This document shows, piece by piece, positions 1 to 37,659 of a stretch of DNA of 37,659 nucleotides. The notes beneath the pieces were generated by a model that saw only the letters and a program-made list of their open reading frames with translations, was not told where the DNA came from and ran no database searches. Source of the stretch: Candidatus Lindowbacteria bacterium RIFCSPLOWO2_12_FULL_62_27 (GTDB taxonomy: Bacteria; Lindowbacteria; 2-12-FULL-62-27); NCBI GenBank assembly GCA_001784175.1, contig MFPR01000028.1, forward strand, positions 225,955 through 263,613, written 5' to 3'. The position numbers were made by a program, and so were the translations under genes. How positions within the stretch are numbered: position 1 is the stretch's first letter; every line of letters begins with the position of its first letter.

Positions 1-127
1 GAACCTTGCCGTCCGGAATGTGGGCGAGCGGATGGAAGTCCGGGAGACACCGCTCTTGGAGATGCCGGCCGAATTGAAGAAGGTCTACGACGAAGTCGAG
101 ACCCCAAAAGCGGTCAAGGTTCCGTAG
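1..127 (+). CDS. sdhA: 3' end of probable succinate dehydrogenase/fumarate reductase flavoprotein subunit (partial)
   Basis: Frame 2 is open from the window edge (NLAVRNVGERMEVRETPLLEMPAELKKVYDEVETPKAVKVP*), with TAG at 125-127, 5 nt before the Fe-S subunit gene. Identity is inferred mainly from position. Confidence 0.55.
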   Translation, partial: NLAVRNVGERMEVRETPLLEMPAELKKVYDEVETPKAVKVP

Positions 128-132
128 CCTCG

Positions 133-867
133 ATGCCGGAACAACGATCCTTTCGAGTTTTCCGCGGGGACGCGGGTGGCGGCCAGATGAAGGAATACAC
201 GGTGGAAACAGGCCCGGGCATGGTCGTGCTGGACGCCGTCCATCAAATCCAGGCCACGCAGGCGCCGGACCTGGCCGTGCGGTGGAACTGCAAGGCCGCG
301 AAGTGCGGATCGTGCAGTGCGGAAGTGAACGGCAAGCCGAAACTGATGTGCAAGACGCGCCTGGACGATCTGCCGGCGGACCGACCGGTGGAGGTGCGGC
401 CGATGCGGACGTTTCCGTTGATCAAGGATCTGGTGACCGACGTTTCCTGGAATTATGAAGTGAACAAGAAGATCCCGCCGTTCACGCCGAAGCCGAACGG
501 CGAGTGGCGATGGATGCAGGAGGACGTGGACCGCGTGCAGGAGTTCCGGAAATGCATTGAGTGTTTCCTGTGCCAGAACGTCTGCCACGTGTTGCGGGAG
601 CATCAGAAGCAGCCCGAGTTTTTCGGCCCCCGTTTTTTTGTGCGCCTTGCCGCGCTGGAGATGCACCCGATGGACGCCGCGGACCGGCTGGACCTGACCC
701 ATCGGCAATCGGGGGTCGGGTACTGCAACATCACCAAGTGCTGTACGGAGGTCTGCCCGGAGGACATCCACATTACGGACAACGCGATCATCCCGCTGAA
801 GGAGCGCGTGGTGGACCGCTTTTACGATCCGGTCCGGCGACTCCTGCGGAAATTATTTCGGCGCTAA
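133..867 (+). CDS. sdhB: Succinate dehydrogenase/fumarate reductase iron-sulfur subunit
   Basis: 2Fe-2S motif CKAAKCGSC...C, 4Fe-4S motif CIECFLCQNVC, third cluster CNITKCCTEVCP, and PLIKDLVTD. Confidence 0.93.
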   Translation: MPEQRSFRVFRGDAGGGQMKEYTVETGPGMVVLDAVHQIQATQAPDLAVRWNCKAAKCGSCSAEVNGKPKLMCKTRLDDLPADRPVEVRPMRTFPLIKDLVTDVSWNYEVNKKIPPFTPKPNGEWRWMQEDVDRVQEFRKCIECFLCQNVCHVLREHQKQPEFFGPRFFVRLAALEMHPMDAADRLDLTHRQSGVGYCNITKCCTEVCPEDIHITDNAIIPLKERVVDRFYDPVRRLLRKLFRR

Positions 868-870
868 GGA

Positions 871-900
871 TTGACAATCATTCCTCAGGTTTTATAGGAT
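871..900 (+). promoter_or_regulatory. Putative sigma70 promoter for the response regulator-led gene run
   Basis: TTGACA (871-876), 18-nt spacer, TAGGAT (895-900), in an AT-rich intergenic patch. Confidence 0.5.
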
Positions 901-1062
901 ACGTGGTATTGGAAGGGCGTTCTATTCAAATTAGCTAAAAGTTCATAGCGACCACAACTTGGGAAGACATGGATCGAGCATCGGCGCGCCGCGCCGGATG
1001 CCAACGGAATCGATCATCCGACTGATCGAGCAGGGGAGATTTCTACACGGGAGGCGGGTTTC

Positions 1063-1533
1063 TTGGGCGGAAACAGCATTTTTGTCGTAGATGACGAACC
1101 GGACGTGCTTGAACTGGTCAAGGACCTGTTGACCATCAACCGGTACCGTGTGTGGACGTTCACGAGCGCCAAGGACATGATCGCGGGCCTGCGGGAGATC
1201 CGTCCGGACCTGATCGTACTGGACATCATGATGCCCGAGATGAACGGATACGAGCTGTGCAAGTTCATCAAAGGAAACGACAAGCTCAAAGGGATCAAAA
1301 TTTGTTTTCTTTCCGCCAAATCCGCGCCCGAAGACATTCAGAAGGGCAAGGAGATGGGCGCGGACGAATACATGACGAAACCTTTCGAAAACCGGAACAT
1401 GCTTGCGAAGATCAAGGCCCTCATCGGTTCGGCTTGGGAAGAGGCGGCCCCCAAACCCCGGGATGCAAAGCCGACCGCGTCGGTGATGACGACGAGCACG
1501 TTGAAGAAGCATAACGGCAACGGCATGATGTGA
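1063..1533 (+). CDS. Single-domain (CheY-like) response regulator with a short low-complexity tail
   Basis: VVDDE, LIVLDIMMPEMNG (phospho-Asp), LSA and GADEYMTKPF motifs. TTG start follows a GGGAGG RBS. No output domain. Confidence 0.9.
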   Translation: MGGNSIFVVDDEPDVLELVKDLLTINRYRVWTFTSAKDMIAGLREIRPDLIVLDIMMPEMNGYELCKFIKGNDKLKGIKICFLSAKSAPEDIQKGKEMGADEYMTKPFENRNMLAKIKALIGSAWEEAAPKPRDAKPTASVMTTSTLKKHNGNGMM

Positions 1534-2765
1534 CGTTTTTCCTCGCGCGCCGCTTCTTGTTTTCGCGCCACCGAAGCGGTTTCGTCCGGCTTCTGACCTA
1601 TCTCTCCATCGGCAGCGTCGGGCTGACGCTGGGCGCCTTCGTCATCGTGATGGCCGTGATGAACGGCTTTGACCGGGACCTTCAGGCGCGGATCATCTCG
1701 GGGACCGGCGCCGTGCGCGGGTTTCCACTGTCCGGATGGTTGAATTACACGGAAGACATTCAGCGCGCGGTTCTGGAGACGCCGGGCGTGACGAGCGCGT
1801 CGGCCGAGCTGCAGGTTTCCGGCCTGATGCGTCCGATTCCCGGCCGGCCCGGTCTTTCGGGACTGAGCGAAGCGGCCGTCACGGGGGTGGATGTATCGCA
1901 AAAGGCGCTCACCGGAACGCTTCGCCGTCAGTTGCAGGCGCAGTCTGTTTTTCCCGCCGACGAAGAAATCCTGCTGGGGTCCGCGCTGGCCGACAAGCTG
2001 GGCGTTGATCGTGGAGACAGTGTCGAGGCGATCCTGGCCATCCCGGCGTTGACGTCGAGCGCCCACGGTGGACCCGGTCCCATCGTCACCACGTGGCGTG
2101 TGAGCGGAACGTACCGGACCGGCTATTACGAATTTGACGCGAGCGGCGCGATCGTTCCGATCGGAACGCTGCGCCGGCATCTTGGGTTGTCCGATGATCT
2201 TGTTCACTCCGTAGAAATAGGCGTATCCGATCCCGGCGCCGCCGATGCCGTGAGCGCGAGACTGCAGGCGCGCCTGGGCGCGGAGGGCCTGTATTTTCGA
2301 AGCTGGCGCGAGATGCGGGAGCCTCTGTTTCGCGCGGTGCGGCTGGAAAAGCGTGTGATGGCCATCATTCTATTTCTGTTTGGTCTCGTATCGGTCTTCA
2401 GTGTCCTGTCGGCGTTGACCGCGACGGCGGTGGAAAAGCGCCGAGAGCTGGCCGCGCTGCGCGCGATGGGCCTTCCGCGGCGGCGCGTCGCCGGGCTGTT
2501 TCTGACGGCTGGCGGCATCTGCGGCGGCTTGGGCCTGCTGTTGGGCAGCGCCGTTGCGGCCGGCGGGCATCTGTTGATCACGAAGAGCGATCTCTTTCGG
2601 CTTCCCTCGGAGGTTTACGATCTCGACCGCCTGCCGTCGGAATGGTCGACCCCGCTGTACGTCTGTTCCGCGGCCATCTTGTTTGTTCTTTCGCTGGCGG
2701 CCGCAACCTTTCCCGCCCATGTGCAGTCCCGCAAGCCGCCCTCGGAGGCGCTGCGGGAAGAGTAG
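1530..2765 (+). CDS. LolC/LolE-family (MacB/FtsX-like) ABC transporter permease
   Basis: FFLARRFL, VIVMAVMNGF, large periplasmic domain, SWREM, LEKRVM, EKRRELAALRAMG, PSEVY..LP, PSEALR. GTG start overlaps the upstream stop. Confidence 0.88.
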   Translation: MTFFLARRFLFSRHRSGFVRLLTYLSIGSVGLTLGAFVIVMAVMNGFDRDLQARIISGTGAVRGFPLSGWLNYTEDIQRAVLETPGVTSASAELQVSGLMRPIPGRPGLSGLSEAAVTGVDVSQKALTGTLRRQLQAQSVFPADEEILLGSALADKLGVDRGDSVEAILAIPALTSSAHGGPGPIVTTWRVSGTYRTGYYEFDASGAIVPIGTLRRHLGLSDDLVHSVEIGVSDPGAADAVSARLQARLGAEGLYFRSWREMREPLFRAVRLEKRVMAIILFLFGLVSVFSVLSALTATAVEKRRELAALRAMGLPRRRVAGLFLTAGGICGGLGLLLGSAVAAGGHLLITKSDLFRLPSEVYDLDRLPSEWSTPLYVCSAAILFVLSLAAATFPAHVQSRKPPSEALREE

Positions 2766-2804
2766 GCCTCTTTCAAAACCGCCGGAGAGAAGATAAAAGG
2801 AATC

Positions 2805-3626
2805 ATGATGTCCGATTCGAGCAAGATCGAGGATGTTCAGGGCCAGGCAGACCAGCGAGGCGTGATGATCGAGCAAGTCGGCATTTCGGAGGTCAAACTG
2901 CCGATGGTGGTTCAGGACCGGGAGCGCGGCCGGCAGCAGGTGACGGCGACGATCCGGATTTCCGCGTCACTGTCGCCGGCCGAGCGCGGCACGCACATGA
3001 GCCGTTTTGTGGAGCTGCTGGACCGCTTCAAGAGCCGGCCGCTCAACCCGGAGATTCTGGAGGTGCTTCTGGAATCGGTGGTGGACCGCCTGGGCGCCGA
3101 GCGGTCGTATCTGGATGTTTCCTTTTTGTATTTTCGCACCAAGCGTTCGCCGCTGACCGCCGAGCCCGCGCTGATGGGTTACGCGTGCCGGCTGGGCGGC
3201 GACTGCGAGAAGAACGGGGAGAAGAAGTTCCGGAAGATCGTGGAGGCCGACGTGCCGATCCTCACGTTGTGTCCCTGTTCCAAGGCGATCTCGGAATTCG
3301 GCGCGCACAACCAGCGGACGCAGGTGAAGGCCGCCGTCGAGATGGCCGAGACCATCTGGATCGAGGAGCTCATTGACCTCGTCGAATCGGAGGGCAGTTC
3401 CGAAGTGTATCCGCTGCTGAAACGCCCGGACGAAAAATTCGTAACGGAAGCGTCCTACCGCAATCCCAAATTCGTCGAGGACGTGGTCCGGGACATCGCG
3501 CTGAAATTCGACGCCGATCCCCGCGTGGCCTCCTACAGGATCGAATGCGAGAGCCTCGAGTCGATCCACTCGCACAACGCCTACGCGATCATCTCCTCGG
3601 GCCCATTTCCGTGCTACTGGCGATAG
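2805..3626 (+). CDS. folE2: GTP cyclohydrolase IB (FolE2)
   Basis: EDVQ, RGTHMSRF, TLCPCSKAIS, GAHNQR, LLKRPDEKFVTE, NPKFVED, ESIHSHNAYA. Confidence 0.95.
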   Translation: MMSDSSKIEDVQGQADQRGVMIEQVGISEVKLPMVVQDRERGRQQVTATIRISASLSPAERGTHMSRFVELLDRFKSRPLNPEILEVLLESVVDRLGAERSYLDVSFLYFRTKRSPLTAEPALMGYACRLGGDCEKNGEKKFRKIVEADVPILTLCPCSKAISEFGAHNQRTQVKAAVEMAETIWIEELIDLVESEGSSEVYPLLKRPDEKFVTEASYRNPKFVEDVVRDIALKFDADPRVASYRIECESLESIHSHNAYAIISSGPFPCYWR

Positions 3627-3630
3627 CGTC

Positions 3631-4494
3631 CTGACCGTACCGATCGACCCCCGCCTGAGGCGCCTCGTACAGGAGGCGCTCCGGGAGGACGGTGCGCGCC
3701 AGGACATCACGTCCCGCGCGATTCCGTGGTCGATGCGGGCCGTCGCCGAAATCGTCGCCGAGCAGGACATGATCGTGAGCGGGACGGCGCCTGCCCTTAT
3801 GGCGTTTCGACTCTGCGATCCGCGGGTTCGCGTGTTGAAGTCCGTCCGTGACGGGCGTCGCGTCGGTCCGGGCCGGCCGATCCTTCGGGTGAAGGGCCGT
3901 GCGCGGTCGCTGCTGTCGGCGGAGCGAACCGCGCTGAATTTTCTCAGTCGACTCTGCGGCGTCGCGACGCTGACCCGGCGGTTTGTCGATGCGGTTCCGG
4001 CGGGCGCGCGCGCCCGCGCCCGCGCCCGCGCGCGGATTCTGGACACGCGCAAGACCACGCCGCTTCTCAGACATCTTGAAAAATCCGCCGTCGCGCATGG
4101 CGGCGGAAAGAACCATCGAATGACGCTGTCCGAGGCGGTCCTTCTGAAAGACAACCACGTTCTCCTTCTGGGCGGCGTTCTTCCGGCGATCCGGGCGGTC
4201 CGGCGCCGGCTTGGGAAGTCCGTCGAGATCGAAGTCGAAGTCAAATCTTTCGCCGAACTCCGGGAAGCGCTGTCCGAAGGCGCGGGCCGCGTTCTCCTGG
4301 ACAACATGACGGACCGTCAGGTCCGCCGCGCGATGCGGATGGTCGGAGGCCGCGCGAAGGTCGAGGTTTCCGGCGGCGTGGGTCTGGACCGAATTTCGAG
4401 GCTTGCGCGCCTGGGCGTCGATTACATTTCGGTGGGCGCACTCACGCACTCGGCGTTGGCCGCGAAGATATCGATGGACGTGCGGCGGGCGTAG
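3631..4494 (+). CDS. nadC: Nicotinate-nucleotide pyrophosphorylase (quinolinate phosphoribosyltransferase); start uncertain
   Basis: AERTALNFL, ILDTRKTTP, NHRM, LKDNH, EVEV, LLDNM, SGGV, VDYISVGALTHS. The conserved N-terminal ALRED...DITS lies in frame upstream of ATG 3733, so the start is moved to CTG 3631. Confidence 0.92.
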   Translation: MTVPIDPRLRRLVQEALREDGARQDITSRAIPWSMRAVAEIVAEQDMIVSGTAPALMAFRLCDPRVRVLKSVRDGRRVGPGRPILRVKGRARSLLSAERTALNFLSRLCGVATLTRRFVDAVPAGARARARARARILDTRKTTPLLRHLEKSAVAHGGGKNHRMTLSEAVLLKDNHVLLLGGVLPAIRAVRRRLGKSVEIEVEVKSFAELREALSEGAGRVLLDNMTDRQVRRAMRMVGGRAKVEVSGGVGLDRISRLARLGVDYISVGALTHSALAAKISMDVRRA

Positions 4495-4497
4495 ACC

Positions 4498-6015
4498 GTG
4501 TCGGTTTTCCGCGTGGACTCGGCGATTCTGACGGGCCTGGAGGTTCAGAGGATCGGCGTCGAGGTGGATGTCCGGCGGGGCCTGCCGAACTTCACGGTGG
4601 TCGGCCTGGCCAAGGACGCGGTACGTGAAAGCCGTGACCGCGTGATTGCCGCGATCAAGAACGCGGGGTATGAAATGCCGACGATGAAAGTCACCGTCAA
4701 TCTGACGCCCGTCACCATGAAAAAGGCGTCGTCGCATCTCGATCTGCCGATCGCCGCCGGCATCCTGATCGCCAGCCGGCAGATCCCGCCGCCTCCGGCC
4801 GGCGCGGTTTTTTTGGGCGAGTTGTCCCTCGACGGAACGCTGCGTCCCGCCGCCGGCGTCCTCGCGCTCCTCGACGGCCTGCGGGACGCCTCGGCGGTGG
4901 TCGTTCCGGAGGGAAATCTGGAGGAGGGCCGGTTGTTGAAGGAAACCGCGCGCCGCGTTCCGCCCATTCGGGGGCTTGCGCATCTGTCCGGTCTGGTGTA
5001 TCCGATCGAAAAACTGAAATCGGCGTCCGGCCGCCGTCGCCGGACACCGGAACCGCGGGACCGGCACGAAACAGATTTTTCCGAAATTCGCGGTCAGCAT
5101 CTCGCGCGCCGAGCCGCCGAGATTTCCGCCGCCGGCGGCCATCATCTGCTTCTCGTCGGCCCGCCGGGCACCGGCAAGTCGATGCTGGCGCAGCGTCTGC
5201 CGACGATTTTGCCGCCGCTGTCGACGCAGGAATCGCTCGAAGTCACGAAAATTTACAGCGTGGCCGGACTTCTGGACGAAACCCGCCGCCTCACCGTCCG
5301 GCCCTTCCGCGCGCCGCATCACACGCTGTCGGCCGTGGCGCTGATCGGCGGCGGCCCGACGAGTCTACCGGGGGAGATATCGCTGGCGCATGGCGGCGTG
5401 CTTTTTTTGGACGAATTCCCGGAGTTCCCCCGGTCGTGTCTCGAATCGTTGCGCCAGCCGCTCGAGGACCGGCGCGTGCAGATCAGCCGCGCCGCGGCCA
5501 AGGTGAGCTACCCGGCCGATTTCGTTCTGATCTGCGCCATGAATCCGTGCCCGTGCGGCTATCTGAACCATCCGACGCGCGCGTGCCGGTGCAGCGCGAT
5601 GGACATTCGGAAGTACCTGAACCGGGTGTCGGGCCCAATTCTCAACCGGATTGATCTGCATGTGGAACTTGCAGCGGAAAGCCCCGCCGTGATTCTTTCC
5701 GGCGCATCCGGCGAATCCAGCGACGGGATCCTCAAGCGCGTTCGGGCGGCGCGGGATCGCGCGGTGGCGCGAAACGGCGGGGAGGATCGCGTGAACGCGC
5801 GGCTGAGGCCGTCGGAGGTCCGCGCTCTGTGCCCGCTTTCGGACGAATGCCTCGCGATTCTTCAGGCCGCCCTTCGGAAGATGAATCTGTCTCCCCGTTC
5901 ACTGGAAAAAGTGATCAAGGTCTCGCGAACGATTTCGGATCTCGCGGGCGCCGCGGACATCCAGCCCGAGCACATTCTGGAAGCAGTACGGTATCGGGCC
6001 ATGGACCAGGCATAA
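4498..6015 (+). CDS. comM: YifB/ComM family Mg-chelatase-like AAA+ ATPase
   Basis: GLPNFTVVGL, ESRDRV, GELSLDG, Walker A GPPGTGKS, RPFRAPHH, PGEISLAHGGVLFLDE, AMNPCPCG. Confidence 0.93.
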   Translation: MSVFRVDSAILTGLEVQRIGVEVDVRRGLPNFTVVGLAKDAVRESRDRVIAAIKNAGYEMPTMKVTVNLTPVTMKKASSHLDLPIAAGILIASRQIPPPPAGAVFLGELSLDGTLRPAAGVLALLDGLRDASAVVVPEGNLEEGRLLKETARRVPPIRGLAHLSGLVYPIEKLKSASGRRRRTPEPRDRHETDFSEIRGQHLARRAAEISAAGGHHLLLVGPPGTGKSMLAQRLPTILPPLSTQESLEVTKIYSVAGLLDETRRLTVRPFRAPHHTLSAVALIGGGPTSLPGEISLAHGGVLFLDEFPEFPRSCLESLRQPLEDRRVQISRAAAKVSYPADFVLICAMNPCPCGYLNHPTRACRCSAMDIRKYLNRVSGPILNRIDLHVELAAESPAVILSGASGESSDGILKRVRAARDRAVARNGGEDRVNARLRPSEVRALCPLSDECLAILQAALRKMNLSPRSLEKVIKVSRTISDLAGAADIQPEHILEAVRYRAMDQA

Positions 6016-6018
6016 GAA

Positions 6019-9000
6019 TTGATCCGGCTGCATGTGCCGTCCACTGTGGCGCCGGCGGTGCTTTTCTGGGTGACGATGACCATGGGAAACGCATGGGCGT
6101 ATCCGGGACCCTATCCGGGTTCGCGGATCCTGGGTGGCGGGGGAGTCTGCGCGGTTTTCTCCGAATGTCCGGAACGGGTTACCGAGGATTTCGGGATCAC
6201 CCATTACTACGTGGACGATTACACAAACGACTATGTGCGGGCGGCCTACCTGAAATTTCGTGTCGGCGCCGAGTGGGAGCACGCCCTCGGAACGACGATG
6301 AGGAAGCGGCTGCGGAAGGATCTCATGTTGTCGGCCGGACCTTATTATACGACCACGGAGTTCCAATCGTTGAGCGACCCTGAGGTGCGCGTTACCTACC
6401 GCGTTTTTTCAACGCCGTCCGGGACCGTCGTTTTCGACGCGTCGGTTTTGAATCAGGGAACGAAGGCGAAGGAGGTGCGGATTCAGTCGGTGGTCAAATT
6501 CCGGATGCCGGCCGAGTTTGTTCATGCGACTCCGCCGGATTCTCCGGGGATGGCGGTGGCGGCGTTTAAAGCGACCCGCCTCGGCATCGCCTTTGTCGGA
6601 GGCCCCGCGACGATCGCGGCGCCGGCGACGCCGGATGCGTTTCCCGAGTTGTGCCGGGACCTCGAGATCCCGCCAGGTCAATCGCGGAATGTCCGGTTTG
6701 CGGTTATTCCACGGGTGCAGGAAGGCGGGGTGGCTCCGTCTTTCGGTGAGCTGACATGGGATGCCTGCCGGGATGCGTGGGACCGGTGGCTGTCATCCGG
6801 CGCCCGGTTGGTGGCGGCCGATTCGGCGCTTGGGTCGGCCTATGAAGCGGCCCTGATCGCGCTGGCGGCGACATCGCTGAACGGCGCCGTGCCCGCGGAC
6901 ATGACAGGCCAGTTCCTGACCGAAGGCCGTCCACAGCTCTATCCGCGGGACGCCCTCATGACGGCGCGGGCGCTCGCCGAAACCGGGCACTCGGATCTTG
7001 CGGCGCGGATTCTGGAATTTTGGAACGCGAAAATTCCGCAGAAATCGCGAGGCGAGTGGTACGCGCGGTATGACGCGTTCGCGCGGGCGACGCCCGGCGG
7101 CAGCGGCGCGGCCTTTGATGTGCCGGAGTGGGATTCGAACGGCTACTACGCGTCGCTCATGCTCCTGTTGTTCCAAAAAACGGGCCGATGGTTCGGTGAT
7201 TTCGAACTCATGAAGCAGCTTTTGGATTTTGTCGTTTCCAAACAGGGTCCCGACGGGCTCGTAAGAGAGGGCGGCATTGTCGAATGGGAAGGGTACCTCC
7301 CGGCGACGAACATGAACGTGGCGGCGGGTCTGCGGCACGGCGCGCTGATTTGCGAGATGCGCGGCGATGCGCGGCCGGCCGTGCGGTATCGTCGGGCGGC
7401 CGAGGCGATCGAACGCGGGCTCGATCGCATGTTCTCGCGGTCGCGCGGCTCCTACATGGACCTTCGGGATGATCGCGAGCAGTTCAACACCTCCGCCAAT
7501 TTTGGGTACGTGTGGGGCTATCCCGACCATCTGGAACTCGCCGCGACCAACGCCTGGTATGGGCGGCACACCGTTCAGCTCGGCGGGGGCGTGCAGTATT
7601 TCGAAGCCGAGGGTTACGGCACAGATATGTTTGGTTTCACCACGGCGGCCGCCGCCCAGTATCATTTTCTGGCGGGCGAACCGGACTTTGGCCGTCGGGC
7701 GGTCCGCTGGATGATGGAACATTCGAACGTTTACGGCATGATGCCCGAGCGGATTTTTTTCCCGGACGGCAAAGACGTGAGCCCCGCGTCTCCGCTGTCC
7801 TGGTGCAACGCGGAATTTGCAGTGGCGGCGATCACGGCGGCGCGGGTGGCGGACCCGTTGACCGGCGGTGACACGGATTACGCTCTCGGCCATCTGGCTG
7901 TGAGTTTGAAGGAGTTTCATCGAATTCTGGCTGCGATACCGCCGCGCGGTTCCACGTTTCGTGATCTTTTGGAGGCGGCAGAGGCCGGCACGTCGGCGAT
8001 TGGGGCGGCGGGCTCTGTGGAGACGCGTCTGCGGGAGTTTCGCGCCGCGCTGGATCGAATGGCGGCTCTGATGGAGCGCGGAAAGCGGAAAGAACCCTGC
8101 TTGGCGGATCTTGCGTTGTTGGCCGCGCGATTGAATGACATTTGCAACAGGGTCGTCGCCAATCTTTCGAGAGCGGAGCTGCTCGTCCTCGTTCCCGATC
8201 CCGTCGCGCCGCTGGGGCGGCCGGTTGAAATGTCCGTGGATTTGAGCGCGCGCGAGCATCTCGTCTGGACCCGGCTGGTGATTGAAGGAAAAGACGGCAA
8301 CGTCAAGCCGTTCCGGCAGGAGATGGGAGGAGAGGAAGGGCGCTCCGCGAAAGCTCTCCTGCGCGTTTCGTATGACGAAGGGAAGCCGCCGTACGAGACA
8401 AGCCTGCGGGTGTCCGCCGACGCGAACTGGATGGGAATTCCCTTCCGAATGGCGCGGACCGCCCTGATCCGGATCATCGACCGCTTCGACATCAAGACGA
8501 CCGAATCGGCCGGTGGCGTGCGATGGTCGGTTCAATCCAATCTCAAGACGCCCGGGCTGCATCTTGCGGTCGGCGCGCCGAAAGGGTGGAAGGCCAACCC
8601 CGTTACGCGCGCGGTGGGCGCCAAAGAGCAGTGGGAGTTCGACCTCGTTCCTTCAGCGGCGGTCCAGCCAGGATTCCATACGTTCCGTCTGACGGTTTCG
8701 GGGCCGATGAAGGAAAGCCGTACCGTGCGCGTGCCGTATCAAATGACGGTTGATTTACGCGGTTCGTGGGAATTCCGAACGGGAGACGATTCCAGTTGGG
8801 CTGACCCGGCCGTGGCGCCGGGAGGCTGGAAACCGATCGATGTGCCAAAGACGTGGGAGGACGGCGGATTCGCCGGATACGACGGCTTTGCGTGGTACCG
8901 GAAGGAGGTGGATATCCCGGCCGCTTGGCAGGGTCGGGAATTGGAGTTGGTTCTCGGCGCCGTGGACGATCAGGACTGGACGTTCTGGAACGGGCAACTG

Positions 9001-9159
9001 ATCGGACATTCAACCGTCTGGAACGCCGAGCGGAGATACCGAATCCCGCGCGGCGCGGTGCGGGCCGGCCGACCCAATCTGATTGCCATCCGTGTTCTGG
9101 ACTTGGTGTTCGGCGGCGGCGTGTGGAAACCGCCGGTGAGAATCGAGATGCTGCCGTGA
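6019..9159 (+). CDS. Secreted GH15-like (alpha/alpha)6-barrel glycoside hydrolase with a C-terminal galactose-binding-like jelly-roll domain
   Basis: Signal-like N-terminus ending AWA. GH15-like motifs LYPRDA, EWDSNGY, GMMPERI, ASPLSWCNAEF. C-terminal DLRGSWEFRTGDD..W..IDVP..WE..GYDGFAWYRK..LGAVDDQD..NG..RRYRIP..NLIAIRV. Confidence 0.7.
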   Translation: MIRLHVPSTVAPAVLFWVTMTMGNAWAYPGPYPGSRILGGGGVCAVFSECPERVTEDFGITHYYVDDYTNDYVRAAYLKFRVGAEWEHALGTTMRKRLRKDLMLSAGPYYTTTEFQSLSDPEVRVTYRVFSTPSGTVVFDASVLNQGTKAKEVRIQSVVKFRMPAEFVHATPPDSPGMAVAAFKATRLGIAFVGGPATIAAPATPDAFPELCRDLEIPPGQSRNVRFAVIPRVQEGGVAPSFGELTWDACRDAWDRWLSSGARLVAADSALGSAYEAALIALAATSLNGAVPADMTGQFLTEGRPQLYPRDALMTARALAETGHSDLAARILEFWNAKIPQKSRGEWYARYDAFARATPGGSGAAFDVPEWDSNGYYASLMLLLFQKTGRWFGDFELMKQLLDFVVSKQGPDGLVREGGIVEWEGYLPATNMNVAAGLRHGALICEMRGDARPAVRYRRAAEAIERGLDRMFSRSRGSYMDLRDDREQFNTSANFGYVWGYPDHLELAATNAWYGRHTVQLGGGVQYFEAEGYGTDMFGFTTAAAAQYHFLAGEPDFGRRAVRWMMEHSNVYGMMPERIFFPDGKDVSPASPLSWCNAEFAVAAITAARVADPLTGGDTDYALGHLAVSLKEFHRILAAIPPRGSTFRDLLEAAEAGTSAIGAAGSVETRLREFRAALDRMAALMERGKRKEPCLADLALLAARLNDICNRVVANLSRAELLVLVPDPVAPLGRPVEMSVDLSAREHLVWTRLVIEGKDGNVKPFRQEMGGEEGRSAKALLRVSYDEGKPPYETSLRVSADANWMGIPFRMARTALIRIIDRFDIKTTESAGGVRWSVQSNLKTPGLHLAVGAPKGWKANPVTRAVGAKEQWEFDLVPSAAVQPGFHTFRLTVSGPMKESRTVRVPYQMTVDLRGSWEFRTGDDSSWADPAVAPGGWKPIDVPKTWEDGGFAGYDGFAWYRKEVDIPAAWQGRELELVLGAVDDQDWTFWNGQLIGHSTVWNAERRYRIPRGAVRAGRPNLIAIRVLDLVFGGGVWKPPVRIEMLP

Positions 9160-9162
9160 ACC

Positions 9163-10290
9163 TTAAGCGGCGGTGGCGGGGCTGGACGTCAGGAGGCGCC
9201 GCCAGTTGGAAGGATGGAACGCGATGCTGGACCCGATGGCGCATTCGAACGTACAGGCGCATCCCTTGTTCTGGATGAATTTCCGGATGGCCAGCGCCTT
9301 CGGGCTGCTCAGCGCCTTGGGAACGTCGTAGTCAAACGCTCGGACGTCGCCCAGCCACATGTCGTCGAAATCCTTGGGCCGCGCCTTGCCATCTTTGATC
9401 AGGGTCTCGAGTATTTCGCAGGGAAAGAGATTCCCGTATTCGTTCAACTCGATGAAACTTTCGCCGGCCTGGCAGGGGAACGGCATGACCTCCTTTTTTT
9501 GCACATCCAAAATCACGGCCTCCACCGCCTCGCGGAGCCGCACGAACACGCGCGAGATGAGCGGAAACCGGTACCGTTTTTCCTTCCGGCCAAACACATT
9601 CTGAATCAGTGTCTTGTATTTTTGCTTCTTCGGAACGATTTTTTCCGGTTCGCGGATGGCGCCGCGTGCGTAGAGAATGGTGTGGTTTTCGATTTCCATC
9701 CGGCTTTTTACGAAATCGACCAGCCCGGGAACATGATCTTCGTTGAGTTTTGACAGAACCGAGGTCGCGTCGATGCGCAGATTGTCGACGCGGCGCGCGA
9801 GCGAATCGAGGAGCCGGTAGGTCTCCATCACCTTGTCGAACGTCCCCTCCTTACCGCGGACCAGGTCGTGAATTTCGCCGATGCCGTCGAGGGACAGCGG
9901 CACGCGGATGACGGCGTAGGGACACTCGCGGCATATCCGCTCCACTTTTTCAGCGATTCTCTCCGGGAACGTGCCGTTGGTCGTGAACGTGAAAAACCGG
10001 GTGTTGGAATTGCGGTAGAAGAGGATCGCGATATCGTCGATGTCCTGCCGCACAAAGGTCTCGCCGCCGGTGCAGGTCAGTTGAAGGAGCCGTGGCAGGC
10101 CCTTGGAAATCTTGTCATATTCCCAGAGCTTGAGTTCCCTGTCCTTGGCGGCGCTCTCGATCTCCTCCAGATAAAAACAGTGCGGGCACCGCAGGTTGCA
10201 CCGGGCCGTCACGAAGAGAATCATATAGTGCGGGTCGCCGTTCAGCAGGCACCGCAGATAATGATACGCGCGATTGACGTTCTTCAGCAT
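9163..10290 (-). CDS. Radical SAM protein with a SPASM/twitch-like C-terminal domain
   Basis: CNLRCPHC (CX3CX2C), TGGE, TTNG, SLDG..HD..RG, CQAG..G..FPCE, and C-terminal CACTFEC. Confidence 0.9.
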   Translation of the reverse strand: MLKNVNRAYHYLRCLLNGDPHYMILFVTARCNLRCPHCFYLEEIESAAKDRELKLWEYDKISKGLPRLLQLTCTGGETFVRQDIDDIAILFYRNSNTRFFTFTTNGTFPERIAEKVERICRECPYAVIRVPLSLDGIGEIHDLVRGKEGTFDKVMETYRLLDSLARRVDNLRIDATSVLSKLNEDHVPGLVDFVKSRMEIENHTILYARGAIREPEKIVPKKQKYKTLIQNVFGRKEKRYRFPLISRVFVRLREAVEAVILDVQKKEVMPFPCQAGESFIELNEYGNLFPCEILETLIKDGKARPKDFDDMWLGDVRAFDYDVPKALSSPKALAIRKFIQNKGCACTFECAIGSSIAFHPSNWRRLLTSSPATAA

Positions 10291-10296
10291 AGCCGG

Positions 10297-10325
10297 ATTA
10301 TATCAATCCGATGGGGTCAAAACAA
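10297..10325 (-). promoter_or_regulatory. Sigma70 extended -10 promoter of the radical SAM gene (probably leaderless)
   Basis: Minus strand reads TTGTTT-N17-TATAAT with TG-n before the -10. ATG lies 6 nt downstream with no Shine-Dalgarno. Confidence 0.7.
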
Positions 10326-10360
10326 GAAATCAGATTCCCAGGCGGGCGGTTTGGAGACGC

Positions 10361-10389
10361 TTGCGAAATGCGCGGTTTCGTAATATCTT
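10361..10389 (+). promoter_or_regulatory. Putative sigma70 promoter of the tRNA pair
   Basis: TTGCGA (10361-10366)-N17-TATCTT (10384-10389), divergent from the radical SAM promoter. Confidence 0.5.
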
Positions 10390-10417
10390 TTCGGCGGTTC
10401 GGCGGTTGTGTTTGCGC

Positions 10418-10471
10418 CCTTGATTTCGGCGCTTTCGCCCTCGTGTCTCCGGCGAAATCCCGAAATCAAGG
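10418..10471. repeat. Long inverted repeat (hairpin) in the tRNA leader
   Basis: CCTTGATTTCGG (10418-10429) pairs perfectly with CCGAAATCAAGG (10460-10471). Inner TTTCGCC (10433-10439) pairs with GGCGAAA (10451-10457). Confidence 0.8.
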
Positions 10472-10489
10472 ACGTGTACATCCATGTAC

Positions 10490-10561
10490 GCGGGTGTAGC
10501 TCAGTGGTAGAGCATTTCCTTGCCAAGGAAAGGGTCGTGGGTTCGAATCCCATCACCCGCT
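10490..10561 (+). tRNA. tRNA-Gly (GCC), CCA not encoded
   Basis: Acceptor GCGGGTG/CACCCGC, D-arm GCTCAGTGGTAGAGC, anticodon arm TTTCC-TTGCCAA-GGAAA, T-loop GGTTCGAATCC. Confidence 0.96.
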
Positions 10562-10579
10562 TTTTTTTTTGAATCCAGC

Positions 10580-10652
10580 GGGGCTGTAGCTCAGTTGGGA
10601 GAGCACTTGCATGGCATGCAAGGGGTCAGGGGTTCGAATCCCCTCAGCTCCA
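10580..10652 (+). tRNA. tRNA-Ala (GGC), CCA not encoded
   Basis: Acceptor GGGGCTG/CAGCTCC with the G3:U70 Ala identity pair, anticodon arm CTTGC-ATGGCAT-GCAAG, T-loop GGTTCGAATCC. Confidence 0.96.
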
Positions 10653-10677
10653 TTTTTAAAACAGGAGGTCCGGTGAG

Positions 10678-11280
10678 ATGGGCATGCTGCGATATGCGAT
10701 GATTTTCATTTTCGCCGTTACCGTGGGCTGTTCGGCCCGGGTGATCGCCAAAAATCCGGATCAGCCCGTCCATTATGATCAGGATTACGATTACACCGAC
10801 CTCCACGAATTCACCCGCAAGCTCGTTCAGTCGATGCTTTCGAAGAAACCGATATCCGAGACCGCCGACGCGCCCATTGTCGCGATCTACGGCCTCACCA
10901 ACCGCACCGACGAGCACATCGATCTCAAATCGGTCTCCGACGCCCTTCGCGCCAAGCTTCACGATTCCGGCAAAGTCCGCTTCGTCGCGAAGGACCAGCG
11001 GGAGATGATCGACAAGGAGGTCGAGTACATGATGAACAGCGGGAAGGTCGATCCCGCCACGCACATCAAGCTGGCCAAACAGGCCGGCGCCCGATACATG
11101 CTCACCGGCACCCTCTACTCGCTCGCCAAGGAACAGATCCCGCAGGTACGGTTCAAGAAGCGCGAACTCAAATGGTACAAGCTCACGCTTGAACTCACCG
11201 ATGTCGAAACGGCGCTGATCGCTTGGACCGACGAAGCGGAAATCGCCCGCGAGGTCAGAAAACCGTTCATCGGGTGGTAA
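10678..11280 (+). CDS. lpoB: LpoB-family lipoprotein (penicillin-binding protein activator-like)
   Basis: AGGAGG RBS, lipobox TVGC, motifs DL..KLVQSML, NRTDEHID, SGKVRFV, GARYMLTG, YKLTLELTDVET..IAW. Confidence 0.75.
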   Translation: MGMLRYAMIFIFAVTVGCSARVIAKNPDQPVHYDQDYDYTDLHEFTRKLVQSMLSKKPISETADAPIVAIYGLTNRTDEHIDLKSVSDALRAKLHDSGKVRFVAKDQREMIDKEVEYMMNSGKVDPATHIKLAKQAGARYMLTGTLYSLAKEQIPQVRFKKRELKWYKLTLELTDVETALIAWTDEAEIAREVRKPFIGW

Positions 11281-12485
11281 GTTCAAGGCCGGCCCTCGGA
11301 TTTGGACTCCTGCTGGCGTGCGCCGGATGTTTTCCGGCCGCGCAGGTTCATACCGCACAATACAATTATTATCAGCGGCGGTTTGAGGATGCGGTCCGGC
11401 ATCTCGACGATCCGGCCATCCCTCGGCGGGACCAGCTTTTGGCGCTCCTCGAAAAGGGAATGGCCCTGCAGGCCGCCGGGCAGTACGCGGAGAGCGCGGA
11501 GGCCTGGCGCGCGGCGGAGCCGCTGATGGAGCGGCAGGACATTTTTCATCTGGGCGAGGCTGCCCTGAGCATGGTCTTCGACCAGAATGTGCTCGCGTAC
11601 CAGCCGGCGCCGTATGAGAAACCGTTTCTGCACGCTCTCCTTTGCCTGGACTATCAACAGATCGGCGATTGGCAGGCCGCGCGGGTCGAGGCGTTGAAAT
11701 CCCTGAAGGGACTGGATCGCCACGAGTCGGTGGTCGGCCCGATCTGGTTCGTGCGGTACGTGGCGGCGCTGGCGTTCGAGGCGGCCGGCGACTTGAACGA
11801 CGCCTACATCGAATACAAAAAAATTTACGGGGCCGGGCACACGGATTTACTACCGGTGCTCATCCGCATGGCCGACGCGCTGGGATTTCACGACGAGAGC
11901 GTGTGGTATCGTTCGGAATGGCCCGATACGGGTATGCCGGAGAGTAAGGTAGGCCGGGAAGTCGTGATGTTTGTGTTTCTTGGAAAATCTCCGCGCAAGG
12001 TGACGTCGGAGGTGGTCCTGGAGGACGGCTACCGGATGGTCCTGCCCGTGTATCAGACGCAGGCGAGCGCCTTTATTGGCGCGACGTTTTTTTCCAAGTC
12101 GGGTCTCCGCCGTCCGGGCGCGACACTGACCTCGGTCGAATCGCTGGCCGCCACCTACTCGGGAAAACTTTTCGCGCGGGAGCTGCTGAAGGAGATCGTC
12201 CGTCGAAAGGTCAAGAAGAATCTGGTTCAGAAGGCCGGAAAGAAAATGGGTGACAGCGCCGAGCAGCTCCTGAAGACCGTTCTGTTTTTCGCGCCCGAAC
12301 CCGACCTCCGCACCTGGGGGAGTCTGCCCTCGGAGGTCAAGGTCGCGCGGCTGCCGTTGGGCGACGCCGAGGTAGGGGTCGAGTACACGCCTGCCGCCGG
12401 CGACGCCGCCCGGTTCATCTCGCCCGACACGTCCTACGATCTGTCCTCGCGGCCCCGGCCGATCGTGATGCTGCGTGCGTGGTGA
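11274..12485 (+). CDS. TPR-containing lipoprotein (COG3014-like), partner of LpoB-family genes
   Basis: GTG 11274 overlaps the lpoB stop and gives a signal peptide ending LLLACAGC. Motifs LLALLEKG, YQPAPYE, ARVE, DLRTWGSLP. Confidence 0.65.
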   Translation: MVSSRPALGFGLLLACAGCFPAAQVHTAQYNYYQRRFEDAVRHLDDPAIPRRDQLLALLEKGMALQAAGQYAESAEAWRAAEPLMERQDIFHLGEAALSMVFDQNVLAYQPAPYEKPFLHALLCLDYQQIGDWQAARVEALKSLKGLDRHESVVGPIWFVRYVAALAFEAAGDLNDAYIEYKKIYGAGHTDLLPVLIRMADALGFHDESVWYRSEWPDTGMPESKVGREVVMFVFLGKSPRKVTSEVVLEDGYRMVLPVYQTQASAFIGATFFSKSGLRRPGATLTSVESLAATYSGKLFARELLKEIVRRKVKKNLVQKAGKKMGDSAEQLLKTVLFFAPEPDLRTWGSLPSEVKVARLPLGDAEVGVEYTPAAGDAARFISPDTSYDLSSRPRPIVMLRAW

Positions 12486-12498
12486 GATGTTGATGAGG

Positions 12499-12750
12499 CT
12501 AGAGGCTGCCGCTGCCTGATTTCCTTCGAAACCACTTCCTGACGAATTCCTTCGAGTACCGGATCCCTTCCGCGCCGCTGAGGAGCCCGCCGAGTCCGAA
12601 CGGGATCCAGCTTGCCGCGTATATCCACGCGCCGATCTCGGCCGCGCGCCGGCCGTAGGGGATGGCGAGTGCTCCGCCCACGAACAGCGCGCCCCACCCG
12701 ATCACCGAGGATGCGACCAGAAGCCCGACTCCCCACCAAAACCGGTTCAT
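12499..12750 (-). CDS. Small two-TM membrane protein with a basic C-terminus
   Basis: 83 aa with two hydrophobic helices. It fills the gap between + strand genes. Confidence 0.6.
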   Translation of the reverse strand: MNRFWWGVGLLVASSVIGWGALFVGGALAIPYGRRAAEIGAWIYAASWIPFGLGGLLSGAEGIRYSKEFVRKWFRRKSGSGSL

Positions 12751-12766
12751 GATACATGTCTATACC

Positions 12767-12835
12767 ATGTTGAAGCTCAAGACGGCCACGTCTCCCGAAT
12801 GGGTCCGGGCGGTCCCTCCGGGCCTGAAAATATGA
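12767..12835 (+). pseudogene. Truncated 5' remnant resembling the N-terminus of tRNA-(ms2io6A) hydroxylase MiaE
   Basis: Translates MLKLKTATSPEWVRAVPPGLKI*. The first 16 aa match the recalled MiaE start pattern ML.Lk..T...Wv..a; the DHAHCEKKAA motif is absent. Confidence 0.45.
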
Positions 12836-12871
12836 GTTGCACTTTTGCCCGCGAGAAGCAAAACTAGCCGG

Positions 12872-13753
12872 ATGGCTGGAAAAATCTTTCTGAACGGCAA
12901 GTGGGTAGACCACGATCAGGCGGTGGTGTCGGTTTTCGACCACGGTCTTTTGTACGGCGACGGCGTCTTCGAGGGCATCCGGTCCTACGGCGGCAAGATT
13001 TTTCGTCTGACCGAGCACGTCGAGCGTCTGTACGATTCGGCCAAGGCCATTCGTCTGACGATCCCGTACGATCCGCGCCAGATGTCCGACCACATCAAGT
13101 CCTCGGTGCGCACGAACGGCCTGAAGGACGGCTACATCCGCGCGGTGGTGACGCGCGGCGCCGGCGATCTGGGTCTCGACCCGGACAAATGCCAGACCCC
13201 GACCGTCTTCATCATCGCCGACTCGATCACGCTGTACCCCAAACAATTCTACGACGAGGGCCTCTCGATCGTGACCGTCCCCACGCGCCGCAACGTCCCG
13301 GAGGCGCTGAACCCCCGGATCAAGAGCCTGAACTATCTGAACAACATACTCGCCAAGATCGAGGGGAAGCTGTCGGGCTGCGTGGAGGCGCTGATGTTGA
13401 CAGACTCGGGATTCGTATGCGAATGTACGGGCGACAACATTTTTTGTCTCCGCCAAAATGTTCTTCTCACGCCGCCGGTGTATCTCGGGGCGCTCAAAGG
13501 AATCACGCGGGGCGTGGTGATGGATCTTGCGGCGGCGCGCGGGCTCACCGTTCAGGAAACGCCTTTTACGCGTCATGAGCTTTTTACGGCCGACGAGGTT
13601 TTTCTGACCGGCACGGCGGCGGAGATTGTTCCTGTGACGCGGCTGGACGGCCGCGTGATCGGTTCGGGCCGGCCGGGTCCGCAGACACGCGCGCTGACGG
13701 CGGCCTTTCGGGATCTGGTCGCGCAGGAGGGAGAGGACGCGTATGCTGTGTAA
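12872..13753 (+). CDS. ilvE: Branched-chain amino acid aminotransferase (class IV PLP)
   Basis: VSVFDHGLLYGDGVFEGIRSY, IKSLNYLNN (PLP lysine), ECTGDNIF, LKGITR, ADEVFLTGTAAE. ATG at 12872 is the likely start. Confidence 0.95.
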   Translation: MAGKIFLNGKWVDHDQAVVSVFDHGLLYGDGVFEGIRSYGGKIFRLTEHVERLYDSAKAIRLTIPYDPRQMSDHIKSSVRTNGLKDGYIRAVVTRGAGDLGLDPDKCQTPTVFIIADSITLYPKQFYDEGLSIVTVPTRRNVPEALNPRIKSLNYLNNILAKIEGKLSGCVEALMLTDSGFVCECTGDNIFCLRQNVLLTPPVYLGALKGITRGVVMDLAAARGLTVQETPFTRHELFTADEVFLTGTAAEIVPVTRLDGRVIGSGRPGPQTRALTAAFRDLVAQEGEDAYAV

Positions 13754-14261
13754 GCGATGCAACAAGAACGAGGCGAAGATACATTTCGCCAAGATCATCA
13801 ACAACCAGACCACGGAGTTTCATCTCTGTGAGCCGTGCGCCAAGCAGATGAACATCATGAGCGCGAACCACGAGTTCAACCTCGAAAACCTCATCGCCGG
13901 CCTGGCGCCCGAGCCCGAAATGCCTGCCGCCGAGGAGTCGAAGCTCGCCTGTTCCTCCTGCGGCCTCACCGCCGGCCAGTTCAAGCGTTCCGGCCGGCTG
14001 GGCTGCCCGCGTTGCTATGAAACCTTCCATGACGAACTCATCCCGCTTCTCCGCAAAATCCACGGCAGCGCGCACCACACCGGCAAGATCCCCGTCCGGC
14101 AGGGGGAAGGCTCGACCCAGATGCGGGTGCGGGACATCAAGAAACTCCGCCGGGAGCTTCGCGACGCCATCTCCCGCGAGGAATACGAGCGCGCGGCCCG
14201 GATCCGGGACGAGATCAAAACGGTGGAGGCCGAGATGAAGGTACGCGGAGGGGAGGCGTAG
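13743..14261 (+). CDS. mcsA: McsA, activator of protein arginine kinase (four CxxC motifs plus UVR domain)
   Basis: CKRC, CEPC, CSSC, GRLGCPRCY, IHG..HTGKIP, and UVR motif EEYERAARIRDEI. Confidence 0.93.
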   Translation: MLCKRCNKNEAKIHFAKIINNQTTEFHLCEPCAKQMNIMSANHEFNLENLIAGLAPEPEMPAAEESKLACSSCGLTAGQFKRSGRLGCPRCYETFHDELIPLLRKIHGSAHHTGKIPVRQGEGSTQMRVRDIKKLRRELRDAISREEYERAARIRDEIKTVEAEMKVRGGEA

Positions 14262-14263
14262 CC

Positions 14264-15328
14264 ATGGCGCTTCCGATGAACCTCGAAAACACCGGCCGGT
14301 GGATGCGCCAGGAAGGCTCGCCGGACGGCGACGTGGTCGTCTCCAGCCGCGTCCGGCTCGCGCGCAACATCAGCGGGATCGCGTTCCCGCACGTCGCCAA
14401 CGAAATCGGCCTGAAATCGGTGCGGCAGCAGGTGACGGCCGCGACGGCCCACTGCGATCTGTTGAAGGGCGCGAACGTCATCCATCTGGAGACGCTGACC
14501 GACACCGAAAAGCAGGTGCTGGTCGAGCGCCATCTCATCAACCAGCGGCTGCTCGAATCGAAGGTCGCCTCCGTCATCGTCGAAAAGGATGAGGTCCTGT
14601 CGATCATGGTCAACGAGGAGGACCATCTGCGGATCCAGGCCCTCGAGCCCGGCCTCGCCATGGTCGACACGTGGCGTGTCGTCGACACCCTCGACAACGA
14701 CCTCGAAAGCCACATCGACTACGCCTTCCGCCCGGACGTCGGCTTTTGCACGGCCTGCCCGACCAACGTCGGCACCGGCATGCGCGCCAGCGTCCTCGTC
14801 CATCTGCCGGGCCTGGTCGAGACCAAGCAGATTGACAAGGTCCTGAAGGCCGTGTCGCATCTCGGTCTTGCGGTCCGCGGCTTTTACGGCGAGGGCACGG
14901 AGCCGATGTCGAACTTTTTCCAGATCTCCAACCAGATCACCCTGTCCCGCGCCGAGGAGGAGATCGTCGACAACATCGAAAAAATCACGAGGCAGATCGC
15001 GTCGAAGGAGCGCGAGGCCCGCAAGTGGCTCTATTCCGAAAACCATCTGCATGTCGAGGACTCCATTTTCCGCGCCTGGGGCATTCTGCGGCACGCGCGG
15101 CTGCTTTCGTCCAAGGAGTCGATGAGCCATCTCTCGATGCTCCGCCTCGGCGTCTACTACAAACTCATCCCCGACATCACGACCCAGATGCTCAACGAAC
15201 TCTTCGTCCTCGTCCAGCCCGCGCACCTCTGCGTGTCGGCCGGCAAGGACCTGCAGGCCGAGGAGCGGGACGTGGCGCGCGCCGAGCTGATCCGAACCCG
15301 GCTGCGCCTCAAACCCGCCGGCCCATGA
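14264..15328 (+). CDS. mcsB: Protein arginine kinase McsB
   Basis: [52 protein letters not shown]. Confidence 0.95.
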
Positions 15329-17808
15329 GCTACAAATTCACCGCGCGGGTCCAGAAGCTCCTGTTTCTGGCGCAGCAGGAGGCCGAGCGCCACAAGCACA
15401 ACCTGATCGGCACCGAGCATCTGCTCTTCGGCCTGATCAAGCTGGGTTCGGGCGTGGCGCTCGAGATCCTCAAGGACCTCGGCATCGACCTTCAGGACCT
15501 CGAGAACGAAATCCAGAACGTGATGAAAAATCAAAAGCGCATCTCCGAGGCCTCGGGGCTGGACTACTCGCCCAACGCAAAGAAAGTCCTCGAGATTTCC
15601 TCGGACGTCGCCAAGAGCCTCAAGAATGATTTCGTCGGCACCGAGCACCTGCTGATCGCGATTCTGGAGGAAGGCGAAGGCACGGGCGCGCAGATTCTGA
15701 AAAAATATCACATCGACGTCGACGACGTCCGGCTCGCCCTCTACGACCTTTACGGCCTGGGCACCGACGAGATGCCGGAGGGCGCCGGCGCGGGCGGCGA
15801 GGCTCAGCCCGTCGCGGCCCAGCAAAAGGGCGCGCAGCAGCAGCGGAAGGGCGTTTCAAAAACCCCGCTGCTTGACGAATTCGCCCGCGACCTCACCAAG
15901 CTTGCGCGGGACAACGAGCTGGACCCGGTCATCGGCCGTGAGAAGGAGATCGAGCGCGTGATCCAGATTCTCTCGCGCCGCACCAAGAACAATCCCGTGC
16001 TGATCGGCGAACCCGGCGTCGGCAAGACCGCGATCGTAGAGGGTCTGGCGCACAAGATCGTCGGCGGCGACGTGCCGGAGCTGCTTCTCAACCGCCGCGT
16101 CCTCGCGCTGGATCTGCCCAGCATTGTGGCCGGGACCAAGTACCGTGGGGAATTCGAGCAGCGGTTGAAGAAGATTCTCGACGAGATCAAGACCAGCAAG
16201 AACTGCGTCCTCTTCATCGACGAGCTCCACACCCTCGTCGGCGCCGGCGGGGCCGAAGGCGCCATTGACGCGGCCAACATCCTGAAGCCCCCTCTGGCCC
16301 GCGGGATTCTCCAGTGTGTCGGCGCGACGACGATGGACGAGTACCGCAAATACATCGAGAAGGACGCGGCCCTGGAGCGGCGGTTTCAGCCGATCATGGT
16401 CAACGAGCCGAACGTGGACGACGCGATTTTGATTTTGCGCGGCCTGCGCGACCGCTACGAGGCGCACCACCGGGTCAAGATCACCGATGGCGCGATTGAC
16501 GCCGCCGCCCGGCTCAGCCACCGCTACGTGTCCGGCCGGTTCCTTCCCGACAAGGCGATTGATCTCATCGACGAGGCCGGCTCCCGCGCCCGCCTCAAGA
16601 CCACGCTCCTTCCGCCTGAACTGCGCTCGCACGAGCAGGAGCTGGAAAAATTGCTGATCGAGAAAAAGGAGGCGGTCGTTTCGCAGGAATACGAAAAGGC
16701 CGCCAAGATCCGCGACGGCGAGAAAAAGCTGCGCGACCAGATCGAAAAAATCCGCAAGGACTGGAACAAGACCCGCGGCCAGTCCGAGTCGGTCGTCGAC
16801 GTCGAGGACATCGCCGCCCTCATCTCCGACTGGACCGGCGTCCCCCTCACGCGCCTGACCGAGGCCGAATCCGCGCGGCTGCTCAGGATGGAGGAGGAAG
16901 TCACCAAAAAGATCGTCGGCCAGAACGAGGCCATCGCGATGATCGCCAAGGCCGTCCGGCGTGCCCGCACGGGCATGAAGGACCCGCGGCGTCCCACCGG
17001 GTCCTTTCTGTTCCTGGGTCCGACCGGCGTCGGCAAGACGGCGCTGGCGAAATCGCTGGCCGGATTCCTGTTCGGCGACGAGACCAACCTCGTGCGGATC
17101 GACATGAGTGAATACATGGAGAAATTCAACGTCTCGCGCCTGATCGGCTCCCCGCCCGGCTACGTCGGCTACGAGGAGGGCGGCCAGCTCACGGAGCACA
17201 TCCGGCGCAAGCCCTATTCGGTCGTGCTCTTCGACGAAATCGAAAAGGCGCATCCCGACGTTTTCAACATTCTCCTCCAGGTGCTCGAGGAGGGCCAGTT
17301 GTCGGACAATCTCGGCCACAACGTCGACTTCAAAAACACCGTCGTCATCATGACCTCCAACCTCGGCGCCCGCGACATCGCCATGGGCAAGCGGCTGGGC
17401 TTTACCGGCGACGGCAAGACCGAGCTGTCGTACGAGCAGATGAAGGACCGGGTGATGGACGAGGTGAAGCGCAAGTTCAACCCGGAATTTCTGAACCGGA
17501 TCGACGAGGTGGTTGTGTTCAAGACCCTGGACCATGACGCGCTCCTCAAGATCATCGACATCATGATCGAGGATGTCGTCAAGCGGCTCAAGGAGAACAA
17601 GGTCGAACTCACCGTGACCCCCGCCGCCCGCGAGTTCATGGTCGACAAGGGTACCGACACCAACTACGGCGCCCGCCCGCTCCGCCGCACCCTCCAGCGG
17701 TTCATCGAGGACCCGCTGTCGGAAAAACTCCTGATGTCGGAAAACAAGGACCGCGCCAAGGTCGCTGTCGACTGCGCCGACAACGAACTCAAATTCAGTT
17801 TCGAGTAG
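15325..17808 (+). CDS. clpC: ATP-dependent Clp protease ATP-binding subunit ClpC
   Basis: ATG 15325 overlaps the mcsB stop (ATGA). Two Clp_N repeats (GTEHLL), NBD1 [11 protein letters not shown] domain, NBD2 [21 protein letters not shown]. Confidence 0.96.
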
Positions 17809-17816
17809 GCGCACCC

Positions 17817-20800
17817 GTGAAGCGGTTGGCGCTGCTGGTCTGCCTGGCGGCGGTCTGTTGGCTGTGGCCTGTGGCCGGGTGGGGCGCGGACATCGCCCGG
17901 GATTTCAATACCGGCGTGTATCTCTACAAGCAGGGCGATTACGAGCTTGCGTCCAAGACCTTTGAGCTGATCCTCACCAAATTCCCCGGCGACCCGCGCA
18001 CCGACGAGGTGATGTACTGGTACGGAGAGTCGAAGTACCATCTGGGCAAGTACGCGGACGCGCTGGGCATCTACAAGAAACTCGCCGCCGAGTATCCGCA
18101 GTCCAAATTCGTGAGCAAGGCCGTCTTTTCCGCCGGCTACGCGGCGATGAAGCTCGGCCTCTACAGGGACGCCGCCGCGTTTTTCCAGAACGTCGCCGCC
18201 GATCCGGCCGCGGACAAGGACATCGTGGTGGAGAGCCGGATCGTGATTTCCGAATGCTATCTGAAAATGGGCGACGACCAGCAGGCCGAGAAGGCGCTCC
18301 GGGAGCTTCTCGCCATCCCCAAACTCCCCGCCGACCGCCGGCAGGAAGCCGAGTTCGAACTCGGAAAACTTCTGATCCGGCTGGGCCGGACGGCCGAGGG
18401 CCGCGCCACGTTTGCCCGCGTCGCCGAAAAACCCGGGCCACACCAGGCCGAGGCTCTCATGGCCCTGGGCGACGCCTCCTACAATGAGCGCAAGTATCGT
18501 GAGAGCCTCGGGTGGTACGAAAAGATTTTCCGGAAGGTCCGCGGCGTTTCGGCGGAATTCCGGTCGCGGGCCATCTACAACGGCGCGTGGTCGTATCTCG
18601 CGCTGGGCGAATTCGACAAGGCCCGGGCGCTGTTCACGGAGGTGATGGAGGACAAGTCCGCGATGCCGGCGGTCCGGGGCGACGCGGCGCTGCGGCTGGC
18701 GCAACTCTACCGCGAAAAAAACAATTATACCGCCGCGGACGAGATGGCGGTCGCCGCGGAAAAAATCGCCGACGAGCACAACCAGCCGCGCCTCAAGGAC
18801 GATGTGCTGATCTTCCGCGCGGAAACGGCGTACTTTCTGAAAAAATTCGACCAGGCCCTCGCTTTTCTCGCGCGCACGGCCGACAAGGGCTTCCGGGTCC
18901 AGCGGCTGATGGGCCAGATCTTTTTCGAAACCGGCCGGCCGGCCGACGCGGTGCTCTATTTCGAGCGCGCGGCCCTCCTGGCGGAAAACCGCGACGCGCT
19001 CAACCTGTGCCTGTTCGACGTCGGGCAGAGTTATTTCGCCGCCGGCAATTTCGATTCCTCCGTCACCACGCTGGGCCGGATCAAGGACGCGAACGCCGAA
19101 CTTTCGTGGCGGCTCAGGCCCTTCCTGGCCGACGCGTACCAGCAGGCGGGGCGCTACAAGGAGGCGGCGCGGCAATACGAGCGTCTGGCGGCCGACTTCT
19201 CGGACGACACGCCGGCGGCCCAACGCTACCGGTACTTCGGCGCCCTGTCGTCCTTTCAGGCCAAACTGTACACGCAGTCGTCGCGGCTCCTCGAATCATT
19301 TCTCTCCGCCCTCCCGACGTGGGCGCGGGCCGGCGACGTGGCCGGCGATTCGGTGGCCGCCGCCGCGTTGATTCTCGACGGCGACATCAAAACCGCGCGC
19401 GGCGACGCCGAAGACGCGCACGCCGCGTACCTGCGCGCGATCCAGGCCGCGCGGACCGTCGCCCCGGACAACGTCTTTCTCGCCTACTCGCATCTGATCG
19501 ATTTCGCCCTGAAATATGCCGAGGACCGGCTCGTCGAACATGCGGACGCCTTCGTCGAGTCTCTCGGCGACACGCGGACCTACGCCTTCGTCATCGACCG
19601 GCTCTATGATGCGGGCCAATACAAGAACCTCTTGAAATACACGGAGGAAATCATCCGGAAATTTCCGACCTCCGCCCAGGTGTACGGCAAGGCCGCCTAT
19701 TACCAGATGATGGCGCACTACAAGCGCGGCGAGCTGGCCGCATCGGAAACGACGCACGATGCGCTCGTGAAATGGGTGGCCGCCAACCCGAACACCGAGA
19801 TCGCCGAAGAGGCGCATTTCTGGAAGGCGCGCTTCGCCCAGGCGCGGGCCGGCCGCGCGGAGGCCAAGAAGGCGTATCTCGCCTACATCGATTTTTTTCC
19901 GACCGGAAAATATGTGAGCGAGGCCCATTTCAACATCGCGCTCATGGCCCTCGAAGACAACTACGCGGCCGAGGCCGAGGCGGAAATCATGCGGCTTCTG
20001 GCCGGTAAATCCCAGGAGGACATTCTCGCCTCCCCGCTCCTCGCCAACGCGCAGTACAACCTCGCGTCGGTCCGGATCCTTCAGGGCCGGTATCCGGACG
20101 CCGCGCAGATCCTCGAGCCGCTGGCGGCGCACAAATCGTTCAAGTCCGATCCGGCCTATCTCTACAAGCTCGGCTACGTCAAAGTATCTCTGGGCCAGTT
20201 GCCGGAGGCCGAGGCGCTGTTCCGGGATGTCCTGTCCAAGCCGAAGGTTCAGGCCTCGACGCTCGACAACACGATCTACGCGCTCTTCAATCTCCTCTAC
20301 CGCGCCGAGCGGTACGAGCAGCTCGAGTCGGATTTCAAGCGCTACGCGGACCGGATCCGGGACCGGGTGATCCAGGCGAGGGCCCGATTTCTGATGGGCA
20401 TGACCCTCTTCGACGCCGAGCGATTCAACGAGGCCATCCCGTATTTCCGGTCCGTCAAGCCCCCGGCCGACACCGAAATGGTGATCGAAGCCACCATGCG
20501 GCTCGCCGACTGCGACTACAATCTCAGGCGCTACAAACCCGCGCTCGACCGGTACGCCAAAATCTCCGACGACTATCCGGCCACGCGGTGGGGCCGCGAG
20601 GCGCTCTACGCCTCGGGTCTCTGCAAGATCAAGCTGGGGTTTCCGGAGGGCGCGCTGTCCGGCTTTGAGCGGTTCCTTCAGCAGAATCCCGACGAGCCGC
20701 TGGCGCGGGACGTCGCGATGGAGGCGGCCCGGCTGTATCTGTCGCGCGGCGACATCGACGCGGCGGAGCAGAAGATCGATTTTCTGGAGAAGCGGAACGT

Positions 20801-22586
20801 CGAAGGCCCTTTTGTAGAGGAGTCGATGCGGATGCGGATCAAGATATGGCAGCGCCGCGGAGACGCCGACAAGGTCCTGACGCTCGCCAAGTCTCACCGC
20901 GGCGCGTACGGCGCGAACCCCGACATCGCCATCGCCGCCGCCGAAGCCGCCATCAAGCTCGGCCGGCCGCAGGAGGCCATCGGCGTGCTGGAAGGATTCG
21001 ACAGCACGAAGGTCGACACCGGCGCGCTCGCCTTCATGGACTTTTATCGCGCCGAGGCGCTTCAGAAACTCGGACAGACCGGCGCCACCGAACTCTATCG
21101 CCGGCTCGCCGAGTTCCCCGACACCGAAATCCGCATCTCGTCGCGGTTCCGATACGGGCAGCAGCTTCTGGACGGCAAGGAATACGGCCAGGCCCGGGAG
21201 ATGTTCGCGTCGATCCTGGCCAGCCCCTCCGCGCGGACCTTTCCGTTTCATCAGGAGGCGGTCCTCAACGCCTTTACCGCCGCCAAGCTCGGCGGGTCGC
21301 CGGCCGAGGTCACGAGCCTGTACGAGAAATACCGGGGGCAGATCGTGGAGGAAAAGGACAAGATCACGGCCGCCGAACTCAACCTCTGGGCGCGGCTTGC
21401 ACTCAAGGACCCTGAAAAAATCCAGAATGCGATCGACGACCTCCTCGCGCTCAGCCTCGAATCACGACGCCGCACCGAAGTGCGGCTCGTCTCCGCGCAA
21501 TTCCACGAAACGACGAAGAATTTTTCGCAGGCCGACGCCATCTACACCGGCATCCTGAACAATCCGGAGGCCGACGCCGATCTCAAGCAGGTCGCGGAGT
21601 CGCGCAAAGTTCAGCTTGCCATCTCGCGCGGGCCGGGCGGCGCGCCCATTCTGGAGGAGTATCTCGCGAAGGGCGCGCAGGGCGAGTGGGCCCAGCGCGC
21701 GGCCGAGGCGCTCCTGGCGTCGGCCGTCCAGGAAAAGCGGTCTGCCGACATCATCCGGCTGGTCGATCACATGCACACCAAACTCGCCGCCACGCCCGCC
21801 GCGCGGTACGCGGCCGCCCTCGCGCGGCTGGCGCTGTCGGACACGATCGGCGCGATGGCCGAATTTCGCCGCGTGGCCGATCTGCCCTCGCCCGACACGT
21901 TTTACATCGCGTGGTCGGCCTACCGCATCGCCGTGGACGAGCTGGCGCTCCGGCGGATCGCGGAGTCGAAACCCTATCTGCGGCTGGCATGGATCAACCG
22001 CGCCAATCTCGATTCCGCCGCCGCCCTCAACACCTATCAGCAACTTGCCGAAATACTTTTTGAAAGCTCCGATTTCGAAGGCATGCAGGCGCTGGCTTCC
22101 GATCCGCCGCCCGCCGGGATGCCCTCCGAACCGCATCTTCTCAAGGGTTTGGGGGCGTGGTGGGTCAAGGACTACGCGACCGCGAGCCGGCACTTGAAGG
22201 AGGTTGCGAACCCGTCCGAGCAGATCCGCATGATCTATGCGCAGTCCCTCGCCCTCGCGGGAGACACCCCGTCGGCCATCGCGGTCTACGAGCGGCTCGG
22301 CGAAGGTCACGGCGATGTCCCGGGCCGGGCGCTTCTGTCGGTCGCGGGCCTCCTTGACGCGATGGGCAAAACAGAGGAAGGTTTGATTCAATGCTACAAG
22401 GTCCTTGCGGTCTACGAATCGGACACCCAGCTTGAGCTGGCCGCCGACGCGCTCCTGCAGATCGCGAGGCTTTACGCGAAGACCGGAAATCTGGAAAAAT
22501 CACAGGGCACGGCCAAGGACCTGATCAACAAATATCCCAACAGCCGCGCCGCGCGGGAAGCGCCCGCGCTGGCCAGCGGCCAATAA
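17817..22586 (+). CDS. Giant exported tetratricopeptide-repeat protein (1589 aa) with CpoB/BamD-like TPR blocks
   Basis: Signal peptide MKRLALLVCLAAV..AGWG. TPR pattern throughout, including FP.D.R..E..YW.GE at the start and KYPNS.AA at the end. Confidence 0.85.
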   Translation: MKRLALLVCLAAVCWLWPVAGWGADIARDFNTGVYLYKQGDYELASKTFELILTKFPGDPRTDEVMYWYGESKYHLGKYADALGIYKKLAAEYPQSKFVSKAVFSAGYAAMKLGLYRDAAAFFQNVAADPAADKDIVVESRIVISECYLKMGDDQQAEKALRELLAIPKLPADRRQEAEFELGKLLIRLGRTAEGRATFARVAEKPGPHQAEALMALGDASYNERKYRESLGWYEKIFRKVRGVSAEFRSRAIYNGAWSYLALGEFDKARALFTEVMEDKSAMPAVRGDAALRLAQLYREKNNYTAADEMAVAAEKIADEHNQPRLKDDVLIFRAETAYFLKKFDQALAFLARTADKGFRVQRLMGQIFFETGRPADAVLYFERAALLAENRDALNLCLFDVGQSYFAAGNFDSSVTTLGRIKDANAELSWRLRPFLADAYQQAGRYKEAARQYERLAADFSDDTPAAQRYRYFGALSSFQAKLYTQSSRLLESFLSALPTWARAGDVAGDSVAAAALILDGDIKTARGDAEDAHAAYLRAIQAARTVAPDNVFLAYSHLIDFALKYAEDRLVEHADAFVESLGDTRTYAFVIDRLYDAGQYKNLLKYTEEIIRKFPTSAQVYGKAAYYQMMAHYKRGELAASETTHDALVKWVAANPNTEIAEEAHFWKARFAQARAGRAEAKKAYLAYIDFFPTGKYVSEAHFNIALMALEDNYAAEAEAEIMRLLAGKSQEDILASPLLANAQYNLASVRILQGRYPDAAQILEPLAAHKSFKSDPAYLYKLGYVKVSLGQLPEAEALFRDVLSKPKVQASTLDNTIYALFNLLYRAERYEQLESDFKRYADRIRDRVIQARARFLMGMTLFDAERFNEAIPYFRSVKPPADTEMVIEATMRLADCDYNLRRYKPALDRYAKISDDYPATRWGREALYASGLCKIKLGFPEGALSGFERFLQQNPDEPLARDVAMEAARLYLSRGDIDAAEQKIDFLEKRNVEGPFVEESMRMRIKIWQRRGDADKVLTLAKSHRGAYGANPDIAIAAAEAAIKLGRPQEAIGVLEGFDSTKVDTGALAFMDFYRAEALQKLGQTGATELYRRLAEFPDTEIRISSRFRYGQQLLDGKEYGQAREMFASILASPSARTFPFHQEAVLNAFTAAKLGGSPAEVTSLYEKYRGQIVEEKDKITAAELNLWARLALKDPEKIQNAIDDLLALSLESRRRTEVRLVSAQFHETTKNFSQADAIYTGILNNPEADADLKQVAESRKVQLAISRGPGGAPILEEYLAKGAQGEWAQRAAEALLASAVQEKRSADIIRLVDHMHTKLAATPAARYAAALARLALSDTIGAMAEFRRVADLPSPDTFYIAWSAYRIAVDELALRRIAESKPYLRLAWINRANLDSAAALNTYQQLAEILFESSDFEGMQALASDPPPAGMPSEPHLLKGLGAWWVKDYATASRHLKEVANPSEQIRMIYAQSLALAGDTPSAIAVYERLGEGHGDVPGRALLSVAGLLDAMGKTEEGLIQCYKVLAVYESDTQLELAADALLQIARLYAKTGNLEKSQGTAKDLINKYPNSRAAREAPALASGQ

Positions 22587-22603
22587 TACGTGAGGTGGAC
22601 GAC

Positions 22604-22975
22604 ATGAAGAAACTTATGACAGTGTTTGCGGCGGCGCTCGGCGTTCTGGCGCTTGTGAATGTGTGCCTGGCCTTGCCGGCCGGCGCGGCCGAGCGCAAGG
22701 AGGAGGCGACCGTGGTCGGCAAGGACCGCTCGGCCCAGGCCGGCGAGGTGCCGTCCGACACGCGCGCCGTGGCGACGGAGTCGAAAATGAAGAAGGAGGA
22801 GGCGCCGGCCGGACTCAAAACCGACGCGCCCGGCGTTCGCACCGCCGAGAAGATGGAAAAACCGAAATTGCCGGAGCCGGACCGCAAGAAACCGGAGCAC
22901 CGGCGGGGATTCGGCGACACGCCGATCTGGATATGGATCCTGGTTGCGGGGATCCTGGTGGCGGTGGCCGGATAA
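22604..22975 (+). CDS. Small exported protein with a charged low-complexity body and a C-terminal TM anchor
   Basis: GAGGTG RBS, MKK plus hydrophobic signal, K/E/P-rich middle, terminal helix PIWIWILVAGILVAVAG*. Confidence 0.7.
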   Translation: MKKLMTVFAAALGVLALVNVCLALPAGAAERKEEATVVGKDRSAQAGEVPSDTRAVATESKMKKEEAPAGLKTDAPGVRTAEKMEKPKLPEPDRKKPEHRRGFGDTPIWIWILVAGILVAVAG

Positions 22976-23015
22976 GGACGATTGACCCTATCTTTGAACA
23001 AAGGAGCCTGACGAT

Positions 23016-23585
23016 ATGACCGCGATTGCGGAATTGACGGAAAAAGGCGGGTTCATGATGTGGCCGTTGTATGCGACCGCCATCGCCTGCCTGTTTTTCA
23101 TGTTCGAGCGCGTCCAGGCGCTCTGGAAGTTTCGAAAACGCGAGATCGCGTTTTTGCAGGACGTCGACGCCGAAGGCCTGAGGGTGGCGGCGGGCCGCGC
23201 CGACCAGTTCGGTCCCGCGCGCGTGATCGCGGCCGGCCGCGGGGTCGACGCGACGCTGGCGCAGTTGACCGAGGTTCTGGAACGTGACCTCGGCCGGTTT
23301 TTGCACGCCTTTGCGGCCATTTACAAGGGCGCTCCGCTCATGGGACTTCTTGGCGCGACCCTCGGGATCATCAAGGTATTCCGGAAACTGTCAGTGCAGG
23401 GACTGGAGCAGATGGAGTATTTCGCCGGCGGCATCTCGGAGGTTCTCGTGGCCACCGCCACCGGCCTGGCCATCGCCATCCCCGCGCTCTTTTTCGCCTT
23501 CTACCTCAACGGCCACCTCGCGCGAAAAATCAGCCAGTACGAAACGCTCTACCTCGGCGAATTGGAAAAGGAGCGGACTCGCTGA
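23016..23585 (+). CDS. exbB: MotA/TolQ/ExbB proton-channel family protein (short form)
   Basis: AAGGAG RBS. GGFMMWPL..ER, APLMGLLGA, AGGISEVLVATATGLAIAIPA. Confidence 0.88.
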   Translation: MTAIAELTEKGGFMMWPLYATAIACLFFMFERVQALWKFRKREIAFLQDVDAEGLRVAAGRADQFGPARVIAAGRGVDATLAQLTEVLERDLGRFLHAFAAIYKGAPLMGLLGATLGIIKVFRKLSVQGLEQMEYFAGGISEVLVATATGLAIAIPALFFAFYLNGHLARKISQYETLYLGELEKERTR

Positions 23586-24055
23586 TGGTCCTGCCATCGC
23601 GCGCGCCCGGCCGCCGGGAGGGGGAAGCGGAGGAGGGGAGGCTGCGCCGTCGGAAGAGCCGGATGTTTCAGACCGATCTCGACTTTGAGATCGTCCCCTT
23701 CATCGACACCATCATTCTCCTCCTCATGTTCGTCGTCGTCACCACCTCCTTCCGCGGGCAGCCCGGCATCAAGGTCGACCTGCCCGCTTCGGCCGCCACC
23801 CCGGCCGAAATCCCCAAATTCACGGAGGTCGCCATCACACAGGAGGGGAAGCTATATATCGGAAAGCAGGAGATTCCCACCCTCGCCGAGATCGGCCCCG
23901 CCCTTCAGGCCCAGGCCGCCGCGTCGCCCTCCAAAATCCTGCTCGTGCGGGCCGACCGCAACACCCGGCACGGGCTGGTGGTCGCCGTCATCGACGCCGC
24001 CAAACGCGCGGGCTTCATCGAAGCGACCATCGCCACCATCAGCGCGCAGGAATAA
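23585..24055 (+). CDS. exbD: ExbD/TolR family protein
   Basis: IVPFIDTIILLLMF (essential Asp), IKVDLP, VRAD, VVAVIDAAKRAG. Confidence 0.9.
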   Translation: MVLPSRAPGRREGEAEEGRLRRRKSRMFQTDLDFEIVPFIDTIILLLMFVVVTTSFRGQPGIKVDLPASAATPAEIPKFTEVAITQEGKLYIGKQEIPTLAEIGPALQAQAAASPSKILLVRADRNTRHGLVVAVIDAAKRAGFIEATIATISAQE

Positions 24056-24058
24056 CCC

Positions 24059-24976
24059 GTGCCCAGCGCCGTCTGGACCGACCTCTGGCAGCGGATCGTC
24101 GAGCGCGCGCGGCTGTATCTGTCGGTGGAGCAAAACCGCCGGGACGCCCAGAGCATGGCGGCGTCCCTCGTTTCGTTTTTCATTTTCCTCTGGATTGCCG
24201 CCGGCGGCTTCATGCCGTCCTATCTGTTCATCGACCGGCCCGGCCGCGCCATCACAGTGAAGTTCGAGGCGGCGCGGGAAACGGCCTTCGCGGAGATCGC
24301 CCAGACGCGGCTCCAGACGGCGGCAGGCCGGCCGCGGCCAAGCACGGTTCAGCCGCCCAAGTCCAATCGGCCTTTCCCGTCAACGCTTAGGTCGATGGCC
24401 GCCGGCCGGCCGGATTATTTCGGCCGGCTGCCGCTCCAGCCGCCTTCCGACAAGAACCGGCCGGTCATGCCGGACGCGCCGGTCCAGTGGCAGGAGCATC
24501 GCACGACCTCCGAGCCGGCCACGAACCGGCCGGTGTACGGATCCGGGCCTGTCGATTTGCCGTCTCCCAGGATCGGCACGCCGACCGGCCAGGGTCCGCC
24601 GACCTCCGAAGTGACGTTTGATGTCCCCGTGTCCGGCGGCGCCAAAGGCGGCGCCGATTTCATCTCGCTCTCCGGTTCCTCCCGCCCGTCGTCCATCGGG
24701 CAGCCCGGCGGCAAGGAACTGTCGACCCGCCGGCCGATCAAGCACAAGCCGCTGCCGACCATCCCGGAATGGTTTGAGCGCAAGGGCTTGGATAGCATCG
24801 TGACGTTCCGCGTGGTGGTCGCGGCGTCGGGCCGGGTCGAATCAGCCGATGTGGAGCAGACGAGCGGGTTCAAGGACATTGACGCGGAGGCCCGGGCGCA
24901 CGTCCTGCAATGGGTCTTCGAGCCCACCGGATTCCGCGAAACGATCATCGTTAAACTCAATTACAGGCTCCGATAA
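24059..24976 (+). CDS. tonB: TonB-family energy transducer
   Basis: N-terminal TM, Pro/Gly-rich linker, TonB_C-like end (P.IP..VTFRVVV..SGRV..SGF..ID..A..WVFEP). Follows exbBD. Confidence 0.8.
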   Translation: MPSAVWTDLWQRIVERARLYLSVEQNRRDAQSMAASLVSFFIFLWIAAGGFMPSYLFIDRPGRAITVKFEAARETAFAEIAQTRLQTAAGRPRPSTVQPPKSNRPFPSTLRSMAAGRPDYFGRLPLQPPSDKNRPVMPDAPVQWQEHRTTSEPATNRPVYGSGPVDLPSPRIGTPTGQGPPTSEVTFDVPVSGGAKGGADFISLSGSSRPSSIGQPGGKELSTRRPIKHKPLPTIPEWFERKGLDSIVTFRVVVAASGRVESADVEQTSGFKDIDAEARAHVLQWVFEPTGFRETIIVKLNYRLR

Positions 24977-24993
24977 TCGCGAGGCAATCCGCA

Positions 24994-27363
24994 ATGAAAC
25001 TCCTCCCCTTGGGTGGGGGACGAGCGTTGCTCGGATGCGTTTTGTCCATTCTGACCTTCCTGTCACCCGCCGCCGCCGTCGAAGTGTACCGCGTCGACGT
25101 GATCGATTTTCAGGGCAACCGCGTGCACACCGCCAATGAGCTTCGCCTGTCGGTCCAGCTCTCCGAGGGCGTCACGCTCTCGAAGGAAACGCTGAAGACC
25201 GCGGCCGGCGACGACGTCCACCGGCTCTACGCCACCGGATTCTTCTCCGACATCCGCGCCGACATCCAGTTCCGCGAGGACCGCACGGCCTTCGTGACCT
25301 TCCTCGTGGTCGAACAGCCCCAGATATCCGACGTCGTCTTCTCGGGACTCAAAAAACTGGATGAAAAATCCCTCCGCGACGTCCTCCCGACCAGTTTTTC
25401 AGCCGGAAATTTTCTGAACGAGTATCTGCTCAAGCGCGCCGAAAGCGCGATCCTGAACCGCTACTACGAGGACGGCTACTATTTCGCCAAAGTCACGGTC
25501 GTGAAGGAGCCCGTGGAGGCCGACCGCGTGCGCGTGCGGTTTGATGTGGAGGAGGGCGACAAGCTCAAGGTCGGCCGGTTCGAGGTCGAGTTCGACCGCC
25601 GGATGCCGCCGTTTGAGGGGTGGCGGCGAAAGATGCAGATCAAGTGGCATTTCTCGACCGGCAAGGGTGCGATATACTCCAGGGAACTCCTGAACAACGA
25701 CGTGAAACGCTTTGTCGACGTCCTCAAGGAAAAGGGGTACCTCCTGGCCGCGATCGAACCCCGGACGGAAATCGACTCCAAGCGGCGCCGCATGAACGTG
25801 CGGCTCATCGTCCATGTCGGCCCCCGCATGCGCGTCGGGCACATCTCGTTCGAAGGCAACAAGGTCCTGCCCGAATCGGACCTGCGGCCGAAACTGGCGT
25901 TCGCCTCCGGCGAGTTTTTCACCCTCAAGAAATTCTCGCAGTCGATGGAGAGCATCCGCAAAGCCTACGAGAAAATCGGATATCTCGAAGCCGAGGTCCT
26001 CAACCGGCCCACCATCCTCGAGGAGGCAGGGCGCGTCGATTTCACCATCGACATCCGCGAGGGCCAGCTCATCTATGTCGAGCAGATCCTCGTGGAGGGC
26101 CTGACAAAAACCCGGTCCAAAATCGCACGGCGGGAAATCGTGCAGAAAGAAGGCGAACGGTACGACGGCGAGCTGGTGGACCTGTCCAAGCGAAACCTGA
26201 ACAACACGGGATATTTTGAAAACGTCATCGTGTTGACGGAAAAAGGATCCAAGCCCAACGCCCGCGTCCTCATCTTCCGGCTCGCCGAGGGACGCACCGG
26301 CACGCTGCAGATCGGCATGGGATTTTCGTCCCTCAGCGGGTTTGTCGGATTTTCCTCCATCTCCAAACGCAATTTCGACCTGTTCGACCATCCGTTCAAG
26401 AAGGACAACAAGAGCCCCTATTTCACCGGCGCCGGCCAGAACATCTCCACGTCGGTCGAGGTCGGCAGCAAGCGCACGAATTTCGACGTCTCATGGACCA
26501 ACCCGTGGATCAACGACCGCTTGAAATCCGAACGGCCCAGCCCCCGCTTCCCGACTTCCCTCACCACGCGTGTCTTTCGGTCGGGACAGGATTACGACCA
26601 GTACCACGAAAACCGAAACGGCGTGAACTTCCAGCTCGGCCGGCGATTCGGCAATTTCCTCTCGGGCTTCATGGGCTACCGCTGGGAGGGCGTGCGGCTT
26701 TCGGACATTCAAACCGGCGCGCCCGCGTCGATCCTCCTCCTCGGCAACCGGGACGATGCGGTCTCGGCCTTTTCCTTCGGCAGCACCTACGACCACACCG
26801 ACAATGTCTTTTGGCCGACGCGGGGCGTGCGGATCGCGTTCGAAGACGAAATTGCCGGCATCGGCGGGAACGTCGAGTTCAACCGCCCCTCCCTGGACCT
26901 GCGCGCGTTCCGGTCGGGCGGCTGGAAAAACGTGGTCGCCTTCCGGATGAATTTCGTCACCGTCTCCAATCCATTCAGCAGCGACGTCCCGCCCGACTAT
27001 GAGCAATTCTATCTCGGCGGGCCCAACAGCGTCCGGGGATACGACGACCGCGAGATCAACGTCCGCAGCGTCGCCGGCCAGAAGGAGGGCGGCCGCACCG
27101 CCACCTACTACAACCTCGAGTACCGCATCCCCGTCCTCGAAAATACCTTCAGCATCCTCCTCTTCCACGACGCCGGCATGGTCAGCGAAAGCCCCTACGC
27201 GCTGAACGGCGACGTCAAAACGAGCGCCGGCCTGGGCCTCCGCGTCCAGAGCCCCATGGGACCCATCCGCCTCGATTTCGGCTACCGCTTCAGCGACACG
27301 TACCGGGGCGCCAACGACAAGGGCCAGTTCGAACCGCACTTCTCGTTCGGACAGCAGTTTTGA
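24994..27363 (+). CDS. bamA: Outer membrane protein assembly factor BamA
   Basis: Signal peptide, POTRA repeats (LYATGFFSD, GYYFAKV, LNNTGYFENV), barrel with FYLGGPNSVRGY, SAGLGLRVQSPMGPIRLDFGY, terminal FSFGQQF. Confidence 0.93.
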   Translation: MKLLPLGGGRALLGCVLSILTFLSPAAAVEVYRVDVIDFQGNRVHTANELRLSVQLSEGVTLSKETLKTAAGDDVHRLYATGFFSDIRADIQFREDRTAFVTFLVVEQPQISDVVFSGLKKLDEKSLRDVLPTSFSAGNFLNEYLLKRAESAILNRYYEDGYYFAKVTVVKEPVEADRVRVRFDVEEGDKLKVGRFEVEFDRRMPPFEGWRRKMQIKWHFSTGKGAIYSRELLNNDVKRFVDVLKEKGYLLAAIEPRTEIDSKRRRMNVRLIVHVGPRMRVGHISFEGNKVLPESDLRPKLAFASGEFFTLKKFSQSMESIRKAYEKIGYLEAEVLNRPTILEEAGRVDFTIDIREGQLIYVEQILVEGLTKTRSKIARREIVQKEGERYDGELVDLSKRNLNNTGYFENVIVLTEKGSKPNARVLIFRLAEGRTGTLQIGMGFSSLSGFVGFSSISKRNFDLFDHPFKKDNKSPYFTGAGQNISTSVEVGSKRTNFDVSWTNPWINDRLKSERPSPRFPTSLTTRVFRSGQDYDQYHENRNGVNFQLGRRFGNFLSGFMGYRWEGVRLSDIQTGAPASILLLGNRDDAVSAFSFGSTYDHTDNVFWPTRGVRIAFEDEIAGIGGNVEFNRPSLDLRAFRSGGWKNVVAFRMNFVTVSNPFSSDVPPDYEQFYLGGPNSVRGYDDREINVRSVAGQKEGGRTATYYNLEYRIPVLENTFSILLFHDAGMVSESPYALNGDVKTSAGLGLRVQSPMGPIRLDFGYRFSDTYRGANDKGQFEPHFSFGQQF

Positions 27364-27380
27364 AGAAGAGAATATGAGAA

Positions 27381-27422
27381 GGGTTCGAGGGTTCGAGGGT
27401 AAAATCGGCGTGACAGTTCAAG
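27381..27422 (+). repeat. Left outer inverted repeat: (GGGTTCGA)2-GGGTAAAA...TTCAAG
   Basis: Octamers at 27381-27388 and 27389-27396. Reverse complement of the 27938-27985 block. Confidence 0.85.
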
Positions 27423-27900
27423 TAACCCTTTCCTCTCGCGAAGGCGCAAAGGTCGCGAAGAATGGATGAGAACGAGATAGGGAGAATAGTCGTAGATGCG
27501 GCCATCTGCGTCCATCGTGAACTGGGCCCGGGTCTTCTTGAAACCGTGTATGAGGTTGTATTGGGAAGAGAACTCGAAGATCGCGGGTTGAAAGTCGAGA
27601 GACAAGTTGCTGTTACCATTGAGTGCCGAGGAATCCGGTTTGACGAGGGATTCCGAGCCGACATCATCGTTCAGCGCAAAGTCATCTTGGAGCTGAAGTC
27701 AGTGGTTAAGGTGACAGATGTTCACAAGAAACAACTGTTGACGTACCTGAAATTGTCCGGGCTACGCCTCGGATTTCTTCTCAACTTCGGTGAGGCTTTG
27801 ATGAAAGACGGTATCACCCGTACCGTGAATAGACTGCCGGAAGGCTGATGATCCGCTTGGCGTGCTTTGCGTCTTGGCGAGAGAATAGGCTGAATAGTTA
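27423..27900 (+). mobile_element. Inverted-repeat-bounded GxxExxY cassette (putative mobile unit)
   Basis: 27434-27460 and 27856-27882 form a 27-nt inverted repeat (22/27 by hand) tightly bracketing the gene. Putative termini TAAC (27423-27426) and GTTA (27897-27900). Lower GC than the flanks. Confidence 0.55.
27462..27848 (+). CDS. GxxExxY protein (PD-(D/E)xK nuclease fold)
   Basis: VHRELGPGLLETVYE (GxxExxY), FRADIIV..ILELKSV, QLLTYLKL..GFLLNFG. Confidence 0.93.
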   Translation: MDENEIGRIVVDAAICVHRELGPGLLETVYEVVLGRELEDRGLKVERQVAVTIECRGIRFDEGFRADIIVQRKVILELKSVVKVTDVHKKQLLTYLKLSGLRLGFLLNFGEALMKDGITRTVNRLPEG

Positions 27901-27937
27901 GTGCGCCGTGAGAATGTTGAAGGAGTTGATTCGCTCT

Positions 27938-27985
27938 CTTGAAGCTTGACAGGTTTTACCCTCGAACCCTTGAACCCTCGAACCC
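27938..27985 (-). repeat. Right outer inverted repeat: CTTGAA...TTTTACCC-(TYGAACCC)3
   Basis: TCGAACCC 27962-27969, TTGAACCC 27970-27977, TCGAACCC 27978-27985. Complementary to 27381-27422. Confidence 0.85.
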
Positions 27986-28697
27986 TCCTAAACTCGCCTA
28001 TGTGTTGTGCGCCGGGATCGGCAAGCGGCTCCGGCCGCTGACGATCCGGTATCCCAAGGCGCTCCTGCCGGTGGGGGGGCGGCCGATGGTGTTTCACGTG
28101 CTGGACGCGCTCTGTGCGGTGGGCGTCCGGCGGTTTCTGGTCAACCTCCATGCGCATCCGGCCGTCCTGCGGAGGGAACTTCGGGCGTACGGCCGCAGGC
28201 ACAGGGTCCGGTTCATGTTTCTATATGAAAAGAAACTTCTGGACACGGGTGGGGCGCTCCGAAACGCGGCCGAACACCTGATCGAGCCGTTCTGGCTCGT
28301 CAACTGCGATTTTTTTCCGGCCGGATTCTCGTTCGCGGCGATGGCGCGGGCGCATGCCGCAAAGAAGGCGATCGTTACGCTGGCCATCCGGCCCATGTCC
28401 CGGGGCGAGCCTTTCACTCCGGTCGGCCTCGACCGGCGCGGCCGGATCATCCGGGTGTCGGGCGTCTTCGGCGCCGGCGGAAGGGACCACGTTTTCCTGG
28501 GCGTCCACCGGATCGACCCGGCGGCGCTCGCGCATCTGTCCTTCAAGAAGATTTTCCCGATTTTCAGCGGTCTCTACCGAAATCTTTTCCAAACCGGTCG
28601 CTCCATCCACGCCTTCGTCTGCCGTCCGGCGTTTACATTCGATCTGGGAACGCTCGAAGGCTATTACTCGGCGAATTTCGAATTCATCCCCCCTTGA
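27939..28697 (+). CDS. Sugar-phosphate nucleotidyltransferase (NTP_transferase family, MurU/GMPP-like); start uncertain
   Basis: VLCAGIGKRLRPLT..PKALLPVGGRP, VNLH, E..LLDTGGAL, VNCD, DLGTLEGY. Confidence 0.85.
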   Translation: MKLDRFYPRTLEPSNPPKLAYVLCAGIGKRLRPLTIRYPKALLPVGGRPMVFHVLDALCAVGVRRFLVNLHAHPAVLRRELRAYGRRHRVRFMFLYEKKLLDTGGALRNAAEHLIEPFWLVNCDFFPAGFSFAAMARAHAAKKAIVTLAIRPMSRGEPFTPVGLDRRGRIIRVSGVFGAGGRDHVFLGVHRIDPAALAHLSFKKIFPIFSGLYRNLFQTGRSIHAFVCRPAFTFDLGTLEGYYSANFEFIPP

Positions 28698-28720
28698 AAA
28701 GGGGGGAACGAGGGGGGTTT
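28688..28720. repeat. REP-like G/C-run hairpin
   Basis: CCCCCCTT-GAA-AAGGGGGG followed by AACGA-GGGGGG-TTT. It supplies the stop codon of the nucleotidyltransferase. Confidence 0.55.
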
Positions 28721-28761
28721 CCGTCTTTCACCGATCTCTGACCGAATTTCATTCAGCCGTC

Positions 28762-28790
28762 TTGAACCCTCGCGCGTGCTGTGGCACGCT
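28762..28790 (+). promoter_or_regulatory. Putative extended -10 promoter of fumC (probably leaderless)
   Basis: TTGAAC-N17-CACGCT with TG-n before the -10. ATG 7 nt downstream, no SD. Confidence 0.4.
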
Positions 28791-28797
28791 CGCGGCC

Positions 28798-30195
28798 ATG
28801 AAATTCCGCGTTGAAACGGATTCGCTCGGCGAGGTCCGCGTGCCCGCCGACGTGCTCTGGGGCGCGCAGACCCAGCGCGCGGTTGAGAATTTCCCGATCA
28901 GCGGCCTTCGGATCCCGCGCCGGATGATCCGGGCGCTGGGGCTTTTGAAAAAGGCCGCGGCCGTTGTCAACCGCGCCTCCGGCCGGCTGGACGCACGGCG
29001 CGCCCGGGCGATCGTGCGGGCGGCGGAGGAAGTGGCGGCGGGCCGGTGGGACGCTCAGTTTCCCGTCGACATTTTCCAGACCGGGTCCGGCACGTCGTCC
29101 AACATGAACGCCAACGAGGTCATCTCCAACCGCGCGATCCAGATTCTCAGGGGGAAAGTCGGTTCGAAACGCCCCGTGCATCCCAACGATCACGTCAACA
29201 TGGGCCAGTCCTCCAACGACATCATCCCGACCGCCATCCACATCGCCGCCGCCGAGTCCATCCAGGGCGATCTCATTCCCGCGCTCGAGCGGCTCCATCA
29301 GGCGCTGGCCGCCAAGTCCCGCGAATTTGATTCTGTCGTCAAAATCGGCCGGACCCATTTGCAGGACGCCGTGCCGGTCCGGCTCGGGCAGGAATTTTCC
29401 GGATACGCCGCGCAGGTCAAACAGGGTCTGCGCCGTGTCCGGACCGCCCAAATGGCGCTCCGCGAGCTTGCGCTGGGCGGAACCGCCGTCGGAACCGGTC
29501 TGAACGCGCGTCCGGATTTCGCGCCTGCGGTGATCCGGCGGATTTCAAAGGAGACCGGCATCGCCTTTCGCCAGGCGGAGAATCTCTTTGAAGCGCTGGC
29601 GTCGAAGGATGCCGTGGTCGAGGCCAGCGGCGCCGTCCGGACGGTGGCCGCGAGCCTGACCAAAATCGCCAACGACATCCGCTGGCTGGGCTCGGGCCCG
29701 CGCTGCGGCATCGGCGAGCTGATCTTGCAGGACCTCCAGCCCGGCTCTTCGATCATGCCCGGCAAGGTCAACCCCGTGATGCCCGAGATGATGCTCATGG
29801 TCTGCGCGCACGTCATCGGAAACGACGCAGCCGTCACGGTCGGCGGCCTGTCCGGAAATTTCGAGCTGAACGTCATGAAACCCGTCATGGCCTATAATCT
29901 TCTCCAGTCAATCGAAATCCTCGCGCACGCCTCGGACGCGTTCACCACACGCTGCGTCCGCACCCTCCGCGCCAACAAGGAGCGCTGCGCGGAGCTGATC
30001 GAAAAGAGCCTGGCGATGTGCACCGCGCTCGCGCCCAAAATCGGATACGACGCGGCGGCCGCGATCGCCAAGGAATCCTACAAGACCGGCAAGACCGTCC
30101 GCGAAATCGCGCGGGAAAAACGGCTGATGTCCGACAGGGAATTGGACAGGATCCTCGACGCGAGGCGCATGACCCACCCGGGCATTCCGGGCTGA
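28798..30195 (+). CDS. fumC: Class II fumarate hydratase
   Basis: Starts MKFRVETDSLGEV. WGAQTQRA, QTGSGTSSNMNANE, HPNDHVN, KIGRTHLQDA, signature GSSIMPGKVNP. Confidence 0.96.
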   Translation: MKFRVETDSLGEVRVPADVLWGAQTQRAVENFPISGLRIPRRMIRALGLLKKAAAVVNRASGRLDARRARAIVRAAEEVAAGRWDAQFPVDIFQTGSGTSSNMNANEVISNRAIQILRGKVGSKRPVHPNDHVNMGQSSNDIIPTAIHIAAAESIQGDLIPALERLHQALAAKSREFDSVVKIGRTHLQDAVPVRLGQEFSGYAAQVKQGLRRVRTAQMALRELALGGTAVGTGLNARPDFAPAVIRRISKETGIAFRQAENLFEALASKDAVVEASGAVRTVAASLTKIANDIRWLGSGPRCGIGELILQDLQPGSSIMPGKVNPVMPEMMLMVCAHVIGNDAAVTVGGLSGNFELNVMKPVMAYNLLQSIEILAHASDAFTTRCVRTLRANKERCAELIEKSLAMCTALAPKIGYDAAAAIAKESYKTGKTVREIAREKRLMSDRELDRILDARRMTHPGIPG

Positions 30196-30250
30196 GCATT
30201 CGTCGGTCCCCCTCTACCGACCGCTTTCTCGCTCCTTTGTGATTACATCA

Positions 30251-30286
30251 ATTGACAAGTCAATACAAATACAGTTAAATACATAC
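30251..30286 (+). promoter_or_regulatory. Toxin-antitoxin promoter/operator
   Basis: TTGACA 30252-30257 sits inside the perfect inverted repeat ATTGAC-AA-GTCAAT (30251-30264). AATAC direct repeats follow, then an AGGAGG RBS. Confidence 0.65.
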
Positions 30287-30300
30287 AGGAGGTGATCCAG

Positions 30301-30525
30301 ATGAAGGCGACGACGATGACGTTGAAGCTGGATCGGAAACAGATGACGGAACTCGAACGGGTGTCGGAGGCGACTCGCATTTCCAAGTCCGAGCTGGTGC
30401 GGCAGGGCATCGAGATGGCGGTGAGGAAATACACGGATGGATCCATTACCCGGGAATTCCGGCGGCAGGTGGACCAGAATTTGCGCGCGGACAGGAAACT
30501 TCTCGGTCGGCTGAAGGACGCTTGA
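30301..30525 (+). CDS. Ribbon-helix-helix antitoxin of the Doc toxin
   Basis: TMTLKL..L..SE.T.ISKSELVRQGI RHH pattern. C-terminal helix ends LLGRLKDA and overlaps the doc start. Confidence 0.8.
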   Translation: MKATTMTLKLDRKQMTELERVSEATRISKSELVRQGIEMAVRKYTDGSITREFRRQVDQNLRADRKLLGRLKDA

Positions 30526-30908
30526 ACTATCTCTATCCGGACCAGGTCCTCTACATTCACGACCAGGTTGTGGCGGTCAGCGGCGGATCGCTTGGACTGC
30601 GGGACCGGTCCATCCTCGAGTCGGCCGTTTTTCGGCCGCAGTCCAGTTTCGGCGGCCTGGACCTCTATCCCGATCTCTTCACGAAGGCCGCGGTCCTGTG
30701 CCATTCGCTCATCCTCAATCATCCTTTCGTCGATGCGAACAAACGCGCGGCTTACGAAACCCTTCGGGTGTTCCTCCAGATCAATGGCAGAGATATATCG
30801 GCCAAAGACGGCGACAAATTCGACATGCTCTTGGCCGTCTCGGAAAAGAAAATGACGGTCGATCAGATCGCTGCCTGGCTGGAGGCTCATACCAAGCCGT
30901 TGAGATAA
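30522..30908 (+). CDS. doc: Death-on-curing (Fic/Doc) toxin
   Basis: IHD, GLRD..LESA..RP, YPDL..KAA, Doc motif HPFVDANKR. Confidence 0.92.
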   Translation: MNYLYPDQVLYIHDQVVAVSGGSLGLRDRSILESAVFRPQSSFGGLDLYPDLFTKAAVLCHSLILNHPFVDANKRAAYETLRVFLQINGRDISAKDGDKFDMLLAVSEKKMTVDQIAAWLEAHTKPLR

Positions 30909-30935
30909 AATAACCTATTTCTTTCCTCAGGCCGT

Positions 30936-30964
30936 TTGTCCGTGTGAACGAAATGTGTTAAAAT
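30936..30964 (+). promoter_or_regulatory. Sigma70 extended -10 promoter (leaderless) of the small ORF-nucleotidyltransferase pair
   Basis: TTGTCC (30936-30941)-N17-TAAAAT (30959-30964) with TG at 30956-30957. ATG at 30970. Confidence 0.7.
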
Positions 30965-30969
30965 ACGGC

Positions 30970-31167
30970 ATGCAGAGAGTCACGGAGTTCAAAACGGGTT
31001 CATTCGCGGATGCCCGGTCGTTTGACGCCAGGTTCTGGCGGCAAACAGGTTCCAGCAAACGCTTTGCGGCCGTCTGGCAAATGGTCCGTGAATACCTGAA
31101 ACTAAAGGGTAAGAATGGAAATCAGCTCCGATTACGAAGATCTGTTCAAAATATTAAATCGTTTTAA
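30970..31167 (+). CDS. Small hypothetical protein partnered with the nucleotidyltransferase
   Basis: SF.DA..FD.RFW......RF.A.W.M..RLRRSV pattern, recalled from short ORFs that overlap this NTase family. Confidence 0.65.
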   Translation: MQRVTEFKTGSFADARSFDARFWRQTGSSKRFAAVWQMVREYLKLKGKNGNQLRLRRSVQNIKSF

Positions 31168-31654
31168 GATCAAGTACCTGGTGGTCGGGGCTTACGCCGT
31201 GTCCTACTATGCCGCCCCGCGATTCACCAAGGACCTGGACATCTGGATCATTCCGGACATGAACGAGGCCGGCCGCATTTACCGCGCGCTCAAAACATTC
31301 GGGGCGCCGTTGCGGGAAATCTGTCCGGACGATTTTTTGGACAAAAACATGATCTACCAGATCGGCGTTGCGCCGGTGCGCATCGATATTCTTACCCATC
31401 TGCCCGGCGTGCCGTTTAAACAGGCGTGGAAAAACCGAAAGCGCTGCCGGTTCGGCGGGACCCCCATTCAGATCGTCGGCATTCGCGAATTGATTCGGGC
31501 CAAGAAAATCGCCGGCCGGCCTCAAGATCTGCTTGACCTCGCCAATCTCAACATCTCGCCCGTCCGGAAAAAGCGGCATCAAAAAGATTTTCAGGCCGCG
31601 CTCGATAAGGCCAATCGCCTGCACGGCGGAACACTCCGCAAACTTGCGAAATGA
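31115..31654 (+). CDS. Pol-beta-superfamily nucleotidyltransferase (putative TA/Abi-type) with an extra C-terminal antitoxin-like helix
   Basis: YLVVGAYAV..PRFTKDLDIW, RIDIL, LI.AK..AGRPQDLLDL, then about 35 extra residues. Confidence 0.82.
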   Translation: MEISSDYEDLFKILNRFKIKYLVVGAYAVSYYAAPRFTKDLDIWIIPDMNEAGRIYRALKTFGAPLREICPDDFLDKNMIYQIGVAPVRIDILTHLPGVPFKQAWKNRKRCRFGGTPIQIVGIRELIRAKKIAGRPQDLLDLANLNISPVRKKRHQKDFQAALDKANRLHGGTLRKLAK

Positions 31655-31661
31655 TCGAGCG

Positions 31662-31689
31662 CGTAGCCGACCCTTAAAGGGCGGCTGCG
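31662..31689. repeat. GTAG-type REP-like hairpin
   Basis: CGTAGCCG-A-CCCT-TAA-AGGG-CGGCTGCG. No U-tract. Confidence 0.5.
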
Positions 31690-31721
31690 GGGTTGCTCAC
31701 GCTTTGGAGGAAACTTTTCCC

Positions 31722-31750
31722 TTGACGAATCCTCCGGCGCGGAATACCAT
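31722..31750 (+). promoter_or_regulatory. Sigma70 promoter of the giant surface protein gene
   Basis: TTGACG (31722-31727)-N17-TACCAT (31745-31750). Confidence 0.65.
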
Positions 31751-31791
31751 GCCTCTCTTTATACACACATATATATACTAAGGGGTGGCTG

Positions 31792-34700
31792 ATGCTCGGA
31801 ACTCGCGGGGGCGGGGGGGGCGGTCGTGAATCTCGTCTGTCAGGTGCGGGGGGTGCGTATGTCCGCGCGGCTGCGCGTCACCGCCCAAATAACTCAATAA
31901 CTCAATACTTGGCACTGATTATGCTGTTTCTGGTCCTGCCGGCCGCTTCCTTTGAGGCGTCGGCCGCTGTCTGGTACGTGAATGACACGTCCACGACCGG
32001 CGACTCGTACACGTACGCTGCCGGGTCGGACACGCAGGGGGGGACGACGACCCTGCCGTTCAGGACCCTCAAGCAGGCCATCGATTCGGCGTCGGCCGGG
32101 GACACCCTTTACGTCGACGCCGGGATATACGACTCCTACGTTTACATCACCTCCACCGAAACCGCCGCCGTTCACATCACCAAGGATTCGATCGCGATCA
32201 TCGGCAAGGATTCGGCGTCGACCATCATCGACCCCGCCGGCGAGAACACCATCACGACCATGTACGGCATCTACGCCGACACGCAGGTCAACCTCACGAT
32301 CAAGAACCTCGCCGTGACCGGCGCCCAGCACGGCGTCTATTTCGTGAACGTCGATGCTTCGACTCTCACCGGCGACAGCGTCAGTTCGAACGGGGCCGCC
32401 GGGATCAAACTGGACGCCGGGTCGGATTCAAACACCATCAGCAACAGCCTCCTCTACGCCAACGGGTTCGCGGGCGCCAATGTCGTGTCCTCTGCGGGAA
32501 ATACGCTGACCAACAACCTGATTCAGGGCAACACCGCGATGGGCGTGATGATGGACCTCTGTCCGAGCGGCACGGTGAGCAACAACACCGTGACATCGAA
32601 CCCGCAAGGCTTGGAGGCGTCGGCGTGTACGGGGATCATTTTCACGGGCAATATGGTGACGGCGAATTTGGGCGACGGCCTGACGGTCTTTTCGTCCGCC
32701 AACTGTCTCGTGACGAACAACGTGTTTCGCAACAATTCGCCGGGGATCAGCCTGTTCGGGGCCGCCGGCAACGTCTTTGTTCAAAACACCCTGGATTCGA
32801 ACGCGAACTACCAGATCAGCATTTCGGGCACGTCGTCGTCCGACACGTTCATCAAGAACAACATTACGCCCAGTTCCAGCAATCCCGACAGCGCCATCAC
32901 CAACAGCTCATCGGTGACGACGAACAAATTCACGATGACCCGCAACTGGTGGGGCACGACGGATGAAGTCACGATCCGAAAACGCCTGTTCCACGACGGC
33001 GGCGGGGATTCGGTGACCTTCAGCCCCTACCGGCTGGCCGTGGTCGATACGTCCGCCGTCGCCGACACGACCGCGCCCCTGCCGCCCATCGGCGTTACCT
33101 GCACGGCCGCGACCGGCTACATCACGGTCACGTGGGCGATTCCGACCGTGGACGAGGAGACCAACGGCGGGTCGTTCGCGTATGCCGGCGCGAAAATATA
33201 CCGGCTGACCAACACGGCCGACACGAACAACTGGGCCAACTCCGCGAATCTCGTGTGGACGGCGTCGTCGACCGCGACGTCGTGGAACGACACCACGGTG
33301 TCGTCCGGGAGCACGTACTATTACAGGCTGTCCTCGTTCGACGCCGCGACGTTCGTCAACCACTCGGCCCTGTCCGACACCAAATCCGCGTCCGCGTCCG
33401 GCGCCACCGCCTGGTACGTGAATGACACCTATTCGTCCTCCACCGACTCGTTCACCTACTCCGCCGGATCCGACACGGGCGGGTCCGGTACGGCGGCCAG
33501 TCCGTACCGGTCGGCCGCCAGGGCTCTACAGTCGGCGAGGTCGGGCGACACGATCTACGTGGACGCGGGCGTGTATGCGGACACGTACGTGCACGTCTCA
33601 TCGACCGAGACGGCCGCCTTCAAGATCGACACCGACAACCTCACCATCATCGGCGCCGGATCGGAGAAGAGCGTGATCGATCCGCCCGGGGCCAACGACA
33701 TCACGACGATGTACGGCATCTACGCCGACACCCAGTCGGGACTGAAGATCCAGAATCTGGGTGTGAGGGGCGCGTACGTTGGGATCAAGTTTGTAAACGT
33801 GGACACGTCGACCCTGATCGGGGACAGCGTCAGTTCGAACGGCCAGCAGGGGGTCTATCTTTTAAACTCCTGCGATTCCATCACAATCCTCGATGACACC
33901 GTGTCATTCAACGCTTCCAGCGGCCTCCTGATCGAGTCGAGCCGCAAAAATCACGTCGGCGGGAGCGTCGTCAGCGCCAACTCGTTCCACGGCATCTACC
34001 TCAACGCAAGCACCGGGAACACCCTGCGGGGCAACACGGCGAACTCGAACGCGGTGATGGGCATGATGGTGGAATTGGGGTCGACCGACAACTTGGTGGA
34101 GAGCAACACGCTGAATTCGAACGCGGTGCTCGGCCTGGAGCTGTCGCAGGGCGCGGACAACAACCAGGTGGTGGGCAACACGATGAAGGCAAACTTGACG
34201 AGCGGGATAACGGTGAATGCGAGTTCGTGGAACACGTTTGTCGGCAACGTGGTGGCGTCGAATTTAACCGCCGGAATTGAGCTTTCGTCGTGCACGGCCA
34301 ACGTCTTTGCGCAGAATACCCTGGATTCGAACGGGAACTATCAGATCAGCATTTTTGGTACATCTTCCTCGGACACGTTTTTCAAGAACAACATCGCGCC
34401 ATCCTCGAGCTTCCCCGACAGCGCCGTCACGAACAGCTCGACGATCACGACGAATAATTTCACGATGACCCGCAACTGGTGGGGCACGACGGATGAAGTC
34501 ACGATCCGAAAACGCCTGTTCCACGACGGCGGCGGCGATTCGGTGGTGTTCAGCCCTTACCGGTTTGGCCCGGCCGACACCGCGGCCGGCGCAGACACGA
34601 CCGCGCCTCTGCCGCCGATCGGCGTTACCTGCACGGCCGCGACCGGCTACATCACCGTCACATGGGCGATCCCGACCGTGGACGAAGAAACCAACGGTGG

Positions 34701-37659
34701 GTCTTTCGGGTACAGCGGCGCGAAAGTCTATCGGCTGACCAACACGGCCGACACGAACAACTGGGCCAACTCCGCGAACCTCGTGTGGACGGCGTCGTCG
34801 TCGGCGACATCGTGGAACGACACGACGGTGACGTCCGGGAGCACGTACTATTACCGTCTCTCGTCGTTTGACACGGCGACGTATGTCAACCACTCGGCGC
34901 TGACCGACACCAAATCCGCGACGGCGACTGGCGGGTCGTCGAAGTGGTACGTGAACGACACCGCCACGTCGGCCGACTCCTTCACCTACGCCGGCGGCGC
35001 GGACACGGCATGGGCTGACGGGTCGGCGTCGAAACCGTACCGGTCGGTCCGCAAGGCGTTGCAGTCGGCGAAGGCGGGCGACACGATCTACGTCGACGCC
35101 GGCCTTTTCGGCGACACCGGCTACGACACGTTCGCCGGGTACACGGAAACCGCCGTGATCAAAATCGACACGGACCTCATCACGATCATCGGCAAGGATT
35201 CCGGCTCGACCATTCTCGACCCGCCCGGCGTGTCGACGCTGGCCGGATCGTACGGCGTCTATGCGGACACGCAGTACGGGCTTGTGATCAAGAACGTCGG
35301 CATCACCGGCGCCTACGAAGGCGTCCATTTCGAGAATGTCGACTCGTCGGTCCTGTCGGGCGACAGCGTCGCCTTCGCCGCCAATTACGGCGTGTATTTG
35401 CTGGGCAACTGCGAGACCAACACGATCACGAACAGCGTCTTCAACAGCACCACAAGCTTGTCCGGCATGTATCTCTACAACGGCTCGCTCCGCAATTTTC
35501 TTTCGAACAACATCGTCAACGGCAATGGCCAGGTCGGCATCTATCTCAACACCTCGGCCGAAACCAACACGATCACCGGCAACACCGTGAATGCCAATGC
35601 CATCTACGGCATCTATCTCATCAACGACTGCAATTTTAACACGATTTTTGGAAACGCCGTCGGGGCCAACACGCAGCTCGGGATCTACCTGAACGGGCGG
35701 GCCAACAACAACCTTGTTTCAGGCAACAGCGTCGACACCAACAACGCCGCCAACACGACCGGGATCGACGACCGCGGCGGCATCGTGATCGACCAGAGCC
35801 GGCTGAACCTCGTGACGGGCAACGCGGTCCGCGCCAACGGCAATCACGGCATTTACGTGACCGACAACAGCGAAAGCAACCTGGTCCGAAACAATTTGGT
35901 GAAGGACAACCTCCAGTACGGCGTCGGTGTCAGCAACTCGCGCTGGAATGTGATCGAGCAGAACCAGCTCGACTCGAACGCCATTTACCAAGTTTACCTC
36001 ACCAACGCCGCCAACGCCGACACGTTCTCGAAAAACAATTTCCGGATGTCGCCCTCGAATCCCGACAGCGCCGTCTTCAACAACGTGTCGGGCCAACTGT
36101 TCGTCTTCACCCGCAACTGGTGGGACACGACGGACGAAGTGACGATGCGCAAGCGCGCCTCGAGCGTCGAGGGCGGCGACTCGATTGTGTTCAGTCCCTA
36201 CCGTCTCGGCCTCGCGGACACGACGGCTGACGCCGACACGACGGCGCCTCTGCCGCCGGTCGGCGTCGCGCTGACGCCGGACACGGTCGGCCAGATCAAA
36301 GTCTCGTGGACGATCCCGACGGTGAATGAGGAAACGAACGGGGGGACGGTCGACTATGGGGGGGCGTACATCTATAGGACGAATATGCCGGATACGACCG
36401 ATTGGGCAAACCCGGCCAACCTCGTCTGGATCGCCGGGTCGTCTGATTCGTCCTGGACCGACACGACGACGCTGGCCGGCAACGTCTATTATTACCGGCT
36501 GACATCGATCGACACGCGGACGATCGTCAACCAGTCATTTTTCAGCGACACCGTCTACGCGCGGGCGACGCGGTCCGTATGGTACGTGAACGACACGTAC
36601 TCGTCGTCGACGGACTCGTTCACGTACGCGGCGGGTTCCGACACCGGTTCCGCCGCCGGCTCGCCCTCTAAGCCGTACCGGAGCGTCGCGAAGGTGATGC
36701 AGTTCGCGAAGTCGTACGATACGATTTATGTGGATGCGGGGTTGTATGCGGACACGTACGTGAACGCGACGGGCTCGACGGATACAGCGGCATTTAGAAT
36801 AGATACTAATTACATCACGATCATCGGCAAAGACTCAAATTCAACGGTGTTTGACGCGCCGGGGGACAGCAAACTCACCACATTGTACGGCATTTATGCG
36901 TCTGGTAAAGCGGGCTTGGTTATTCAAGGCATTGGCGTCAGGGGCGCGTACTATGGCCTGTATTTTAATGATGTCGATTCTTCAAAAATTATATCGGATA
37001 GCGTGTGCGACAATTATCTGACTGGCATTTACATGACCAATGCGGATTCGAATGTTATTCAATACTCTGTCGCGGGTTCAAATAATGGCGAGACGCAACC
37101 CGCACATTTATTAACAAGTTTGTCTGCTTCAGGTATATATGTCTCTGGCAATAACAATTTAGTTACGAATACCGTCAGCGAATCAAATGTTTTTGGCATT
37201 CGTTTTCGCAACACCTCAAACACGTTAAGCAATAGTTCGATTCGATCCAATTCGCAATACGGTGTTTATCTTGATGGCGCTAGTGCGTCGAGAATTGAAA
37301 ATAATGTAGTCGCCAACAATTTGACGGGTGTTCAAGTGGGTATCACCAGCTCAAACAACCTTGTGGTGAGCAATATCGTAACTAATAACGATTCGGGTGG
37401 AGTCGCCATCTCTGTATATTCGAATACTAATATGATCAGCTATAATGACGTTTCCTCGAATGATTCTTATGGAGTGTATATATCGTCAAGTAGTTACAAC
37501 GTCGTGTCAAGCAATAGTATCGATTCAAACTTGGGATATCAGATTTACGTGACCCATGGCGTTTACTTCGACGGTTCGCCGGGAACGAGTCCTGATTCAA
37601 ATATTATTTTTAAGAACAATATAAATGCTTCAAACACATTTCCTGAAAGCGGTGTCTTC
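31792..37659 (+). CDS. Giant secreted tandem-module protein: repeated [parallel beta-helix (NosD/CASH-like) + FN3-like] units; 3'-partial
   Basis: Frame 1 is open from ATG 31792 (after AAGGGG) to the window end (1956 codons; unit 1 translated fully, the rest spot-checked). Signal peptide LALIMLFLVLPAASFEASA. Each unit has WYVND, P(F/Y)R(T/S), DT.YVDAG and Asn-rich coils; complete units also have RNWW, DTTAPLPP and YY.RL. Alternative starts TTG 31909 and ATG 31921. Confidence 0.88.
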   Translation, partial: MLGTRGGGGGGRESRLSGAGGAYVRAAARHRPNNSITQYLALIMLFLVLPAASFEASAAVWYVNDTSTTGDSYTYAAGSDTQGGTTTLPFRTLKQAIDSASAGDTLYVDAGIYDSYVYITSTETAAVHITKDSIAIIGKDSASTIIDPAGENTITTMYGIYADTQVNLTIKNLAVTGAQHGVYFVNVDASTLTGDSVSSNGAAGIKLDAGSDSNTISNSLLYANGFAGANVVSSAGNTLTNNLIQGNTAMGVMMDLCPSGTVSNNTVTSNPQGLEASACTGIIFTGNMVTANLGDGLTVFSSANCLVTNNVFRNNSPGISLFGAAGNVFVQNTLDSNANYQISISGTSSSDTFIKNNITPSSSNPDSAITNSSSVTTNKFTMTRNWWGTTDEVTIRKRLFHDGGGDSVTFSPYRLAVVDTSAVADTTAPLPPIGVTCTAATGYITVTWAIPTVDEETNGGSFAYAGAKIYRLTNTADTNNWANSANLVWTASSTATSWNDTTVSSGSTYYYRLSSFDAATFVNHSALSDTKSASASGATAWYVNDTYSSSTDSFTYSAGSDTGGSGTAASPYRSAARALQSARSGDTIYVDAGVYADTYVHVSSTETAAFKIDTDNLTIIGAGSEKSVIDPPGANDITTMYGIYADTQSGLKIQNLGVRGAYVGIKFVNVDTSTLIGDSVSSNGQQGVYLLNSCDSITILDDTVSFNASSGLLIESSRKNHVGGSVVSANSFHGIYLNASTGNTLRGNTANSNAVMGMMVELGSTDNLVESNTLNSNAVLGLELSQGADNNQVVGNTMKANLTSGITVNASSWNTFVGNVVASNLTAGIELSSCTANVFAQNTLDSNGNYQISIFGTSSSDTFFKNNIAPSSSFPDSAVTNSSTITTNNFTMTRNWWGTTDEVTIRKRLFHDGGGDSVVFSPYRFGPADTAAGADTTAPLPPIGVTCTAATGYITVTWAIPTVDEETNGGSFGYSGAKVYRLTNTADTNNWANSANLVWTASSSATSWNDTTVTSGSTYYYRLSSFDTATYVNHSALTDTKSATATGGSSKWYVNDTATSADSFTYAGGADTAWADGSASKPYRSVRKALQSAKAGDTIYVDAGLFGDTGYDTFAGYTETAVIKIDTDLITIIGKDSGSTILDPPGVSTLAGSYGVYADTQYGLVIKNVGITGAYEGVHFENVDSSVLSGDSVAFAANYGVYLLGNCETNTITNSVFNSTTSLSGMYLYNGSLRNFLSNNIVNGNGQVGIYLNTSAETNTITGNTVNANAIYGIYLINDCNFNTIFGNAVGANTQLGIYLNGRANNNLVSGNSVDTNNAANTTGIDDRGGIVIDQSRLNLVTGNAVRANGNHGIYVTDNSESNLVRNNLVKDNLQYGVGVSNSRWNVIEQNQLDSNAIYQVYLTNAANADTFSKNNFRMSPSNPDSAVFNNVSGQLFVFTRNWWDTTDEVTMRKRASSVEGGDSIVFSPYRLGLADTTADADTTAPLPPVGVALTPDTVGQIKVSWTIPTVNEETNGGTVDYGGAYIYRTNMPDTTDWANPANLVWIAGSSDSSWTDTTTLAGNVYYYRLTSIDTRTIVNQSFFSDTVYARATRSVWYVNDTYSSSTDSFTYAAGSDTGSAAGSPSKPYRSVAKVMQFAKSYDTIYVDAGLYADTYVNATGSTDTAAFRIDTNYITIIGKDSNSTVFDAPGDSKLTTLYGIYASGKAGLVIQGIGVRGAYYGLYFNDVDSSKIISDSVCDNYLTGIYMTNADSNVIQYSVAGSNNGETQPAHLLTSLSASGIYVSGNNNLVTNTVSESNVFGIRFRNTSNTLSNSSIRSNSQYGVYLDGASASRIENNVVANNLTGVQVGITSSNNLVVSNIVTNNDSGGVAISVYSNTNMISYNDVSSNDSYGVYISSSSYNVVSSNSIDSNLGYQIYVTHGVYFDGSPGTSPDSNIIFKNNINASNTFPESGVF
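31972..37659 (+). repeat. Four intragenic tandem modules
   Basis: WYVND starts at 31972, 33412, 34945 and 36580 (480, 511 and 545 aa, plus a partial unit). 32931-33390 and 34461-34920 are highly similar at DNA level. Confidence 0.9.

Follow-up and report, generated by a model that had tools for sequence, protein, structure and literature searches.

A hairpin-bounded GxxExxY nuclease cassette and a candidate remnant of a four-helix-bundle cassette between bamA and a nucleotidyltransferase gene of a Lindowbacteria genome

Organization of the bamA-nucleotidyltransferase junction

The window, that is the whole stretch of 37,659 nucleotides that was analysed, belongs to contig MFPR01000028.1 of Candidatus Lindowbacteria bacterium RIFCSPLOWO2_12_FULL_62_27. 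The intergenic region between bamA and the following nucleotidyltransferase gene is a block of 638 bp occupied by nested cassettes, in which the ORF at 27462-27848, encoding a GxxExxY protein, is flanked by two nested inverted repeats (IRs). The features of the junction, in coordinates of the window, are as follows.

24994..27363, + strand: bamA, the upstream host gene, with 5 POTRA stretches and an Omp85 barrel
27377..27404, no strand: outer left arm, GGGTTCGA octamers with terminal GGGTAAAA; arm type also found around PF05635 genes in loci L107 and L157
27405..27426, no strand: left spacer between outer and inner arm; its TTCAAG is predicted to pair with 27938-27943; terminal GTAAC
27427..27460, no strand: inner left arm, CCTTTCCTCT and three CGC(G/A)AAG units; separated from the ATG by 1 nt
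27462..27848, + strand: GxxExxY protein gene, 128 aa; predicted PD-(D/E)xK fold with E27, D67, E77 and K79 conserved
27856..27889, no strand: inner right arm, CTTGGCG / CTTTGCG units and AGAGAATAGG; begins 7 nt past the TGA
27890..27901, no strand: GCTGAATAGTTA motif, perhaps left over from a third layer of ends
27902..27949, + strand: final 15 codons (CAVRMLKELIRSLEA) and TGA of a candidate four-helix-bundle (PF05635) gene relic
27954..27989, no strand: outer right arm, ACCCT(C/T)GA octamers
28002..28697, + strand: nucleotidyltransferase gene, the downstream host gene, matching the NTP_transferase profile

As stated in the initial annotation, the block splits bamA on its 5' side from the NTP_transferase gene on its 3' side, is lower in GC (0.51 for 27381-27985 versus 0.61 for the genome) and carries no transposase ORF. 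The TTG at 27939, located inside the relic and right-arm sequence, is the sole in-frame start of the nucleotidyltransferase gene that retains the conserved LAYVLCAG N-terminus.

The GxxExxY protein

The ORF from ATG 27462 to the TGA at 27846-27848 matches the profiles PF13366 (PDDEXK_3; 132.3 bits, cut-off 22) and TIGR04256 (GxxExxY; 132.5 bits, cut-off 35). Alignment of 37 GxxExxY sequences revealed that Gly24, Glu27, Tyr30, Asp67 and Lys79 are invariant and that Glu77 is at least 90% conserved. A sequence search of the PDB gave no relative at E <= 0.01. The AF2 model has a pLDDT of 95 and a pTM of 0.88, and comparison of this model by VIA yielded a Z-score of 8.3 to the restriction-endonuclease-like structure 3ijm, with an RMSD of 3.4 over 100 aligned residues, followed by BpuSI (8.1) and Cas4 SSO0001 (7.6). 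The top matches of a Foldseek search with the model are PD-(D/E)xK nucleases only, at E of 3e-3 and weaker. Profiles, model and structure matches agree with the initial assignment of the gene, and the protein is predicted to be a nuclease with a restriction-endonuclease-like PD-(D/E)xK fold.

The GxxExxY protein is under strong purifying selection. The dN/dS values among its relatives range from 0.024 to 0.147 (23 of the 25 listed pairs, those with a defined dS), and the ORF is intact at 75 of 79 close-relative loci. Its closest relatives belong to other phyla, with 67-77% identity, whereas copies in same-family genomes share only 34-36%. In addition, the distribution is patchy, with the gene in 18 of 61 genomes, and fragments and stop-containing copies occur.

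Sites lacking the gene in related genomes

The initial annotation had called for empty alleles of the junction, and alleles without the gene were found. The GxxExxY gene is missing between bamA and the nucleotidyltransferase gene in all three same-family genomes, where the gap measures 8 nt (G002), 45 nt (G003) and 110 nt (G001) in comparison with 638 nt here. The gene is therefore polymorphic for presence and absence at this site, rather than stably carried by relatives. In G002, the TTG start of the nucleotidyltransferase gene overlaps the TGA stop of bamA. The junctions of G001 and G003 hold gene-less hairpins that are MITE-like in behaviour. Comparison of the filled site with that of G002 revealed no visible target duplication, although the flanks are only about 75% identical and a short duplication could have been erased. 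Contigs from four metagenome DNA runs, two of which possibly gave rise to the assembly, showed no joints, indels, letter changes or cassette-less variant along the stretch, and the inversion or excision variants that the initial annotation had envisaged did not appear in these contigs. Small extra contigs in the same runs match the octamer arm only and derive from other DNA.

The cassette might have been retained for the benefit of the host, for example as a defence or stress nuclease, or as an RNA-processing site uncoupling bamA from the downstream gene, and be immobile here. The strong purifying selection, the intact catalytic residues and the identity of the cassette in the contigs of all four runs would fit such a domesticated module. 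However, we regard domestication as improbable in view of the three gene-less sites in the same family, the patchy and partly decayed occurrence, the closer relatives in other phyla, and the location of the cassettes at unrelated sites.

Inner and outer arms

The inner IR pairs 27427-27460 with 27856-27889 (34 nt, 79% complementary). Its score of 33 was attained by none of 1000 dinucleotide shuffles of the flanks (mean 12.1, maximum 26), and its three CGC(G/A)AAG units hug the start and stop codons as originally described. In this genome, the three-unit CGC-type array is confined to two GxxExxY genes. The outer IR, composed of unrelated GGGTTCGA / TCGAACCC octamers, pairs 27380-27404 with 27954-27978 (25 nt, 96%) or, one octamer out of register, 27377-27400 with 27966-27989 (24 nt, 92%). 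Its score of 45 likewise exceeded all of 1000 shuffles (mean 14.7, maximum 32), and its octamer motif has a single site of occurrence in the genome, namely this locus.

The TAAC...GTTA ends suggested in the initial annotation stand in part. The right motif, GCTGAATAGTTA, recurs elsewhere. Copies of it make up both halves of an outer IR that surrounds the GxxExxY cassette of L065, and 9 of its 12 matches in the own genome fall at the ends of palindromic repeats of an unrelated family, the GGGAGAGG type. The left partner in the window, by comparison, has shrunk to GTAAC. As a general cassette end the motif was rejected, with 8 matches (at most one mismatch, 648 kb of loci, some of them duplicates of one place) against about 3 expected by chance.

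The outer arms point to the identity of the older element. GGGTTCRA arrays surround PF05635 genes in L107 (115 bits) and L157 (136 bits), and in L171 and L167 they hold gutted PF05635 genes. The peptide of the 15-codon relic matches the C-terminal end of the PF05635 proteins of L107 (residues 114-125 of 131) and L157 (residues 115-126 of 132), where 0 and 1 of 5000 shuffled peptides, respectively, score equally high. On the other hand, a PF05635 match is present in only 4 of 80 loci with GGGTTCRA arrays, which counts against the cassette reading. In this genome, periodic IRs lie at 3 of 5 PF05635 matches, in accord with the link between 7-8-nt periodic IRs and four-helix-bundle genes drawn in the initial annotation. 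Because the outer arms are of the type found in PF05635 cassettes and a 15-codon relic remains, the sequence comparisons support the view that the GxxExxY cassette lies within a gutted four-helix-bundle cassette, which would specify the older repeat-bounded element assumed earlier.

Arms at other GxxExxY loci

Comparable arms are shared by other GxxExxY genes, another check that had been proposed at the outset. Two of the three GxxExxY genes in this genome possess IRs. Among close relatives from many phyla, 73 of 79 loci have arms scoring above the 95th percentile of shifted controls (n = 267; median score of 36 versus 16), and inverted C-R-C-R-R-A-G arrays above the control 95th percentile were also found at 16 of 21 diverse GxxExxY loci. 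The arms adjoin the start and stop codons across these loci, and the cassettes sit at unrelated sites. This recurrence, together with the failure of any shuffle to attain either IR score, leaves a negligible probability that the repeats are due to chance, or that a small unrelated gene is simply flanked by ordinary terminator hairpins or simple repeats. In 27200-28200, one site resembling a terminator and one resembling a promoter were detected, as would suit such a simple origin, and shuffled sequences give no fewer.

The two arms of a cassette match each other better than permuted pairs do, with a mean of 39.5 versus 24.8 ± 1.2 (maximum 29.1 in 2000 permutations). Within the unit, positions 2 and 5 change jointly on both arms, positions 1, 3 and 7 are invariant and position 4 is free. 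The arm type tracks the protein tree (3 changes, where the lowest count in 300 shuffles is 7, and 4 changes, where the lowest is 5), on which the phyla are intermixed. Gene and arms have accordingly been inherited together, and the gene has spread across phyla. The p-distance of the arms is 0.03-0.35 where dS is 0.2-1.5, so that the arms vary less than synonymous sites, and the C-R-C-R-R-A-G skeleton is common to GxxExxY arms down to 34-42% protein identity. These comparisons show that the arm sequence itself is under purifying selection; such conservation exceeds the needs of pairing alone and points to sequence-specific recognition. The divergence of the far flanks was discarded as a neutral yardstick, because the unrelated flanks gave free-end alignments too short to be reliable. 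Nesting is recurrent: a second IR layer rises above the control 95th percentile in 14 of 42 loci, and in 4 of those 14 (L049, L065, L025 and this window) it is of unrelated sequence.

Hairpins with units of the CACGAAG/CACGAAC type but without a gene, about 14 in number, also occur in the genome. One follows immediately on the third GxxExxY gene, and these arrays are possibly linked to the GxxExxY cassette. In addition, three RAYT-like genes in the genome lie in analogous inverted periodic arrays. The arms may accordingly act at the DNA level, as protein-binding or cleavage sites in a single-stranded hairpin or a cruciform, with the GxxExxY nuclease mobilising the cassette and the gene-less hairpins as RAYTs do REPINs and with RNA pairing being incidental. 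The skeleton retained among distant proteins, the pattern of invariant and free unit positions, arms more conserved than synonymous sites, the gene-less hairpins and the arrays around the RAYT-like genes would all be expected of such an element. However, the same architecture is found without a nuclease in four-helix-bundle cassettes, whose arm units vary widely. The confinement of the three-unit array to two GxxExxY genes and of the outer octamer to one locus, the lack of a target duplication, and the lack of excision or inversion variants in the contigs of the four runs also speak against it, as does a literature in which we found no biochemistry for any GxxExxY family member. We consider this possibility real although somewhat unlikely; it is compatible with the intervening-sequence type of explanation proposed below.

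Features at the RNA level

The minimum free energy fold of 27364-28001 places both layers in one stem at -235 kcal/mol, with a z-score of -4.6. On the sense strand, G.U-type pairs outnumber A.C-type pairs (53 versus 32), a modest excess from loci that are not independent. The genome encodes an RNase III (195 bits). Further observations count against a read-through stem. Only 53% of 115 units have a Watson-Crick pair at position 4, the mismatches often being purine-purine, which gives a regular weak point. Moreover, crude longest-ORF calls in GC-rich DNA place the neighbouring ORF on the strand of the GxxExxY gene in only 50 of 73 cases on the upstream side and 42 of 71 on the downstream side. 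Many neighbours are thus not co-directional, unlike the prediction of strict dependence on read-through; this is a weak point against such dependence and one in favour of mobilisation through DNA-level recognition of the arms.

Comparison with known systems

The nearest published system is the ORF-bearing 23S rRNA intervening sequence (IVS). According to PMC4990558, IVSs with ORFs of the S23p / PF05635 family occur in Coxiella burnetii (helix 45), Leptospira and Xanthomonas; the Coxiella element forms a 28-bp stem from its terminal IRs with a mid-stem RNase III cut, has tandem GACAGAT heptamers immediately before the S23p start, and its S23p is reported as decaying and probably untranslated. 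Similar to the IVS as portrayed there, the locus described here has a small ORF inside stem-forming terminal IRs and tandem heptamers of the 5' arm directly before the start codon, the IVS being regarded there as a selfish element. The outer layer, moreover, appears once to have carried PF05635, the IVS protein family, and another PF05635 cassette in this genome has arm units of AGAAGAC (= GACAGAA), nearly the GACAGAT given for Coxiella in that source. The differences are that this locus lies between protein-coding genes, outside rRNA (a search of 15 related loci, among them this one as L009, gave no rRNA match), that the live ORF encodes a predicted GxxExxY PD-(D/E)xK nuclease under purifying selection with PF05635 left only as the 15-codon relic, that two layers are nested, and that RNase III cutting is putative here.

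REPIN-RAYT systems and REPtrons, as described in PMC3116915 and PMC3337134, resemble the locus in having a single small gene between inverted hairpin-forming repeats and gene-less hairpin copies elsewhere in the genome, whereas their arms consist of one REP palindrome instead of tandem 7-9-nt units. The RAYT-like genes of this genome inside inverted periodic arrays add to the likeness. Unlike a RAYT, the enzyme here has a predicted PD-(D/E)xK fold (PF13366 being its sole match) and is not an HUH/Y1 transposase, the RAYT-like genes being elsewhere in the genome. Copies with the same units are also few in this genome; hairpins of the related CACGAAG/CACGAAC unit number about 14. MITE-like palindromic repeats (Correia, ERIC, RPE and BoxC) are short, bounded by IRs and located between or inside genes. 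The cassettes described here differ in carrying a conserved gene under selection, and a transposase partner is not known. Free-standing homing endonuclease genes are small selfish nuclease genes at gene junctions that are horizontally transferred, which is also true of the placement and passage of the GxxExxY gene. To our knowledge they are not enclosed by periodic inverted arrays, which are present here, where a defined cognate target site is absent.

Proposed model

We favour, as fairly probable, an explanation in which the locus consists of a hairpin cassette in two layers, of the rRNA intervening-sequence type, residing in an mRNA operon. In the older layer, a PF05635 cassette with GGGTTCGA-octamer arms would have entered the bamA-nucleotidyltransferase junction. 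Its gene would later have been gutted down to its 15 terminal codons, with the arms remaining in place. In the second layer, a GxxExxY cassette with its own C-R-C-R-R-A-G arms would now fill the loop of the first. The arms may pair in the bamA read-through transcript to give one long interrupted stem that would loop out the insert and juxtapose the bamA stop with the start of the nucleotidyltransferase gene. By analogy with 23S IVSs, chances are about even that this stem is cut by the RNase III of the genome, so that the insertion would be tolerated and the nuclease mRNA freed. For the DNA level we tentatively suggest a spread via the hairpin-forming arms, preferentially into existing hairpin loops, perhaps requiring the PD-(D/E)xK nuclease.

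The GxxExxY cassette apparently belongs to a widespread class of selfish gene cassettes that are bounded by hairpins and resemble rRNA IVSs in build. The class is apparently unpublished; our literature search found no description of it. A bolder scheme, which we put forward as speculation and judge unlikely in its entirety, is that GxxExxY nucleases and C-R-C-R-R-A-G hairpin arrays constitute a mobile-element class of their own, the PD-(D/E)xK counterpart of RAYT/REPIN. The nuclease would read the periodic units in DNA folded into hairpins or cruciforms and put the cassette and gene-less copies into hairpin loops, such as those of cassettes, terminators and rRNA helix tips, while the paired arms would hide the insert from the host RNA. 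The 23S IVSs would then be the rRNA-resident subset of a family spanning phyla, and four-helix-bundle and nuclease cassettes would contend for each other's hairpins and overwrite them, as in this window.

Implications

The window can be regarded as a layered "fossil record", with one type of cassette apparently seated in the gutted shell of another and with three relatives filling the same junction differently. Many bacterial genomes have genes annotated as GxxExxY or as "23S rRNA-intervening sequence" proteins, neither with a known function. If both are indeed cargo of one hairpin-bounded class that inserts at junctions, this would provide a general answer to the old puzzle of the origin of rRNA IVSs and of the reason for the ORFs within them. 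Transposase-free or nuclease-driven mobility would become directly assayable, and annotation could spot such inserts, including arms that are translated within host proteins.

Nested inverted repeats around the GxxExxY gene

The block downstream of bamA carries a GxxExxY gene within two nested periodic inverted repeats (IRs), an arrangement read in the initial annotation and confirmed here. The inner layer is the GxxExxY cassette with its own arms, and the outer layer is a second arm pair around it.

Features of the locus (window coordinates)
24994-27363: bamA, upstream of the cassette; exbD and a tonB-like gene also lie upstream
27380-27404 versus 27954-27978: outer IR, 25 nt, 96%; GGGTTCGA octamers
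27427-27460 versus 27856-27889: inner IR, 34 nt, 79% complementary
27462-27848, + strand: GxxExxY ORF, 128 aa; PF13366 PDDEXK_3, 132.3 bits (cut-off 22)
27902-27949: PF05635 relic frame, reads CAVRMLKELIRSLEA-stop, just 5' of the right outer arm
Downstream of the cassette: sugar-phosphate nucleotidyltransferase-type gene

The HMM search also matched the ORF to TIGR04256 'GxxExxY protein' (132.5 bits, cut-off 35). Three CGC(G/A)AAG units make up the inner left arm, which ends 1 nt from the ATG, and the inner right arm starts 7 nt 3' of the stop codon. The outer IR has an alternative register shifted by one octamer (27377-27400 versus 27966-27989). Dinucleotide shuffling of the flanks gave maximum scores of 26 and 32 against observed scores of 33 for the inner and 45 for the outer IR, with 0 of 1000 shuffles reaching either value. 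The cassette block is lower in GC than the genome (51% versus 61%), as first noticed.

The conserved N-terminus of the nucleotidyltransferase (LAYVLCAG) has TTG 27939 as its sole upstream in-frame start (window 27939-28004), and use of this codon would lead to translation of the right outer arm (MKLDRFYPRTLEPSNPPK...). Between this gene and the fumarase-like gene lies a GC-rich palindromic repeat (28683-28737, CCCCCCTTGAAAAGGGGGG...) that recurs 7 more times, at 86-94% identity, on different contigs of this genome. Directly 3' of the inner right arm, GCTGAATAGTTA (27890-27901) is the end motif of GGGAGAGG-type palindromic repeats of the same genome in 9 of 12 matches (e.g. C28:215788, C33:29722 and C41:12304), and it also makes up the outer IR of another GxxExxY cassette, L065.

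The junction in related genomes

The bamA-nucleotidyltransferase junction was sought by DNA search in 40 other genomes and found in all three genomes of the same family (G001, G002 and G003), none of which carries the GxxExxY gene there. The gap is 638 nt in the window and 8 nt in G002, where the bamA TGA is overlapped by a TTG start. It is 45 nt in G003 (locus L010, about 2560-2640), consisting of an AATCCGC heptamer array and a small hairpin, and 110 nt in G001 (locus L018, about 300-420), formed by a self-complementary ATCATGAT-octamer hairpin. Of the four genomes compared, three thus have a periodic-repeat element at this one junction, each unrelated to the others, and the fourth has none. 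Gene-less hairpins of the ATCATGAT type are also dispersed through the genome of the window, where the self-complementary motif gives 60 matches with both strands counted. The second GxxExxY gene of this genome, on contig C20, is missing at the matching place in G001, where 128 nt stand in place of about 1.5 kb. These comparisons indicate that the cassette is an insertion and that the junction has been occupied repeatedly and independently.

A GTG start of the G003 nucleotidyltransferase would put the AATCCGC array into the protein. The same unit occurs in the window's genome (C28:273800-273845) as an AATCCGC/AATCCAC heptamer array in frame within a long ORF; the third GxxExxY gene follows about 460 nt downstream of it.

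Arms and protein across the family

The window's genome has three PF13366 matches and five matches to PF05635, the four-helix-bundle family of the '23S rRNA IVS protein' or S23p (IVS, intervening sequence). Periodic IRs flank two of the three GxxExxY genes, the C20 copy with CGCAAAG-type units, and a complete CACGAAGGAG-unit hairpin comes after the third. They also flank three of the five four-helix-bundle matches (units AGAAGAC, CAATGAAC and TATTTTC), in agreement with the link between such repeats and four-helix-bundle genes made in the initial annotation. A scan with one genome per species provided close relatives, of which the best 79 of 428 loci (protein identity 68-79%) have record titles from many phyla. 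In 73 of these 79 the flank IR exceeded the 95th percentile of 267 shifted controls, with a median score of 36 versus 16, and the arms read (T)CTC(T/G)CGCAAAG-R-CGCAAAG-RN-CGCAAAG abutting the ATG; their complement lies a few bases past the stop. PF13366 matches occurred in 18 of 61 genomes of a diverse sample; 3 of the 24 loci taken had flanks too short to score, and among the other 21, 16 lay above the same threshold. Units at the diverse loci were CACAGAG, CACAAAG, CGCAAAG, CGCAGAT, CACGGAG, CACGAAG, CAGGAAG and CACAAAAG. They have the skeleton C-R-C-R-R-A-G in common, a family-wide unit of GxxExxY arms newly described here.

In locus L020 of a distant genome (G037:C13; 279-1041 and 1362-1545), arms that match the inner left arm of the window at 88-93% identity precede a two-gene module, more arm copies and also a GxxExxY gene. 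Judged by its ORFs, the module is a candidate toxin-antitoxin pair. The cassettes L040, L042 and L006 directly adjoin tRNA genes (Rfam tRNA, 31-70 bits).

Arm pairing and protein trees were analysed for 43 of 80 loci, in 18 phylum groups, leaving out those with an ORF below 330 nt or proximal arms scoring below 24. Left arms scored 39.5 on average against their own right arms, versus 24.8 ± 1.2 (maximum 29.1) in 2000 permutations, and the own right arm was the single best partner in 14 of the 43 loci. Unit positions 2 (G/A) and 5 (A/G) covary between both arms, no variation occurs at positions 1, 3 and 7, and just 53% of 115 units have a Watson-Crick pair at position 4. On the protein tree, the AAG/GAG arm label needs 3 changes, where 300 label shuffles needed at least 7, and the CAC/CGC label needs 4, where shuffles needed at least 5; by both labels, arm type tracks the protein tree. 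Phyla are mixed on the tree; rows from Gemmatimonadota, Calditrichota and Planctomycetota, for example, are 0.04-0.1 in branch length from one another. The window's protein shares 34-36% identity with the copies of the three same-family genomes and up to 77% with copies from other phyla. The ORF is intact in 75 of the 79 close-relative loci. Of the 25 closest pairs listed, 2 had an undefined dS and 23 gave dN/dS values of 0.024-0.147, which show strong purifying selection on the protein. Arm divergence (p = 0.03-0.35) is below synonymous divergence (dS = 0.2-1.5) in 13 pairs. Together, these data show polymorphism of the insertion, horizontal spread, joint inheritance of gene and arms, and selection acting on the ORF as well as the arms.

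The outer layer and nesting

The GGGTTCGAGGGT motif occurs in the genome solely at the window locus. Scanning metagenome contigs for GGGTTCRAGGGTTCRAGGGT gave at least 120 stretches, and 80 loci were examined. Among the matches listed, an inverted partner scoring 30 or more lies no further than 1.4 kb away at 27 of the 80, mostly as gene-less hairpins with loops of 30-250 nt, and tblastn gave a PF05635-type match at 4 of the 80 and a GxxExxY match at 0. Outer-type arms surround intact PF05635 genes at L107 and L157 (115.5 and 136.2 bits) and internally deleted ones at L171 and L167. The peptide of the relic frame aligns with residues 114-125 of 131 of the L107 protein (RLLKALIRSLQ; 0 of 5000 shuffled peptides score as high) and residues 115-126 of 132 of the L157 protein (RMLKALIKPLE; 1 of 5000). 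Arms of this type around PF05635 genes elsewhere, together with the relic frame, identify the outer IR as the probable shell of a four-helix-bundle cassette. The outer layer, newly described here, would be a gutted PF05635 cassette with the GxxExxY cassette now in its loop, which supports the earlier proposal of insertion into an older repeat-bounded element.

In a metagenome contig (L123, about 1290-1400), a gene-less CACAAAG-unit hairpin with GxxExxY-type arms lies just inside GGGTTCGR arms and seems to be a second case of both cassette types nested together.

Nesting is not rare among cassette loci. A second IR layer exceeded the control 95th percentile in 14 of 42 loci (74 controls, maximum 26), with strong layers of unrelated sequence at L049 (59), L065 (50), the window (45) and L025 (39) and a borderline one at L076 (26); at the other second-layer loci the matching columns are masked repeat units. 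Spacers between layers in nested loci are short (about 20-65 nt, read by eye), the spacing expected if a cassette had landed in the loop of a hairpin already present.

Protein fold and proposed mechanism

H18, G24, E27, Y30, D67, K79, L106 and N108 do not vary across 37 sequences, and E77 hardly does, giving a complete PD-(D/E)xK set. Foldseek and VIA-align matched the confident AlphaFold model (pLDDT 95, pTM 0.88) to nucleases of this fold only, namely 3ijm (Z 8.3, rmsd 3.4, 100 residues aligned), BpuSI (Z 8.1), Cas4 SSO0001 (Z 7.6), Hjc (Z 6.6) and splicing endonucleases (Z 5.3-5.8). These middling Z values show the PD-(D/E)xK fold assigned initially rather than a substrate. A PDB sequence search returned no solved relative, and in a 2012 superfamily survey PF13366 is entered as 'Unknown' and with 'multiple transfers' (PMC3424549).

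The published model for the architecture of the cassette is the 23S rRNA IVS. In Coxiella, its terminal IRs form a 28-bp stem cut by RNase III mid-stem, and the S23p start is immediately preceded by a 5' arm of AGAAGA and tandem GACAGAT heptamers (PMC4990558). Folding of window 27364-28001 predicted both layers in one interrupted stem (-235.3 kcal/mol; z = -4.6, 20 shuffles), with its base running from the first nt after the bamA stop to just before GTG 28002. Since this base lies at both host edges, flanking host RNA would meet as if without the insert. We infer an RNA-level mechanism in which the paired arms of both layers would loop the insert out and join the host RNA sides, and RNase III, whose gene is present in the genome, would cut the cassette stem as in the IVS model. 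The excess of sense-strand G.U-type over A.C-type pairs (53 versus 32 in 43 arm pairs) weakly favours folding of the sense strand. Neighbours of the GxxExxY gene lie on the same strand in 50 of 73 cases upstream and 42 of 71 downstream (about 60-68%, crude ORF calls). This partial co-orientation, the family-wide unit conservation and the regularly unpaired position 4 argue against a purely RNA-level role, so that the RNase III step is about as likely as not. Mobility, in which the GxxExxY nuclease would act on its own arms like a REPtron (a REP-associated tyrosine transposase, RAYT, gene flanked by inverted REP sequences), is proposed tentatively as the less probable step; the two are mutually compatible. 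A literature search, mostly outside subscription journals, found no paper that describes IVS-type cassettes at sites other than rRNA or that places GxxExxY genes within periodic IRs.

Inverted periodic arrays in the genome

A tandem-repeat census of the window's genome gave 851 arrays of period 6-10. For 46 of them an inverted partner lies no more than 1.5 kb away; a few of these pairings are GC-rich chance pairs. About 14 of the 46 are gene-less hairpins with CACGAAG/CACGAAC-type units, and gene-less hairpins also occur with eight other 7-nt units. On contig C4 (215045-219392), at least five AGAAGAC-heptamer arms of alternating orientation surround several ORFs, among them two PF05635 genes of which one carries an in-frame TGA; this unit is nearly the Coxiella IVS heptamer GACAGAT. 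Three inverted arrays enclose proteins of about 320-330 aa, one of which is a RAYT (NF047646, 94 bits, cut-off 80), and the genome has 10 RAYT-like matches, 1 above the cut-off. The RAYT-like genes boxed in this way, at C1:98304-99310, C36:19638-20769 and C44:3769-4876, each lie within inverted arrays of 8-9-nt units (TTGACTTT, GGTCAGGGT and TGGGCTTGG). The census arrays and the RAYT examples make small genes boxed by inverted periodic arrays a general habit of this genome and, as RAYT is a known mobile system, one class of its boxed genes is of a known mobile kind.
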